From NCBI GenBank assembly GCA_049646645.1, contig JBARWF010000129.1, forward strand, positions 318 to 64,317: DNA of 64,000 nucleotides, written 5' to 3'. The notes below the pieces were generated by a model. The model saw nothing but the letters and a program-made list of their open reading frames with translations. It made no database searches and had not been told where the DNA came from. A program made the position numbers and the translations under genes. How positions within the stretch are numbered: position 1 is the first letter of the stretch; every line of letters starts with the position of its first letter. This document shows positions 1-64,000 of the stretch, in pieces. The stretch is from Thermomicrobiales bacterium (GTDB lineage Bacteria > Chloroflexota > Chloroflexia > Thermomicrobiales > UBA6265).

Positions 1-278
1 TTGGTGATCTTCTCGTCGTTGAACTTGTAACCCGGTCCGCCGGTGCCGGTGCCGGTCGGATCGCCACCCTGGATCACAAAGCCCTTGACGATGCGATGGA
101 ACGGCGTGCCATCGTAGAAGCCCTGGCGCGCGAGGTTGACGAAGTTGTTGACCGCGATCGGCGCATCTTCGGGGTAGAACTCGACCTCGATCGTGCCGTG
201 GCTGGTCTCCAGCGTGCCGGTGTACTTCTTGCCTGGATCGAGGGTGTTATCGAAGGGCTTGTTCCACTGATTGGCCAT
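1..278 (-). CDS. peptidyl-prolyl cis-trans isomerase, cyclophilin type (gene 3' end cut by window edge)
   Basis: Own minus-strand translation from ATG at 278: MANQWNKPFDNTLDPGKKYTGTLETSHGTIEVEFYPEDAPIAVNNFVNLARQGFYDGTPFHRIVKGFVIQGGDPTGTGTGGPGYKFNDE. FHRI..GF.IQGGDP.GTG.GG is the cyclophilin signature. It is absent from the ORF track because it runs off the window. Confidence 0.85.
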   Translation of the reverse strand, partial: MANQWNKPFDNTLDPGKKYTGTLETSHGTIEVEFYPEDAPIAVNNFVNLARQGFYDGTPFHRIVKGFVIQGGDPTGTGTGGPGYKFNDEKIT

Positions 279-400
279 GAACGGCGTTTCCCTTTCCTGA
301 TTTCGCGGCGAGAACGTGGACGCTCCAGCGAGCAGTCGCACTGTTTCTGCCTCTCGTCTGCACGCGAGGACGCAGTACGCGCCGTCGTGCGTCACCTAGT

Positions 401-1018
401 CTACCCCTGATCGCCCGCCAGGGTTTCGCTCCCGACGCCAGCCAGCCCCAATGCCTCCGCGTTGTCCGCCATCGCCTGGATCACGAACGCGACGTGCTCG
501 TCGAACGGAATGCCCAGCTCTTCCGCGCCGGCAGTCAGATCCTCGCGGTGGATAGCGGCCGCGAACGCCTTGTCCTTCATCTTCTTCTTGACCGACGACG
601 GCTTGACGTCTGCCACGGCCTTCGATGGTCGCACTAGCGCCACCGCCGAGATGAAGCCAGTCAGCTCATCGACGGCGAAGAGGGTCTTTTCGAGTTGGCT
701 CTCGCGCGGATACTCCGGGTTGTCGCCGTGGCTCAGGACCGCCCGCGCTACCCACTCCGGATACCCTTGCTCTCGCAGCACGCGCGAGCCAACGTGGGTG
801 TGCTCGTCAAGTGTGGGGTGACGCTCGAAATCGAAGTCGTGGATCAAACCAACGACCGACCACGCTTCCTCCGGCTCGCCAAACTTCCGCGCATAGGCGC
901 GGACTGCGGTCTCGACGCTCAGGCAATGACGAAGGAGACTCGGGCTCTGGACCCATTCGTTGAGCAGCTGCCAGGCATCCTCACGCGTCTTCCCATTGAG
1001 ATCTGGATAATCAGCCAC
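401..1018 (-). CDS. HD domain-containing phosphohydrolase
   Basis: 205-aa track ORF. It has an H...HD metal motif (GLIHDFDFERHP) followed by SHGD. Confidence 0.75.
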   Translation of the reverse strand: MADYPDLNGKTREDAWQLLNEWVQSPSLLRHCLSVETAVRAYARKFGEPEEAWSVVGLIHDFDFERHPTLDEHTHVGSRVLREQGYPEWVARAVLSHGDNPEYPRESQLEKTLFAVDELTGFISAVALVRPSKAVADVKPSSVKKKMKDKAFAAAIHREDLTAGAEELGIPFDEHVAFVIQAMADNAEALGLAGVGSETLAGDQG

Positions 1019-1053
1019 CGTTCCGATACTCCCCTGTGCTTCACGACCCTTCG

Positions 1054-2124
1054 TCAGATGATCAGCATCGCATCTCCGAAGGAGAAAAAACGATATCGCT
1101 CCGCGATTGCAACCCTGTAGGCATTCAGGACATGCTCGCGCCCTGTCATCGCACTGATCATCAACAAAAGGGTCGATTTCGGCAAGTGGAAGTTCGTCAC
1201 CATCGCGTCGACCATGCGCCAGCGATAACCTGGCGTTATGTAAATCTCCGTCAGGTCGGAGAACGGCCCCGGCTCACCGCGCTCGATCCGCTGCCCCAGC
1301 GTTTCGAGCGTGCGCGCCGCCGTCGTGCCAATCGCGACAACCCGCGATCCGCGCGTCTTTGCGGCCTTTATGGCCTCCCAGGTCTCCGCAGAAACCGAGC
1401 ACCACTCCTGATGGATCGCGTGGTCCTCGGCGTACTCCTCCGTCACCGGACGGAATGTATCGAGCCCGACGTGCAGCGTGACCGCCGTGCGCTCGATCCC
1501 CCGTTCCCGCAGTCGCTCGAGGATGGCATCGGTGAAATGGAGTCCCGCAGTCGGCGCGGCGGCCGACCCCGCCGCTCGCGCATAGACCGTCTGGTAACGC
1601 TCCTCGTCGGTCAACTGATGCGTAATATACGGCGGCAGCGGCACATGGCCGTATGCATCGAGGTCGGTCGCGATCGCCTCGTCGAGCTCGACCAGGACCT
1701 GACCGTCGAGCAGCTTGGCCCGCAGCGTGACCCCCGCGTCCGGGCGAGACGTACCGGCGCGCGCGGGGATAACGAGCCGCTCATCCAGATGCAACCGCCG
1801 AGTCGGGCGCGCCAGTGCCCGCCAAAGGCCGTTCCCTTCCTCACGCAGCAGAAGCACCTCGATCTCGGCTCCCGTCTGCCGGTGTCCGAGGAGGCGCGCC
1901 GGAATCACCCGGCTGTCGTTGACGACGATCAGGTCGCCGGGATCGAGCAGGTTCGGCAGGTCCGCGAAGGTCCGGTGCTGAACGGAGCCATCGGCGCGGG
2001 AGAGAACGAGCAGGCGACTGTGATCGCGGTCGAGCAACGGTTCCTGGGCGATGAGTTCGGGAGGAAGATCGTAGTCGAAATCGGCCATCGAATGCCGCGT
2101 GCCTGACGCTGCATCCTGGCTCAT
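1054..2124 (-). CDS. queA: S-adenosylmethionine:tRNA ribosyltransferase-isomerase
   Basis: 356-aa ORF with [26 protein letters not shown] and TAGLHFT blocks typical of QueA. Its ATG overlaps the ruvB stop (ATGA at 2121-2124). Confidence 0.9.
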
Positions 2125-3209
2125 TGTTCCGCCTGGAAAAGCGCCTGCTGCGCGGAGAGCGACTCCGGATAGGGAATCCCCATGTGCTCGTAGGCGCGCT
2201 TCGTGGCGATCCGGCCACGCGGGGTCCGCTGCAGGAATCCCAGTTGAATCAGGTAGGGCTCGTAGACATCCATGATGGTATCCGTCTCCTCGCTGGTCGC
2301 CGCGGCCAGCGTGTCGATTCCGACCGGACCACCACCGAACTTATCGATCACGGCAAAGAGCAACCGGCGATCGGTATCGTCGAGACCGAGATCGTCCACT
2401 TCCAGCAGATCGAGCGCGCTCCGGGCGATCGCGGAGGAGATCGTCACCTCACCGGAGACCTGCGCCACATCGCGCACGCGCCGCAGCAGACGGTTCGCGA
2501 TGCGCGGCGTGCCGCGGGAGCGAGCCGCCAGCGCCTCGGCCCCGCTCTGATCGATCGGGAACTGCAGGATCGAGGCGGAGCGGCGCACGATCTGCTCCAT
2601 CGCCTCCTGATCATAGTAATCGAGCCGCAACACCGCGCCGAAGCGATCGCGCAGCGGCCCCGTCAGCAACGCAAGCCGCGTCGTTGCCCCGACCAGGGTG
2701 AACTGCGGGAGATTGATCCGCATGGAACGCGCCGCCGGCCCCTTCCCGATGATGATGTCAACGGCAAAATCCTCCATCGCCGGGTAGAGCACTTCCTCGA
2801 CCACGCGGTTCAACCGGTGGATCTCGTCGACGAAGAGCACGTCGCCGGGCGAGAGGTTCGTCAGGATCGAGACGAGATCGCCCTGGCGCTCGATCGCCGG
2901 ACCTGAAGTGACCCGCAGGTTGACGCCCATCTCCGCGCCGATGATGGACGCCAGCGTCGTCTTGCCGAGCCCCGGCGGACCATAGAGGAGGACGTGATCC
3001 AGCGCCTCGCCGCGTTCGAGCGCCGCCTGGATGAAGATCCGCAGGTTGCTCTTGACCCGATCCTGCCCGATGTAATCCTCAAGGTGGCGGGGACGCAGCG
3101 ACTTGTCGGCGCCATCGTCTTCGCGCTGGCGCGCGGTGACGAGGCGAGACGCGTCGCGTGCCGCCGGGGAGGAGTCATTGGGAATGGTTCGGTCCTGCTC
3201 ACTACTCAT
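2121..3209 (-). CDS. ruvB: Holliday junction branch migration DNA helicase RuvB
   Basis: Walker [19 protein letters not shown], and a RuvB C-terminal winged helix. Start set at ATG 3209 (MSSEQD). The track ORF extends to 3785, but that part is Arg/Ser-rich with no RuvB-like sequence. Confidence 0.9.
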
Positions 3210-3271
3210 GCGATGAGTATACCGCAAATGGCGAACATCCGTTCGTTTTTTCGGCGGCTCGTTGAAGCGCT

Positions 3272-3469
3272 TTACTCGACGACCATGTTCGGGATGCCGT
3301 CGCTCACCGGGTAGCGGCGCCCGCATTGCGTGCAGACCAATGCTCCGGCTTCCGTCTTCAGCTCGGCATGATCCACGGGGCAGACGAGCATGGCGAGCAG
3401 ATCGGGAGCGATCCCCAGATCGTTCTGCCCGCTGGTTACCGGTTCCTTGATTGAGGACGCATCGGTCAT
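3272..3469 (-). CDS. Trm112 family protein
   Basis: 65 aa with LVCPV..(x)..[18 protein letters not shown], the Trm112/UPF0434 zinc-ribbon-like pattern. Confidence 0.7.
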
Positions 3470-4239
3470 GGTGTTCCCTCCAGGATAGGTGTCCCATTCG
3501 CGTTCGGGCTGGCAACCGGGGTCGCGGCGCCAAGCGCCTCCAGCTGATGCTGGGACTGCTGAGCGATGTAGGTTGACGGATCGATCTCGACCGCGCGCTG
3601 GTACTGGGCGATCGCCTCGTCGGTTCTTGCCGGCACCCAGGCACGATACAACTCCGCCAGATAATACCGCGCCTGCTGATTGTCCGGATCGCGCGAGAGG
3701 ATCTCCTGAAACTGCTTCTCCGCATCGGCGCGCAGATTGCCGTCGGCAAGTGCACGCGCGAAATCGAGCCGGATCCCGATATCATCCGGTCGCATATTCA
3801 ATGCCCGCTCGTAGAGGGGAATCGCCTCCTTCAGGCGTCCCGTATTGCCAAGCAGGTTCGCCAGCAGTGCCACCGACTGCACGTCGTCCGGATTCTGGGC
3901 GACGATCGTCTGTTGCTCGGAGATCACGTCCTTGTTCGGATCCTGATAATTCTGGGCATTGTCGCCATTGTCATCCCCGAACAACCCATCGAACGAGATG
4001 GTCGCGATACCGGCGATCACGATCGAGCAGACCACGAGCGACGACAGCAGGATGAACACGATCTGGGAGCGGCTGGTGCGTGTGAGTGGCGACGATGACG
4101 ATGATGGTGAGGTTTGGGGTCGTGGGCGCCGTGTAGGGCGGGGACGAGGGGGTCGTGACACAGGAGACCTTTCGCACTGCAAACGCGGCAGAACAGACGG
4201 TTCGGGGAGGGCTGAGCGACACGGCGAGATGATGACCAC
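3466..4239 (-). CDS. tetratricopeptide repeat protein, membrane anchored
   Basis: Hydrophobic helix ([22 protein letters not shown]) followed by TPR-like repeats ([31 protein letters not shown]). The start is uncertain. Confidence 0.6.
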
Positions 4240-4301
4240 GATGGTGCCCGGGCCCCGGATGCCAACCCGCTGAACGATACCAAATCCCGCGCGCTCCGGA
4301 C

Positions 4302-4331
4302 TTGGCGCCGCGGGAAGACCTCTGCTATACT
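4302..4331 (+). promoter_or_regulatory. promoter of the tRNA-Thr/tRNA-Leu/rnpB/tRNA-His cluster
   Basis: TTGGCG (4302-4307), 18-nt spacer, extended -10 TGCTATACT (4323-4331), about 27 nt upstream of tRNA-Thr. Confidence 0.55.
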
Positions 4332-4357
4332 CACATTCGCTCTGGAGAGAGCGTTGC

Positions 4358-4430
4358 GCCGACCTAGCTCAGTTGGTAGAGCAGCTGTTTCGTAAACAGC
4401 AGGTCGCCGGTTCGAGTCCGGCGGTCGGCT
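4358..4430 (+). tRNA. tRNA-Thr (anticodon CGU)
   Basis: Hand-folded cloverleaf: acceptor GCCGACC/GGTCGGC, D arm GCTC-AGTTGGTA-GAGC, anticodon loop TTCGTAA, T arm GCCGG-TTCGAGT-CCGGC. 73 nt. Confidence 0.93.
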
Positions 4431-4463
4431 CCTGACACCACGTCAGGCAACGTATCCGAGAGA

Positions 4464-4549
<86 letters not shown>

Positions 4550-4629
4550 GATTGACCGCACGCTCACCAGCCAGGTGAATCATCGCGAGCCTACGCTCGC
4601 GCATCGTGCACGTTTACATCAGAATACGC

Positions 4630-4986
4630 TGACGGAAAGAAGCGATGGATGGTCGCTGGCCCGATGAGGGTCAGAGGAAAGTCCGAGCTGCACAGAGCAA
4701 GGGTGCCCGGTGAAAGCCGGGGAAGCGCGGTTCGCCGCGTTGACAGTCCAGATTGGCACGTTCCCTGAACGTGAGAGCAACAGAGACCAAACCGCTGATC
4801 GCACGAGAAGCGGCGTGAAAAGGGCAATCCTCCCCGCAGCAATCTCCGATTCGACCGCTTGCAGGCTGCTCGCCAAGGTCGGAAGTCGAGAGCCGTCACG
4901 AAGGCGACGACGTGGCCGATCCCTCCGGGGTCGAGAGAGATGACCATCACGAACAGAACTCGGCTTACACTCCCTTCTTCTCCGTC
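4630..4986 (+). ncRNA. rnpB: bacterial RNase P RNA
   Basis: CR-I GAGGAAAGTCCGAGC (about 4672-4686) and CR-V ACAGAACTCGGCTTAC (about 4953-4968). P1 is formed by GACGGAAAGAAG (4630-4641) with CTTCTT-C-TCCGTC (4974-4986). Confidence 0.9.
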
Positions 4987-4994
4987 GGATGTAT

Positions 4995-5067
4995 GGTGCC
5001 CTTAGCTCAATGGCAGAGCGCTTGTCTGTGGAACATGAGGTTACGGGTTCGAGCCCCGTAGGGCACC
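4995..5067 (+). tRNA. tRNA-His (anticodon GUG) with encoded G-1
   Basis: G-1 (4995) lies opposite C73 (5067). Acceptor GTGCCCT/AGGGCAC, anticodon loop CTGTGGA, T arm ACGGG-TTCGAGC-CCCGT. There is one T-T mismatch in the anticodon stem. Confidence 0.9.
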
Positions 5068-5094
5068 CCCACACACGATGACACCAGGTGGCAC

Positions 5095-5122
5095 GGCCGG
5101 ACGATATCGTCCGGCCGTTTGT
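5095..5122 (+). terminator. intrinsic terminator after tRNA-His
   Basis: Perfect hairpin GGCCGGACGATATCGTCCGGCC (5095-5116) followed by GTTTGT. Confidence 0.7.
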
Positions 5123-5328
5123 CATGCCTGCAATTCTTCCCCTCGCTGCGTTCGTGCCCACGCCCAGCGAGGGATGACCGGCACAGCACCCGACAATCAC
5201 GGCGCATCGGCAGACGCCCCCTTGCCCGTCCACCGCTATACTTCCCCCACCGACCGTCACTCACCAGCCCGGCAGGGAGCAGGTGCCACCTACTTGCAAC
5301 CAGCTACCCGCTACCAGGAGCAAATTGC

Positions 5329-8114
5329 GTGGACCCAGTCGCGTTTCAGACGAAATGGCGCACCGCCTCGGCCAATCTCAAGGAGCGCACGGCCTCCAAG
5401 TCGCACTTCAACGACCTCTGCGCCCTCGTCGGCGTCCAGAACCCGATCGAGGCGGATCCGGTCGGCGACACCTACACCTTCGAACGCGGCGCCCAGAAGG
5501 CGGGCGGCGGCGATGGCTGGGCCGATGTCTGGTACAAGGGTCGCTTTGCGTGGGAATACAAGGGCATCGGGCGCGATCTGGAGGCCGCCTACGTCCAGCT
5601 CCTGAAATACAAGGACGCGCTGGAGAACCGGCCCTGCTGGTCGTCTGCGATCTCGACCGCATCGAGATCCGCACTAACTTCACCAACACCTCCCAGCAGA
5701 CCCACGTCATCACCATCGACCAGCTCACGGAACCCGGTGCCCTCGCCACCCTGCGGCAGGTCTGGACCAATCCGGAGGCGTTCCACCCCGGCGTGACGCG
5801 GGAAGAGGTCACCGCCGAGGCCGCCGCCCGCTTCGGCCAGATCGCGCTCGGGTTGCACCGTCGCGGGATCGCGCCGGAACGCGCGGCCCACGTCCTCATG
5901 CAGCTGCTCTTCTGCCTCTTCGCCGAGGATATCGGATTGCTGCCGGACAGCATCTTCTCGAAGATGCTCGATCTCGGCGTCCGCTACCCGGCCCGGTTCC
6001 AGATCGAGGCGACGCGGCTGCTGGAAGCGATGAACACCGGCGATTTCGTCGCCTACGAGAAGATCCCGCACATCAACGGCGGGCTCTTCCGCCACGTCGA
6101 TGTGCCCGAGCTGACCGAGCCGGAGATCCGCATCCTGCGCGAGGCGGCGACCCTCGACTGGTCGGCGATCGAGCCGGCCATCTTCGGCACCCTCTTCGAG
6201 CGCTCGCTCGACCCGGCCAAGCGTTCCCAGCTCGGGGCCCATTACACCGGTCGCGCCGATATCGAGCGAGTCGTCGACCCGGTGGTGATGACGCCGCTCC
6301 GCCGCCGTTGGGACGAGGTGCGGGCCGCGGCGGATACGCAGCTGGCCGCGGTTGAGACGGCGAGATCGGCCGGCGCGCGGACACGCAGCCGCAACGCCTT
6401 CAACGCGACGATCGAGGCATTCCTCGATGAGTTGCGGCAGGTCCGCGTGCTGGACCCGGCGTGCGGCAGCGGGAATTTCCTGTACGTCGCGCTGGACCGC
6501 CTGCTGAACCTCGAGAAGGAGGCGATGCTCTACCGGGCGAAGGCCGGGTTCCCGCTCGGGTTTCCGACGATCTCCCCGCGCCAAGTGATGGGGCTGGAGA
6601 TCAACGAGTACGCGCAGGAGCTGGCGCAGGTCGCGATCTGGATCGGCTACCTGCAGTGGATGATCCAGAATGGCCACGGCTGGACGGAACCGGTGCTCGA
6701 CACGCTGGAGACGATCCGGCGGCAGGATGCACTGCTGACGTTCCACGAGGATGGCACGGTCAGCGAGACGGTCTGGCCCGAGGCGGACTTCATCATCGGA
6801 AACCCGCCGTTCCTCGGCGGGAAGCAACTGCTTGGCGATCTTGGAGATCAATACGTCGATCAATTGAGGAAGGTCTTCGAAGGACGCATCTCTCCGTTTT
6901 CAGACCTCGCGTGCTACTTCTTCGAGAAGGCACGCGCGCAGATTGCTTGCCGCAAAGGGAAGCGCGCGGGACTGCTCGCCACAAACTCGATTCGCGGTGG
7001 TGCTAACCGCGAAGTACTGATGAGAATCAAGCGCAGTGGCAATATTTTTATCGCCTGGTCAGATGAGCCGTGGGCACTCGACGGTGCCGCCGTACGCATC
7101 TCAATCGTAGGCTTTGACGATGGAGCAGACACGTCGCGAATGCTCAATGGTTTGATAGTGCCAGAGATATTCAGCGGTCTTACGGCGTCAATAGATATCG
7201 TCAACGCTCCAGTGCTTCCCGAAAACAAGGAGATCTCATTCATTGGAATCCAGACGCTCGGCGCCTTTGATATACCCGAAGATCTTGCCGAAAAATGGAT
7301 GCGGCTTCAACCGGCCTTCTCGGGATACGAGTACGCAAGGGTGCTGCGCCCATACATGAATGCTCTGGACATGGTCCGGCGACCACGACACAGATGGGTT
7401 ATCGATTTCGGAGACAACGTCACCGAGACAGAAGCGATGCTGTACGAAGAGCCGTATACGTACCTCCGTGAGCAAGTGCTACCCATGCGGCTCAAGCGCC
7501 GGGAGAGTACCGCACGTGAAAGATGGTGGATTCATTGGCGAACCAGAGGTGAGTTGGCTAGGGCTGCTAAAGGCCTTCATCGGATGATTGCGACGCCAAT
7601 TGTTTCGAAATACCGCGTATTCATCTGGGTCGATCCGAAGACTCTCGTCAGCCACGCAGGGGCTGTCTTTGCACGGGAGGATGACTACTTCTTTGGCGTC
7701 CTTCACTCCCGGGCGCACGAGGTCTGGTCGCTGCGGATGGGAACGTGGCTCGGCAAGGGCAACGATCCACGCTACACCCCGACCACCTGCTTCGAGACCT
7801 TCCCCCTGCCGTGGGCGCCGGGCACGGAGCCGGTCGATGACCCGCGCGTCATCGCCATCGGCGAGGCGGCAAAACGCCTCAACGACCTGCGCGAGCACTG
7901 GCTCAACCCGGAGGGCGCATCCGAGGTCGAGCTGAAGAAGCGCACCCTCACCAACCTCTACAACGCCCGCCCGCAATGGCTGCAGAACGCCCACGCCGCG
8001 CTCGATTGCGCCGTGTGGGCCGCCTACGGCTGGGACGATCCCGACCCCTCAGCCGTCGAGGAGGACACGATCCTCTCGCGGCTGCTCGCGCTCAACCTGC
8101 AACGCGCCGGGTAA
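5329..8114 (+). pseudogene. MmeI-like type IIL/IIG restriction-modification enzyme (N6-adenine MTase fused to an N-terminal nuclease domain), interrupted by a 1-nt frameshift near 5628-5631
   Basis: The frame starting at GTG 5329 (AGGAG 9 nt upstream) encodes VDPVAFQTKWRTASANLKERTASKSHFNDLC...GGGDGWADVWYKGRFAWEYKGIGRDLEAAYVQLLKYKDALEN, carrying the D-x9-ExK nuclease block of the MmeI family. The continuation PALLVVCDLDRIEIRTNFTNT..., VLDPACGSGNFLY (motif I) and FIIGNPPFLGG (motif IV) lies in the 5283..8114 frame. Confidence 0.8.
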
Positions 8115-8233
8115 GCGGTGGACCGACTCGTGCAACGCCCGCGAGAGCGGCGTGCAGACGCAGGGATGCGCCTGTACCGTAAAACGGGCCGCGCCTGCGT
8201 GACCCTGTGGAACGAGAAGGAGCGGGTTCACCG

Positions 8234-8635
8234 ATGCGCATCTGGGACGTTTCCCCCTCCTGCCTCTGCCGCCAGCACCTGCTTGGTGAGCACCGCGAGC
8301 TTCACGCGCTCTGGACCATCCTGACCGAGGGCAAGACCGGCTACCTCAGGCACCCGGAAACCCGCCGCTGGCAGGGAAAACTGGCGGCGCTCTATCAACG
8401 GCATGAATCGCTGGTCGCGGAGCTGGGGCGTCGCGGCTACCAGCATCACAGCCCGCTCGATCCGACGCGGGCGACCGGCCTGCGGGAGCAGACGGACTAC
8501 GTCGATTCGCCTGCCGTCCAGCTGGAGCTGCTGCGGGCGAAAGGGTGCGCCTGTCGCACTGGCCCCGAATGCCTGTGCCAGCAGCCAACCCGCCTCGGGA
8601 CTGCGGCAAGGGAGGAACACGATGGACGAGCGTGA
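8234..8635 (+). CDS. pyrimidine dimer DNA glycosylase / endonuclease V (T4 DenV-like) family protein
   Basis: MRIWDVSPSCLCRQHLLGEHRELHALW resembles the T4 endoV block L..QHL.AEYRELP, including the catalytic Glu position. Start set at the internal ATG 8234 of track ORF 8207..8635. Confidence 0.6.
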   Translation: MRIWDVSPSCLCRQHLLGEHRELHALWTILTEGKTGYLRHPETRRWQGKLAALYQRHESLVAELGRRGYQHHSPLDPTRATGLREQTDYVDSPAVQLELLRAKGCACRTGPECLCQQPTRLGTAAREEHDGRA

Positions 8636-9923
8636 GAAGTCCCCGGTAGTGATCGTCGGTGCGGGCGTTGCTGGGATCACCTGCGCGATCGACCTGCATG
8701 CAGCCGGGCTGGACGTGCTGATCCTGGAGCAAAACGAGACCGCCGGTGGCCGCATCCGTTCGCAGCGCCATCCCGACGGCTACCTGATCGACCGCGGCTT
8801 TCAGGTGATCCTCGATGCCTATCCCGCGCTCCGCCGGCATGTCACCCTGTCCACCATCGAGCCGCAGGCGTTCGACGCTGGCGCGCTGGTCTGGTCCGGG
8901 AAGCGTCGCGTCCCCCTGCTCGATCCACTGCGTCACCCGTCCTCGCTCCTGCGTGACCTCACCGCGCCGGTATTGACCGGGGGCGACCGTTTACGATTGA
9001 TCCGGCTGGCGCTCCGGACCTGGCGCGCGAGATGGGACACCGCTGCGGATGCAGCGACCGGAGCGTCCGCCCTGTCTGCCCTGCACGCCGCCGGTTTCAG
9101 CGACCGCTTCATCGAGCGATTCGCCCGGCCCTTCTGGGGCGGCATTTTGCTCGATCGCTCCCTTGCGACCTCGGACGGGCCGCTGCTCTTCACCTTCAAG
9201 ATGTTCCTGCAGGGTCGCGCGGTGTTGCCGGCGGCGGGCGTCCAGGCTGTGCCGGACCATCTGGCATCGCAGTTGCCAAAGGGAGCGATCCGGTATCGGC
9301 AGCCTGTTGAGGAATTGGTGCGAAGCGACCGTGGAGTTACCGGCGTGCGCGTCGGCAGCCAGGTGATCCCCGCCTCCGCCGTCGTCATCGCGACCGACCC
9401 GCCCGCGCTGCATCGCCTGACCGGTGGTGAGCCTCCCGAGCGTGAGGGTGTCGGGTGCACCACTGTCTACCTGGCTGGCGAGCGAGATCCGGGAATCGGC
9501 AAGCGCCTCGTACTCGATGGCACGGGCAAGCTGGCGGTCAACCACCTCGCTCCCTTGTCGACGGTGGCACCGGACTATGCGCCGCCCGGGCGGCATCTGC
9601 TCGCCGCCGTGGTTCTGGCCGGCTCGCCCGGCGCCGGGTTGGACGATGCGGCACTGATGCGACGGGTCCTCGAGGAAACGGCGCAGATCCTCGGCCACGC
9701 CGTGGATGACTGGACTCCGCTGACGGCAGTCCGTGTCCCCTTCTCCCTCTCGGCCCAGCCACCCGGTATCTACGAGCACCTGCCGGAGTCGCGGACTGCG
9801 ACTCCGGGGCTCTATCTGGCGGGCGAGGCGATCGCCGATTCAAGCCTGAACGGCGCGATCGCGAGCGGAGAACGCGCGGCGAGTGCCGTGCTTGGGGACC
9901 GCCGAGCGGCGGCGCGCACATGA
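8622..9923 (+). CDS. NAD(P)/FAD-dependent oxidoreductase (amine oxidase / phytoene desaturase-like fold)
   Basis: Start ATG 8622 with GGAGG 6 nt upstream. Dinucleotide fold VVIVGAGVAGITCAIDL...LEQNETAGGR and C-terminal LYLAGEA. Confidence 0.75.
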   Translation: MDEREKSPVVIVGAGVAGITCAIDLHAAGLDVLILEQNETAGGRIRSQRHPDGYLIDRGFQVILDAYPALRRHVTLSTIEPQAFDAGALVWSGKRRVPLLDPLRHPSSLLRDLTAPVLTGGDRLRLIRLALRTWRARWDTAADAATGASALSALHAAGFSDRFIERFARPFWGGILLDRSLATSDGPLLFTFKMFLQGRAVLPAAGVQAVPDHLASQLPKGAIRYRQPVEELVRSDRGVTGVRVGSQVIPASAVVIATDPPALHRLTGGEPPEREGVGCTTVYLAGERDPGIGKRLVLDGTGKLAVNHLAPLSTVAPDYAPPGRHLLAAVVLAGSPGAGLDDAALMRRVLEETAQILGHAVDDWTPLTAVRVPFSLSAQPPGIYEHLPESRTATPGLYLAGEAIADSSLNGAIASGERAASAVLGDRRAAART

Positions 9924-9947
9924 CCCTTCGTGAAGGTCAGTGCGGGA

Positions 9948-10529
9948 TCAGGCGGATTGGGTCGTCTTCCACGTCTCGTTGATCGCCGAGCGGACGCGCG
10001 ATTCGACGGATTGATCCACCGACGGTTCCTTGTCGTTCGCCTGGAGATCCGCGAGCACGGCCTTCGCGATCAACTGGTTGACCTCCTGTACCAACCCGGC
10101 GTACGTCCGGAGGCCCTCTTGCGCGAATGTGCCCGTCGCTTCATCCCCCAACGCCAGTGCGGTGGTGTAGAGCATCGTGTAGGAAATGGCGACGTGATTG
10201 TAGGCGGTGTAGTCATCCCGCAGCGCCTTGGACGCCGAATCGTTGCGCATCTTGTCGATCATGCCGGCCGCCTTGCCGAGCAGGTTGGAGCCGGCCTTGA
10301 TGATCGGGTTCCCGGAGGTCGAGCCATAGCTCTCCTGGTAGGAGACCGCCCGCCGCTTGCTGTCCCGCACGGTGTCATGGAACCGCTTGAAGGCCGTCGC
10401 GACCTCCTGATCGCTGGATTCGAGCGAGAGCTGCCGATCCATCGCCTCCTCGACATGCGACTCCAGCGCAACGATATCGCCGAGCCAATCTGCGATCGAT
10501 TCATGCGGTTGGCGTGCCGTATCAGACAT
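9948..10529 (-). CDS. hypothetical helical protein
   Basis: Track ORF 9948..10571. Start moved to MSDTARQ (ATG 10529), which has GGGAG upstream. I recognise no family with confidence. Confidence 0.6.
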   Translation of the reverse strand: MSDTARQPHESIADWLGDIVALESHVEEAMDRQLSLESSDQEVATAFKRFHDTVRDSKRRAVSYQESYGSTSGNPIIKAGSNLLGKAAGMIDKMRNDSASKALRDDYTAYNHVAISYTMLYTTALALGDEATGTFAQEGLRTYAGLVQEVNQLIAKAVLADLQANDKEPSVDQSVESRVRSAINETWKTTQSA

Positions 10530-10742
10530 GAATACTCCCTTCCGGTGAGTGAAACATACGTCGAATCCCAAGAACGACCGGCGTAGAGCACCGGACTACG
10601 TGATGTGGATGCAATCGCGATGCCACCGTCCCCCAGGACGGAACGGAGGTAGCTTTGCGTCCGGTGTGTGCTATCCGTATCGATCACCAGAGCGACCTGA
10701 CCGTTGTTCTTGTGCTCTATCGGATGGCCTCGATTGTGCTTA

Positions 10743-10758
10743 TAGCCGATATCGACTA
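10743..10758. promoter_or_regulatory. candidate operator palindrome upstream of the padR-MMPL operon
   Basis: TAGCCGATATCGACTA matches the palindrome TAGNCGATATCGNCTA at 14 of 16 positions. It ends 12 nt before the padR start. Confidence 0.35.
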
Positions 10759-10769
10759 ATCGGAGTAGA

Positions 10770-11435
10770 GTGATGCGAAGAGATCTGCAAACACCATTGG
10801 CGATGTCCATCCTGAGCTTTCTGCGGGAGCGCCCCATGCACCCCTACGAAATCAAGCACATGATGCAGGTGCGCCATCACGACCAGGTCATCAAGCTGCG
10901 GGGAGGGTCGCTGTACAGCACGATCGACCGCTTGGAAAAACACGGACTCGTCTCCGTCCTGAAAACGGATCGGGCGGGGAACCGCCCGGAGCGCACCACC
11001 TACGCGCTGACGGAGGCGGGTGAACAGGCGTTACTGGACTGGCTGCGGGACACGGTCGCCCATCCCCAGCCCGACTACTCGCCATTCGGTGCGGTGATCG
11101 CGTTCCTGCCCCACCTCATGCCGGGTGAGGTCGTGGAGCTTCTCCGGTACAGGCTCACCGCACTCCGCCAGCAGGCGGAGGAATCCGACCGGCGGATGGC
11201 CGACGAGTTCTGGTCCGGTCTCCCGCCAATGTTCAAGCTGCACCAGAGCTACGCCGATGCCTTGCGACGCGCGGAGATGGAGTGGATCGCTGCCCAGATC
11301 GCGCATATCGAGGCGGAAGAGCTTGTCTGGCCGGAGGTGATCGTTGAGTGGCACCGGCGCCGCGGCTCGTGGACTGAACCATCCACAAACCCACCGGCTG
11401 ATCGAAACGAACGAGCGGGATTGGAACCATCATGA
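10770..11435 (+). CDS. PadR family transcriptional regulator
   Basis: LAMSILSFLRERPMHPYEIKHMM...GSLYSTIDRLEKHGLV...ERTTYALTEAG is the PadR winged-helix pattern. Confidence 0.85.
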   Translation: MMRRDLQTPLAMSILSFLRERPMHPYEIKHMMQVRHHDQVIKLRGGSLYSTIDRLEKHGLVSVLKTDRAGNRPERTTYALTEAGEQALLDWLRDTVAHPQPDYSPFGAVIAFLPHLMPGEVVELLRYRLTALRQQAEESDRRMADEFWSGLPPMFKLHQSYADALRRAEMEWIAAQIAHIEAEELVWPEVIVEWHRRRGSWTEPSTNPPADRNERAGLEPS

Positions 11436-13579
11436 ACGAGCACGACTCTCCAAACCGGAATCCCCAGTCCCCCGAGCCGGAGGCGGCAACTGGTGCCGGG
11501 TTTCCGCGACGCGCACTGGATGCCGTGGCAAGGTTACCAACGGGGCGCCTCTCGCGGTGGATAGTCATCGTGGGCTGGATCGCCATCATCGCCGGAGCAT
11601 TTCCGCTCGCTTCGAGAGTAAGCGACGTTGAAGACAACGGAGCGCAAGCATTCCTGCCCGTATCATCGGAATCCCTGAAAGTCGCCAACTTGCGCGAGCA
11701 ATTTGACTCCGGAGACTCGTCGATCGCCATCGTGGTCTATCACCGCGCCGATGGCCTGAGCGATCAGGATTCCAAACGCATCGCGGCGGATCAGCAGGCG
11801 ATTTCGCAAGAGCTGAATGGGGTCGAAACCAGCCCGCCAATCCCCTCCGAAGATGGGACAACGACCATCATCAACGTCGTCATTCCCCAGGGCTCATCGA
11901 AGGATCTCACGCAGGAGGTCGAGGAACTGCGCGCTCTGGTCAGGAAGGATCTTCCCGATGGCCTGACCGTCAAGGTAACGGGCCCAGCGGGCATCTCCGT
12001 GGATCTCGGCAAGATCTTCGAGGGGATCAATACGAAGCTGCTCTTGTCCGCCGCAGCGGTGGTCGCCGTGCTGCTTCTGATCACGTATCGCAGCCCCGTG
12101 CTCTGGATCATCCCCCTCGTCACCGTCGGGTTGGCCGACCGTCTCGCCACGGCCCTGATCTATCTCGTCGGCAGAACCTTCGACCTGCCGGTCAGCGGCC
12201 AGAGTGTGGGCATCATGGCGATTCTCGTCTTCGGTGCCGGCACCGACTACGCGTTGCTCCTGATCGCGCGCTATCGCGAAGAGCTTCGGAAGGAAGCGTC
12301 CACCGGTGCGGCGATGCGGATCGCCATTCGCCAGGCGGCCCCGGCGATTGTCGCCTCCGGCGGCACGGTGATGCTCGGGTTGGCCTGCCTGTTCATCGCG
12401 GACCTGAAATCGAACCAGGCACTGGGACCGATCGGGATCGTGGCGATCCTGTCGGCACTTCTGCTCAACCTTACCTTCCTGCCCGCGGTCCTCGTGCTGG
12501 CCGGGCGGCGGGTGTTCTGGCCGTTCGTCCCGCATGTGGATTCCCGTGGCGGGGAGCCGCAGTCGATCTGGGGGCGGATCGGATCGCATATCGAGCGACG
12601 GCCACGGCGGGTCTGGATTCCGATCACGATTGCGCTCATCGTGCTCTCCCTCGGCGTTTCCCGGTATTCCATCAGCTTCGATCTCGCCGACCAGTTCACC
12701 AACGACCCGGAAGCTATCCAGGGAGCAGCCCTGATCGCTGACAGCTTCCCCGCGGGCGCCAGCTCACCAACGACGGTCATCGCCTCGGCATCGGGCGCTG
12801 AAGCGGTCGAGGCGACGCTCAAGAGACTGCCGGGGGTGGCGTCGGTGCAGCCGAGCGGAAAGACGTCAGATCTCGTCTCGTACGCCGTTATTCTTGAGGC
12901 GCAACCAGGCACTCACGCGGCATTCGATACGATCCGGGACATGCGCGCACAGCTGCACGCCTTGCCAGATGCGAACGCGCCCGTGGGCGGTCCTGATGCC
13001 GAGAATTACGACACCGAACGCGCAGGGATCCGGGATCAGGAGGTGGTCATCCCGCTGGTTCTGGTCGTGATCCTGGTGATCCTCTCGGCACTGTTGCGAT
13101 CCCTGCTCGCACCGCTCCTGTTGCTGTTGACGAGCGTGCTCTCGACCACCGCCGCCCTCGGCGTGACCGTCGTGGTCTTTACGTCGGTTCTCGGCTACTC
13201 CGGAATGCAATCCGGCGTCCTGCTGATCGGATTCGTCTTCCTGATCGCGCTCGGAGTCGACTACAACATCTTCCTCATGAGTCGCGTGCACGAGGAAAGC
13301 CCCAAGATCGGCACCCGCCAGGGCATGCTGCGCGCACTTGCAGTCACCGGAGGAGTGATCACGTCGGCGGGCATCGTCCTCGCGGCGACGTTTGCGGTCC
13401 TCGGCATCCTGCCCTTCGTCGCACTGGCGCAGGTCGGGTTCCTGGTCGCCTTCGGTGTGCTCCTCGATACCCTGGTCGTGCGGTCGCTGCTCGTACCGGC
13501 CCTGACCATGGATCTGGGCCGGGTCATCTGGCGGCCCAGCGCGCTGGCGAAACACGATGGCGCATCGGACGAGCCGTGA
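11432..13579 (+). CDS. MMPL family (RND superfamily) transporter
   Basis: 715 aa with two 6-TM bundles carrying GTDYALLLIARYREEL and GVDYNIFLMSRVHEE motifs. Its ATG overlaps the padR stop. Confidence 0.85.
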   Translation: MNEHDSPNRNPQSPEPEAATGAGFPRRALDAVARLPTGRLSRWIVIVGWIAIIAGAFPLASRVSDVEDNGAQAFLPVSSESLKVANLREQFDSGDSSIAIVVYHRADGLSDQDSKRIAADQQAISQELNGVETSPPIPSEDGTTTIINVVIPQGSSKDLTQEVEELRALVRKDLPDGLTVKVTGPAGISVDLGKIFEGINTKLLLSAAAVVAVLLLITYRSPVLWIIPLVTVGLADRLATALIYLVGRTFDLPVSGQSVGIMAILVFGAGTDYALLLIARYREELRKEASTGAAMRIAIRQAAPAIVASGGTVMLGLACLFIADLKSNQALGPIGIVAILSALLLNLTFLPAVLVLAGRRVFWPFVPHVDSRGGEPQSIWGRIGSHIERRPRRVWIPITIALIVLSLGVSRYSISFDLADQFTNDPEAIQGAALIADSFPAGASSPTTVIASASGAEAVEATLKRLPGVASVQPSGKTSDLVSYAVILEAQPGTHAAFDTIRDMRAQLHALPDANAPVGGPDAENYDTERAGIRDQEVVIPLVLVVILVILSALLRSLLAPLLLLLTSVLSTTAALGVTVVVFTSVLGYSGMQSGVLLIGFVFLIALGVDYNIFLMSRVHEESPKIGTRQGMLRALAVTGGVITSAGIVLAATFAVLGILPFVALAQVGFLVAFGVLLDTLVVRSLLVPALTMDLGRVIWRPSALAKHDGASDEP

Positions 13580-13588
13580 GGTGCGGCG

Positions 13589-14530
13589 TCAGTTGCGACG
13601 GCTTGGTACTACGGCCGGCACGATATCCATGACTTCCGATGCCGCCGCCGCGGGGTGACTCGCCACAACCGGAATGACCCCGAGCGAGCGCACCCGTTCG
13701 CTCTCGCCGGCGATGCCAGCGCCGCCGACAAGGATCGCAGGCGGGGCATCCTCGACCGCAAGTGAACCAAGCATCTCGATCGCGGTCTCGATGGCTCTCA
13801 GGCGCGCCGGCATGGACGCGGAAAGCAGAACGGCATCCGGTCGATGCAGGCGTATCGATTCAACCAGGAACTGGGGCGCGACATCGGCACCCAGGAAGCG
13901 AACGTCGTACTCACGGGCCCGCAGAATGCCGCAGACCATGCGCAAGCCAAGCTCGTGACGCTCTCCTTCGACGCACGCTGCAACCAGCAGCGGCCCGGTC
14001 GCGGTACCCGCCGAGCGCAGCGTCAGCTCCACGATCACCTCGCGCATCAACTCGGAGATCTCTTTTTCCTGAGCCACCAGGAGGTCGCCGGTCTGCCAAC
14101 GGTTGCCGACCTCGATCAGGATCCGCTGAATAACGTCTCCAAAGAGAACCTCCAGCGACAGCCCGACGCTCGCGGCGGACAGGAGCGTTTGTCGGGCCGC
14201 ATCGAGGTCACCCCCCACGAGCCTCTGCAGGGATTCCTCCGCAAGCAACGATGGCACTGGCAAGCGATCCAGCTCCTGCAATCGCTCCCTGATCTCGCGC
14301 AGCGAGAGGCGTTGCTCCTGCCAACGCTTGATCGTTCGCACGCGGCCGACATCCTCAGGCGAATAGAGCCGATGACCGCCTGCAGTCCGCGTTGCGTTCA
14401 GCAACCCCTCTCGCTCCAGAAAGCGCAGGCTGGAGTGACTGACATCGGGGTACGTCCGCTGAATCTCGGCAACGACCTGCCCAATAGAGCGATAGCCCTG
14501 TGTCTGGGCTGGCTTCCTGTCCCCTTCCAT
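13589..14530 (-). CDS. MerR-family regulator with a cobalamin-binding domain (CarH/LitR-like)
   Basis: N-terminal MerR HTH (SSLRFLEREGLL...GGHRLYSPEDV), a helical B12-binding_2-like bundle (GNRWQTGDLLVAQEKEIS), and a Rossmann B12 domain with ERHELG, LLSASM and VGGAG. Confidence 0.8.
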   Translation of the reverse strand: MEGDRKPAQTQGYRSIGQVVAEIQRTYPDVSHSSLRFLEREGLLNATRTAGGHRLYSPEDVGRVRTIKRWQEQRLSLREIRERLQELDRLPVPSLLAEESLQRLVGGDLDAARQTLLSAASVGLSLEVLFGDVIQRILIEVGNRWQTGDLLVAQEKEISELMREVIVELTLRSAGTATGPLLVAACVEGERHELGLRMVCGILRAREYDVRFLGADVAPQFLVESIRLHRPDAVLLSASMPARLRAIETAIEMLGSLAVEDAPPAILVGGAGIAGESERVRSLGVIPVVASHPAAAASEVMDIVPAVVPSRRN

Positions 14531-14634
14531 TCTTCGCTACTCTCCTCCCCTCTCATGCCGCCACCGAAGGATATACGCCGGTCCCCGAGGATGCGCACGG
14601 CATCCGCTCAAGATCCGCTACCGGGCTGTCGCCG

Positions 14635-14670
14635 TTGACATATCTATACTTATAGTATAGGTTTATATTC
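14635..14670. promoter_or_regulatory. divergent promoter/operator region between the carH-like gene and the carotenoid operon
   Basis: This is the only AT-rich stretch in the region: TTGACA (14635-14640), palindrome CTATAC-TTATA-GTATAG (14644-14660), and a TATACT -10 on the minus strand (14659-14654). Confidence 0.5.
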
Positions 14671-14754
14671 ATGAAGGCTCAATGGCCGTGGTGGGCAGCG
14701 GCATTGCGCGTGTCAACCACGATCGAGAGGCTGAGTCGCTAAAGGAGATCGCCG

Positions 14755-16212
14755 ATGCCCCCAACCAGGCTCACGTTCCACTCCGCCCTCCCTGCTTCGG
14801 CGGACTCGGTGCTGCGCTGGCATTCCAGACCCGGTGCGTTCGAGCGCCTCACACCACCGTGGGCAAACGTGCGCGTCCTGGCATCGCGCGGCGGGATCGA
14901 GCCCGGAGCCAGCAAGTCGCTGAGGATCGGTCTCGGCCCTGTCGGCCTGCGCTGGACACTCGAGCACGAGGCGCTTGAACGCGGTGAGGGATTCGCTGAC
15001 GAACAGCTTCAGGGACCGTTTCAAGCCTGGCGACACGAGCACCGATTCATGACCATCAGCAATCGTTCCTCGATGCTTGAGGATCGACTCACCTACCGCC
15101 TCCCGTTCGGGCCGGTAGGCAAGATGGTCGCGGGTCGCTTCGTGCACCAGCGGCTCGACGAGCTCTTCCGGTTCCGCCACGATCAGACTCGCCACGATAT
15201 CGCCTGCCACGCACGCAGTGCGGATCGCATGCCGAAGCGAGTCGCGATCACCGGGACGTCCGGTCTGGTCGGCGGTCACCTTCGACAGTTCCTGCTAGCA
15301 GGGGGAGCGGAGGTGTATTCGCTCGTGCGGCACGAGCCCAGGGACGAGTTCGATATTGCCTGGGATCCGGCCAAGGGAGAGATCGACCGGGCGAAGCTGG
15401 AAGGGATGGATGCGGTGGTCCATCTCGCTGGCACCTCGATCGCCGGTGGCCGGTGGACCGAGCAACGCAAGCGGTCTATCCTCGAGAGTCGGGTCAATGG
15501 CACCTCACTTCTGTCGAAGACGCTGGCGGGACTCTCTCGTCCGCCGCGCGTCCTGGTCTCGGCCTCCGCAATCGGGTTTTACGGCAACGGGGGCGATACA
15601 AGACTGGATGAAGCGGCTCCCCGAGGCGATGGGTTTCTGGCCGGCGTCTGCGAGGCATGGGAGAGTGCCGCACGCCCCGCTCAGAATGCTGACATTCGCG
15701 TCGTCAATCCGCGCTTCGGCATCGTCATCTCCGGAGCAGGTGGCATGTTGCCGCTCGTCTCGCTGCCGGTGCGGCTGGGCGGGGGCGGAACGCTCGGCGA
15801 CGGCGCGCAGAAGATGAGCTGGATCGCGCTCGACGACCTGCTCGGCATTCTCCTGGAATGCATAGTCAACGAGGAACTGAACGGGCCGATCAACGCGGTC
15901 GCACCGGAAACGGTCTCCAACCTGGAGTTTACGAAAACCCTGGCCCATATCCTGCATCGCCCATCATTCTTCGCGGTTCCGAAGCCCGCGCTCCGGCTCA
16001 TCGCAGGTCAGCTTGCCGATGAGCTCCTGCTCTTCAGCCAGGCAGCGGTGCCGGCGAAGCTTCAAGGACAGGGATTCCGCTTCTCCTTTCCGTCGATGGA
16101 GTCGGCACTACGCCATGAACTGGGTCACTACGACGGACAAGGCGGGGTGGACTTCACCAGCACCGGTCAGCGCGACGAACGGGGCGGACGCGCCGAAACG
16201 AGCACACCATGA
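14755..16212 (+). CDS. SRPBCC domain fused to a TIGR01777 (YfcH-like) NAD-dependent epimerase family protein
   Basis: The N-terminal ~150 aa form an SRPBCC-like module (WRHEHRF). This is followed by ITGTSGLVGGHL, a Rossmann fold and a DUF1731-like C-terminus. Confidence 0.7.
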   Translation: MPPTRLTFHSALPASADSVLRWHSRPGAFERLTPPWANVRVLASRGGIEPGASKSLRIGLGPVGLRWTLEHEALERGEGFADEQLQGPFQAWRHEHRFMTISNRSSMLEDRLTYRLPFGPVGKMVAGRFVHQRLDELFRFRHDQTRHDIACHARSADRMPKRVAITGTSGLVGGHLRQFLLAGGAEVYSLVRHEPRDEFDIAWDPAKGEIDRAKLEGMDAVVHLAGTSIAGGRWTEQRKRSILESRVNGTSLLSKTLAGLSRPPRVLVSASAIGFYGNGGDTRLDEAAPRGDGFLAGVCEAWESAARPAQNADIRVVNPRFGIVISGAGGMLPLVSLPVRLGGGGTLGDGAQKMSWIALDDLLGILLECIVNEELNGPINAVAPETVSNLEFTKTLAHILHRPSFFAVPKPALRLIAGQLADELLLFSQAAVPAKLQGQGFRFSFPSMESALRHELGHYDGQGGVDFTSTGQRDERGGRAETSTP

Positions 16213-17198
16213 GTGGCGACGCGGCGTCCAGCGGAGTTGACCGAAGGGACCTGGGGAACATGGAGCCAGATTGGCAACGCTGCGACGATATCGCCCGTCA
16301 TCATGGCCGCACGTTCTACTTCGCGAGCCGATGCCTGCCTCGTGCCCAGCGCCAGGCCGTCGTGGCAACATACGCCTACTGCCGGATTGCCGACGACATC
16401 GTCGATAACGCCGATGGATTCGGACGTCATGCCGCACTACGCGACCTTGATGCCTGGGAGAACGAAATCGCGAACCCAACGCATCCTGTCGGGAAGGCGT
16501 TTGCCGTCGCCCGCGACCGCTTTCACATTCCAGAGCAGCCTGTCCATGACCTGATTACCGGAGTGCGCATGGATCTGGCGACCAGCCGCTATGGCAACTG
16601 GGAGGAGCTCCGGTCGTATTGCTATCACGTCGCGGGAACGGTCGGCCTGATGGTCGCTCCCATTCTCGGCTGCCAATCGGATGCAGCGCTTACCCACGCC
16701 GCTGACCTCGGCATCGCCATGCAACTCACCAATATCCTGCGCGATGTCGGAGAAGACGCCCGGCACGACCGGCTCTACCTGCCACTGGACGAGATCGCAG
16801 CGTTTGGCTGTACCGAGAACGCGATCCTCGCGGGCGCGCCAGAATCCGGATTTGTGTCGCTGATGGAGTTCCAGATCGAGCGAGCACGCAGCCTGTATGC
16901 AGGTGCGCACCGCGGCATCCCCGCACTCGACGTCTACGGCCGATTCACGACCCTGGTCGCTAGCGATCTCTATGCGCGCATTCTGTCCGAGATCGAAGCC
17001 AATCAGTACGATGTCTTCGAACGCAGGGCACACTGCTCCACGAAAAAGAAGATCCTGGCCATCCCGAGGATCTCTGCCCGGTTCATGCGAACCTCGCTCT
17101 ACCCGCCGCCGACTGAGTTCGTGCCGCTCGCTCCACAGTCAGGAGGACGCGGAGCGCGGCATGCCACGCCCTCGCACGAACGGCGCACCTATGGATAG
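16209..17198 (+). CDS. crtB: phytoene synthase
   Basis: RTFYFASRCLP, YCRIADDIVD and ILRDVGEDARHDRLYLP are the two Asp-rich squalene/phytoene synthase motifs. ATGA overlap with the upstream gene. Confidence 0.85.
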   Translation: MSGDAASSGVDRRDLGNMEPDWQRCDDIARHHGRTFYFASRCLPRAQRQAVVATYAYCRIADDIVDNADGFGRHAALRDLDAWENEIANPTHPVGKAFAVARDRFHIPEQPVHDLITGVRMDLATSRYGNWEELRSYCYHVAGTVGLMVAPILGCQSDAALTHAADLGIAMQLTNILRDVGEDARHDRLYLPLDEIAAFGCTENAILAGAPESGFVSLMEFQIERARSLYAGAHRGIPALDVYGRFTTLVASDLYARILSEIEANQYDVFERRAHCSTKKKILAIPRISARFMRTSLYPPPTEFVPLAPQSGGRGARHATPSHERRTYG

Positions 17199-17229
17199 GC
17201 AAGGGTGCCAGGACATGAATCAGTCGATC

Positions 17230-18735
17230 CTAGGTTCCCGCTTCGGCTGCCTCAATCAGGTCGTCCGCGATCTTCGCCGAGCTCAATACGCCGGGCAAGC
17301 CTGCTCCGGGATGCGTCCCCGCTCCGACGAAATAGAGGTTGTCGACCTCTTCCGAGCGATTATGCGGACGAAACCACGCCGATTGCGTGAGAATCGGCTC
17401 TACCGAGAACGCCGAGCCAAGGTAGCTCCGGAGCTCACCTTCGAAGTGGCGGGGATCGATCATATGCTCGCTCACGATGTGCGAGGACAGGTCCGGCAAG
17501 AACCGCTCTTCCAGCAGCTGGATGATCCGGTCGCGATACGGCTGGGCAGCGCGAGCCCAGTCGATCGCTCCGCCGAGATGAGGCACCGGTGCAAGGACGT
17601 AGAAGGCGTCCCCGGTAGGCGGCGCAAGCGAAGGATCGGTGACCGTGGGCATGTGCAGGTAGAGCGAGAAGTCCTCAGCAAGCGTCTTGCGCTGGAAGAT
17701 GTCCGTGAGCAGTTCCTTGTAGCGCGGCCCCAGGATGATGTTGTGATGCTTCAGACGATTGCCGGACAGATCGCGGTAGCGACGGTCCGTGCCGAAGTAG
17801 ATCACCACCAGCGACATCGAATAGCGCATCCTGGCGAGGCGACGATCGGTATACTTCCGGCGACTGGCTGCTGGCAGCAGACGATGATAGGCGCCAGCTA
17901 CATCGGCATTGCAGACGACGATATCGGCATCCAGCTCCTCGCCGCTGGTCAGGCGCACGCCGGTGGCGCGCCTGCCGTTCAGCAGAATCTCGCCAACGTC
18001 GGCGTTCAGGCGGAGGGTGCCACCGAGCTCGGCGAAGAGCCGGACAAGCGCATCGATGATCGAGCCGGTTCCGCCCATCGCGAACCAGACGCCCCACTCT
18101 CGCTCAAGGTGGTGAATCAGCGTGTAGATACTGGTCGTCTGGAAGGGGTTGCCGCCAACCAGCAGCGGGTGGAACGAGAGCACCTGTCGCAGGCGTTCGT
18201 CTCTCACGAACCGGGAGACAAACCCGTAGACGGTACGATAGCTCTCCAGCCGGACCAGATCGGGCGCCACCTTGAGCATGTCGGTCAGGTTGAGGAAGGG
18301 CGTCGTCGCAAGATCGGTAAAGCCCTTTGCGAAGATGCGTTCGGTCCTGGCAACGAAGCGCGCATAGCCCGCGACATCTTCCGGATAGGCGCTGAACACG
18401 GCGATCGCCGCGTTCATCTCGCCGCGATCGCCGGTGTAATCGAAATGCTCGCCATCCGGAAAGAAGATGCGATAGAACGGATCGACCGGCACCAGCGAGA
18501 TGTAGTCCGCCGGATCGCGCCCCGCCAGCTCGAACAGTTCGGAGATCATCCAGGGAGCCGTGATCACCGTTGGTCCGCCATCGAACGTGAACCCGTCCTG
18601 CCGGTAGACATAGGCACGGCCCCCCGGTTGATCCCGGCGCTCGACAAGCGTCACCTGGTGTCCGCGAGCTGTCAGTCTCACGGCCGCCGCCAGCCCTCCG
18701 AATCCGCTGCCGATCACGACAATTCGCTGTGGCAT
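17230..18735 (-). CDS. crtI: phytoene desaturase
   Basis: Start set at MPQRIVVIGSGFGGLAAAVRL (ATG 18735). Contains GGRAYVYRQDGFTFDGGPTVIT and C-terminal LYFVGAGTHPGAGLPGV. Confidence 0.85.
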   Translation of the reverse strand: MPQRIVVIGSGFGGLAAAVRLTARGHQVTLVERRDQPGGRAYVYRQDGFTFDGGPTVITAPWMISELFELAGRDPADYISLVPVDPFYRIFFPDGEHFDYTGDRGEMNAAIAVFSAYPEDVAGYARFVARTERIFAKGFTDLATTPFLNLTDMLKVAPDLVRLESYRTVYGFVSRFVRDERLRQVLSFHPLLVGGNPFQTTSIYTLIHHLEREWGVWFAMGGTGSIIDALVRLFAELGGTLRLNADVGEILLNGRRATGVRLTSGEELDADIVVCNADVAGAYHRLLPAASRRKYTDRRLARMRYSMSLVVIYFGTDRRYRDLSGNRLKHHNIILGPRYKELLTDIFQRKTLAEDFSLYLHMPTVTDPSLAPPTGDAFYVLAPVPHLGGAIDWARAAQPYRDRIIQLLEERFLPDLSSHIVSEHMIDPRHFEGELRSYLGSAFSVEPILTQSAWFRPHNRSEEVDNLYFVGAGTHPGAGLPGVLSSAKIADDLIEAAEAGT

Positions 18736-18851
18736 ATCGCTCTCCGTCCTCGTGTCGCTGACGCACCGGCAGCAGGGCGCAGGTTCACCGGGCGCTGCGC
18801 TGGATCGATGATCGCACACATGCGGGTACAGGCCGATCAGGGAGCCCGATC

Positions 18852-20015
18852 GTGAGCGCCCGCCGAACGGGTCAAGCCTTCGCACTCGCGTTCGCCCTGG
18901 CTCAAGGTGCGCTGGCCGGGCGGGTCTTCCTCCGGATGGCAAGAAGCGCAGGCGGGAACCGTGTCCGTCGCGTTGAGCCCGATGGTGCTACAGAAGGCCC
19001 GGTTTCCCTCCTCATCCCCGTGCTGAACGAAATCGACCGCCTGGCGTCGTGCCTGGAAGGAGCGATCGCGCAGGACTCCGCCATAACCGAGATTCTGGTG
19101 GTCGACGGCGGCTCGACTGATGGAACCCAGCGACTTGTGGAACGTTTCGCCACGCAGGACCCTCGCATTCGCCTGATCGATGCAGCGCCCGTGCCCGCCG
19201 GCATCAACGGCAAGGCCTTTGGCCTGGAAACCGGACTTCGCCGCAGTGATTCCCGGTCACGGTGGGTACTCACCCTGGATGCCGACGTGACCCCGCACCC
19301 GGACCTGGCGCGTTCACTCGTCGCGCACGCCGGGAACGAGGGCGTATGCGCACTCAGCATCGCCACCCGCCAGCGGCTCTCGGGCGCGGCCGAGGGACCC
19401 CTGCATCCGGCGATGCTGACCACCCTGGTCTACCGCTTTGGAATCCCTGGGCACGCCACCGACCGCCTCGCGGACGTCCAGGCAAACGGACAGTGCATGC
19501 TCATCGACCGCGAGGCGCTCGATGCCGTCGGCGGCTTTGAAACCGTGCTGAGCTCGATCAACGAAGATGTCACCCTCGCCCGCGCCATCGCGGCAAGTGG
19601 GCGGCCGGTCGGCTTCTACGAGAGCGATGATCTTGTCTCCGTGCAGATGTATGCCGGTTGGCGGGATGCCTGGCGCAACTGGACGCGCTCCCTGCCGATG
19701 CGAGATCGCTACGTCGGCCGCCAATCAGATCTGGGGCTGGCCGAGATCCTCTGCGTTCAGGCGCTTCCGCCCTGGATTGCAGTCGCGGCATGGCGCTTCC
19801 TCGGTCAGCGACACCCGTTGACGCTGCTCAATCTTGGTCTGTCTTTGGCGAGGATCGGGGTGCTCCAGGGTACCGCCCGCGCCTATAGCCATCGACCGTG
19901 GACCTACTGGCTCTCGCCGCTCGCCGACGTACCCGTCGCCCTCAAGCTCATCGTTATGTCCCGCCAGAGGCGACATCACTGGCGTGGCCGAACCATCATG
20001 ACGGGAGGAACCTGA
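18852..20015 (+). CDS. family 2 glycosyltransferase (carotenoid glycosyltransferase CruC-like by context)
   Basis: VSLLIPVLNE, VVDGGSTDGT and LTLDADV (DxD). GTG start with GGGAG 8 nt upstream; the start is uncertain. Confidence 0.7.
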   Translation: MSARRTGQAFALAFALAQGALAGRVFLRMARSAGGNRVRRVEPDGATEGPVSLLIPVLNEIDRLASCLEGAIAQDSAITEILVVDGGSTDGTQRLVERFATQDPRIRLIDAAPVPAGINGKAFGLETGLRRSDSRSRWVLTLDADVTPHPDLARSLVAHAGNEGVCALSIATRQRLSGAAEGPLHPAMLTTLVYRFGIPGHATDRLADVQANGQCMLIDREALDAVGGFETVLSSINEDVTLARAIAASGRPVGFYESDDLVSVQMYAGWRDAWRNWTRSLPMRDRYVGRQSDLGLAEILCVQALPPWIAVAAWRFLGQRHPLTLLNLGLSLARIGVLQGTARAYSHRPWTYWLSPLADVPVALKLIVMSRQRRHHWRGRTIMTGGT

Positions 20016-20887
20016 TGCCGACCTCGATGCAACGCTGGTTGCCGACCGGGCTGTTCATTGCGCACCTCGGCGCGCTGATCTTCGGCCTGATCGGCATCCT
20101 CGTCATGCTGCCTCATCCTGAACTCTGGTCGGGCGATCCGAAGGCGGTCAGGGTCTTTGATTTCTCGATGAAATATGCCGGGGCAACGCACATCCTGCTC
20201 GGCGCGGCGACCATGCTGGTCGTGGGCGTGTTCGTGCTGGGGTGGCGCAAGACCGCAATCTTCGCGCTGGTCTCAACCAGCCTGTCATTGATGTCCGAAC
20301 TGATCGGAACGGGAACGGGCTGGCCCTTCGGCAATTACGCCTACACCGATTTCCTTGGTTACAAGGTGCTGGGCCGCGTCCCCTACTCGATTCCGCTCTC
20401 CTGGTTCTACATGGGGCTGGCGTCCTACCTGCTGGGTAGCTTGCTGGCGGCACGGCTGGGCCTGCAATGGCGCTCGCTCTGGTCGGTCATCCTGGGTGTC
20501 TGGTTCCTTACCGTCTGGGATCTCGTGCTCGATCCAGCGATGGCGCACCATTCCCTCCGCATCCAGTTCTGGGTGTGGGATCAGACGGGACCGTATTTCG
20601 GGATGCCGATCAAGAACTTCATCGGCTGGTCCCTCACCGGCCTCGTCTTCATGGCTATCAGCCGCGCGCTGTGGCGGGAGGACGCCGTGTTCGCTCCTTG
20701 GGAGTTGGCGATCCCGCTCGGCATCTACATCGCGAACCTCATCTTCGCCATGGTGCTCAGTGCGGGCGTTGGCCTGTGGATTCCCATTGCATTGGCAGCG
20801 GTGCTGGGAATGGTGCCCGCCCTAGCCATCGTGGTACCGCGAATGAGGCTCCAGTCTCGATCCACGTGGGGGCTGGAAGATGTCTGA
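20015..20887 (+). CDS. carotenoid biosynthesis membrane protein (Caroten_synth/DUF422 family, CruF-like hydratase)
   Basis: Start ATG 20015 overlaps the upstream stop (TGATG), with GGGAGGA upstream. Polytopic membrane protein with GTGTGWPFGNYAYT and DPAMAHH blocks. Confidence 0.65.
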   Translation: MPTSMQRWLPTGLFIAHLGALIFGLIGILVMLPHPELWSGDPKAVRVFDFSMKYAGATHILLGAATMLVVGVFVLGWRKTAIFALVSTSLSLMSELIGTGTGWPFGNYAYTDFLGYKVLGRVPYSIPLSWFYMGLASYLLGSLLAARLGLQWRSLWSVILGVWFLTVWDLVLDPAMAHHSLRIQFWVWDQTGPYFGMPIKNFIGWSLTGLVFMAISRALWREDAVFAPWELAIPLGIYIANLIFAMVLSAGVGLWIPIALAAVLGMVPALAIVVPRMRLQSRSTWGLEDV

Positions 20888-21551
20888 CATGCCATGGCGG
20901 TTTCTCCATGGCGCGAGCAAGGTAGTGGTACGACGGCGCCTGGAACTCGAGGTGGACGGTCTGCATCACTTGCCGGCACACGGCCCGGTGCTGATAGCGG
21001 CACGGCATTTTCACCATCTCTACGACGGCTGTGCGCTGTTGGCAACCGTTCCCCGACCACTGCACATCCTGGTCGCCCTGGACTGGGTGACGAATCCGGC
21101 AGGCCGGATCGTCATGGAGCGAGCCTGTCACGCCGCCCGCTGGCCAGTCGTCGAGCGCCCTTCCGGGCCGGGCGGGGTGGTAACGAAACACGCCGCCGTC
21201 GTGTTCCGCCATGCTGCTTGTGCGAGTCTTGACCTCTGGCGAGCGGGCCGGATGCTGCTCGTCTTTCCCGAGGGATACCCCAACATCGACCCCGGCTTTA
21301 CCCCCAAGCGCGACGAAACCGAGTTCCTGCCCTTCCAGCGAGGGTACATCCGGCTGGTCGCGCTGGCCGCGCAGGAGGGGATGCAGGTGCCCATCGTGCC
21401 CACTGGTCTGTCTTACCAACGCGGCGAGAAATGGCGGGTCCATCTGCGGTTCGGTGCCCCGATCTTCATTGAGAAGGGCCGCAGCCAGGAAGAAGCTGCG
21501 GCACAGGCCATCGAGACTGAAGTTCGACTGCTTTCCGCCCCCTTGGCCTGA
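20880..21551 (+). CDS. lysophospholipid (PlsC-type) acyltransferase family protein (CruD-like by context)
   Basis: IAARHFHHLYDG is a variant spacing of the HX4D block. Contains LLVFPEGYP (FPEG block). Overlaps the upstream gene by 8 nt. Confidence 0.65.
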   Translation: MSDMPWRFLHGASKVVVRRRLELEVDGLHHLPAHGPVLIAARHFHHLYDGCALLATVPRPLHILVALDWVTNPAGRIVMERACHAARWPVVERPSGPGGVVTKHAAVVFRHAACASLDLWRAGRMLLVFPEGYPNIDPGFTPKRDETEFLPFQRGYIRLVALAAQEGMQVPIVPTGLSYQRGEKWRVHLRFGAPIFIEKGRSQEEAAAQAIETEVRLLSAPLA

Positions 21552-21615
21552 CCTACATCAAGGCGTGTGCGGGCCGTACCGAGGAGCCAGCTCGCCCCAA
21601 ACCACCCCATACGCC

Positions 21616-21650
21616 AACGGCTCCCATGATGCGTGGGAGCCGTTTTCCTT
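21616..21650 (+). terminator. intrinsic terminator after the cruC/F/D-like operon
   Basis: AACGGCTCCCA-tgatgcg-TGGGAGCCGTT followed by TTCCTT. Confidence 0.65.
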
Positions 21651-21669
21651 GATTCTTGGGGCTTTTTGC

Positions 21670-21745
21670 TGGAGCGGGTGATGGGACTCGAACCCACGAC
21701 ATTTTGCTTGGGAAGCAAACACTCTACCAACTGAGTTACACCCGC
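21670..21745 (-). tRNA. tRNA-Gly (anticodon CCC), CCA encoded
   Basis: Minus-strand cloverleaf: GCGGGTG-TA-ACTC-AGTTGGTA-GAGT-G-TTTGC-TTCCCAA-GCAAA-ATGTC-GTGGG-TTCGAGT-CCCAT-CACCCGC-T-CCA. Confidence 0.93.
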
Positions 21746-21764
21746 GTCGTCCTCACGGAAAGCG

Positions 21765-21773
21765 ATTATAGCA
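21765..21773 (-). promoter_or_regulatory. extended -10 promoter element for tRNA-Gly
   Basis: The minus strand reads TGCTATAAT, ending about 20 nt upstream of the tRNA 5' end. Confidence 0.5.
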
Positions 21774-21932
21774 TCATCTCTCCGTCAGCGCTATCGGCCC
21801 TCGGCAAACGCCCATCCTAGATCCATGCCAATCACCCTCCATTTGAGAGCCGAAGCGCCCCATGAATAACGGGTAGGGTCTCACAGGATGCGCCATGATT
21901 GGGGCTGTCGGGATCGCGCCCAGAGCCGCCTC

Positions 21933-22610
21933 TCACTCTTCTTGCAGGAGGCCGTCCGCGATGCGATAGGTGCGGTCGCAGAGATCGAGCATCCTCTCGT
22001 CGTGTGTAACCATCACGCCCGCCTTTCCTCCTTCTTTGACCAAGCGGGAGAGCATTTCAACTACTTGCCGCCCGCGGGTGGAATCAAGACTCGCCGTGGG
22101 CTCGTCGGCGAGGATCACCGAAGGGTTGTTGATAAGCGCTCGTGCGATGGCGACGCGCTGTCGCTCTCCGCCGGAAAGCACCTCCGGATACCGATCAGCT
22201 CGTTCACCCATGCCCAGTTCCTCGAGCAACCTGGTTGCCCGTTGCGCAACGGACCTTCTCTCGCGCTTCGCGAGATACGGAACAAGGAGCAGCTGATCGC
22301 GGGCACGTAAGAATGGCACCAGATTCGACGCCTGAAAGATGAACCCGATCTTCTCTAGCCGCAACGCCGCCATCTTCGACGTTGACAGAGAATCGATCGA
22401 ACTCCCATCGATGCTGACGCTCCCTGCGGTCGGTTTCAGCAGGGCACCGGCAATCGCCAGCATTGTGGTCTTCCCTGAGCCCGACGGACCGACAACCGCA
22501 ATCAGCTCTCCCGCCTCGACCGACAGATTCGCCTCACGTAACGCCTGGGTACTCGCGTCACCTCGTCCGTAGACCTTCGATACATTCTCGAGCGCAAGCC
22601 GTACTGCCAC
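21933..22610 (-). CDS. ABC transporter ATP-binding protein (MacB/LolD/FtsE-like)
   Basis: Walker A GPSGSGKTT, signature LSGGERQRVAIARAL, Walker B ILADEPT. Confidence 0.9.
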   Translation of the reverse strand: MAVRLALENVSKVYGRGDASTQALREANLSVEAGELIAVVGPSGSGKTTMLAIAGALLKPTAGSVSIDGSSIDSLSTSKMAALRLEKIGFIFQASNLVPFLRARDQLLLVPYLAKRERRSVAQRATRLLEELGMGERADRYPEVLSGGERQRVAIARALINNPSVILADEPTASLDSTRGRQVVEMLSRLVKEGGKAGVMVTHDERMLDLCDRTYRIADGLLQEE

Positions 22611-23722
22611 TATTCCACCCGTCCTATCGCAATCAGCGGATCGATCCGCGCCACACGCACCGCTGACAGCAATGAACCCACGATTCCGACCGCCACCAAC
22701 ACAAGGCCATAGACGACGACCACATTGTTCGAAAGCGAGAAAGGAACATCCGCCGGAATGATTGCCGCAATGGCGTTTGCGAGCGCAGCTCCCACGATTG
22801 TTCCGATCAAAGTCAATATCACCACCTGGCCAACGAGGTCGAGCGCGAGGGTACTCGTCCGTGCGCCGATCGCCTTCAATACACCGAACTGGTGGGTCTT
22901 CTGGAGCGTGATGACATAGAAAAAGACTGTCATGACCAGAGCAGCAATCACGAAGAGAAAGGCAAGAATCGTCGTCACGGTTCCCATCTCGGAAGAGTAC
23001 CCGGGCAACCCCTCGATCACCTGCTGCTTGGTCGCAACGTCGACATCCGGCATCTCAGTGGCAATTCGGTCGAGGACGTGCGTGTCGCCCTGGACGACAA
23101 CCGCGCTAATGGGATTGGAAATGCCGCCCGATTCCTCGAGGCTGTGGAATTTCAGCTTCTGCCATTCGGAGATCGGCATGAAAACGACCGGCAAGTGATT
23201 GTATTTCTGCCCCTTGGTGAATCCGGTGACCGTAAGCGTCTCTCCGGACGGTGTCACATGCAGGGGCTGTCCCAATTTCACCCCATGTCGCTTGAAATCC
23301 TCATCGACCATCACGCCTCCGGCCGGCGCATCAGCGAGGGATGATCCTGAACTTGGATCAGGCGCCAAGAAGCCTTCGGGATCAATCCCCAGCACGGTGG
23401 CATCGATCCGGTTCTTGCCCGATTCATCCACGAGCGTCACCGTCAGGTGCCCGATCGGGGTCGCAGCCGTCACACCGTCGATACTGGCGACCTTGATTAC
23501 CGTCTCCATGGGCAGAATCGATCGGTGCAGAAAGAGTCGTACATCGCGCTCGAAGACCAGACCTTGCGCATCCATCTTTCGAACGCTGGCACCGTTGTCA
23601 GACGACAGCCCGTTGGCGAGGCCGGAGAGAAGAAAGACGAGCCACGCGACAAGAGCGATAATGGCGACAATCAGCGCGGTGCGCAGCCGCGCATGGCGGA
23701 TCTCGCGTAGCGAGAGAAACAC
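22610..23722 (-). CDS. ABC transporter permease (FtsX/MacB-type)
   Basis: 370 aa with an N-terminal TM helix, a large periplasmic domain and a C-terminal FtsX-like 3-TM bundle. Coupled to the ATPase gene. Confidence 0.8.
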   Translation of the reverse strand: MFLSLREIRHARLRTALIVAIIALVAWLVFLLSGLANGLSSDNGASVRKMDAQGLVFERDVRLFLHRSILPMETVIKVASIDGVTAATPIGHLTVTLVDESGKNRIDATVLGIDPEGFLAPDPSSGSSLADAPAGGVMVDEDFKRHGVKLGQPLHVTPSGETLTVTGFTKGQKYNHLPVVFMPISEWQKLKFHSLEESGGISNPISAVVVQGDTHVLDRIATEMPDVDVATKQQVIEGLPGYSSEMGTVTTILAFLFVIAALVMTVFFYVITLQKTHQFGVLKAIGARTSTLALDLVGQVVILTLIGTIVGAALANAIAAIIPADVPFSLSNNVVVVYGLVLVAVGIVGSLLSAVRVARIDPLIAIGRVE

Positions 23723-23748
23723 AACAGGTCCTTTCCTGTTCCGTAGAG

Positions 23749-23779
23749 TTGACAGCTATTAGTCACTGGTGACTAATCA
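23749..23779 (+). promoter_or_regulatory. promoter with overlapping perfect palindrome (candidate PadR operator)
   Basis: TTGACA (23749-23754), 17-nt spacer, ACTAAT (23772-23777). The perfect inverted repeat ATTAGTCAC-TG-GTGACTAAT (23758-23777) covers the spacer and -10. Confidence 0.55.
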
Positions 23780-23877
23780 TTTTCGACTATATCGACATCA
23801 GGGCGTTTGGTCAAGACGGCCGCCCTGATTCTCCGCATAGCATCACGCCAAAGAGGAGTCGTAAGGAGTCCAGATAG

Positions 23878-24423
23878 ATGAACGTAGCTGATGAACGATA
23901 CCTCTTGCTCTTCGGGCTTCTCTCAACGCAACGCCAGCATGGTTATCAAATAAATGAATTCATCGAGCGCAATCTCGGTCGTGTATCGAACATGAAAAAG
24001 GCCACCGCCTACTCGCTCCTCAACCGCCTCGCCAAGGACGGGTTGGTCGACGTCAGCATCGAGCAGGACGGAAATCGCCCGGTACGGCGGGTCTACGGCA
24101 TCACCCCGGATGGGGCGCGTCTTTTCTCTTCGATGCTGAGGGATATCCTGGCCGAGCCCGTCCAAAACGAACCTCACGGCGATATCGCACTCATGTTCAT
24201 CGATCATCTCGATCGAGATATCGCACTGGAAGTCATATCGCAGAGAATTGCTCGGCTGGATGCAGAGATAGACACGCTCGCCGCGTCGCCGCCACACGGG
24301 GTCGGGCTTGGCGTCGATCTCGCGATCAGTCGTCGACTCGCACTGGTTCAAGCTGATCGGGAGTGGTTCTCATCGGCACGCGAGCGGATTCGTCGGCATT
24401 TGCCGGAGACGTCGGAATTCTGA
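23878..24423 (+). CDS. PadR family transcriptional regulator
   Basis: LLLFGLLSTQRQHGYQINEFI...ATAYSLLNRLAKDGLV...RRVYGITPDG. Confidence 0.85.
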   Translation: MNVADERYLLLFGLLSTQRQHGYQINEFIERNLGRVSNMKKATAYSLLNRLAKDGLVDVSIEQDGNRPVRRVYGITPDGARLFSSMLRDILAEPVQNEPHGDIALMFIDHLDRDIALEVISQRIARLDAEIDTLAASPPHGVGLGVDLAISRRLALVQADREWFSSARERIRRHLPETSEF

Positions 24424-24500
24424 ACGCGGCGGAGGGCCGCTGCAGTCTCCCTCATTTGGAGGTGAATACGGCATCCACTCGTTCGGGAACGCTGTGCCTG

Positions 24501-25115
24501 CTATTGCGCTTTCGCGACGATGGCCTCAAGCGCACGAAAGCGCTGCATCGCCACCGGAATCCTCTCCGTATTGATGTGCTCGAGCCCAACGACGAGATCG
24601 GGCCGAACATCGCGCAAGAAGGGAATGATCGCCGAATGGGGAAACACGCCCTCCCTAAATGCTGGCGTGTCGATCTCGGCCCCGCAAGCGCTGACATCCT
24701 CGAGATGCTCAATGGCAAATCGATGGCTCCAGCGCCGACAGAGGAAGCAGCTCGCTCGAGATCAGGTTGAACGGGTCGAACACCAATCCCAGAGCCACCG
24801 TTGGACCGCGCCTCATCACGTCGTCTACATCATCCAGCGTGGCGACCACGTTGTTCACGAACGGCTCCAGCGCGAGCACAGTGCCATGCCGTTCAGCGAC
24901 CGGCAAAGCTCCTCCAGCGCCCGGTAGAACATCGCCTTTGTCGCCATTGAGGAGATCTCAGGATGAGGTAGCCAGTCCGCGGCATTGCGCATGCCGGTCT
25001 CCGTCGCCACGACGGAGGTCCCGAATCGCGACCAACCGCGCCGGTCCCCGGATTCCATCACCGTCACCGCGCCACCGTATCCAACATCGAAGATCACCGC
25101 AATCCGGGCCTGCAT
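24501..25115 (-). pseudogene. sugar phosphate isomerase/epimerase-like (xylose isomerase-like TIM barrel) gene disrupted by two compensating 1-nt indels
   Basis: Frame A gives MQARIAVIFDVGYGG...KAMFYRALEEL. A shifted frame gives LPVAERHGTVLALEPFVNNVVATLDDVDDVMRRGPTVALGLVFDPFNLIS...ALEPSI. The sequence then returns to frame A with AIEHLEDVSACGAEIDTPAFREGVFPHSAIIPFLRDVRPDLVVGLEHINTERIPVAMQRFRALEAIVAKAQ*. The indels sit at A3 runs (24905-24907 and 24717-24719). Confidence 0.5.
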
Positions 25116-25159
25116 CGCCTCCTGACCTGTATCATTCCGACCGAAAGGGAGAGCGAGAG

Positions 25160-26191
25160 ATGAGCCAGACACACGACCAGACCGCATTCACAAACGAACG
25201 TCCCACGACACTTGCCGTCTTGGGAGCAGAGGAGCGCTACGCCGAGTGGCTCGCATACCTGCATGATCTCGGACCGTTGCCCGCCCAGGTGACCGTCCCG
25301 GAGGGCGATGCTCTCCTCGATGCGTTCGGCGACCTCAACGTCCCGGCCGACGATATCGAGACCCTGGTGACTCTGCGATCGCGTCTGGATGAGGACGAGG
25401 ACCTGTCCTGGCTGCTCGAGCGCTGCGTTCACTCATTGCGGGCGAACATGGACGTCGTGACGACTGTGCCCGGCTTCCCGGTCCTGCCCGCTGATATCGG
25501 GCGGATCGCCAATTTCTTCTATGTCTACGTCTACGCGACAATGCTGCCGTTCACGCGAGAGGTCCACAGGCAGCACGGCATTCAGGACGACGCCTCGCGC
25601 GCCATCTTCGCCGATGTCGGGCGCAACATGCTGGTGCACCGCAAGCGACACGGCACGCACGGGCTGGCGGCTCCCGACTGGCTGATGCTGCACTTTCGCG
25701 GCATGATCTTCCAGCTCGGACGGCTCCAGTTCGAGCGGGCGAAGATCGGCGGGCGCACTGGAACCTCGATCCAGGCAGCCAGTCTCCCCTACAAGACCGG
25801 CGATCCGGCGCTCTCGGTCCACATCCCCGATTTCTCAGGGCCGCTCACGCAGGAGGCGTGCGACGACTCGTTTGCCCAGGCGCGCGCGTTCTTTCCTGCC
25901 CATTTTCCGGAGGAGGATGTGCACATCGCGGTCTGTAACTCGTGGCTGCTCGATGAGCAACTTGGCGATTACCTCTCGCCGGGGTCGAACATCCTCGCGT
26001 TCCAGCGGCGATTCCAGGAGATCCGGCCCACGGAATGGACCAACACCGGTATCCTCCGCTTCGTCTTTGGCCCGACCGACGCCCCGCTCGATGAGCGCCC
26101 ACAGCAGACGACGGTAGAGCGCGCCGTGGTCGAGCACATCCGGGCGGGCAAGGAGTGGCACGGCGGCATGGGCTGGATGGTGTTTCGTTAG
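25160..26191 (+). CDS. acyltransferase domain-containing protein (N-acyltransferase N-terminal plus GNAT-like C-terminal architecture)
   Basis: Start ATG 25160 (MSQTHDQ), within track ORF 24767..26191. C-terminal block HIAVCNSWLLDEQL is typical of this family. Confidence 0.6.
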   Translation: MSQTHDQTAFTNERPTTLAVLGAEERYAEWLAYLHDLGPLPAQVTVPEGDALLDAFGDLNVPADDIETLVTLRSRLDEDEDLSWLLERCVHSLRANMDVVTTVPGFPVLPADIGRIANFFYVYVYATMLPFTREVHRQHGIQDDASRAIFADVGRNMLVHRKRHGTHGLAAPDWLMLHFRGMIFQLGRLQFERAKIGGRTGTSIQAASLPYKTGDPALSVHIPDFSGPLTQEACDDSFAQARAFFPAHFPEEDVHIAVCNSWLLDEQLGDYLSPGSNILAFQRRFQEIRPTEWTNTGILRFVFGPTDAPLDERPQQTTVERAVVEHIRAGKEWHGGMGWMVFR

Positions 26192-26314
26192 ATCGCGCCT
26201 ATGTCCGCCCATCCCCACGCCGGTCATCCATCGGCGCACTACTCGCGACAGCCGAAGCCTTCGGATGACCTCGCACGGTGATGCGTAGGCATTGCCGAAA
26301 TGCCACACCAAGGA

Positions 26315-26345
26315 GAGATTTCCTCGACTCCGCTCGAAATGACGG
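26315..26345 (-). repeat. copy of dispersed intergenic repeat (consensus CGTCATTTCGAGCGCAGTCGAGAAATCTC)
   Basis: The plus strand reads GAGATTTCCTCGACTCCGCTCGAAATGACGG, the reverse complement of the consensus with 2-3 mismatches. Confidence 0.7.
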
Positions 26346-26544
26346 AACTGCGCCGTTCACAACGCCGGAAAAGGCGCCTTAAATGAAGCGCTTTTCTTCG
26401 ATCCCGCCCGTCATCGGGGGTTCCCCGCCGATTGGTGGTTTCGCTTGGACGTTTTCTGGCAATTCTGAGGGGATATGTAGCGCGGAGGCGCTCTGAGGAC
26501 ATTCTCATAGCCGTGCATTGCCGTATTTCGGCGACAATGCCCCC

Positions 26545-26859
26545 CTACTCCATGCGGAAGATCTCGGGCATGAGGCGGCTTGGACCGGATTCGGCGTCCA
26601 CCGGGGCTTCGAGGAAGTTGCTCATGAACGCCTGCCAGCGCCGGTTGGCATCGCTCTCGGCCAAACGCGCGTTGGCCGCCTCCCAATCGTCGCACTCCAC
26701 GAACGCGAAGAGATCGAGCCCATCGTGAAAGATGGAATAGTTCCGTAACCCGGCCTCGTGCATATCGCTCAGCAGCTCCGGCCAGACGGCCGCGTGATGC
26801 GCAATGTACTCATCGAGCTTGCCCTCCTGAACCCGCATCCGAAACGCGATCCGTGCCAT
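26545..26859 (-). CDS. rhaM: L-rhamnose mutarotase
   Basis: 104 aa: MARIAFRMRVQEGKLDEYIAHHAAVWPELL...GLRNYSIF matches the RhaM pattern. Confidence 0.8.
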   Translation of the reverse strand: MARIAFRMRVQEGKLDEYIAHHAAVWPELLSDMHEAGLRNYSIFHDGLDLFAFVECDDWEAANARLAESDANRRWQAFMSNFLEAPVDAESGPSRLMPEIFRME

Positions 26860-26985
26860 CCTGCTCCCTCTCCGCTTTGCCGACTGCTGTCGTGGCCATT
26901 AGCTGAACTGCGTCAATGCCGCATTGTCGCCCGTCATAGCCGATCGTCAAGACCGACAGGGGACACGCCTCGCGCAGATGAAAGA

Positions 26986-27015
26986 AGGCGCCGCCCGGAT
27001 TGATCCGGGCGGCGC
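26986..27015 (-). terminator. intrinsic terminator downstream of leuS
   Basis: GGCGCCGCCCGGA-ttga-TCCGGGCGGCGCC. On the minus strand it is followed by TTCTTTC, 28 nt after the leuS stop. Confidence 0.7.
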
Positions 27016-27042
27016 CTCAAGCCCTATTGCAATCGTTGGGAA

Positions 27043-29553
27043 CTACTTGACGACGAGGTTGATCAGCCGTCCGGGCACGACGACTTCCCGCACCACGGTC
27101 TTGCCCGCCAATTGCTCCTGAACGCGGGCGTTCGCCAGCGCAGCCTGCAGGAGGTCCTCCTTCGAGGCGGTGCGCGCCACGACGAGCTTCTCCCGGACCT
27201 TGCCGTTCACCTGCACCGGAATCTCGACCGTGTCTTCCACCGCGAGGGCTTCGTCGTAGACCGGCCACGATTGCTGGTGAATCGAGAACGGGTTGCCCAG
27301 CCGCGCCCACATCTCCTCCGCCACGAAGGGAGTGCTGGGGGCCATCAGCAGGGCCAGCGTCTCCGCCGCCTCGCGCCAGGCCGGCGTCTGGGCAACGGGC
27401 TGATCGCGCAGCTTCATCAGCTCGTTGGTGTACTCGATCAGCGCCGCGATCATCGTGTTGAACTGAAAATTGTCGATGTCCGCCGTCACGCGCTTGATCG
27501 TGCGGTGTGTCAACGCCCGCAGGGCCGAGACATCGCTGTCGGGCGCGCTCCCGTCCGGTGTCGCCGTGCCGAGCTCCGACACGATCTGGAACGCCCGCCG
27601 CAGGAAGCGCTCCATGCCGGTGATGCCGCGATCGTTCCACGGGCCGCCCTGCTCCCACGGTCCCAGGAACATCAGGTGAAGCCGCAGCGCATCCGCGCCA
27701 TGCGCGGCGACGAGCTCATCCGGTCCCACCTGGGTTCCCCGGCTTTTGCTCATCTTTGTGCCCTCGGCCGCCAGGATCATTCCCTGGTTCCGCAGTCGCT
27801 TGAAGGGCTCATCCTGATCGACCAGTCCGAAGTCGCGCAGCACCTTCGTGAAGAACCGCGCGTAGAGCAGGTGCAGGATGGCGTGCTCGATGCCGCCCGT
27901 GTAGAGATCGACCGGCGTCCACGCCCGCGAGGCGACCGGATCGAATGGCGCATTCTCGTCGTGCGGGCTGGTATACCGAAACCAGTACCACGACGAATCG
28001 ACGAACGTATCCATCGTGTCGGTCTCGCGGCGCGCCGGCCCACCACACGCCGGACAGGTCGTGTGAAGGAAAGACTCGTGGCTCACCAACGGGCTCTGGC
28101 CGGTCGGCGTGAACTCGGCGTCGAGCGGCAGTTCGACCGGCAGCTGGTCCTCCGGCACCGGGACCATCCCGCAGGAGTCGCAGTAGACGATGGGAATCGG
28201 CGTTCCCCAGTACCGCTGGCGGGAGATCAGCCAGTCACGCAGCCGGAAGTTGACCTCCGCCTTGCCGCGTCCTTGCTCGTCCAGCGAGGCGATGACGGTC
28301 GAGATGCTCTCTGGAACGGCCAGACCATCGAACCGCCCCGAGTTCACGATCTTGCCCGGCCCGACGTACGGCCCGGCCATCGTGGCGGGATCGAGCGTCT
28401 CCTGGTCCTCCGGCTGGATTACCACCTTGATGGGCAGGTCGAACGCGCGCGCGAAGGCAAAATCACGCTCGTCGTGCGCGGGCACCGCCATGATCGCGCC
28501 GGTCCCGTAGCTCATCAGCACGTAGTCGGCGATCCAGACCGGGATGCGCTCGTCATTGACCGGGTTGATGGCGTAGGCGCCGGTGAAGACGCCGGTCTTT
28601 GGACGAGACTCATCGGTGGACTGCCGCTCGATCTCCGTTTCGCGGCGAGCAGCATCGACGTAAGCTCCGACCTCGGCCCGCCGGTCGGCGGTCGTGATCT
28701 TCTCGACCAGCGGGTGCTCCGGCGCGAGGACCATGAAGGTCGCGCCAAAGACGGTATCCGGTCGTGTCGAGAAGACCTCCAGCTCGTCGCCGCTCTCCAG
28801 GCGGAACTGCAGCCGGGCGCCCTCGGACCGGCCGATCCAGTTCCGCTGCATGGTCTTGACGCGCTCGGGCCAATCCAGGGTTTCGAGATCGGCCAGCAAC
28901 TCCTCGGCATAGTCCGTGATCTTGAAATACCACTGTTCCAGATCGCGCTTGTACACCTCGGAGCCGCATCGCTCACAGATGTTGCCGTCGATCACCTGCT
29001 CGTTCGCGAGCACGGTCTGATCGTGCGGGCACCACCAGACCGACCCCTTCGCCTTGTAGGCCAGCCCCCGCTCCAGCATCTGCAGGAAGATCCACTGGTT
29101 CCAGCGGTAATACTCCGGGGTGCAGGTGATGATCTCCCGGGACCAGTCGATCATCGCCCCCATCAGATCGTACTGATGCCGCATGCGAGCGATGTTCTCG
29201 AAGGTCCAGGTCGCGGGATGGATGTTGTTGCGGATCGCGGCGTTTTCGGCCGGCAGCCCGAACGCGTCGAACCCCATGGGGAAGAGCACGTTGTAGCCGC
29301 GCATCCGCTGCAGCCGCGCAAAGACATCCGGTACCGAGAACGCGTACCAGTGACCGACGTGCAGCACCCCGGAGGGATAGGGATACATGGTCAGCGAAAA
29401 CCACTTCGGGTCGGGATTGCTGTCGTCGACCTTGTAGATGGCGGCTTCCTGCCACTTTGCACGCCACTTCGGTTCGATCTCCGCCGGATCATACCGGTGC
29501 GCATCGGCGGGCCGCGCACCGTCAGTTGCTAAAGTGCTTGTTGTGGCGCTCAT
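27043..29553 (-). CDS. leuS: leucine--tRNA ligase
   Basis: Start ATG 29553 (AGGAG upstream). Contains YPYPSGVLHVGH (HIGH), the CP1 editing domain and KMSKSRG. Confidence 0.95.
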   Translation of the reverse strand: MSATTSTLATDGARPADAHRYDPAEIEPKWRAKWQEAAIYKVDDSNPDPKWFSLTMYPYPSGVLHVGHWYAFSVPDVFARLQRMRGYNVLFPMGFDAFGLPAENAAIRNNIHPATWTFENIARMRHQYDLMGAMIDWSREIITCTPEYYRWNQWIFLQMLERGLAYKAKGSVWWCPHDQTVLANEQVIDGNICERCGSEVYKRDLEQWYFKITDYAEELLADLETLDWPERVKTMQRNWIGRSEGARLQFRLESGDELEVFSTRPDTVFGATFMVLAPEHPLVEKITTADRRAEVGAYVDAARRETEIERQSTDESRPKTGVFTGAYAINPVNDERIPVWIADYVLMSYGTGAIMAVPAHDERDFAFARAFDLPIKVVIQPEDQETLDPATMAGPYVGPGKIVNSGRFDGLAVPESISTVIASLDEQGRGKAEVNFRLRDWLISRQRYWGTPIPIVYCDSCGMVPVPEDQLPVELPLDAEFTPTGQSPLVSHESFLHTTCPACGGPARRETDTMDTFVDSSWYWFRYTSPHDENAPFDPVASRAWTPVDLYTGGIEHAILHLLYARFFTKVLRDFGLVDQDEPFKRLRNQGMILAAEGTKMSKSRGTQVGPDELVAAHGADALRLHLMFLGPWEQGGPWNDRGITGMERFLRRAFQIVSELGTATPDGSAPDSDVSALRALTHRTIKRVTADIDNFQFNTMIAALIEYTNELMKLRDQPVAQTPAWREAAETLALLMAPSTPFVAEEMWARLGNPFSIHQQSWPVYDEALAVEDTVEIPVQVNGKVREKLVVARTASKEDLLQAALANARVQEQLAGKTVVREVVVPGRLINLVVK

Positions 29554-29575
29554 GGTCTCTCCTTCATGGACGTGG

Positions 29576-29610
29576 TGATTTCGCCGGAGCGTTGAGAAAT
29601 CGAATCTCAC
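29576..29610 (+). repeat. degenerate copy of the dispersed repeat, inside the leuS 5' UTR
   Basis: GTGATTTCGCCGGAGCGTTGAGAAATCGAATCTC compared with consensus GTCATTTCGAGCGCAGTCGAGAAATCTC. Confidence 0.45.
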
Positions 29611-29641
29611 ATCTCTGAAAAACAAAAAGCGAGCAGACAAG

Positions 29642-30004
29642 AAAAACGCCTCCATCCCTTATCAGGGACGAAAGGCGCTCTTGCATGCTCGCTTCCGCGG
29701 TACCACCCTGCTTGACCAGCAAGGCTCTCGCTTGCGATGGCTCGGGTGGAGCTGAGGGGACTCGAACCCCTGACCCCCACACTGCCAGTGTGGTGCTCTC
29801 CCAGCTGAGCTACAGCCCCAAGTACATCGCCTGCGAGGAGCCGTGATTGGCCCGCTCGTCTCTGCCCGATAACGGTGGCAACCGACACTGGCTACACAAG
29901 CGCTTCACCAGCATGGCTCACGGGCGAGTTCGATCCGACCAGGACACCTTCCACCAACCGGTGTCTCGCTGCGTTCGCGGATCTACTACTCCCGATCAAC
30001 GCCC
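29642..30004 (-). promoter_or_regulatory. T-box leader (Leu specifier CUC) controlling leuS, with a terminator/antiterminator
   Basis: Minus-strand elements: Stem I (30003-29915) with AGUA box 29990-29984, specifier GAA-CUC-G (CUC at 29928-29926) and distal hairpin GACACC-GGUUGGUGGAA-GGUGUC. Stem IIA/B plus F-box CCGUUA (29884-29863). T-box core AAGCAGGGUGGUACCGCGG (29713-29695). Terminator 29678-29647 plus U5 (29646-29642). Confidence 0.85.
29747..29819 (-). tRNA. tRNA-Ala (anticodon GGC), nested in the leuS T-box leader
   Basis: GGGGCTG-TA-GCTC-AGCTGGGA-GAGC-A-CCACA-CTGGCAG-TGTGG-GGGTC-AGGGG-TTCGAGT-CCCCT-CAGCTCC-A. The G3:U70 identity pair is present. CCA is not encoded (followed by CCC). 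Confidence 0.95.
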
Positions 30005-30050
30005 GGATCCGGATTGGATCCTTGGGTTTCTCGGCGCACCCGACCCGAAG

Positions 30051-30075
30051 GTCATTTCGTGCGACCTCGGTGATT
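30051..30075 (+). repeat. partial copy of the dispersed repeat at the 5' edge of the leuS leader
   Basis: GTCATTTCGTGCGACCTCGG has one mismatch to the 13-nt core. Confidence 0.45.
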
Positions 30076-30081
30076 ATAGCC
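30073..30081 (-). promoter_or_regulatory. candidate -10 element of the leuS leader promoter
   Basis: The minus strand reads GGCTATAAT. No convincing -35 element was found. Confidence 0.4.
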
Positions 30082-30240
30082 TCCTGCCTGCAAAAGTGCC
30101 AGTACAGTCGAGCACTATTGGATACGCCGCCATTGTACCGGGGTCCACTGACCGGCACGCGTCCCCGCCGATCGCGTACAAAACCCGGTAAGGACGTTGA
30201 CGGTCGACAGTTCATCCACTTGGAACGACAGGACGCATAC

Positions 30241-30927
30241 ATGACACAACCCGACAGCCAACTTGATGATGCGAACACGGCGGACTCCTCAGCCGCTGCG
30301 CTCTCCACGACGATCGACGGGATCATCGGTCGATTTGAGTCGGTGAACGCGGCTCGCGACCATGCGATCACGACGGGCCGCCAGGTGATCCGCCTTGCCG
30401 CCAACACGGTCCGCGCGCTCCACCGGGGCGATCGCGTTTCGGCGGCCACGCTGCTTGACGAGGCGAGCGTCCTGCTCGCCGAGATTCGCGCCACAACTGC
30501 GCCATACCCCGCGCTCTATTGGGCCGGATACGTGCAGGATGCGATGAAGGAGTATGCGGAGGCGGCCATCACCGCGAACCTCCTTGCAGACCGGCTGCTG
30601 CCCTCTCCGGACGCGCTCAAGGTGGAGGACGCCGCCTGGCTGAACGCCCTCGCCGAAGCCGGGAGCGAGCTACGCCGGGCGGTACTCGATCGCCTCCGGG
30701 CCGACCAGCACCAGGAGGGCGAGCGCCTGCTGACGCGGATGGATGAGATCTACGCCGTGCTCGTGACCGTCGACTTCCCGGACGCGATCACGGGAGGATT
30801 GCGCCGGACCACGGACCAGTTTCGCGCAGTGCTTGAGCGCACACGGGGCGATGTAACGGTCGCCGTTCGCCAGCACCGGCTCGAACTGGCGTTGCGATCC
30901 GTCGATGAGCGACTGCGCTCGAAATGA
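30241..30927 (+). CDS. translin family protein (translin/TRAX-like)
   Basis: Start ATG 30241 within track ORF 29875..30927. VEDAAWLNALAEAGSELRRAVLDRLRAD and LRRTTDQFRAVLERTRGDV align by eye with the translin blocks EDYLSGVLILASELSRL and LRKRYDGLKYDVKKVE. Confidence 0.6.
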   Translation: MTQPDSQLDDANTADSSAAALSTTIDGIIGRFESVNAARDHAITTGRQVIRLAANTVRALHRGDRVSAATLLDEASVLLAEIRATTAPYPALYWAGYVQDAMKEYAEAAITANLLADRLLPSPDALKVEDAAWLNALAEAGSELRRAVLDRLRADQHQEGERLLTRMDEIYAVLVTVDFPDAITGGLRRTTDQFRAVLERTRGDVTVAVRQHRLELALRSVDERLRSK

Positions 30928-30929
30928 CG
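30909..30929 (-). repeat. copy of the dispersed repeat overlapping the translin-like stop codon
   Basis: The reverse complement reads CGTCATTTCGAGCGCAGTCG, 20 of 20 to the consensus. It supplies the last codons (RLRSK*). Confidence 0.7.
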
Positions 30930-31011
30930 ACAAAGCGTGTCGTTTGTCAGGACAACTCTCCTGGCGCTTCCGGTGTGATGCAGCACGAGCGGCACGTCTC
31001 CGCATTGTCCA

Positions 31012-31539
31012 TCACTGATGGACGATGGAGGGAATGGTCACCGGGGTTCCACGACCGTAGCCGTTTTCCTGCAGCCAACCGGCGGGCACCTCGAGGATGT
31101 ACGTAACGGCTTCCGGCGATGAAAAGCGAGCGCGATCGCGATCCGAAGTCCCCTCCGGGTCGGGACAAGCGTTCTCGGCCGCGCCCACGATCTCGCCGTT
31201 CTCAATCCAGACGATATCGAGGCAGAACCGCATGCCCTTCATCCAGAACGTCTGGGGGCGGGCCCGGTCGTTGACGAAGAGCATGCCCGTGCCCGGTTCG
31301 AGACCGTTGCGATACCCAAGCCCTAGCGTCTGCTGGGCCGGCGTGACGGCGAGCTCGACGGTGACCCTGGATGTGCCGACCTCGATCTCTGCCTTGGCCG
31401 GAGGCGCTTCCGCGGGAATCAGCCAGGGCGGGGTCGCCTGCCGCTGCGCCGAAGCACTGCCGATCGTCGCCATCACCATCGACAGGACAAGAACCATAAC
31501 GCGTATGGCTCCACCGGATCTGCGAAAACGTGCAGGCAT
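31012..31539 (-). CDS. DUF192 domain-containing protein, secreted
   Basis: Signal-like N-terminus (MVLVLSMVMATIGSASA) and the MLFV...FWMKGMRFCLDIVWI block of DUF192. Confidence 0.7.
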   Translation of the reverse strand: MPARFRRSGGAIRVMVLVLSMVMATIGSASAQRQATPPWLIPAEAPPAKAEIEVGTSRVTVELAVTPAQQTLGLGYRNGLEPGTGMLFVNDRARPQTFWMKGMRFCLDIVWIENGEIVGAAENACPDPEGTSDRDRARFSSPEAVTYILEVPAGWLQENGYGRGTPVTIPSIVHQ

Positions 31540-31578
31540 GATCGCTCCTATCCTCTCAGATTCGATGGTCAACGCGTC

Positions 31579-32448
31579 TTAGATGGCCGCGGCCAGCCGC
31601 TCCGACAGCGCGACGAAGAGCGCCGCCACTTCGTCGACGCTGCCCAGCAGCAGATCGCTCTCCTCCGCCACGAGCACATTGGCATCCGCCGAGAGGACAC
31701 CGATGACGAGCCCATCTTCCAGCGTGCCATCCTCGCGCAAGCGCTTGACCGCCCGGAACGCATCGACATCCGTCACGTCATCGCCGAGGAAGATCACGCT
31801 CTTCAAGCTCCGCTCAGCCACAATCTCCTCGACGGCCGAACCCTTCGAGATGCTGGTGGTCGGCCGCAGCTCGACCATCATCTTGCCACCCGTCAGGCGC
31901 AGGCCGTGCTCAGCGGCCCGCTTCGTGGCAATCGGAATCAGGACCGACTCGAATGCCGCCGGGTCGGCGACAAGGCGGAAGTGAATGGACGCCGAGAAGC
32001 GCTTGTTCTCGAAGAGCATGCCATCGAGATCGACCTTTCGATCCCGGAGATCGCGGTCGATGTCCACCAATGCCTCGGCGACCGCGCGCTCGGCTTCCCG
32101 GCCGGCCTCGTGCACGCGGTACGATCCGTTCTCCGACCATTCAAGCCCGTGGTTTCCGACGTAGAGCATCTCGGAAATGCCGATCTTCGCTGCGGCATCG
32201 GCGGCCGAACGCCCGGTAATGACCGCGAGCAAAGGCAACTGATGGGAAAGCTCGGGCAGGATCCGCGCGATGTCGGGGTGCAGCACCGCCGCATCGGGCA
32301 GCGGCGCGATCTGGCTCAACGTCCCATCGAAATCGGTCAGAATCGCCGACGGTTCGACGTTCAGCACAGCAAGCACACGTTCGAGAACGTCGGAAACACG
32401 GCTTACAGTCAATCGACTCTCCTTCTCATGGGCGCCCGCGCCCGTCAC
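31579..32448 (-). CDS. otsB: trehalose-phosphatase-like HAD-IIB phosphatase
   Basis: DFDGTLS (DxDxT), VITGRS and FLGDDVTDVDAF. Confidence 0.65.
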   Translation of the reverse strand: MTGAGAHEKESRLTVSRVSDVLERVLAVLNVEPSAILTDFDGTLSQIAPLPDAAVLHPDIARILPELSHQLPLLAVITGRSAADAAAKIGISEMLYVGNHGLEWSENGSYRVHEAGREAERAVAEALVDIDRDLRDRKVDLDGMLFENKRFSASIHFRLVADPAAFESVLIPIATKRAAEHGLRLTGGKMMVELRPTTSISKGSAVEEIVAERSLKSVIFLGDDVTDVDAFRAVKRLREDGTLEDGLVIGVLSADANVLVAEESDLLLGSVDEVAALFVALSERLAAAI

Positions 32449-33089
32449 ATCTCGTACCGGTAGACCGTGCCCGTCGACACATCGATCCAGATGTCCTTGA
32501 TCTCGTTCCGGTCCTCGATGGCGAGGTGAACGTAGATGGTGTTGCGCGGCGCATTCTGCGGCCCGAACGGCTGGGTATCGGTGCTCTCGCGCACGGTCAC
32601 CCCACCCGATGCCGTAATCGTCAGGTCACCGTTGAAGCCGGCGCGCAGTAGTGACCGATAGATCTGGCGAAAGGAAAGCACGGACAGGTCGAGCGTGGGG
32701 ATGGATTCGGGGTCGTCCTCGGCGGCCTGGATCTCGCCGGTATCGGTCCGGTAGAAAGCCTGCGCGGTCTCCGAAAAATAGGTACCGTTCCATTGGTACC
32801 CCGACTCCAGAAGCGGACATCCAAGGCGCAGCCGGTAGAGCCGAGCATCGCTCTGCCACGCCCTTGCCTGAGCCTCAGCATCGGCCATTCCCTGGAACAT
32901 CGTCTCATCGGCGCGCTCCAGATCACGGATACGCAGCAGACCGTCGAAGCAGGGTTCGGTGGAGCTGGTTCCCACGGGATTGGTCGAAGGCGTCCCGCCT
33001 GCATCTTCCTGCATGGCCCGAACGGCTCCCGGTGACGCGCCAGTGAACACAACAAGCAGCACCAGCGCAGCGCGCCAGAACGCGATCAT
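32445..33089 (-). CDS. hypothetical secreted protein
   Basis: Start set at MIAFWRAALVLLVVFTGASPGAVRA (signal-like). No family recognised. Confidence 0.55.
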   Translation of the reverse strand: MIAFWRAALVLLVVFTGASPGAVRAMQEDAGGTPSTNPVGTSSTEPCFDGLLRIRDLERADETMFQGMADAEAQARAWQSDARLYRLRLGCPLLESGYQWNGTYFSETAQAFYRTDTGEIQAAEDDPESIPTLDLSVLSFRQIYRSLLRAGFNGDLTITASGGVTVRESTDTQPFGPQNAPRNTIYVHLAIEDRNEIKDIWIDVSTGTVYRYEM

Positions 33090-33348
33090 GGATCGTTGGA
33101 CCGGGAGTCGCCGGCTGTTGGCAAATGAGATGAACACGCCTCTACATTCCTGGAGTGTCGATGCGATGACTCGTTGGCCGCAGCGTGCTGAGCGGGCCCA
33201 AGCGATCATAGCATGATCGATTCGCCCGATTTCATGGGCTCAACTGTCGGTGAACCCGGGACGCTAGGATATACTCAGCGGGTTACATGGAAGAAGGAAG
33301 TTTCGGAAGGAAACGGTGACCACGGAGTTTCTCCAAACCATCCTCCCG

Positions 33349-33372
33349 ATCATTTCGAGCGAACCGCGAGAC
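33349..33372 (+). repeat. copy of the dispersed repeat in the leader of the cysS-like gene
   Basis: ATCATTTCGAGCGAACCGCGAGACC; the core TCATTTCGAGCG is exact. Confidence 0.55.
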
Positions 33373-33435
33373 CTTAGCAGAATCGTCGTGTCCGGATTGC
33401 GGCACGACCACGTATAGGCATCGGAGCACCTGGGA

Positions 33436-34629
33436 ATGCGCCTCTTCAATACGCAATCGGCAGCCGTCGAGGATTTCACGCCGGTCGATGGGCACGTCGG
33501 CATCTACGTGTGCGGGGTCACGCCATACGATACGACCCACGCGGGACATGCCTTCACGTACGTGATCTACGACGTGCTCATCCGCTACCTGCGGTATCAG
33601 GGACTGAAGGTCACCTACGTCCAGAACGTCACCGATATCGATGACGACATCCTGCGCAAGTCAAAAGAACTCGGCATGGACTGGCAAGAGCTTGGCAAGC
33701 AGGAGACCGCGAAATTTCGCAAGGACATGCTCGATCTCAACGCGCTCGATCCCGACCACTATGTTGCGGCGACCGATCACATCGCGGACGTCGTCTCCCT
33801 GACCGCGAAGCTGGTGGATCTTGGTCTTGCCTATGAATCGCAGGGCAGCGTCTATTACTCGGTGGCCAAGGATCCCGATTTCGGCAAGCTGAGCCATCTC
33901 GCGCCGGAGGAGATGCTGCCGATCGCGAACGAGCGAGGCAACTTCCCGGACGATCCGAAGAAGGCCGACCCCATCGATTTCATCCTCTGGCAAGCAGCCG
34001 CACCCGGCGAGCCGACTTGGGAGTCACCGTGGGGCCCGGGACGGCCGGGCTGGCATATCGAGTGCAGCGCGATGTCGATGCGGTATCTCGGCCCGCAGAT
34101 CGACATTCACGGCGGCGGCGCTGACCTCATCTTCCCGCATCATGAATGCGAGATCGCGCAGTCCGAACCGGCGACCGGGGTGAAGCCCTTCGTGCGCTAT
34201 TGGGTGCATGCCGCGATGGTCGGATACCAGGGTGAGAAGATGTCGAAGTCGCTCGGTAATCTCGTCAAGGTCTCGGATGTCCTCGAAACGCACCGTGGCG
34301 ACGCCCTCCGCCTCTACCTGCTCTCCAATCACTACCGCACGCCATGGGAGTTCGAGGATGACGCGCTGGAGACGTGGGCAGACGTGGCGGATTCGCTACA
34401 GGAAGCTGTGGACGGCACCGTCTCCGGATTCGGGGACCTGCTCGATCTCGAACCGCACCGGCGGCGATTCTTCGCAGCGCTGGACAATGATCTCGACACG
34501 CCGACCGCGATCGCCGTCCTGCAGGAGATCGCCCAGGCCATCCTCGAAGCTCCCGAGGACGAGGATGTGCGCGAAGCCCAGACGTTGTTGCGCGAACTGG
34601 GGGACATTCTCGGTCTGACGTTCAACTAA
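33436..34629 (+). CDS. class-I CysRS-family ligase lacking the C-terminal anticodon-binding domain (cysteine--tRNA ligase or MshC-like ligase)
   Basis: 397 aa with YVCGVTPYDTTHAGHAFTY, YVQNVTDIDDD, GRPGWHIECSAM, GGGADLIFPHHECEIAQSE and KMSKSLGN. It ends about 110 aa after KMSKS. Confidence 0.8.
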   Translation: MRLFNTQSAAVEDFTPVDGHVGIYVCGVTPYDTTHAGHAFTYVIYDVLIRYLRYQGLKVTYVQNVTDIDDDILRKSKELGMDWQELGKQETAKFRKDMLDLNALDPDHYVAATDHIADVVSLTAKLVDLGLAYESQGSVYYSVAKDPDFGKLSHLAPEEMLPIANERGNFPDDPKKADPIDFILWQAAAPGEPTWESPWGPGRPGWHIECSAMSMRYLGPQIDIHGGGADLIFPHHECEIAQSEPATGVKPFVRYWVHAAMVGYQGEKMSKSLGNLVKVSDVLETHRGDALRLYLLSNHYRTPWEFEDDALETWADVADSLQEAVDGTVSGFGDLLDLEPHRRRFFAALDNDLDTPTAIAVLQEIAQAILEAPEDEDVREAQTLLRELGDILGLTFN

Positions 34630-34707
34630 AACGTCTTCGATGGAGAAAAGAGCCCGGTCTCTGCGAGCACCACAGATGCCATCGGGGCGTCGGAACGTCT
34701 GAAAATC

Positions 34708-34716
34708 ATGGTATAC
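34708..34716 (+). promoter_or_regulatory. extended -10 promoter element upstream of rpsF
   Basis: TGGTATACT, about 140 nt upstream of the rpsF start. Confidence 0.45.
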
Positions 34717-34856
34717 TGCCCCATCGTGGGCCGGAACTCATCCGGCCCTCTTGGTGTGTTGCATTGAACGTGGCGGAGTCCACGTCCTTCTCCTCCGGTG
34801 TAATCTCCGCGCACAGCGGTAAGTCATCCGGGGGAAACCCGAGGAAGGGGTATTCA

Positions 34857-35468
34857 TTGGCAAGTCCAGTTCGTGATCCGCGCGCATACGAGTTGATGGT
34901 CATGATCGTTCCTGATATCTCCGATGAGGAGGTTGCCGAGGAACTTGGCCGGATCAACACCTATATCGGCGATGTTGAGGGCACCATCAGCGAAGTCCTG
35001 ACGGATTCCCCTTGGGGACGCCGCCGGCTGGCCTACACGATCCGCTTCAACAGCATCGATTATCGGGATGGCTACTACGCCGTCTATCACTTCCAGGCCC
35101 GGCCGGATGTCATCGCCGAGATCGAGCGCGAGCTCAAGCTCGACACCCGGATCATCCGCTACCTCCTCGTTCACGACGATCCGAAGGCGGGTGTGCAGTC
35201 AGCGAACAACCCGGCTGAGGCCAGCGACGCTGATGCCGACGACCGACGTCGCCCGGCAGCGCCCGCTGAGGGCGCCCCGGCGACCGAGGCTGCACCTGCT
35301 GAAGCGTCCGCTCCGGCAGCCACCGCCGAGGAAACCCCTGCAGCCGAGAGCACTGCCGCTGCTGAGGAACCGGTTGCGACCGAGGATGCTCCCGCCGCAG
35401 CGGAGGACACTCCTGAGCCCGAGCCCCGCGGGGACGTCGAGCCGGAGGCCGACGACAAGGAGAGCTAA
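34857..35468 (+). CDS. rpsF: 30S ribosomal protein S6 with long acidic Ala/Pro/Glu-rich C-terminal tail
   Basis: TTG start at 34857 (GAGGAAGGGG upstream). Contains YELMVMIVPD...WGRRRLAYTI...GYYAVYHFQA. Confidence 0.85.
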   Translation: MASPVRDPRAYELMVMIVPDISDEEVAEELGRINTYIGDVEGTISEVLTDSPWGRRRLAYTIRFNSIDYRDGYYAVYHFQARPDVIAEIERELKLDTRIIRYLLVHDDPKAGVQSANNPAEASDADADDRRRPAAPAEGAPATEAAPAEASAPAATAEETPAAESTAAAEEPVATEDAPAAAEDTPEPEPRGDVEPEADDKES

Positions 35469-35990
35469 ATGGCAAGTTTTGCGAAGGTCACGCTATTTGG
35501 GAATCTCGGGGCCGATCCTGAGACAAAATACACGCCGTCTGGCGCCATGGTGGTCGAGCTCCGGTTGGCGGTAAATCCCCGGCGTCGAAGCAACCAGCAG
35601 GGCGGCGATGAAGCACCTCCCACCTGGTATCGGATTTCCGCCTGGGACCGCCTGGCCGAGCGCATCGACAAGCTGGCGCAGCAGGGCTACATCGCGAAGG
35701 GCCGCTCCCTCTATGTTGAAGGGCAGCTGGAACCCCGCGAGTACACCGCCAACGACGGTAGCACCCGGATCTCGTTCGATGTGACGATGTCCGACTTCCA
35801 GTTCGTCGGCGGCGACCGGCAGCAAGAGAATGCCGGTGGCCAGGGCGGCGGGTACCGCAATAGCGGCAACTACGGCGGTGGCGGCAATTACGGCAACTCC
35901 AGCGGCGGCTATGGCGAAGGCGGCAACAACCGTCGCTCTACCTTTGCCGACGACGACAGCCCAAGTCAGATGGACGACGTGCCCTTCTAG
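35469..35990 (+). CDS. ssb: single-stranded DNA-binding protein
   Basis: OB fold (VTLFGNLGADPE...WYRISAWDRLAE), a Gly-rich linker and the acidic tip DDVPF. Confidence 0.9.
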   Translation: MASFAKVTLFGNLGADPETKYTPSGAMVVELRLAVNPRRRSNQQGGDEAPPTWYRISAWDRLAERIDKLAQQGYIAKGRSLYVEGQLEPREYTANDGSTRISFDVTMSDFQFVGGDRQQENAGGQGGGYRNSGNYGGGGNYGNSSGGYGEGGNNRRSTFADDDSPSQMDDVPF

Positions 35991-36044
35991 TCCGTGTCTC
36001 ACAGGCACGTCTCACGATTTCACGCGATATGAGGTTCACAAATC

Positions 36045-36458
36045 ATGGCAGACAACCAGGATTCCCGAGACAACCGCGATTCCCGCGACGCGCGTGACAG
36101 CCGGCCGGGCGGTGAAGGCCGGCCGCAGGGTTCGCGCTTCGGCGGCCCGCAGGGGCAGCGAGAGGGCGGCGAGAGCCCACGACGCTCCGGCCCGGGCGGC
36201 GGTGGTCGCCGCGCTGGGGGCGGCGGTGGACGATATTCGTCCCGCCGCAAGGTCTCGATCTTCGACATCGACAACATCAAGCACGTCGACTACAAGGACC
36301 TCGCCCGGCTGCGCCGCCACATCGGCGAGCGCGGCAAGATCGAGCCGCGCCGCAAGAACGGCACGAGCGCGAAGCATCAGCGCTCCCTGACGGTCGCGAT
36401 CAAGCGGGCGCGCTACATGGCGCTGCTCCCGTTCACGAGCGACAACCCGCGCGGGTAA
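36045..36458 (+). CDS. rpsR: 30S ribosomal protein S18 with ~65-aa Arg/Gly/Asp-rich N-terminal extension
   Basis: The C-terminal 70 aa ([50 protein letters not shown]) is canonical S18. Confidence 0.85.
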
Positions 36459-36578
36459 GTCCGAACACGTGAGCTCGCCGCTTCCACCTGACGTGACTCA
36501 CTGATGCGGCGCGCCTGAGGCTCGGATCTCCGACCAGGCGCGCCGCTTTTTGTTCTGTCCGCCTTCTTCCTGGACGGA

Positions 36579-38123
36579 GTGGAGTCGACAACGCCGATGA
36601 ACAATTTTCGAGACAAGTTGCCGTTCGGGTCTCGCCCCCAGAGTGCGGCCAATACACGTGGGCGGGCGCGCCGTCCCAGCCAGCGCGAGCAGGAAGCTCG
36701 TCAGCAGCGCTTCTTCCTGATCGCCGTTGGCGTGGCCGCCGCCCTCGTGGTGCTCATCCTCGCCGGTGGCCTCACCTACGAGTACTTCATCAAGCCAAAC
36801 CAGGTCATCGCCGAGGTCAATGGTCACCAGATCAAGCGTCGCGATTACTGGAAATACCAGTCCGTCGTTCTGTACCAGCAGGCCCGGCTGTACGAGAGCT
36901 ACGCCTCCCAGAGCACAGGTCAGCAGCAGTCCCAGTTCCTGGGTATCGCGCAATCCCTCGATGCCCAGCGCGACAAGATCTGGGGCAGCACAGATGTGAG
37001 CGCCCCGACTGTCCAGAGCATGATCGAGAACCAGCTCTACGTTGATGCCGCCGAGGACATGGGGATCGATCTCTCCCCCGAGCAGGTTCAGCTCTCCGCG
37101 CTCAATACCTTTGCCCCGAGCTCCGCGCCGCTCCTGACCCCGGTTCCAACGCCGACCATGATCCCGGCGCGGGCCGAGGCCGCCACGCAGACGGCGGAAG
37201 CAGCGTTGGCAACGCCGGCACCTGCCGAGGGCACACCGGGTGCAAGCGGCACTCCGCCGGCGGCTGCCACACCGATCACGAGCAGTGCATCGCCCGTGGC
37301 CTCACCGGTGACCAATGCGTCGCCGGTTGCGAGTCCCACCCCGGTCCCCGCCGGGACGCCCGATCCGATGTCCGTCGCGGATGCGCAGTTCACGAACTTC
37401 CAGAACCAGGTCTTCGACAAGGCGCACATGTCCACCGATGACTTCTACCGGCTCTTTGCCAAGCCGCAACTCGCCCGAGAGCTGATCGATGCCCAGTTGC
37501 AGAATGCGGTGCCACAGAGCGCGGAGCAGGTGCATGCCGAGCACATCCTGGTGGCAACCGAGGATCTCGCCAAGCAGCTCTACACCGAGGCGAACGGCGG
37601 TGCGTCCTTCGAGGCGCTGGCCCGCGCCAACTCGACCGATTCGCTCACTGCACCGACCGGTGGCGACCTCGGCTGGGTCACCAGAAACGAGCTTGATCCC
37701 GCCACCGCCGACGCCGCGTTCGCCCTCAACGAGGGTCAGATCTCGCAGCCGATCCAGACTGCCTATGGCTGGGAATTGATCAAGGTCGTTGCCAAGGATC
37801 CGGACCGACCGCTCACTGACGCGCAATTCGAGGCGGCGCGACAGAAGGCTGTCGACACCTGGCTGGATCAGCAGCGCGAGGAGGCGAAGATCAAGACCGA
37901 TTACAAGGAGACGCCGACTCCCACCGCCGGCGCTTATGAGCCGCCGGTCGGCGCGCCAACCGTCCCGCCCGCAACCCCGATCCCGACCGAAGCTCCGCCA
38001 ATCCTGGGACCGACGTTTGGACTGGAAGCAACACCGATCGGGCCGAACGCATCCCCGGCCGCGGCCACCCCGATTGCGTCCCCGGTCGCGTCGCCGGAAA
38101 CCATGGCGACTCCAGCCGCCTGA
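36579..38123 (+). CDS. membrane-anchored parvulin-type peptidyl-prolyl isomerase (SurA/PrsA-like)
   Basis: TM helix FFLIAVGVAAALVVLILAGG. PpiC domain AEHILV...GGDLGWV...GWELIKV. Long Pro/Ala/Thr linkers. Confidence 0.75.
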   Translation: MESTTPMNNFRDKLPFGSRPQSAANTRGRARRPSQREQEARQQRFFLIAVGVAAALVVLILAGGLTYEYFIKPNQVIAEVNGHQIKRRDYWKYQSVVLYQQARLYESYASQSTGQQQSQFLGIAQSLDAQRDKIWGSTDVSAPTVQSMIENQLYVDAAEDMGIDLSPEQVQLSALNTFAPSSAPLLTPVPTPTMIPARAEAATQTAEAALATPAPAEGTPGASGTPPAAATPITSSASPVASPVTNASPVASPTPVPAGTPDPMSVADAQFTNFQNQVFDKAHMSTDDFYRLFAKPQLARELIDAQLQNAVPQSAEQVHAEHILVATEDLAKQLYTEANGGASFEALARANSTDSLTAPTGGDLGWVTRNELDPATADAAFALNEGQISQPIQTAYGWELIKVVAKDPDRPLTDAQFEAARQKAVDTWLDQQREEAKIKTDYKETPTPTAGAYEPPVGAPTVPPATPIPTEAPPILGPTFGLEATPIGPNASPAAATPIASPVASPETMATPAA

Positions 38124-38235
38124 TTGTCCTGACTTGGCGAGGAACACGCGTTCCTCGCCAGGTCCCCGCGGTGCATGTGCTATCCTGCGCCCGAGCATGG
38201 GCATCCTGAATGCCCACAGAGAGGAGTGACCTACC

Positions 38236-39207
38236 GTGTCGTCCAACGATCGATCGGATCACCCCGGCGGCCCCCGGCGAACCTCCGGGAAACCGGGTTC
38301 CCCGCAAAACGCCAAGGACAGACAGTGGGACATCGATCCCGCCGACATCGATCGCTACCTCTCTGGCCGGCCTCAGCGTCCCACCGCGCCCACGCAATCC
38401 ACGCGACGATATCGCGACGCCCAGCGCCCGCATCCTGCCGGTACGAGCACGTCGGATCAGCTCGCCCAGCTCCGGCAGATGGTGAGTCAGGAGACGACTG
38501 CGCGGCAGCGCCCCCAGTCCGCTCCGTCTTCTGGCGCAGCCCCTCGCACTCCTCGCGCGCCTCGATTGGAAAGCGCCCCGGCGCGCCCACCGCGCGTCGT
38601 GCGGGCAGAACCGGCGCCCGCGGCATCGGAGCCGGTTCATGATTACGATCACTCCAACGAGCGAGATCGGCTGCTCCGCCACGACCCGTACGTGACCGAG
38701 CGCGATGACGAATTTGATGATTACGACGCATATTATGACGAGACCGATGCTTTCGATGACGAGTTGATAGACGAGCGGATGGCGACGCGGGGAACGCGCC
38801 GTTCGCCCTCCATGCCGAGCATGCCGAAACTCTCGATGCCGGCCATGCCACGCCTGACGGTGCCGCAGAGCGTCTCCCAGGCAGCGCTGTTCAGCGATAT
38901 CGTCTCGCTCACGCTCATCGGCGCCGGTGTCCTCAGCCTCGCTGCGATGGCGATTCTGGTCGCAAACCGAATCGGCACGCTGCCCGAGTCAATTCCCACA
39001 CACGTGAGCGCTTCCGGCGTGCTCGAACACCTCAGGTCGCGGCGTGCGCTGTGGAACCTGCCCCTGCTCAGCACCATGCTCACGCTGATGAGCGGGGTCA
39101 TCGCCCTCTTCGTCGCTCGCATTGATCGGTTCGCCAGCCGCTTCATCCTGGGGGCGGCGCTGGTCGTCCAGTTCGTTGCATGGGTCGCCATCCTACGGAT
39201 CATCTAG
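38236..39207 (+). CDS. hypothetical membrane protein with long disordered N-terminal region
   Basis: 323-aa track ORF. The C-terminal ~120 aa contain 3-4 predicted TM helices; the N-terminus is low complexity. Confidence 0.5.
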   Translation: MSSNDRSDHPGGPRRTSGKPGSPQNAKDRQWDIDPADIDRYLSGRPQRPTAPTQSTRRYRDAQRPHPAGTSTSDQLAQLRQMVSQETTARQRPQSAPSSGAAPRTPRAPRLESAPARPPRVVRAEPAPAASEPVHDYDHSNERDRLLRHDPYVTERDDEFDDYDAYYDETDAFDDELIDERMATRGTRRSPSMPSMPKLSMPAMPRLTVPQSVSQAALFSDIVSLTLIGAGVLSLAAMAILVANRIGTLPESIPTHVSASGVLEHLRSRRALWNLPLLSTMLTLMSGVIALFVARIDRFASRFILGAALVVQFVAWVAILRII

Positions 39208-39319
39208 CGAATCTCGCCAGTTAGTTTCGGCGCAGCAAACGCCCTGCTCGAATCACGTTCGAGCAGGGCGTCCTCGTTTCAGATTCGGCTGCGACCTTCG
39301 GTGAGACCTCGCCCGCAGC

Positions 39320-40180
39320 CTATCGGCCCAGCGCCGTCTGGAAGACCGTCTTTGTGAGGACTGAGACGAGATGCGCGCGATACTCTTCGGACGCGTACGT
39401 ATCGCCGTTGATCTCCAACCCCTCCGGAGCTCGCGAGGCAACAGCGGCAATCGTCTCGTCAGTGAGCGCCTCACCGGCCACGGCCTCTTCCGCGGCCGCG
39501 GCACGCGTCGCCTTGGAGGTGGAGCCGGTAACGGAGATGCGCGCCTCCGCGCAGACGCCGTCGTTCACGACGGCGACCACCGCGACCCCAGCCAGGGCGT
39601 AGCCGCTCGCCGGGTGGCCGTACTTCTTGTATGCCATGATCGTGCCCGCCTGTGGAGCGGGCAGGAAGACCTCCGTGATGATCTCGTCGGGCTCCAGCGA
39701 CGTGGTCCAGAGATCGACAAAGAGATCATCGGCGGCGATAGTCCGCTCGCCTTGCGGACCCGTCACCTTCACCTGACCATTCAGGCTGAGGAAGACTGCG
39801 GTGAGATCGGCAGCGGGGTCGGCGTGGGCCAGCGATCCGGCCAGCGTGCCATGAGCCCGCACCTGCTGGTCGCCGATGTACTCGATCGCTTCCGGAATCG
39901 CCGGGAAGAGCGATGCGATCTCGGCGTTGTCCCGAATGTCGTCGTACGTCGCCATCGCGCCGATATGCGCTCCATCAGCATCAACCGCTATCTGCTTCAG
40001 CTCGTTGATCTTGCCGAGGTCGACGAGCATCTCAGGACTTGCGAGACGCAGCTTCATGGCCGGGATCAGCGAATACCCGCCTGCCAGGATCTTGGCGTCC
40101 GGATTCGCTCCCAACAACTCAACAGCCTCGGCAACCGAGGAAGCGCGACGATACGCGAACGAAGTTGGATACACGGTCAA
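39320..40180 (-). CDS. xanthine dehydrogenase/CO dehydrogenase family FAD-binding subunit (CoxM/CutM-like)
   Basis: FAYRRASSVAEAVELL...ILAGGYSLIPAMKLR. Confidence 0.85.
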   Translation of the reverse strand: MTVYPTSFAYRRASSVAEAVELLGANPDAKILAGGYSLIPAMKLRLASPEMLVDLGKINELKQIAVDADGAHIGAMATYDDIRDNAEIASLFPAIPEAIEYIGDQQVRAHGTLAGSLAHADPAADLTAVFLSLNGQVKVTGPQGERTIAADDLFVDLWTTSLEPDEIITEVFLPAPQAGTIMAYKKYGHPASGYALAGVAVVAVVNDGVCAEARISVTGSTSKATRAAAAEEAVAGEALTDETIAAVASRAPEGLEINGDTYASEEYRAHLVSVLTKTVFQTALGR

Positions 40181-40192
40181 TCACCCCGTCAA

Positions 40193-40696
40193 TCACGCCT
40201 TGGCGTCGGCATTCATCTTCTCGGCCGCATACTGCACGGCACGAACGATATTCTGGTAGCCGGTGCATCGGCAGAAGTTCCCCTCCAGCCCATGCCGGAT
40301 CTCTTCCTCGGTCGGGTTTGGATTGCGCTCCAGCAACGCGATGGACGACATGATCATCCCAGGCGTGCAATAGCCGCACTGAAGCCCGTGCTTCTCCCAG
40401 AACCCCTCCTGCACCGGATGGTACTCGCCGTTCTGAGCGAGTCCCTCGATGGTTTGGATCGACGATCCATCCGCCTGGACGGCAAACATCGTGCAGGATT
40501 TCGCGGTGACGCCATCGACCGTGACCACGCAGGCGCCGCACTGGCTCGTGTCACACCCTACATGCGTGCCGGTCAATCCGAGGGTATCCCGAAGGAAGTG
40601 GACCAGCAGGGTACGCGGCTCCACGTCCGCCGAATGCTCCTCGCCGTTCACCGTGATGGTGACGGAGACCTTCTGATCCGTCGCAGAATCGACCAT
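40193..40696 (-). CDS. (2Fe-2S)-binding small subunit (CoxS/CutS-like)
   Basis: [34 protein letters not shown] and [10 protein letters not shown]. Start at MVDSA (AGGAG upstream). Confidence 0.85.
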
Positions 40697-40896
40697 TGGT
40701 ATTCCCGCTCCTTGCATTTGTCATCGACGTGCCGCGAACGGGCGCACGCCACCCCATGACCAGGAGACCACGTTCCACCGCCGACTTGGGCAGGGCACGG
40801 TCAGTCAGACACGTTCTTCAAGACCTCTGCGTAACTTGCCCTCATGGTAATGGCGATGTCGCTCCGAGGCAACAGATAGGGCCGACACGCACGGCT

Positions 40897-42156
40897 TCAC
40901 GCCTGTCGTACACCGTGCTCCAGGTCACCGGCAACGTCAGATGGGACGCTCGTCACCATCTCCAGGATGATCTCCGCCGCCTCTTCGGGGATCCGGGGAC
41001 GCAGCTCGCGCGCAAAGCGCCCAAGCTGCTCCAGCACGTCCGGAAACCGATCGACCGGGGGGACGAGCGGCCCGAATGCATCAAGCATCTCCTGACGATA
41101 CCAGGCACCTATCCGGCGCCGCACGCGATTGACCGATGGGGCTTCGACCCCCGCAGCCAGCGCGGCTTCCGCGATCTGCTTGCGCAGCTCCGGACCGCCA
41201 AGCGGCACTGACGTAACCTGATCGACAGCGACACGCTGACGCCGGACTTCCTCCGCACGAGCGTCCCACCTCAGCACGAGATCCCAGCCGCCACTCGCCT
41301 CCGCCAGAAGCGACCGCGCGATGCGCAAGACCTCGGCATTGTCGACAACCCGCGCCTCCTTGAAGGCGAGGAGCGGTCGTGTCTGATCCAGCCAGCAGGC
41401 AACGCATGCGCGCGCCAGCCGCAAGTAATAGACGGCGAGCAAGAGGCTCTGCGAGACGCTGGCGGACAATGTATCTGCTTCAGCGAGAATCTCGATGAGC
41501 TGAACGCAATCCAGGCCGTCCAGGAACGTGTCGGATGTCACCGGGAGCAAGACAAGCTCATTGCCGCCGATAGCGACACTCCGGTGACCACGACGTTGCC
41601 GCAACATGTAATGGGTGAGGCTGTAGTCCGGGCAGAGGAAGATACCGTCCAGAATGGAGATATCAGCCGGGATCGGGCCAATCTGGCCTGCAATGACGGG
41701 GCCAATGCCAAGCAACTCGGCGGTCACGTCGGCGCTGACCTGGCGAGAACGGGCGGTCTCGACGCTGAACTTGGCGTCGGCGGCCTGCAGGGAGAGCGAG
41801 CCGTCACGGTGACCGAAGAGCAGGAAATCCGGGTTCTGCAGTTTCCGCCGGGATGCAGTGCTGGCGATCTGCGGGATCGTATCGAGCCGGACGACTCGCT
41901 CAATCGAAAGCGGGGCGGGAGACTTCGCGTCCAGGAGTGCGAGCGGATGCACTCCGAGCGCCTCCGAGCAGAGGTCGGCCCACCGATCGCCGATGAGTCC
42001 ACTGGCACCGCCCCGGTCGGAAAGTCGCATCAGATCCCTGTCGAACACCGCCGCGAGGAGCGTGCCGCCGGGAAGTTTGCGGGAAGCAATGGAAAGGTCA
42101 TCCAGGCCGGTGGTTGTCTGTCTCAAACGTTCGTCGTCCCATAGGTGAGAGCGCAT
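40897..42156 (-). CDS. hypothetical protein with PD-(D/E)xK nuclease-like motif
   Basis: 419-aa ORF containing SIERVV...QNPDFLLFGHRDGSLSLQAADAKFSVE (E-x22-PD-x16-DAK) and a helical C-terminal half. No family recognised. Confidence 0.6.
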   Translation of the reverse strand: MRSHLWDDERLRQTTTGLDDLSIASRKLPGGTLLAAVFDRDLMRLSDRGGASGLIGDRWADLCSEALGVHPLALLDAKSPAPLSIERVVRLDTIPQIASTASRRKLQNPDFLLFGHRDGSLSLQAADAKFSVETARSRQVSADVTAELLGIGPVIAGQIGPIPADISILDGIFLCPDYSLTHYMLRQRRGHRSVAIGGNELVLLPVTSDTFLDGLDCVQLIEILAEADTLSASVSQSLLLAVYYLRLARACVACWLDQTRPLLAFKEARVVDNAEVLRIARSLLAEASGGWDLVLRWDARAEEVRRQRVAVDQVTSVPLGGPELRKQIAEAALAAGVEAPSVNRVRRRIGAWYRQEMLDAFGPLVPPVDRFPDVLEQLGRFARELRPRIPEEAAEIILEMVTSVPSDVAGDLEHGVRQA

Positions 42157-42311
42157 ACACTTGCATTGTCGTCATCTGCCCCTGACCCAGTCCAACCCCG
42201 GGTCAGAGGTTTGATCTCATGCAAGCTTACCAGTCAGCGGCAAGAACGAGCGACAGGGCACACGAGCTGCCAACCGTTCCGCATCAGACATCCACCTTCG
42301 AGGAGCATTCA

Positions 42312-42623
42312 ATGCCGGCCGATTCTCCACCCTCACACCATCCGTCGCCACTGGACGGCGCCATCGCGCGGCTCCTTCTCGTGCTGCAAGAACAGCCGGC
42401 TTCCGGTTCGCTCAGCGCGAAGCGCATGAGCGAAATCGCCGATCGCCTGGATGTGCCTGTGCCGTTCGTGCAAGCGCTCGTACAGAGCGCGCAACGGCGC
42501 AAGCTGGTGAAGCCCGGCTACCTTGGCCGCGGAAGGATCGTGTGGCACGTCACCGCGTCCGGAGTGGACCTGATCCACCGGCAGGGTCTGGCACACGGTC
42601 GGGCAACCGCAGCCGATGACTGA
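42312..42623 (+). CDS. small winged-helix (MarR-like) DNA-binding protein
   Basis: ATG 42312 with GAGGAG upstream. LSAKRMSEIADRLDVPVPFVQALVQSAQRRKLVKPG...IVWHVTASG looks like an HTH plus wing. Confidence 0.5.
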   Translation: MPADSPPSHHPSPLDGAIARLLLVLQEQPASGSLSAKRMSEIADRLDVPVPFVQALVQSAQRRKLVKPGYLGRGRIVWHVTASGVDLIHRQGLAHGRATAADD

Positions 42624-42629
42624 CAGAGG

Positions 42630-44834
42630 CTAGGCAGCCGGATCCTGAGCCGCCGGGCGATCCGTGAGCAGCCATCGCCAGGGATCGCGCCCCGGCAGCC
42701 ACCGCCCGATCGCCAGCCAGAGCACGAGCACGCCGCCGGCCAGCGCACAGACGCGTGCGAACCAGTCCAGCCCCGTCACCGCGTAGGTCATCACCAGCTC
42801 GATCTTGCCGGCGGGTGCCTGGATGCGCATGTAGCCGCTCTCGGCCCGCTGGATCGGCACTTCATCGCCGTTGACCGTCGCCGTCCAGCGCGGGTACCAG
42901 TTCTGGCGAGTCAGGATATCCCCGGAGCCATCGGCAAACGTTGCGGTGATCCGCTGGTTGTCGATGGACACAGCCGTCGGATGCTGATTACCGTCCGTAA
43001 GCACCGGCATCGCGTTCACGACAAGGTAGACATCCCACTCACCAAACGTGGCGACAAACGAGAGCGCCGGATTGGTACGGGCCGCAAGCCGCGGGTTCGG
43101 ATTCTCGACGCCGGGTTGCAGTTGCTGCGTTGCGACATCGGTGACGACAACAGCCCCCACTCCCTGCGCCGACAGGTACGCAGGATCGAGGGCATTTGCC
43201 GGGTCGGGATAGAAATGCCCATTCAGCGGACTGTAACCGGGTGTCCCATCGTGCAGGTCGTGCCAGTACCAGAGCCAATCGTTGTAGAAGAACGGCGCGT
43301 CGCTGCGACTCGGACCGAACAGCTGTGCGTGCCACTCCATGGCGCCCGGTACCGTCCCGATCGCCAGAATGCTGGTGCCCCCCGGGAGACGAGCACTCGC
43401 TTCGCCTACCGCCTGATCGTATTCGGCGAACGGTAGCGTGCCGGTCGTGGCGACGGGTTGCAGTCCCCGGTAGACCTCCGGAAGGCCGGACACGGGCGCC
43501 ACCAAGGTGATGAGGACGGCTAGTCCCGCGACGACAAGCACGCTCCCCTGCCCCACGAGGACGAATCGCTCTGGTGCAATCCGCCGGACGACTATTTCCA
43601 CGATCTTTCCAAGGCCAAACGCCGCGAGGTAGATGACGAGGAGTCGCTGGTACGGCATCAGGCGCGGCGGCTCGAGCTGTTGGATCAACTCGATGCCGAC
43701 ACTCCCCACCGAGAGCCACGCCGTGAACGCGATGTACCCCAGCAGCGTCAGGCTCGTTGCGCGTGCCGCAACATGGCGAGGCACCGCGAACGCAATCACT
43801 ATCCCGAGCAAGCAGACGTACACGGCTGGGGGCGACACGGCGTGGACGGAGGCAGTCCAATACTCCTTGACCGTCGCATAGGACTCGTAATGGACGAAGT
43901 AGTAGAGATCGCCATACCGCACGAGAGGCAGAAAGATGGGCATCGCCAGCAGGAGCGCCAGAACGCCGACCGCGGCGACTCGCACGGCGATCAGCCTCAG
44001 GCGAGCCGATGTGACCTCCTGCCCCGGAAGCGTGCCAGCGATGAAGATGGCGACTGCGGCAATGACGATCGCGAAGAGCGAGCGAGGGTTTGCATAGGCC
44101 GCGCCGGCCGCGAAGAGGATTGCCCACACCGCCAGCGAGCGGTGCCCCTCCGCGACGAAGCAGATCAGCATCGCCGTGGCGACCATCGCCGCCGTCGCCC
44201 CCGCGACATTCGTGACCAGCCCCCATTGCACCAGCTCGGTATATCCGCCGGTCGCCCAGCTCACATAGCCATTGCCGCCGGGAATCGCGATGTGCATAGC
44301 GGTCGCGAGCACGGCAACACCCGGGCTGATCCGGTCGGCGCGCGCCAGCATCCAGAAGCCAATGGCGGGCATCAGGAAGATGACGATGACCGCAAGCTTG
44401 TGCACGGCCAGAATAGGTACGGTGCCGAGGAGAAGCGTCCAGATGCCGACATCGAGCCAGGCCACGCCCAGCGGGTAAAACTCGACCGGATATCCGCCCT
44501 GGTGATTCCCTACCCATCGCAGGAGATGCCCATCCTTCAGGCTCTCGAGCAGCGTATAGGCGCGGGTGGCATGAAATGGGTGATCGACCGTGGCGAAGAG
44601 ATTCGGCATATCGATCACCCGACCGCCGACCGACACCGGCACGGTCAGGTCGAATGCGCCGAGCTTCCACGCTGTCCAGCCGCAGAGCAAGATCAGCATG
44701 CCCAGCCAGGCAACGGTCGCGCGATCGCGGAACGGCAGGACGTTCCGGACGCTTGACGTGCGGGAAGAACGCGGTTCGCTCATCAGCCGCACGCTCCCCA
44801 GCGGGGCTTGAAGCTGGGAAGCATCATCGGGCAA
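42630..44834 (-). CDS. large polytopic membrane protein, GT-C-like glycosyltransferase candidate
   Basis: 734 aa with more than 10 TM helices in the first ~480 aa, followed by a soluble C-terminal domain and a final TM helix. The function is inferred only from architecture and neighbours. Confidence 0.5.
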   Translation of the reverse strand: MPDDASQLQAPLGSVRLMSEPRSSRTSSVRNVLPFRDRATVAWLGMLILLCGWTAWKLGAFDLTVPVSVGGRVIDMPNLFATVDHPFHATRAYTLLESLKDGHLLRWVGNHQGGYPVEFYPLGVAWLDVGIWTLLLGTVPILAVHKLAVIVIFLMPAIGFWMLARADRISPGVAVLATAMHIAIPGGNGYVSWATGGYTELVQWGLVTNVAGATAAMVATAMLICFVAEGHRSLAVWAILFAAGAAYANPRSLFAIVIAAVAIFIAGTLPGQEVTSARLRLIAVRVAAVGVLALLLAMPIFLPLVRYGDLYYFVHYESYATVKEYWTASVHAVSPPAVYVCLLGIVIAFAVPRHVAARATSLTLLGYIAFTAWLSVGSVGIELIQQLEPPRLMPYQRLLVIYLAAFGLGKIVEIVVRRIAPERFVLVGQGSVLVVAGLAVLITLVAPVSGLPEVYRGLQPVATTGTLPFAEYDQAVGEASARLPGGTSILAIGTVPGAMEWHAQLFGPSRSDAPFFYNDWLWYWHDLHDGTPGYSPLNGHFYPDPANALDPAYLSAQGVGAVVVTDVATQQLQPGVENPNPRLAARTNPALSFVATFGEWDVYLVVNAMPVLTDGNQHPTAVSIDNQRITATFADGSGDILTRQNWYPRWTATVNGDEVPIQRAESGYMRIQAPAGKIELVMTYAVTGLDWFARVCALAGGVLVLWLAIGRWLPGRDPWRWLLTDRPAAQDPAA

Positions 44835-44875
44835 CCACGGTCGATCGTCTTGAGTGGGCTCGTCACCGGCATCGA

Positions 44876-45346
44876 TCAGGCCACTTCCGGCCCAGGCGTG
44901 GTGTCATGCTCTTCCGGGTTGGCAGCGGTTTCCCATGTACCGTGAAGGATCAGCCACAGGCCCGTGCAGGCCCCGACCACCAGGATGAACAGTGATGCAC
45001 CGAAGCCGAACTTCAGGAGCCACTCCGAGCTCATCTGGGGCAAATGAGTGAGCTGATAGGACCAGACATGCGCCACGCGGCGCGGGGAGATATCCTGCAC
45101 CCACGCCTGTTGAAAGGCATTCAGTCGCCACGACCGCGTGGTGATCGATCCGAAGGCGATATAGGCCGCCGATGCGAGCAGCACGACCGCCCACACGGCG
45201 GTACCGGCCGTCGGTCGCGTCGATGGCGAGACGCTCTTTTCGCCCTGCTCGCTCGCGACTCCCGACTGCGGGTCGGGATCGATTGTCTGTTCGGAAACGA
45301 TGTCGGGAGTGGCCATGCGGACGATCCTCCGCTCGATTCGATCCAT
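44876..45346 (-). CDS. hypothetical membrane protein
   Basis: 156-aa ORF with 2-3 hydrophobic helices. Confidence 0.45.
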   Translation of the reverse strand: MDRIERRIVRMATPDIVSEQTIDPDPQSGVASEQGEKSVSPSTRPTAGTAVWAVVLLASAAYIAFGSITTRSWRLNAFQQAWVQDISPRRVAHVWSYQLTHLPQMSSEWLLKFGFGASLFILVVGACTGLWLILHGTWETAANPEEHDTTPGPEVA

Positions 45347-45432
45347 CCGCCGGTAAGCGCGCCCGGCCAGGCACCCGAAGGTGCCCGTGCCGCGCGGAGT
45401 GGCGAGGACACCTTCGGACTATCGGCAACGAA

Positions 45433-46947
45433 CTAGTGGGCGGACTGTGGCACCCGCTTCATCTCGTGGTATTCCTCGTCGGCATTGACCGCATCGAGGT
45501 CGTGATGCTCGCCGAGGATGTTCTTTGCGGCAAGGAGCCCCGTCTCGATCGAGTGGTCCGTGTTGTTATAGCGGAACGATCCACCACGGCCGATGAATTG
45601 CAGGTTCTCGATGCTCTGGATGTACTTCTTCATCTTGGTCAGCGGTTCCATGTACCCGAGGTCGTACGTCGGGTACGCCTTCGTGGCGCGAACCGTGAAC
45701 CCGCCGATCACTTCTTCCGGCGCAACCAGGTTCATATCCTCGACCAGGTGCTTCACGGTCTGGTTGACCAGCTGCTCGTCAGACATGTTCCAGATGTGAT
45801 CGCCCTTGGTGCAGAAGTACTCGACAACGAGCGACGAGAAGTCGTCGTTGGGCACCATCGCCGGGCTCCAGTTCTTCGGCTCATGAAACCGCCCGAACAG
45901 GATGTTCCGGTCGTGCACATAGACCCAGGTATCGGGCGAAATCTGGCGGCGCTTGAACATCAGGTTGACGGTGATGATGTCGCGGAACGTCAGCGAGTTC
46001 GCGGCGGCGATCACGTCGTCCGGAGCGGGCGGGTCGGTGATGCGGCAGAGCACCGTCATCGGGATCGAGGAGATGAAGTTGTCTCCCTCGATCAGCTCCG
46101 AGCCGTTCTCGGTCCGAACCTGCACGCCCTTGACGCGATTGCCTTCGAGCACGATCTTCTCGACCGGCGTCTTGAGGCGAATCTCGTTGCCCTTCTCGAC
46201 GATGGCGTCGGCCATCCGCTCCGAGAAACGGCCGAAGCCGTCACGCGGATACATGAACTCGTCGATCAGGCTGACCACGGCCCCCTTGGACGGCACGATC
46301 GCATCCTTGACGGCGGTCATGAGCGACATGCCCTTGGTGCGCTGGCTCACCCAGTCGGCGCTGAGCCGGTCGCAGGGCATGCCCCACACCTTCTCCGAAT
46401 ACGCCTCGAAGAAGAGCTTGTACAGCGTCTCGCCGTACTGAAGGATGTAGGCATCCTTCATCGTCTTGATCTCGGCGGGGCGAATCTTGTGCTCAGCCTG
46501 GGCCTTGCCATAATCGGCGATGGCCCTGGCCGCCGTCACCGGTCCGACCGCCTTGAGGGCGCTTCCCATCTTCAAGGGATAATCGACCCACTTGCCATCG
46601 AAACTGTAGATGCGGCTGATGCGGTTCACCCACAAGAGCTCGTCCGCGACGACCTCCTGAAACAGCGCATTGAGCTCGTCGTTCTTGGTGAACCAGCGAT
46701 GACCGCCGATGTCGAACTTGAACTCGCCGAACTCAGTGTCGCGGCGAATGGTTCGCGCGAGACCGCCGACGAACGGGGCCGATTCCACGACCAGCGCCGG
46801 CGCACCAGCCTTGCTGAGCACGTAGGCGGAACAGAGACCGGCGGGCCCGGCTCCCATGATCACGGTCTGACCGACATTTGCTGCTGAAGGGCTCATGCCG
46901 TTCGGGTGCTGTCCGTTTTCCGTCAATGAAGGTTCCTTCCTGTCCAA
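45433..46947 (-). CDS. NAD(P)/FAD-dependent oxidoreductase
   Basis: VIMGAGPAGLCSAYVLSKAG...VVESAPFVGGLART and GGHRWF. The start is possibly internal (MSPSAAN). Confidence 0.75.
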   Translation of the reverse strand: MDRKEPSLTENGQHPNGMSPSAANVGQTVIMGAGPAGLCSAYVLSKAGAPALVVESAPFVGGLARTIRRDTEFGEFKFDIGGHRWFTKNDELNALFQEVVADELLWVNRISRIYSFDGKWVDYPLKMGSALKAVGPVTAARAIADYGKAQAEHKIRPAEIKTMKDAYILQYGETLYKLFFEAYSEKVWGMPCDRLSADWVSQRTKGMSLMTAVKDAIVPSKGAVVSLIDEFMYPRDGFGRFSERMADAIVEKGNEIRLKTPVEKIVLEGNRVKGVQVRTENGSELIEGDNFISSIPMTVLCRITDPPAPDDVIAAANSLTFRDIITVNLMFKRRQISPDTWVYVHDRNILFGRFHEPKNWSPAMVPNDDFSSLVVEYFCTKGDHIWNMSDEQLVNQTVKHLVEDMNLVAPEEVIGGFTVRATKAYPTYDLGYMEPLTKMKKYIQSIENLQFIGRGGSFRYNNTDHSIETGLLAAKNILGEHHDLDAVNADEEYHEMKRVPQSAH

Positions 46948-47125
46948 AGGCTACGCCATGGGGTGTGTGGAAAGCAGTGGACCATACCCACGGCATGACG
47001 AAACGCCCCCCTCGCACCGGAGGCGACAAAGCCAGTACTGTATACCATACGGCCCACACGGAGCATCTCCGCCACGCGCGGGCGATTTGCGGCATCGGTG
47101 CAACGACACCCGGTAGCCACGAATC

Positions 47126-47551
47126 TCAATCACGCCAGGTGATCATGTTATTGAGCGCGAAGTTCCAGACAGCAGCGACTCCCGCGCCGACCAGATTGGC
47201 GATCAAGTAGTGAACGCCGAACTCCTGCTTCAGCAGGACGAGGAGCGACAGGTTGATCGCCAGGCCGCCCATGTTGATTGGCAGGTACCGGAGCGCGCGG
47301 GAGATCACCCGTCCCGAGCCGCGGTCCCGCCACGTCCACGCCTCATTCAACATGAAAGTGACCGCCATCGACGCGAGAATCGCGATCGTGGAGGCCACGA
47401 TGATGTTGATCGCCGCATATCCATGAAGAACAGTGAGTCCACCCTGATTGACGGCCAAGCCGATCGCGCCCACGACCACGAATTTCTGGAATCGCTGCGC
47501 GAGCGACCACATCCTGACGGCCGACCGGGGCCATGACTCCACTGAGATCAT
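47126..47551 (-). CDS. GtrA family protein
   Basis: FQKFVVVGAIGLAVNQGGL...FMLNEAWTWRD with a 4-TM GtrA-like layout. Confidence 0.75.
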   Translation of the reverse strand: MISVESWPRSAVRMWSLAQRFQKFVVVGAIGLAVNQGGLTVLHGYAAINIIVASTIAILASMAVTFMLNEAWTWRDRGSGRVISRALRYLPINMGGLAINLSLLVLLKQEFGVHYLIANLVGAGVAAVWNFALNNMITWRD

Positions 47552-47792
47552 TCACTCATCCCTTTTCTGAGATCGACACTGCTGGCTGTCCTGACTTCCA
47601 CTCCATGCTTGCCGTATCCGGATCATTCGGTTCGACCCCGATCATGACACATCGCGTTTCTGAGGCGCCCCAGATCGATATCTGCGGGCTCTGTGTGCTC
47701 ATGACCGTGGCCGGCATCGATTCCTCATACACCTATCGCACAACGGAAGCCACCGCCGCGAATGGCGGCGGTGGCCCCGCTCCATCGCGCGC

Positions 47793-49169
47793 CTAGCGGC
47801 CCGACCCGATCTCCTTCAGCACCGCCTGGAAGCCGGCAGTCAGCTGCTTGTCATCGAGTTTCTTCAGCTGCTCCTCGCTTACCTCTCCGTTCGAAAACGA
47901 CTCGGGAATCGCGTTGAGCACGCCGGGCTCGTTCGTGATGGTCGTATCAGGAGAGACACCCTTCTTGTAGATGTCATGCCCATCAGCCGTCAGCCAGAGC
48001 TCCACGCCCAGCAGCAGCATGGAGCCGTCATCGAAGCGGAAGGGCTGCAGCACCGTCCCTGTACCAAAGGTGGTCTCGCCGATCAGCTCACCGCGCTTGT
48101 TGTCCTGAATCGCCGACGCTACGAATTCCGCAGACGACGCCGAGCCATTGTTGATGAGCACGACAAGAGGCCCCTTTTGCCACTCCCCGTTGCTTCCGAC
48201 GCTCTTCGTGATCTTGACGTTGCCGTCCTTATTCTTCTCCTGAATGAGCGGGCTGTTGTTCGGCAAGAACTGCGATGCAACACCGATCGCCTCGAACACG
48301 AGCCCACCCGGGTTATTGCGCATATCGAGCACGACGCCCTTGGCGCCCTTGCTCTTTGCGTCGCGCAGCGCCTTCTGCAGTTGCTCTGTCGCGCCGCTCG
48401 AGAACTCCGAGAGGTAGATCCACGCCACGTCGTTCGGCATCATCGCCCATGTGACGGCCGGGACCGAGATGCGAGATCGCGTCAGGGTCACCTCATAGGG
48501 CTCAGTCTCACCTGCATGGATGAGGGTGACCTTGACCTTCGTTCCTTCCTCACCACGAAGCAGGTTGCCCGCCTCCGACGGATCCATCCCTTCCAGGGAT
48601 TTGCCGTCAATCTCGGTGATGACGTCGCCCGGCAGGATACCCGCCTCGGCCGCGGGGGACCCCGGGATCGGCGCAATCACCTTCGGGAGGTTGCCCGTCG
48701 TGTCGATCTGGACACCGATCCCGACGAGCTCGCCCTTGGATTGCTGATCGAACGCCTTGGCCTCTTCAGGATCGAGGAACACCGAATGTCCGGTGTCCCC
48801 GAGCGCAGCCACCATTCCAGCCGCAGCGCCGTACACAAGCTGCTCATCGGTGATGTCATCGGAGAGGACGTAGTTCTCGCGAATGGTCTGGTAGGTCTGA
48901 TCCAGGACGTTGAAGTGCTTGAGATCCGTAATCGACGTCGTTTGCTGACCAGCGGACGTCCCGGCGATCAGATAGCGGTCGATGCCCATGCCGGCGCCGA
49001 GAGCCACCACAAGCATCAACGCCGTCATCGCGATCCGCATGTGGGCGCCAGCGAAGAGCCTCAGCCGCGACGGGGTCCGCCGGTTGTCCCGGCTGGTTGA
49101 TTGTTCAGCGTTCTCCATTGTTCCTCCTCTGGAAGCATCGTTGCCAAAACGGTGCCAGCGCATCTTCAC
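47793..49169 (-). CDS. S41 family C-terminal processing peptidase
   Basis: PDZ domain (GIGVQID...PGSPAAEAGILPGDVITEIDG) and an S41 core (DMRNNPGG, NNGSASSAEF). Confidence 0.85.
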   Translation of the reverse strand: MKMRWHRFGNDASRGGTMENAEQSTSRDNRRTPSRLRLFAGAHMRIAMTALMLVVALGAGMGIDRYLIAGTSAGQQTTSITDLKHFNVLDQTYQTIRENYVLSDDITDEQLVYGAAAGMVAALGDTGHSVFLDPEEAKAFDQQSKGELVGIGVQIDTTGNLPKVIAPIPGSPAAEAGILPGDVITEIDGKSLEGMDPSEAGNLLRGEEGTKVKVTLIHAGETEPYEVTLTRSRISVPAVTWAMMPNDVAWIYLSEFSSGATEQLQKALRDAKSKGAKGVVLDMRNNPGGLVFEAIGVASQFLPNNSPLIQEKNKDGNVKITKSVGSNGEWQKGPLVVLINNGSASSAEFVASAIQDNKRGELIGETTFGTGTVLQPFRFDDGSMLLLGVELWLTADGHDIYKKGVSPDTTITNEPGVLNAIPESFSNGEVSEEQLKKLDDKQLTAGFQAVLKEIGSGR

Positions 49170-49282
49170 ACGTCTGACGCAAGCGGACTACCATGAAAAC
49201 GTCCGCGGGCATCCAATTCACGGTCGCGGATACCATTGATGAAACGCGCGAGCCACGCTGACGAAAGGGAACCTGGCCAATC

Positions 49283-50044
49283 ATGACCCTGACAAGACCA
49301 GACGACATCCAGTCTGTCTGCTTTATCCTGAACGACGTCGAGTATCGCACCGAATGCCGTCGCGGCGACATCGTGCATGTGGCGTTCCACGCTGCACTTC
49401 CGAGGGAGTATACGGCAGGCCACCGGCTCACGTTTCAATCCAGGAACGGGGCAGAGATCTTCGCGGACAATTTCGTCGGCGAAATTGCCGACACGTTTGG
49501 CGATGCCACGATCCTGACGACCGCGCTGCCAATCGCAGGCTCATCCGGCCCGTGGAAGACCATCGGTTTCGACCACCTGGCGATTACCATCGCCGACCGC
49601 GACGATGCCCGCGACTTCTTCCGCGATGTCGTCGGCATGCAGGTGATGCGCGACGATGCCCATCTCACCGTGATGGCGACCGGGCCGACCGCGCTCTTCC
49701 TCTTCGATGCCGGCAAGGATGCCCCGCTCTCCACCGGCGCCGCCTCGAGCTGGCATCACATCGGCTTCGTGGTCGATAACCTCGAGCATGCCTACGCTCA
49801 CCTGCAGGAGCATCGCGATCGGCTCAGCAGCGATTTCGCTCTACTCGACCGCGACGAGCGCTGGAGCCTCTATTTCCACTATCGGAACGGGGATGTCACC
49901 TTCATGATCCAGTTCTCGGAGATCAAGAAAGAGGATCGTGGCTTCACGACTCCGGAGCAGCAGGCATTCGCCGGCTATCTCTACGATTATGCGAGCCGCC
50001 CGTACGGTCTCCAATTCAACACGGAGACCGATCCCGGCAACTGA
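49283..50044 (+). CDS. VOC (glyoxalase/dioxygenase) family protein
   Basis: FDHLAITIADRDDARDFFRDVVGMQV...WHHIGFVVDNLEHAY. Confidence 0.65.
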   Translation: MTLTRPDDIQSVCFILNDVEYRTECRRGDIVHVAFHAALPREYTAGHRLTFQSRNGAEIFADNFVGEIADTFGDATILTTALPIAGSSGPWKTIGFDHLAITIADRDDARDFFRDVVGMQVMRDDAHLTVMATGPTALFLFDAGKDAPLSTGAASSWHHIGFVVDNLEHAYAHLQEHRDRLSSDFALLDRDERWSLYFHYRNGDVTFMIQFSEIKKEDRGFTTPEQQAFAGYLYDYASRPYGLQFNTETDPGN

Positions 50045-50098
50045 TGCCGCTTCAATCTTCAAGCGTTGAGGGCTGTCTTTGAGGTCCGCGCTCTTTTT

Positions 50099-50237
50099 CG
50101 TCATTTCGAGCGCAGTCGAGAAATCTCGCACGGGGCGTCTCGACAAGAGATGCTCGCCCCATGCGTCCGGGCCGCAACACCGTTGTGGATTGTGGGGCGC
50201 ATCTCAAAGAGATTTCTCAACAAGCTCGAAATGACGG
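50099..50237. repeat. MITE-like unit: two copies of the dispersed repeat in inverted orientation flanking ~80 bp
   Basis: Left copy CGTCATTTCGAGCGCAGTCGAGAAATCTC (50099-50127). The right copy, reverse complemented, reads CCGTCATTTCGAGCTTGTTGAGAAATCTC (50237-50209). The inner segment contains the hairpin GCACGGGGCG/CGCCCCATGC. Confidence 0.7.
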
Positions 50238-50294
50238 TCAGAGGCTCGGTTTGGAAGATATTCCCGTTCACAGAGACCGCCGAAAGGGCTATGA

Positions 50295-50324
50295 GGGACC
50301 GGCGCAGGATCAAGCGCCGGTCCC
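50295..50324. terminator. strong hairpin between the VOC gene and ilvE (convergent)
   Basis: GGGACCGGCGC-aggatcaa-GCGCCGGTCCC. There is no clear U tract. Confidence 0.45.
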
Positions 50325-50356
50325 TGCGTGTCGCGGCCCCGGAATGAACCGACGGC

Positions 50357-51307
50357 TTACGTGTGAGCTGGCATCGCCACCGGCACCGGGAGCCGCCAGT
50401 GTGCATAGCGGTCCTCGTTGCCGCGCAACACGGCGAGGAAGAGTGCCTCCAGCTCCCGCGTGACCGGGCCCGGCTCCCCCGTGCCGACCTGATACTTGTC
50501 CACGGAAACGAGCGGCGTGATCTCGGCGGCCGTCCCGCAGGTAAACACCTCGTCGGCAATGTAGAGCTCGGTGCGATCGACCGGCCGCTCCTCGATCTCC
50601 AGGCCCATTTCCTCTCGGGCCAGCACGATGAGGGCGTCCCGCGTGACGCTCTCGAGAATGCCGCTGGTGATATCGGGGGTGATCAACTTCCCGTCGCGCA
50701 CCAGCATCACGCAGGCGGCCGGCGCCTCGCTCACCTTGCCCTGGGCATTGAGCATGAGGGCGACATCATAGCCATCCTCACGCACTTCGTACGTGGCGAG
50801 CTGGCCGTTGCGGTAGTTCGAGATATTCTTGACGCGCGGCGGCATCACGTTGTCGGAGATGCGACTCCAGGAACTGACCTTGGCGTGCTGCACGAATCCG
50901 GTTCCGAGATGAGTCGGCATCGGGTTCGTGTTGACGAGCAACTCCCCCTGCAGCTCGTCTGGCGAATTGCGCTTCCCCGCCGCGTTCGCGGTGTAGACCA
51001 GCGGCCGGATGTAGGTATCCTCACGCGCCTCATTGGCCTGCAGCAGGTCGATGATGATGTGCGTCAGCTCGTCCGGGCTCATCTGCAGCGGCATCCGCAC
51101 GATGCGAGTGGACTGCTGGAGTCGCTTCAGGTGTTCCGGCAGGCGGAAGATGAAGAGCTCCTCCCGGTCGGCGTTCCAGTAGGCGCGAATTCCCTCGAAC
51201 ACGGCGCCAACGGCGGACCAGGCGAGATCGGTCACGTGAACGTTGGCCTCCTCCCACCGCATTTGCTCGCCGCGCCACCAGAGATATGCCGGATTTCCCT
51301 GTCCCAT
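50357..51307 (-). CDS. ilvE: branched-chain amino acid aminotransferase (class IV)
   Basis: 316 aa with class IV fold blocks (VFEGIRAY, NYRNGQLA, GILESVTR, CGTAAEITP). Confidence 0.85.
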   Translation of the reverse strand: MGQGNPAYLWWRGEQMRWEEANVHVTDLAWSAVGAVFEGIRAYWNADREELFIFRLPEHLKRLQQSTRIVRMPLQMSPDELTHIIIDLLQANEAREDTYIRPLVYTANAAGKRNSPDELQGELLVNTNPMPTHLGTGFVQHAKVSSWSRISDNVMPPRVKNISNYRNGQLATYEVREDGYDVALMLNAQGKVSEAPAACVMLVRDGKLITPDITSGILESVTRDALIVLAREEMGLEIEERPVDRTELYIADEVFTCGTAAEITPLVSVDKYQVGTGEPGPVTRELEALFLAVLRGNEDRYAHWRLPVPVAMPAHT

Positions 51308-51380
51308 CGCCAGATCCTTTCTCGCCGCGTCAAATCGTTGGCGCAGTATCCCACGCGGACGCGGCGTCCGGGAAGATCAT

Positions 51381-52340
51381 CTAATCCTGGAATTCCACGA
51401 GCGCGAGGGCCGCTGCTCCGTAGATGCCGGTGTCGTGGCCGAGCGATGAGTACGTGACGGTGACGTCCTTCCGAAAGTCGACAAACGAGTGCATCATCAT
51501 GTAGCGCTTGGCCGGCTCGATGAGCAGGTCGCCGATCTCGACCAGCCCCCCGCCAAAGACGATCATGCTCGGATTGAGCAGGTTGGTGAACGCTCCCATC
51601 GCCGCGCCGAGAGCCCGGGACGCCCGAGCCAGGATGAGACTCGCCGCCGGATCGCCCTGGCGGGCGGCATCCGCCACGATTCCCGCGTGCAAGTCCCCGC
51701 CATCGGCGAGCTTCGTCATCGCATCACCGTCAGCCGTTGTCGCGACTGCCATCGCTTCTCGCCGGATCGCCCAGCCGGCGGTGAAGGCTTCCAGGCAACC
51801 GACGCTACCGCACGTGCAACGCGGCCCGTCGAGCGACACGACGAAATGGCCGACCTCCGCGCCGAGACCACGCACGCCATCGACGAGTCGCCCATTGCTG
51901 ACAACGCCACCGCCGACGCCGGTACCGAGCGCGAGGTAGACGAGGTCACTCACTCCCTTGGCGCTTCCGAACTTCATCTCGCCCAGGGTTCCACAGTTGC
52001 CATCGTTCGCCAGCGCGACCCGTCGCCCGGTGAAATCCGTCAGCCATTCCACCAGCGGCACATCCCGCCAACCCGGCAAGTTCGGCGTGTAGAGAACGGT
52101 TCCGGTGCGCGGATTGAGCGGGCCCGGAGACCCGACGCCGACAGGGATATCGGCGGAGAGCCCCGTCTCGTCAGCCAGGCGATTGATCAGCCGCCCCATC
52201 CGCTGAATGACGGCTTTTGGCCCCTCTTCCGTATGGGAGAGCGAATCCAGCCGATGCTCCAACTCGCCGGATTCGGAAACCAGGGCAACCCGTATCCGGG
52301 TGCCGCCCAAATCCACCGCGATGACCTTCCGTTCTGCCAC
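51381..52340 (-). CDS. ROK family glucokinase
   Basis: VIAVDLGGTRIRVA, LANDGNCGTLGE and the CTCGSVGCLE zinc motif. Confidence 0.8.
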   Translation of the reverse strand: MAERKVIAVDLGGTRIRVALVSESGELEHRLDSLSHTEEGPKAVIQRMGRLINRLADETGLSADIPVGVGSPGPLNPRTGTVLYTPNLPGWRDVPLVEWLTDFTGRRVALANDGNCGTLGEMKFGSAKGVSDLVYLALGTGVGGGVVSNGRLVDGVRGLGAEVGHFVVSLDGPRCTCGSVGCLEAFTAGWAIRREAMAVATTADGDAMTKLADGGDLHAGIVADAARQGDPAASLILARASRALGAAMGAFTNLLNPSMIVFGGGLVEIGDLLIEPAKRYMMMHSFVDFRKDVTVTYSSLGHDTGIYGAAALALVEFQD

Positions 52341-52398
52341 GTTCCCCTCCCCAACCCACTCTCGCGGTGACCCACTCCCACCTCACCTGTCGAAGGAC

Positions 52399-53892
52399 TT
52401 ACAGGATGAAATTGCTGAGTTCGTCGTCCTCCGCAACCTCGCCGACACGCTCCAACACGAACTCGCGTCCGATCGCCGCGGTGGTTCCGGCGAGATCCGG
52501 TGCTTCGAACGACAATTCCTCTAGCACCTTTTCGAGAATCGTCTGAAGCCGCCGTGCGCCGATGTCTTCCGTGCGCTGGTTGACCTGGTTCGCCAGTCTC
52601 GCGACCTCGCGCAAACCGTCTTCCTGGAAGGTAAGTGTCAGTTTCTCCGTTGCCAGCAACGCCTCGTATTGCTTGGTGAGCGCGTTCTGCGGCTCGGTCA
52701 GGATCGCAAACAGGTCGTCCTCGGTCAACGACTGCAATTCGACCCGGATCGGGAACCGGCCCTGCAATTCGGGGATCAGGTCCGAGGGACGGTTCTTCGA
52801 AAACGAACCGGCAGCGATGAAGAGCACATGATCCGTGCGCACCGGTCCATAGCGGGTCATCACCGTTGCCCCCTCGACGATCGGCAGCAGGTCGCGCTGC
52901 ACGCCCTCCCCTGAGATATCGGGACCGCTGTCGTTGTCACCCGAGATGATCTTGTCGATCTCGTCAATAAAGACGACAGCCGCATCCTCGACCCGCTTGA
53001 TCGCCTCCTCGACGACCGCATCGAAATCGACCATCCGGGTCGCTTCCTGCTGGGCGAGAATACGCCGGGCCTCGCGGACAGGAACTCGCCGCCGCATGCG
53101 ACGGCGGGGCATCATGCCCTCGAAAAGCTCGAACAATGTGTCCTGGAGCTCATCGGAATCCCCGCTCGTGGAGAATTCCAGCGTCGGCCCCTCGTCGTAG
53201 TCGACGTCCGGGTCGACCTCGATCTCGACAGTCTCGTCCTCCATCGCCTCCTTGTTCAGGAGTTCGAGCAGGCGCTTGCGCTCTCGGCGCCGCCGGCGCT
53301 CTGCCGCCTGCGCCTCTCGTGCCGCCGTTGCTGCCTCGTCCTCCGGGTCGTCGTGAGGCTTTCGGGCGGTGCGTGCCGGACGCTTCTGGAGCGTCTGCTC
53401 GGAGAGGATCTCCGCGAGCCGCTCGACCGCGGCATCGGCGGCCTCATCGCGCACCTGTTCCATGCGCTCACCGTGAAGCATCGAGATCGCGATCTCCACG
53501 AGATCACGGACGATGGATTCAACGTCCCGGCCGACGTAGCCCACCTCCGTGAATTTGGTCGCTTCGACCTTGATGAACGGAGCATCGACGATCCGCGCGA
53601 CCCGGCGGGCGATCTCTGTCTTGCCAACGCCCGTGGAGCCGATCATCAGGATGTTCTTGGGAAAGACCTCTCGCCGCAGCTCTTCGGGAAGCTGCTGGCG
53701 CCGGTAGCGATTTCGCAGCGCCACGGCGACAGCCCGCTTCGCGTCGTGCTGGCCGATGATGTACCGGTCCAGCTCGGCAACGATCTCCTTCGGCGTCATG
53801 CTGTCGGCCGGCCGTTCGACGGCGACACCGTCGCCGGGGCTTCGGGGCGGCATGTCCTTTCCCGATTTCTGCCGTACCGCCTCCCCCATCAT
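52399..53892 (-). CDS. hslU: ATP-dependent protease ATPase subunit HslU
   Basis: MTPKEIVAELDRYIIGQHDAKRAVAVALRNRYRR, GSTGVGKTEIARR and IVFIDEIDKI. ATGA overlap with hslV. Confidence 0.9.
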   Translation of the reverse strand: MMGEAVRQKSGKDMPPRSPGDGVAVERPADSMTPKEIVAELDRYIIGQHDAKRAVAVALRNRYRRQQLPEELRREVFPKNILMIGSTGVGKTEIARRVARIVDAPFIKVEATKFTEVGYVGRDVESIVRDLVEIAISMLHGERMEQVRDEAADAAVERLAEILSEQTLQKRPARTARKPHDDPEDEAATAAREAQAAERRRRRERKRLLELLNKEAMEDETVEIEVDPDVDYDEGPTLEFSTSGDSDELQDTLFELFEGMMPRRRMRRRVPVREARRILAQQEATRMVDFDAVVEEAIKRVEDAAVVFIDEIDKIISGDNDSGPDISGEGVQRDLLPIVEGATVMTRYGPVRTDHVLFIAAGSFSKNRPSDLIPELQGRFPIRVELQSLTEDDLFAILTEPQNALTKQYEALLATEKLTLTFQEDGLREVARLANQVNQRTEDIGARRLQTILEKVLEELSFEAPDLAGTTAAIGREFVLERVGEVAEDDELSNFIL

Positions 53893-54524
53893 GGCTGTCC
53901 CTCTTCGTCATTCATGGTCTCACCGGCACCCGATGCGTCAACCATCACCGGGTCGTCCGCGGTTTCGGCTTCAGCCCGGACAACCTGCACCATGAATCGA
54001 TCGTTCGTGAAGATGCAGATCTCGGCGGTGATAGCCATCGCGGCACGCACGATCTCCTCGGCGCTGAGCTCCGTGTACTGAAGCAGCGCCTTGGCGGCGG
54101 CCGTCGCGTACGGCGCCCCCGAACCGATGGCGAGAACGCCATCGTCAGGTTCGATCACATCGCCCTCGCCGGAGAGCACGAGGATCGATTCGCCATCGGC
54201 GACGATCAGTTGCGCTTCCAGACGCCGCAGGTAGCGATCGCTCCGCCACTCCTTCGTCAGCTCCACCGACGCCCGGCGCAGATCTCCATTCCATTCCTGC
54301 AATTGCGATTCGAACTTCGCGAAGAGCGTCAGCGCATCGGCCACCGCACCCGCAAAGCCCGCCACGATCTGCCCGTCGTAGAGCGTCCGCAGCTTGCGCG
54401 CGCCGTGCTTGAGCACGATGTCGCCCATCGTGACCTGACCGTCACCCGCCAGCGCGATCTCGTTCCCGCGCTTGACGCCGAGAATTGTCGTGGCGTGTGG
54501 CCGCCAGCCGTGTTCATTCGTCAT
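53889..54524 (-). CDS. hslV: ATP-dependent protease subunit HslV
   Basis: TTILGVKRGNEIALAGDGQVT...GFAGAVADALTLF...GSGAPYA. Start at MTNEHGWRPHA, 11 residues before the catalytic Thr. Confidence 0.85.
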   Translation of the reverse strand: MTNEHGWRPHATTILGVKRGNEIALAGDGQVTMGDIVLKHGARKLRTLYDGQIVAGFAGAVADALTLFAKFESQLQEWNGDLRRASVELTKEWRSDRYLRRLEAQLIVADGESILVLSGEGDVIEPDDGVLAIGSGAPYATAAAKALLQYTELSAEEIVRAAMAITAEICIFTNDRFMVQVVRAEAETADDPVMVDASGAGETMNDEEGQP

Positions 54525-54720
54525 GTGTATCGATTCACCGATCCTGATTGGGACGTGCACCGGTCGCGATGGGCGCGGTCACTGTCTGGAGACGGTGATC
54601 TCCGACAAGCAACCTCCGTTGTCGCGCGCTCGGTAGATCGCGTCGGTAGTGTATCGCGAAAGGACCGCGCCCCTGTGAGCGCGGTCCTGTCACGAGCCCT
54701 GATGCCGTTGTTGCAGACGC

Positions 54721-57000
54721 TCAGTCCCCGGCCTTGGCCAATTCGCTAACCACCGTGCTGCAGACCGGACACTTCAATTGATTGTTCCGGCCGAACTCGA
54801 CCATGTACGGCGAATCGCCGTTCGGGCATGGCTGGTTGACCGGCTTGTTCCACGAGACGAAGTCGCACTCGGGATAGCGCTCGCATCCGTAGAACTTGCG
54901 CCCCTTCTTCGAGCGCCGCTCCACGACCTCGCCCTGATGGCATTGCGGGCACTCGACACCGATCCGGGTCAGCAGCGGGCGCGCATTCCGGCATTCCGGG
55001 AAGCCGCTGCAGGCGATGAACTTGCCGAAGCGCCCGAGCTTGATCACCATCGGGCGACCGCACTGCTCGCATATCTCGTCCGTCGGCTCGTCCCGGATCT
55101 GGACCTTCTCCATCGTCTTCTCGGCGTTCTTGAGCGTCGTCTCGAACGGACCGTGGAAGTCGCGCAGGGTCGGCACCCAGGAGCGCTCTCCCGCCTCGAT
55201 CTCGTCCAGCTCTCCTTCCAGCTGTGAGGTGAAGCCGATATCGAAGATGTTTGGAAAGTGCTCGACCAGCAGATCGTTCACGACGAACCCGAGCTCGGTC
55301 GGAACGAGCTTGCGCTCCTCGACAGCAACGTAATTGCGCGCCTGCAAGGTAGCGACCGTCGACGGATAAGTGCTCGGCCGGCCGATGCCCTGCTCCTCCA
55401 TCGCCTTCACCAGCGTCGCCTGGGTGTAGCGCGGAGGCGGCTGCGTGAAGTGCTGCTCGGGAGAGAGCTTGACCAGGTTCAGCGACTCTCCAACTTCGAC
55501 CGCTGGCAACGCACCGCGATCGAGCTCATCCGTATCGCCCTCGTCGCGTCCCTGCTGATAGACTGCCATCCATCCCTGGAACTTCACGATCGAACCAGTC
55601 GCGCGGAAAGTAAAGGGCCGCTTGCCCGCGTCGATCTCGGCCTGCGGTCCGGCTGCGATGTCGACGCGCGTGTTGTCCAGCAATGCATCGGCCATCTGGC
55701 TCGCCATGAACCGTTGCCAGATCAACTGGTAGAGCTTGAACTGGGGCGCACTGAGCACGCCCTTCACCATCTCTGGCGTACGGGCGGCGCTCGTCGGGCG
55801 GATGGCCTCGTGCGCTTCCTGCGCTCCCTTGGATTTCTTCGTGTAGATCGGCGGGCGCGCCGGCACGAATTCGTCACCGAAGCGCGAGGCAATCACGCTC
55901 CTTGTCGCCTGCTGGGCGCTGACGGCAACGTTGGTGGAGTCTGTACGCATGTACGTGATCAGACCCTGCGTTCCCTCGGCGCCGAGATTCACGCCTTCAT
56001 AGAGCTCTTGTGCGAGGCGGGTCGTACGGCCGACCGCCATTCCCAGCTTGCGGGACGCCTCCTGCAGCATCGTGCTGGTCGTGAACGGGGCCTGTGGCCG
56101 CCGCCGCGTCTCACGGCGCACGACGTCGGCGACCTTCCACGACGCGCCGTCGAGCGCCTTGACGACCTCCTGGGTCTCCTCGCCGGTGCTCAACTCCGCC
56201 TTCTTGCCATTGATCTGATGCAGGTTGGAGTGCAGGATCGCCTTCGCATCGGTCAACTTCGCGAGGTCGGCATCGAGTGACCAGTATTCGACCGGGATGA
56301 ACTGCTCGATCTCGCGCTCGCGCTCGGCCACAATGCGGAGCGCGGCGCTCTGCACGCGACCGGCAGAGAGGCCCCGCTTGACCTTCTTCCAGAGTAGCGG
56401 GCTCACGCCATACCCGACGAGGCGGTCGAGGATGCGGCGCGCCTGGTAGGCGTTCACGAGGTCCATGTCGATATCGCGGGGGTTCTCGATCGCGTACTTG
56501 ACGGCCTCGGGCGTGATCTCGCGGAAGACCACCCGGTGAACCGGCTTGTCCTCGGCATCCGTCGCGTGCATCAAGTGCCAAGCGATCGCCTCGCCCTCGC
56601 GGTCGGGGTCGGTCGCGAGGAAGATCTCCTTCGCGCCCGAGACACTCTCCTTCAGCTCCTTGACCACCTTGCTCTTGTCGCGCGGGATCAGGTACTTGGG
56701 ATGGAAATCGGCATCGACGTCGACGCCCAGCGTGCTCTTGGGCAGATCGCGGATGTGCCCCATCGAGGCCTTGACCGTATAGCCGGACCCGAGGTACTGG
56801 CTGATCGAGCGCACCTTGGTCGGGGACTCCACGATCACCAGCTTGCCACGCGGCGCGCGGGCCCGTCCCGTGGACGTCGTCCGCTTCTTCGTGCCGGTCG
56901 TTGTCTTCTTGCTTGTCGTTTTCTTTGCGGTCGCCTTCTTCGTCGTTGAAGACGTCGACCGGACATCGTCCTCGAGCGCGGTCGAAGTGGAAGTAGCCAT
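54721..57000 (-). CDS. topA: DNA topoisomerase I
   Basis: KLVIVESPTK (Toprim), ITYMRTDS (active-site Tyr region), and C-terminal Cys4 zinc ribbons. Confidence 0.95.
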   Translation of the reverse strand: MATSTSTALEDDVRSTSSTTKKATAKKTTSKKTTTGTKKRTTSTGRARAPRGKLVIVESPTKVRSISQYLGSGYTVKASMGHIRDLPKSTLGVDVDADFHPKYLIPRDKSKVVKELKESVSGAKEIFLATDPDREGEAIAWHLMHATDAEDKPVHRVVFREITPEAVKYAIENPRDIDMDLVNAYQARRILDRLVGYGVSPLLWKKVKRGLSAGRVQSAALRIVAEREREIEQFIPVEYWSLDADLAKLTDAKAILHSNLHQINGKKAELSTGEETQEVVKALDGASWKVADVVRRETRRRPQAPFTTSTMLQEASRKLGMAVGRTTRLAQELYEGVNLGAEGTQGLITYMRTDSTNVAVSAQQATRSVIASRFGDEFVPARPPIYTKKSKGAQEAHEAIRPTSAARTPEMVKGVLSAPQFKLYQLIWQRFMASQMADALLDNTRVDIAAGPQAEIDAGKRPFTFRATGSIVKFQGWMAVYQQGRDEGDTDELDRGALPAVEVGESLNLVKLSPEQHFTQPPPRYTQATLVKAMEEQGIGRPSTYPSTVATLQARNYVAVEERKLVPTELGFVVNDLLVEHFPNIFDIGFTSQLEGELDEIEAGERSWVPTLRDFHGPFETTLKNAEKTMEKVQIRDEPTDEICEQCGRPMVIKLGRFGKFIACSGFPECRNARPLLTRIGVECPQCHQGEVVERRSKKGRKFYGCERYPECDFVSWNKPVNQPCPNGDSPYMVEFGRNNQLKCPVCSTVVSELAKAGD

Positions 57001-57246
57001 CTATCTGTATTCCTGTTCCTGAATTGCTGACACGTGGATCATCCGGCGACAGAACAACGCTCGCATGCAAGAAGCGTGCTCCGCAACATCCGTAGGGAGA
57101 GCGGAAGAAGAGAGATGCCGCCCGGAGAGGTTCGCTCTTTATAGCCTATAGACGACGTCAAGGCATACAACATTCAAACTGCATGACCGGTGAACCGGCT
57201 CCACCAAACCGAAAATCGCTTGTGACTCTACCATTAACGTGCAAGC

Positions 57247-58362
57247 TTAACGACCGACACGTACATAATGCTGGGCACCCGCGTTCCGGATCAGCCCCTG
57301 CAACTCCATCGTAATCAGGCAGGACGCCGCCGCTGAGGTCGAGAGGCTGGCGAGCTCGCAAATCTCATCGATGTGCCTGGGTTCGGACGAGAGGACGGCA
57401 AGCACCCGGTGTTCATCCGCGCCCAGTGGCAACGCCTGTTGGACCGCAACCTCTGCCAGCTTGCGATCCAGCTGGAGATCTTCCAGCACATCCTCCGCCG
57501 ACCGCACGAGACGCGCGCCATCCCGCAGCAGTTTGTTGCAGCCGGCACTCTTCTGGGCGCCGACCGGCCCCGGCACGGCAAAGACCTCGCGTCCCTGGTC
57601 GGCCGCGAAATCGACGGTGATCAACGCCCCACTCCGCTCCGGCGCCTCGACCACGATCACGGCCAAGGCCAGACCGGAGATGATCCGGTTCCTGGCCGGG
57701 AAGTTCGGCGCATCGGGCTTGCGATCCGGCGCGTACTCCGACAGGACCGCGCCGCTCCCCATGATGCGTTCGGCGAGATGGCGATGCTCGTACGGATAGA
57801 TCCAGTTGACGCCGCTTCCCAGGACCGCGATCGTGCGGCCACCGGCTTCGAGCGCCGCCGTGTGCGCGATGCCATCGACTCCCCGCGCCAGTCCCGAAAC
57901 GACGGTGATTCCCGCCCGCGCGAGACCAGCGCCTAGCTGTTCGGCCATCGCGCGACCGTACGCCGTGACCTGTCGCGTACCGACGATCGCAACCGCGGTA
58001 TCGTCTTCCGGCACCAGATTGCCACGATAGAACAGCACCGAAGGCGGTGACGGCACCTCGCCCAACAACGCGGGATAGCCCGCATCCCCGAGCGTCACCA
58101 CCTCGATCCCCTGCTTGTCCAAGGATGCCATCAATATGCTTACGTCAAGTTCGCGCCGGGTGGATTCAAGTGCCGTCACCGCACGCTCGGTCAACGCGGC
58201 GCGGAGCCTCCGTCCATCGGCCGTCCAAGCGCGTTCGAGCGAGCCAAAATGATCCTGGAGGCGACGGATACTCGCCGGGCCGACATGGGCGACGTGATGA
58301 AACGCCACCCAGTAGGCTCGTTCCCGATCGCTCTCGGTGCCAGCATCAACTCCACCCGCCAC
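57247..58362 (-). CDS. dprA: DNA-processing protein DprA
   Basis: VAIVGTRQVTAYG, SGLARGVDGIAHTAAL and FPARNRIISGL. Confidence 0.9.
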   Translation of the reverse strand: MAGGVDAGTESDRERAYWVAFHHVAHVGPASIRRLQDHFGSLERAWTADGRRLRAALTERAVTALESTRRELDVSILMASLDKQGIEVVTLGDAGYPALLGEVPSPPSVLFYRGNLVPEDDTAVAIVGTRQVTAYGRAMAEQLGAGLARAGITVVSGLARGVDGIAHTAALEAGGRTIAVLGSGVNWIYPYEHRHLAERIMGSGAVLSEYAPDRKPDAPNFPARNRIISGLALAVIVVEAPERSGALITVDFAADQGREVFAVPGPVGAQKSAGCNKLLRDGARLVRSAEDVLEDLQLDRKLAEVAVQQALPLGADEHRVLAVLSSEPRHIDEICELASLSTSAAASCLITMELQGLIRNAGAQHYVRVGR

Positions 58363-58519
58363 GTTCCCTCCATTGCGTTCCCGTCGTGCAACGTATTATC
58401 AGAAGTCGACGGCCATTGCACAAGGCCGGATTCCACGTAGAATGCGAAGCCAGACGGCATCATCGGCATTTATTGACAACGGATCGTGGCAGCCACGGAC
58501 CGCTCGGAAAGAGGAAGGC

Positions 58520-59293
58520 ATGAGCGCGAGCAATCCGGTACGCGAGAAACTGGCGGCAGGCGAGACGGTTCTTGGCTGTTTCCTAGGCATCGGTGCGCCC
58601 CAACTTGTCGAAATCATTGGCCTGGCGGGATTCGACTTCGTTTTGATCGACGCGGAACACGGTCCCATCTCGCCGGAAGCCGCCTACCCCATGATCTTGG
58701 CGGCCGAATCCCGCGGGATCGCCCCGTTCGCCCGGGTGGGAGAGCTGGACAAGCAGGTCATGCTCAAGTATCTCGACCTTGGCATCACCGGACTGATGGC
58801 ACCGCAGATTGCCACCGCCGAGCAAGCCGAGATAGCGATTGCCGCCACCCGGTTCGCCAGTCGCGGCAACCGGGGGCTCGCCAATGGCCGCATCTTCGAT
58901 TACGGCCTGCGCAAGCCCGCGGTCGAGATGGCCTCCCACTTGAGCGACCGCGTACTGACGATGATCCAGTTCGAGCATGCCGACACATTGAATCACCTCG
59001 ATGAAATTCTCGAGACACCAGATCTCGACGTCATCTTCGTCGGGCCCAACGATCTCGCGCAATCGCTCGGCATGCCCGGTCAGCCGGGGCATCCGGAGGT
59101 CACCCGGATCGCCGATGAGGTTGTCGCCCGCTGCAAGGCCCGAAATATCAAGACGGGGACGACGGTAAGCGATCCCATCTCGGCGAAGGCGACACTGGAC
59201 CGGGGATTCGACATGCTGGTCGCCAACGGACCATCGATCATGGCGACCGCTACCCGCTCACTGGTCCAGGATATCCGCGCGTTCATTGAGTGA
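58520..59293 (+). CDS. HpcH/HpaI aldolase family protein
   Basis: Start ATG 58520 (MSASNPVREKL). Contains GFDFVLIDAEHGP, DLGITGLMAPQI and IFVGPNDLAQSLG. Confidence 0.8.
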   Translation: MSASNPVREKLAAGETVLGCFLGIGAPQLVEIIGLAGFDFVLIDAEHGPISPEAAYPMILAAESRGIAPFARVGELDKQVMLKYLDLGITGLMAPQIATAEQAEIAIAATRFASRGNRGLANGRIFDYGLRKPAVEMASHLSDRVLTMIQFEHADTLNHLDEILETPDLDVIFVGPNDLAQSLGMPGQPGHPEVTRIADEVVARCKARNIKTGTTVSDPISAKATLDRGFDMLVANGPSIMATATRSLVQDIRAFIE

Positions 59294-59771
59294 TGCAGGA
59301 CAGCACGAACAGGGAGAACGGGGAGCCCGGATCGCGTGCTTCATGCCGCATGCTCGCGTGCAATTCACGGAATCAGCATGTATGATCGGCATATCGGTCA
59401 TGCATCATGCGCACAGTGCGGGCAGCGGTCGCCGAACGTGGTGCCGGAATCGGACCTCGGCACCCGTTGGGCCGTACAATTCGTTTATCATGGTGCTTTC
59501 GGAACACCCGAGAGGAATTGTTTCGGAGGCGTCAGTGTGCTATGGTGCATCGCCAGAAACGCGCCACGATCCAGGCATGTGATGAGCCCGTCGACGTGCT
59601 CACATGAGGGACGATCCTCGACGGGAGTGTTCACGGCGTACGCCCCGGTCCGTCGGCGTCACGGATGACTTCGGGTCAGGAATTCCAGTCTCAAATCGGA
59701 CCGACGAGTCAATCAATCCAGTTGTCCAAGTTGTCCAGCCCAGGAATCATGGCTGGACGAGAGGAGCCAGG

Positions 59772-60929
59772 ATGGCCGCAGAGCCAGTTACCACCACATC
59801 TGCAAAACCCGGAAGCGGGATCGAACGCGGTTCCCCATTGCTGGAAGTCAAGAACCTCCAGACCCAGTTCTTCACACAGGACGGGGTTGTCAAGGCGGTG
59901 GACAACGTCTCTTTCCATGTGATGCCGGGAGAGACCCTCGGTGTTGTGGGCGAGTCTGGCTCGGGCAAGAGCATCACCGGGCTATCCATCATGCGGCTGA
60001 TCCCCAGCCCGCCAGGCAAGATCGTCAACGGCGAGGTGCTGTTCAACGGCAAGGACATCATCAAGATGTCCGACGAGCAGGTCCGGTCGATCCGTGGCAA
60101 CGACATCGCCATGATCTTCCAGGATCCGATGACCTCGTTGAACCCGGTGCTCACTATCAACCGGCAGATCAGCGAGTCGCTTCAGCTCCACATGGGCATG
60201 AACAAGAGCCAGGCCCGGGCGCGAGCGGTCGAGCTGCTGCAGATGGTCGGCATCCCGAATGCCGATGAGCGGGTCGACCAGTATCCGCACCAGTTCTCCG
60301 GCGGTATGCGCCAGCGCGTGATGATCGCGATGGCGCTCTCCTGCAACCCGAAGCTGCTGATCGCCGACGAGCCGACAACGGCCCTCGACGTGACGATCCA
60401 GGCGCAGATCCTCGACCTAATGCGCACGCTGCAGAGCGAGACCGGCGCCGGCGTGATCATGATCACCCACTCGATGGGTGTCGTGGCCGGCATGGCGGAT
60501 CGCGTGCAGGTCATGTACGCCGGCCATATCGTCGAGACAGCGACCACGAACGAGATCTTCGCAAATCCGCGTCACCCGTACACGGTCGGCCTGATGAAGT
60601 CGATCCCGCGACTCGATGCGACGCGCAAGGAGAAGCTGCAGCCGATCCGGGGGCTTCCGCCCGATCTCATCGATCTTCCGGACATGTGCCCCTTCGTGCC
60701 GCGCTGCAATTACGCCCGCGAGAAGTGCGAGCAGAAGAACCCGCCGCTGCTGGAAGTCAGCCCGGGCCATCTCTCGGCCTGCTGGTTCTGGGAAGAGGTC
60801 AGCCGTGACGATGACCAGGACCAGGTAGCGCGCGAGCTCGGACATCCGGAACCGTCCGTCGCTGCCAACGATTACGATCCCAACGCTCCGGATCTCGGTG
60901 TCTCACCGAGCCAGACAGCCACCGAATAA
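59772..60929 (+). CDS. oligopeptide/dipeptide ABC transporter ATP-binding protein (OppD/DppD-like)
   Basis: ATG 59772 with GAGGAG upstream. [24 protein letters not shown], and the Opp-type C-terminal Cys-containing extension. Confidence 0.9.
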
Positions 60930-60945
60930 GCTGGAGGAATCACGA

Positions 60946-61986
60946 ATGTCTGCTGCTGTCGCTGAAAACACACAGCCGCAACCCGCGACACCAAGCGATG
61001 GTCAGCCGTTGCTCGATGTAAAGAACCTGGTCATGCACTTCCCGCTGACCCAGGGCATCATCTTCCAGCGGAAGGTTGGCGCGGTCCAGGCCGTCGATGG
61101 CGTCTCCTTCTCCGTGAAGCGGGGCGAGACCCTCGGGCTGGTCGGTGAGTCCGGCTGCGGCAAGTCCACCACCGGCCGCGCCATCCTGCAACTCTACAAG
61201 CCGACCTCCGGCGAGGTGAACTTCAACGGCCGCGACCTCACCAAGCTGGATTCCGGCGAGATGCGCCGGATGCGGCGTCACCTGCAGATGGTCTTCCAGG
61301 ATCCGTACGCATCGCTGAATCCGCGCATGACGGTCGGGAACATCGTTTCCGAGCCGATGCAGATCCACAAGCTGGTGCCGAAGAACCAGCGCACCCAGCG
61401 CGTCCAGGAGCTGCTGCAGACCGTCGGCCTGAACCCGTATTTCGCGAACCGCTACCCGCACGAGTTCTCCGGCGGTCAGCGCCAGCGCGTCGGCATCGCC
61501 CGCGCCTTGGCCGCGAACCCGGATTTCATCGTCTGCGACGAGCCGGTCTCGGCGCTCGACGTTTCGATCCAGGCCCAGGTCGTGAACCTGCTGGAGGATC
61601 TCCAGGATCAGTTCGGTCTCACGTATCTCTTCATCGCGCACGACCTCTCGGTTGTGCGCCACATCTCGGACCGCGTGGCCGTGATGTATCTCGGCAAGAT
61701 CGTGGAGCTGGCCGACCGCAACGAGCTCTACGATGATCCGTTGCATCCGTACACGAAGGCGCTGCTCTCGGCCGTGCCGATTCCGGACCCCGTGATCGAG
61801 AAGCGTCGCGAGCGGATCATCCTCACCGGTGATGTGCCAAGCCCGATCAATCCGCCGTCCGGCTGCCACTTCCACACGCGCTGCCCGTACGTGATGGATG
61901 TCTGCAAGAAGGTCGATCCGATCTTCGCCGATCAGGGCAACAATCACTTCGTCGCATGCCACCTCTACCCCGGATCGGGCGCCTAG
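60946..61986 (+). CDS. oligopeptide/dipeptide ABC transporter ATP-binding protein (OppF/DppF-like)
   Basis: ATG 60946 with GGAGG upstream. [28 protein letters not shown] and the C-terminal CHFHTRCP. Confidence 0.9.
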
Positions 61987-62205
61987 AGCTGGTTGCAGAC
62001 GAAGTAGAGATACCCGTTCGTAGGGGTCGACACATGGGTCGACCCGCCTGCCCAAAGGTCAGGCATGGTTCCGCAACCGGCTCCCGTGCCGCGCGAGCGG
62101 GTATAGTAGAGGCATCACGGTCGGGAGGCGGGTCGCCGAAAGGGGTGACCCGCCTCTTGCGCGAATGGTGAGCCGAGGGCCATCTCGCCCAGCTTCGGAG
62201 TCCTT

Positions 62206-62877
62206 GTGGGAAGTATCACGCGTTCACCCGAACAGATCATTGCCTTCCTGCTCTCCTTCGTGATCGCGACGACGATTCACGAATGCGCACACGCAGTGAC
62301 CGCGTATCGCCTCGGCGACCCGACGGCGAAGGAGCAGGGCCGGATCACGCTCAACCCGATCATGCATTTCGAGCCGTTCGGATTCTTCGGCATGGTCCTG
62401 ATCTCGCTGGGGTACGGATTCATCGGTTGGGGCAAACCGTGCCCGGTCAACCCGTCGCGCTTCAAATACACCTTTGGCGGCCGACGTCATGTCGGCATGG
62501 CGATCGTTGCCCTCGCCGGCCCGGTCTCGAACATCGCCCAGGCGCTGATCGTCGCCGTCATCTACCGCTTCCTGATCCACAGCAATGTGGCACTCAGCGA
62601 CACGGCAATCACGTTCATCAACGCCTTCCTGATCGTCAACATCCTGCTCGCCGCGTTCAACATGATCCCGATCCCGCCGCTCGACGGACACAAGATCCTG
62701 ATGGGGCTGCTGCCAGCGTTCTGGTATCCGATCCTCGCGCCGCTTGAGCGCTACGGATTCATGCTGCTCTTCCTGCTCTTCTTCATCGGCGGCTCAATCG
62801 GTGGGTCGATTGTGGGCGGCATGATCGATCCCATGCGCGATTCGTTGACGACGCTGGTCAACAACATCCTGGCGTGA
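62206..62877 (+). CDS. site-2 protease (M50) family protein
   Basis: HECAHAVTAY (HExxH) in TM1 and NMIPIPPLDG. Confidence 0.8.
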   Translation: MGSITRSPEQIIAFLLSFVIATTIHECAHAVTAYRLGDPTAKEQGRITLNPIMHFEPFGFFGMVLISLGYGFIGWGKPCPVNPSRFKYTFGGRRHVGMAIVALAGPVSNIAQALIVAVIYRFLIHSNVALSDTAITFINAFLIVNILLAAFNMIPIPPLDGHKILMGLLPAFWYPILAPLERYGFMLLFLLFFIGGSIGGSIVGGMIDPMRDSLTTLVNNILA

Positions 62878-63458
62878 TCCAGGCAACACCGCTTCGCGCC
62901 ATACGTCAGGGCCGGTATCGCATCGCCCAGGCGATCGCCTTCGCCACGCACCGGAGCGCGCCAGATGATGCGTTCGTACCTGCTCGGGGCATGAGGCCGG
63001 GAACGCTGGATGCGCTCCGCCGTCTGCCTCCCGCCGATCAGCACCACCTGCTCGCCGTGCATCGCATGCTGATCGAGCAAGGAGCAAACGAGGACGTTGC
63101 CTTCGCGGGACTCCTGCACGACATCGGGAAGACGTACAACGGACATACGGTGCGGCTCCTTGACCGTGGCCTCAAAGTCATATTCAGCCGGATCGCACCG
63201 GCGTGGATGGCGCGCTTCAAGGGGGAATCACCGCCGCGCTGGGGAACCGGACTCTGGATCGCCTGCAACCACGCCCAACTTGGGGCAACAACCGCGCAGA
63301 AGCTCGGATACAACGAGCGCGTCTGCTGGCTGATCGCCCACCATGAGGATCGCGAGCCGTGTGACCCCGATCTCCTCCTCCTGCAAGCGGCGGACGATTC
63401 CCCGTTGACCGCTCCCTCATCTCGACCATGGACAGCCGGAACGGAGCATCGGCCATGA
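62874..63458 (+). CDS. HD domain-containing protein
   Basis: AGLLHDIGKT and IAHHED. Confidence 0.65.
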   Translation: MIQATPLRAIRQGRYRIAQAIAFATHRSAPDDAFVPARGMRPGTLDALRRLPPADQHHLLAVHRMLIEQGANEDVAFAGLLHDIGKTYNGHTVRLLDRGLKVIFSRIAPAWMARFKGESPPRWGTGLWIACNHAQLGATTAQKLGYNERVCWLIAHHEDREPCDPDLLLLQAADDSPLTAPSSRPWTAGTEHRP

Positions 63459-64000
63459 CGGATGCAACAGACAGCATGACCCTGACGCTGGCGAACTATC
63501 AGCTCCGCCTCCCCGACTTCGAGGGACCGCTCGACGTCCTGCTGCGCCTGATCGAGCGAAGCCAACTCGCGATCGAGGATGTCTCCCTCGTGGCCGTGAC
63601 CGATCAGTTCCTGTCCGTACTCGCCGACATGCGAGAGAGAACGCCGCCCGAGACGATCGCCGAGTTCGCAACCGTCGGCACGCGCCTGACCGTCCTCAAG
63701 AGCCGCTCGCTGCTGCCGCGCCCTCCCAAGCCGGACGAGGACGAGCAGGTGCAGAGTGACCTGACGGCGGAACTGGCGGAGTACAAGCGCATGAAGGAAA
63801 TCGCGCAGCAACTCGGAGCGCGACACGCATCGGGGATATCGCTCTTCACGCCGCCAAGCCGGCTCCAGGTCTCGATCCCGGTCGCGCCCAAAGACGTGCG
63901 CCTGGTGCCGTACGAGGCCAATGTCCTGCTCCGCTCGATCCGCCGCCGGCTGACCGTCGTGCCGAAGCCGGCCCAGATGCTGAGGCAGCGCCGCATCGTG
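63455..64000 (+). CDS. scpA: segregation and condensation protein A (5' part; runs off window)
   Basis: Own translation from ATG 63455: MTDATDSMTLTLANYQLRLPDFEGPLDVLLRLIERSQLAIEDVSLVAVTDQFLS..., open to position 64000. ATGA overlap with the HD gene stop. Confidence 0.8.
   Translation, partial: MTDATDSMTLTLANYQLRLPDFEGPLDVLLRLIERSQLAIEDVSLVAVTDQFLSVLADMRERTPPETIAEFATVGTRLTVLKSRSLLPRPPKPDEDEQVQSDLTAELAEYKRMKEIAQQLGARHASGISLFTPPSRLQVSIPVAPKDVRLVPYEANVLLRSIRRRLTVVPKPAQMLRQRRIV

Follow-up and report, generated by a model that had tools for sequence, protein, structure and literature searches.

Can the leader RNA of a synthetase gene sense one tRNA and at the same time be the precursor of another? 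The region upstream of leuS in the 64-kb stretch of DNA analysed here (hereafter the window) raises this question. A first-pass annotation had placed a complete tRNA-Ala(GGC) gene at the tip of Stem III of an otherwise intact leuS T-box riboswitch, and covariance-model and comparative data support that placement. We consider it probable that one transcript combines a Leu-sensing leuS attenuator with a constitutive tRNA-Ala(GGC) precursor, in which case a tRNA-sensing riboswitch hosts a different, functional tRNA gene within its own sensing domain. The same composite occurs in more than 120 sequences from the Chloroflexota and Bacillota, the arrangement having been kept over many lineages of at least two phyla with both the tRNA and the regulated gene constant. 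To our knowledge, this composite has not been described before. The full-text literature that was searched, to which the classic T-box surveys and reviews and the 2019 structure paper do not belong, likewise holds no account of a tRNA nested in a T-box, in agreement with the annotation, which knew of none.

Anatomy of the leuS leader

The Rfam T-box model RF00230 aligns to the leader from end to end (90.3 bits, E 2.7e-20 in a local search), interrupted by a single 127-nt insertion located in the Stem III loop (Table 1). The insertion penalty leaves the score 2.7 bits short of the curated gathering threshold of 93 bits, and the T-box is for this reason absent from the output of a whole-window Rfam search run at that threshold. 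A near-identical relative of the window leader (L141) scores 91.7 bits. Lying just below the Rfam cut-off, nested leaders are probably under-counted in riboswitch surveys.

All T-box modules listed in the first-pass annotation were found in place when the sequence was reread, the coordinates recomputed and the alignment to RF00230 inspected. Stem I, which the model scores as T-box (model positions 1-104, the posterior line being mostly asterisks), has its K-turn/GA, specifier loop, AG bulge and distal loop. Its base is a K-turn, GGC-GUUGAU-CGGG with CCCG-UGA-GCC, followed by an AGUAGUA box at 29984-29990 (minus strand), and its distal hairpin reads GACACC-GGUUGGUGGAA-GGUGUC, GGUUGGUGGAA being the distal loop. 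The specifier loop presents a codon and a following purine as is the rule in T-boxes, and its Leu codon matches the amino acid of the LeuRS gene that it precedes. Over Stem IIA/B and the F-box, CGGUUGCCACCGUUA matches the model consensus; pseudoknot pairing between the UGCC loop and GGCA is possible by sequence reading and lies outside the covariance model. At the 3' end, RF00230 aligns AGGGUGGUACCGCGG, the conserved T-box sequence with the UGGN bulge. The UGGU bulge of the T-box core pairs with the A73-CCA end of the uncharged tRNA.

The leader thus has every module of the canonical transcriptional T-boxes (RF00230; Bacillus subtilis tyrS, glyQS and leuS) in the usual order, with an aminoacyl-tRNA synthetase gene downstream. 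It differs from them in Stem III, whose loop is a few nucleotides in the canonical versions and here holds a complete 73-nt tRNA gene of another amino-acid specificity. The window's clade further adds a 15-bp helical extension, and the leader would also be a tRNA precursor.

A sigma-70-like promoter lies about 65 nt upstream of Stem I. A sigma-70-type scan found no other promoter-like site on the minus strand of 29450-30350 (shuffles give a mean of 0.2). The same scan, with a terminator scan, recovered neither a promoter-like nor a terminator-like site on that strand between the pseudoknot and the T-box core, where, according to the first-pass annotation, a mapped start or terminator would mark the Stem I part as an uncoupled relic. 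Promoters directly upstream of Stem I were also seen by eye in L028 and L034-type loci. At the other end, the terminator scan recovered the competing hairpin and U5 run that had been claimed; the 5' strand of this terminator (CUUUCGUCCCU) and the antiterminator's 3' strand overlap, and the two structures compete. The leuS product carries the Pfam editing, catalytic and anticodon-binding domains and is 100% identical to the LeuRS of a Thermomicrobiales metagenome-assembled genome in a homology search. ARAGORN found no tRNA-Leu(GAG) gene within the 64 kb.

Table 1. Features of the leuS leader and its surroundings in the window, in order of transcription
Feature	Coordinates	Strand	Evidence and remarks
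Sigma-70-like promoter (CTGGCA, 18-nt spacer, TATAAT)	30073-30102	-	Promoter scan, 10/12 matches
Full T-box leader (model 1-219, including 127-nt insertion)	29661-30008	-	Rfam RF00230 alignment; upstream of leuS
Stem I	29915-30003	-	Sequence and Rfam structure line
Specifier codon CUC (Leu)	29926-29928	-	Specifier loop GAA-CUC-G, 29925-29931
Stem II	29887-29914	-	RF00230 alignment, model positions about 106-133
Stem IIA/B hairpin CGGU-UGCC-ACCG, F-box CCGUUA, GGCA	29863-29884	-	Sequence and RF00230 alignment
RRRNG motif GAGCG, directly 5' of Stem III	29853-29857	-	Sequence; motif as in PMC7778990
Stem III base, 5' strand GGCCA	29848-29852	-	RF00230, folding, family test
Closing helix (Stem III extension), 5' strand GGCUCCUCGCAGGCGAUG	29825-29842	-	MFE fold
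5' linker UACUU (U at -1 of tRNA)	29820-29824	-	Sequence
tRNA-Ala(GGC), 73 nt, G3:U70, A73	29747-29819	-	ARAGORN and Rfam tRNA model
3' linker CCCGAGC	29740-29746	-	Sequence
Closing helix, 3' strand CAUCGCAAGCGAGAGCC	29723-29739	-	MFE fold
Stem III base, 3' strand UGGUC	29714-29718	-	RF00230, family test; then conserved AA 29712-29713
T-box core AAGCAGGGUGGUACCGCGG	29695-29713	-	RF00230 alignment
Terminator hairpin and U run	29642-29679	-	11-bp stem and T5; also in MFE fold
leuS (LeuRS, 836 aa)	27043-29553	-	Translation and Pfam

Stem III and the helix enclosing the tRNA

The 15-bp closing helix with its 5-nt and 7-nt linkers, as drawn in the first-pass annotation, is recovered by an unconstrained MFE fold. 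The whole leader folds with z = -3.5, and the duplex of the closing-helix flanks has z = -4.3 relative to shuffles. Below this helix lies a Stem III base, GGCCA/UGGUC flanked by GAGCG and AA, that the annotation did not mention. Stem III is by definition flanked by a 5' RRRNG and a 3' AA (PMC7778990), and the window sequence GAGCG-GGCCA...UGGUC-AA fits this definition.

The same anchors were followed through the family. A comparison of untrimmed flanks with RNAduplex gave inflated values, in part from spurious pairing of GUGG to the CCA tail and of conserved motifs, and its partner-swap control was weak; shuffles of trimmed flanks and an anchored RRRNG/AA test were used in its place. In the anchored test, the AA is present in 107/107 loci, and RRRNG, a complementary 5-mer helix and AA surround the tRNA in 81 of them (partner-swap controls, mean 6.9) with 30 different helix sequences, the other 26 failing this strict form. 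Stem III hence covaries around the tRNA. With trimmed flanks, the duplexes are stronger than 95% of shuffles in 47% of the loci. The commonest Stem III of the family is 5 bp with linkers of about 5 nt, and the window's clade has an arm of 24 bp at about -37 kcal/mol.

These dimensions bear on a different reading, in which RNase P and RNase Z, by cutting out the tRNA, carry out a regulatory step. Cleavage would either leave a split, trans-assembled T-box held by Stem III or create a new 5' end of the leuS mRNA, with the antiterminator/terminator hairpin first, that sets its stability; LeuRS output would be tied to tRNA-Leu charging and to tRNA-maturation capacity or tRNA-Ala supply, in a unit conserved since before the carrier lineages of Chloroflexota and Bacillota diverged or exchanged it. 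We regard this as unlikely. The 24-bp arm of the window's clade could hold the cleaved halves together, and to that extent the suggestion of the first-pass annotation that the closing helix does so is plausible; across the family it is unlikely, because the usual Stem III of 5 bp with its short linkers is too weak to hold two RNAs.

The nested tRNA

ARAGORN and the Rfam tRNA model (65.8 bits) agree on a complete tRNA-Ala(GGC) with the G3:U70 pair, as first annotated. Its 3' CCA is not encoded, the next nucleotides being CCC; among the 122 nested copies, 80 encode CCA and 42 do not. The cloverleaf is canonical, and the conserved residues of the D-loop and T-loop are present. In an alignment of 46 distinct nested tRNA sequences, 99.9% of cells are paired and 14 of the 21 pairs show compensatory change. 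None of these sequences departs from G3:U70, A73 or the U-GGC-A anticodon loop, and G3:U70 never becomes Watson-Crick while the adjacent pairs covary. The AlaRS identity set of G3:U70 and A73 is present in 122/122 copies. This pattern shows that the nested tRNA is under selection as a decoding, AlaRS-recognised molecule. At position -1, 74% of the family have U and 4% have a purine, where the background has 17% U (p about 1e-39). U at -1 is a known substrate preference of bacterial RNase P. The bias supports excision of tRNA-Ala(GGC) by this enzyme, and, taken with the invariant anticodon loop, it indirectly supports release and aminoacylation of the tRNA.

Could the tRNA-shaped element instead remain in the leader as a cis-acting module, structural or protein-binding, for instance by clamping Stem III in its fold, by acting as a decoy for the Stem I platform, or by binding AlaRS or EF-Tu? 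The domain that houses the element is functionally important, and the element's A73, extended by CCA in those copies that encode it, would be complementary to the UGGU bulge. We nonetheless hold this to be very improbable. The invariant U-GGC-A and the never Watson-Crick G3:U70 point to decoding and charging, both of which need release, and the U(-1) bias points to RNase P cleavage. The copies without an encoded CCA also speak against it, as does the anticodon GGC, which is unable to pair with CUC. Finally, the T-box discriminator sterically rejects tRNAs with a 3' extension by an established mechanism (PMC7778990), and an internal ACCA with its 3' extension should be rejected likewise.

Two specific cis pairings were considered and discarded. 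Pairing of the nested A73-CCA with the UGGU bulge fails on the missing CCA in 42/122 copies and on the expected exclusion of a 3'-extended end. Pairing of the anticodon GGC with the GCC that follows the specifier (GAA-CUC-GCC) fails as this GCC lies in a Stem I helix and is unconserved, being GUU in L026 and ACC in L010.

Recurrence and evolution

Metagenomes were scanned for relatives with an exact-match pattern that required the T-loop of a tRNA of any kind to lie 25-55 nt ahead of a T-box core, a search neutral as to tRNA and gene. It returned 120 loci, 116 of them with an intact tRNA, which was tRNA-Ala(GGC) in 116/116. Nesting is seen in these 116 metagenome loci, in five GTDB genomes and in two further Thermomicrobiales genomes. 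LeuRS is encoded downstream in 96/122 nested cases, the remaining contigs ending too early to tell. With 122 independent nested cases, in which the tRNA is always the same, chance is excluded. Full-length T-box matches run across the tRNA in 13 of 14 sampled metagenome loci, exceeding the gathering score in four, and nested relatives above that threshold reach 104.7-125.2 bits. The specifier loop reads GAA-CUC-R in 100/111 nested relatives, most of the others having CUC in a variant loop; CUC is kept in about 107/111 loci from two phyla, and Stem I is therefore still under selection.

The family is not uniform. A run of at least four T near the core is missing in 40/115 loci, and some members may for this reason work otherwise, e.g., translationally, or be decaying. 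Stem I is shortened or lost in a few (L100, L162, L198). In certain sub-lineages the first gene is of the GNAT or IlvE type, with leuS after it. In "adjacent" relatives (L003, L005, L007, L008, L011, L023) the tRNA lies outside a contiguous T-box leader, ending 11-51 nt ahead of it, too close for a promoter to fit in between; as a general rule, tRNA-Ala(GGC) and the leuS leader hence appear to be co-transcribed. In L029, L034, L054 and L057 tRNA-Ala(GGC) precedes leuS and a T-box is absent. The first-pass annotation had held that relatives with the tRNA outside the leader would count against a nested unit. Such relatives do exist, but nesting within a conserved closing stem is the state in the window's clade and in many other clades. 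On a crude neighbor-joining tree of LeuRS, with sampling biased toward nested loci, the nested state is scattered (19 Fitch changes), and a single clean origin is for this reason not demonstrable.

The variant members raise the possibility that the 5' half, Stem I through the pseudoknot, is a relic no longer coupled to the rest: a self-promoted tRNA gene would have inserted into a T-box in decay, or been assembled within it, and leuS would have escaped tRNA-Leu control. The window score just under the gathering threshold, the members with a lost or shortened Stem I and those with the tRNA before leuS and no T-box are what such decay might leave. The idea is largely contradicted by the remaining data, and we give it scant credence: the model aligns at full length and scores up to 125 bits in nested relatives, CUC is retained in both phyla, Stem III covaries, no sigma-70-type promoter-like site separates Stem I from the tRNA, and a promoter immediately precedes Stem I in the window and, judged by eye, in the loci mentioned above.

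The comparative data also weigh on the reading in which tRNA excision is regulatory. The strictly conserved position of the tRNA inside the discriminator domain, and a partner that is always identical in kind, are in its favor. However, lineages with the tRNA upstream of the T-box, or with the T-box missing, keep the tRNA-leuS linkage, and nesting is therefore not needed for co-expression, while the constant choice of tRNA is equally explained by common descent.

A probable dual-purpose transcript

On the preferred reading, a Leu-sensing attenuator that is also a tRNA-Ala(GGC) precursor, transcription from the promoter would produce a single RNA through Stem I, the tRNA and the T-box core, in which a CUC-specific T-box attenuates transcription of leuS. 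The tRNA, replacing the apical loop of Stem III, would point away from the parts that hold tRNA-Leu and leave intact Stem I, Stem II, the pseudoknot, the Stem III base with its flanking purines, and the antiterminator. Synthesis of LeuRS would require stabilisation of the antiterminator by uncharged tRNA-Leu(GAG). We infer that the T-box still switches, that the tRNA is processed and that processing follows the decision: termination would be decided co-transcriptionally, and RNase P would cut the 5' end of the tRNA afterwards. The 3' end would be generated by RNase Z or exonucleases along with the CCA-adding enzyme, which is invoked for the window because CCA is not encoded there. Processing at both ends would free the tRNA and split the spent leader in two. 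Since the tRNA is upstream of the terminator, its yield should not depend on read-through; the layout is consistent with tRNA-Ala(GGC) being made from every initiated transcript, terminated or read through. The abundant, mostly terminated leaders would double as an expression cassette for a housekeeping tRNA, and the many prematurely terminated transcripts need not be waste.

The family suggests that the Stem III apex of the discriminator domain tolerates a structured insert of 75-125 nt, which is useful for T-box structure and engineering. It also offers natural experiments on whether a T-box needs a covalent link between its Stem I and discriminator halves and on the speed of tRNA-processing enzymes relative to a co-transcriptional decision. 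Were processing part of the switch after all, LeuRS synthesis would integrate tRNA-Leu charging, tRNA-maturation capacity and tRNA-Ala supply.

Relationship to known systems

A general RNase cuts the thrS T-box leader of B. subtilis in an unstructured stretch upstream of the terminator, and this cleavage stabilises the read-through mRNA, a precedent that favors a regulatory role for excision. As in thrS, a cut ahead of the terminator would give a read-through mRNA starting with a stable hairpin; unlike in thrS, the predicted cuts in the window are those of tRNA-maturation enzymes and would free a functional tRNA. In the Escherichia coli thrU-tyrU-glyT-thrT-tufB operon, one promoter serves both the tRNAs and the mRNA of a translation factor, and RNase P and 3' processing part the two. 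Relatives of the "adjacent" kind resemble this type with a T-box in between. In tufB-type operons the tRNAs lie outside any regulatory fold, whereas the window tRNA is inside one, upstream of the decision point.

A comparable lineage-specific insertion within T-boxes is stem Sa of the staphylococcal glyS versions, a hairpin of 42 nt that belongs to the terminator/antiterminator domain and has no role outside the leader (PMC9177973). Both are conserved, clade-restricted insertions in the 3' sensing half of a T-box that keep the core mechanism, but the nested tRNA sits in Stem III and would be an independent gene product. GOLLD RNA likewise has a tRNA gene inside a large structured non-coding RNA and poses the same question of excision timing; two Rfam searches found no GOLLD match in the region, and GOLLD serves as an analogy only. 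GOLLD is not a riboswitch, and the tRNA within it is variable and occupies a single-stranded junction (PMC12990946), whereas the host RNA in the window senses tRNA and carries, enclosed by a defined helix, a guest that is tRNA-Ala(GGC) in every case.

A tRNA-Ala gene within the leuS T-box leader

The minus-strand leader of leuS gives a full-length match to the T-box covariance model RF00230, aligned across all model positions (1-219), with 90.3 bits (E 2.7e-20) in a permissive local search; the gathering score is 93, and no T-box is reported in the whole window at the Rfam gathering threshold. A single insertion of 127 nt interrupts the alignment at the Stem III loop, and the tRNA-Ala(GGC) gene lies inside it. 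The two tRNA searches and this alignment agree with the first-pass annotation, which had proposed a complete tRNA-Ala nested in the leuS T-box, and every T-box motif that it listed was found in its place on rereading the sequence. The closing helix and its linkers are as it described them, and when the whole leader is folded without constraints, the minimum free energy structure (z = -3.5) shows the helix, the terminator and a multiloop with the shape of a tRNA. Below the closing helix, GGCCA and UGGUC form a canonical base of Stem III, with GAGCG on its 5' side and AA on its 3' side, a detail beyond the earlier list. This arrangement conforms to RRRNG-Stem III-AA, the signature of T-box discriminator domains (PMC7778990).

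Features of the leuS leader and its surroundings in the window
Feature	Position	Strand	Basis or remark
leuS (LeuRS) ORF	27043-29553	-	downstream of the leader
Terminator and U run	29642-29679	-	sequence
RF00230 match	29661-30008	-	full-length
T-box core AAGCAGGGUGGUACCGCGG	29695-29713	-	sequence
Closing helix, 15 bp	29825-29842 with 29723-29739	-	linkers to tRNA 5 nt and 7 nt
tRNA-Ala(GGC), 73 nt	29747-29819	-	ARAGORN and Rfam tRNA model, both
Stem IIA/B with F-box		-	sequence
Specifier GAA-CUC-G; CUC	29926-29928	-	sequence
Distal loop of Stem I, GGUUGGUGGAA		-	sequence
K-turn base and AGUAGUA box	Stem I	-	sequence
Sigma-70-like promoter	30073-30102	-	upstream of Stem I
Mechanical ORF	29607-29888	-	most likely artefact
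Mechanical ORF	29875-30927	+	most likely artefact
Divergent gene, 228 aa	from ATG 30241	+	probable start
tRNA cluster with rnpB	4358-5071	+	
RNase P RNA gene (rnpB)	4637-4983	+	class A, 107.8 bits
CysRS-type gene, 397 aa	33436-34629	+	tRNA-synt_1e and DALR_2

The single promoter-like site on the leader strand, upstream of Stem I, is among the established points. The first-pass annotation had named a transcription start or terminator between the pseudoknot and the T-box core as evidence against its reading; no promoter-like or terminator-like site was found between Stem I and the tRNA (the promoter scan covering sigma-70 sites). The long mechanical ORFs overlapping the leader and tRNA on both strands are most likely artefacts, G+C content being high (63%). 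For the divergent gene itself, the ATG at 30241 is the probable start, giving 228 aa with no Pfam match.

Recurrence and evolution of the nested arrangement

The nested tRNA/T-box is a family and not an accident. Of the 80 GTDB species representatives with the LeuRS most similar to that of the window, many carry tRNA-Ala(GGC) on the same strand as leuS, and the linkage of this tRNA to leuS is wider than nesting (L-numbers denote compared loci from GTDB genomes and metagenome contigs). A full-length T-box match spans the tRNA in L010, L021, L025, L026 and L028 (up to 125.2 bits); a gap of 11-51 nt separates the tRNA from a contiguous T-box downstream in L003, L005, L007, L008, L011 and L023; and it precedes leuS without a T-box detectable at E <= 0.001 in L029, L034 (a Desulforudis MAG), L054 and L057. 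In these last four it lies directly 5' of leuS in the same orientation, between a promoter of its own and a hairpin; hence, the tRNA-leuS linkage outlives the riboswitch. Nesting also occurs in two further Thermomicrobiales-like genomes found by protein search. The LeuRS of the window is 100% identical to an NCBI protein of a Thermomicrobiales (Chloroflexota) MAG.

Metagenome contigs were scanned with a deliberately generic pattern admitting any tRNA and any spacer sequence, namely any GGTTCGANTCC T-loop followed, after 25-55 nt of unspecified sequence, by the T-box core GGTGGTACCGCG, with exact core and T-loop motifs required. At least 120 loci match, and among the matches listed the tRNA is tRNA-Ala(GGC) in all 116 with an intact tRNA. 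LeuRS is seen downstream in 96 of the 122 nested cases listed, directly next in 66 and after a GNAT acetyltransferase or class IV (IlvE-type) aminotransferase gene in 30; in the other 26 the contig ends less than 1.6 kb from the core. The T-box model, run on a sample of 14 metagenome loci, gave full-length matches spanning the tRNA in 13, four of them above the gathering score.

The adjacent form leaves no room for a separate promoter between tRNA and T-box, which suggests that co-transcription is the older trait. Nested leaders are dispersed over both Bacillota-like and Chloroflexota-like clades of a crude LeuRS tree; since the guest is tRNA-Ala(GGC) in every intact case listed, an ancient origin with losses and/or cassette transfer seems more likely than repeated invention.

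Conservation of host and guest

The specifier reads GAA-CUC-R in 100 of the 111 listed loci with enough upstream sequence, most exceptions retaining CUC in a slightly different loop. AA follows Stem III in 107/107 non-redundant loci listed, and in 81 of these RRRNG directly precedes 5 nt complementary to the 5 nt before AA (partner-swap controls: mean 6.9, maximum 13). Pairing around the tRNA, which the first-pass annotation had suggested seeking in relatives, is thus present, with 30 different helix sequences among the 81 loci (for example GACCG/CGGUC, GUCGG/CCGGC, GAGAG/CUCUC, GGUAA/UUACC and GGCCA/UGGUC); in 47% of loci the flanks form a stronger duplex than 95% of their shuffled versions. 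Every T-box module is retained. The kept CUC specifier and the conserved AA and Stem III pairing around the tRNA argue against the 5' half being an uncoupled relic, which we regard as very improbable.

Across the 46 distinct sequences of the nested tRNA, 99.9% of cloverleaf cells hold standard pairs, compensatory changes occur in 14 of 21 cloverleaf pairs, including all five of the anticodon stem, and G3:U70 and the anticodon loop U-GGC-A are invariant. A73 is present in 122/122 nested copies listed, 80 of which encode the 3' CCA; the window's copy has CCC, as do two of its four other tRNAs. U occupies position -1 in 74% of cases and a purine does so in 4% (nearby background U 17%; p about 1e-39). 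Bacterial RNase P prefers U(-1), and the bias therefore points to selection as an RNase P substrate. Judged from these patterns, the nested element is under selection as a decodable, AlaRS-chargeable and RNase P-cleavable tRNA. Accordingly, a tRNA that is never released and acts as a structural module in cis is hard to credit, given its invariant identity positions, covarying cloverleaf and U(-1) bias. Apart from the RF00230 score lying just below the gathering score, every criterion tested identifies the leader as a T-box and its guest as a tRNA-Ala gene.

Proposed mechanism and precedents

We favor, as the probable reading, a dual-use leader in which one transcript serves as both leuS T-box and source of tRNA-Ala. 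Transcription would initiate upstream of Stem I, and tRNA-Ala, preceding the terminator, would be produced from every transcript; charging of tRNA-Leu(GAG) would set co-transcriptionally whether RNA polymerase enters leuS, and RNase P and a 3' pathway would then free the tRNA, cutting the leader. Descriptions of Stem III place its functional contacts at the base and the flanking purines (PMC7778990, PMC9177973), making its apical end a plausible site for a large insert. The main rival, which we consider unlikely, assigns a regulatory role to excision, either by producing a split riboswitch or by fixing the 5' end of the mRNA. The 24-bp arm of the window would permit association of the cut halves, but the commonest layout across loci, a 5-bp stem with a linker of about 5 nt, speaks against stable pairing after cleavage. 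The long arm is an elaboration common to the window and its nearest relatives: that of L141 is nearly identical, and those of L139, L086, L154 and L110 differ in sequence and still pair.

What is new is the nesting of one in the other. The tufB operon, a tRNA-mRNA co-transcript, and the processed thrS leader are near precedents. Stem Sa is a precedent as a lineage-specific T-box insertion (PMC9177973) and GOLLD RNA as a host of embedded tRNAs (PMC12990946). In keeping with the first-pass annotation, which knew of no T-box with an embedded tRNA, a full-text literature search whose coverage excluded several classic surveys found no such description; we see a small chance that one exists.

Variant leaders and neighboring genes

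In one large sub-lineage (L091, L131, L143, L150, about 25 other metagenome loci and L010), a gene for a GNAT acetyltransferase (~190 aa; Pfam Acetyltransf_1, E 1.4e-16) begins about 50-100 nt after the core, between nested leader and leuS, and is hence under predicted Leu T-box control. In another (L083, L136, L145, L160, L167, L198), the first gene encodes an IlvE-like class IV aminotransferase (Pfam Aminotran_4, E 8e-54), with leuS ~1 kb further. L145 (oriented minus) has ACA-GUG-G, ~75 nt 5' of the nested tRNA, where its close relative L165 has ACA-CUC-G; the specifier may here have changed from Leu to Val ahead of the IlvE-like gene, a difference seen in one sequence and with Stem I looking reduced in both.

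tRNA-Ala(CGC) often lies just upstream of Stem I, in the order tRNA-Ala(CGC), Stem I-II, tRNA-Ala(GGC), core (L028, L081, L083, L095, L099, L103, L108, L126, L133, L136, L161, L167, L168, L175, L197); adjacent-type loci have tRNA-Ala(CGC), tRNA-Ala(GGC) and the whole T-box. The leader is degenerate or minimal in three loci. L198 (oriented minus, 2729-3019) has tRNA-Ala(CGC) where Stem I would be, the order being promoter, tRNA-Ala(CGC), Stem II/IIA-B, nested tRNA(GGC), core; in L162 only ~70 nt separate the promoter from the nested tRNA, leaving space for a tiny Stem I at most; and L100 has a Stem I without distal platform and a Stem III 3' strand that appears to use the tRNA's own CCA. At many CCA-encoding nested copies (e.g. 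L025 2828-2902, L201 1284-1359) Rfam reports tmRNA (RF00023, about 38-45 bits, below the gathering score of 47) instead of tRNA, a clan-competition artefact because the tmRNA acceptor end resembles tRNA-Ala.

Elsewhere in the window, ~4 kb from leuS, the class I CysRS-type protein is shorter than expected of a CysRS; it could be a paralogue that acts as a cysteine ligase, such as MshC, and a search for a T-box upstream of its gene gave none. The RNase P RNA gene, which scores slightly above the gathering score (100), is part of a tRNA cluster in the order tRNA-Thr(CGU), tRNA-Leu(CAG), rnpB, tRNA-His(GUG), and its 3' end is only ~12 nt before tRNA-His. Hence, the RNase P RNA may share a transcript with its own substrates, and its own cleavage may define its 3' end.
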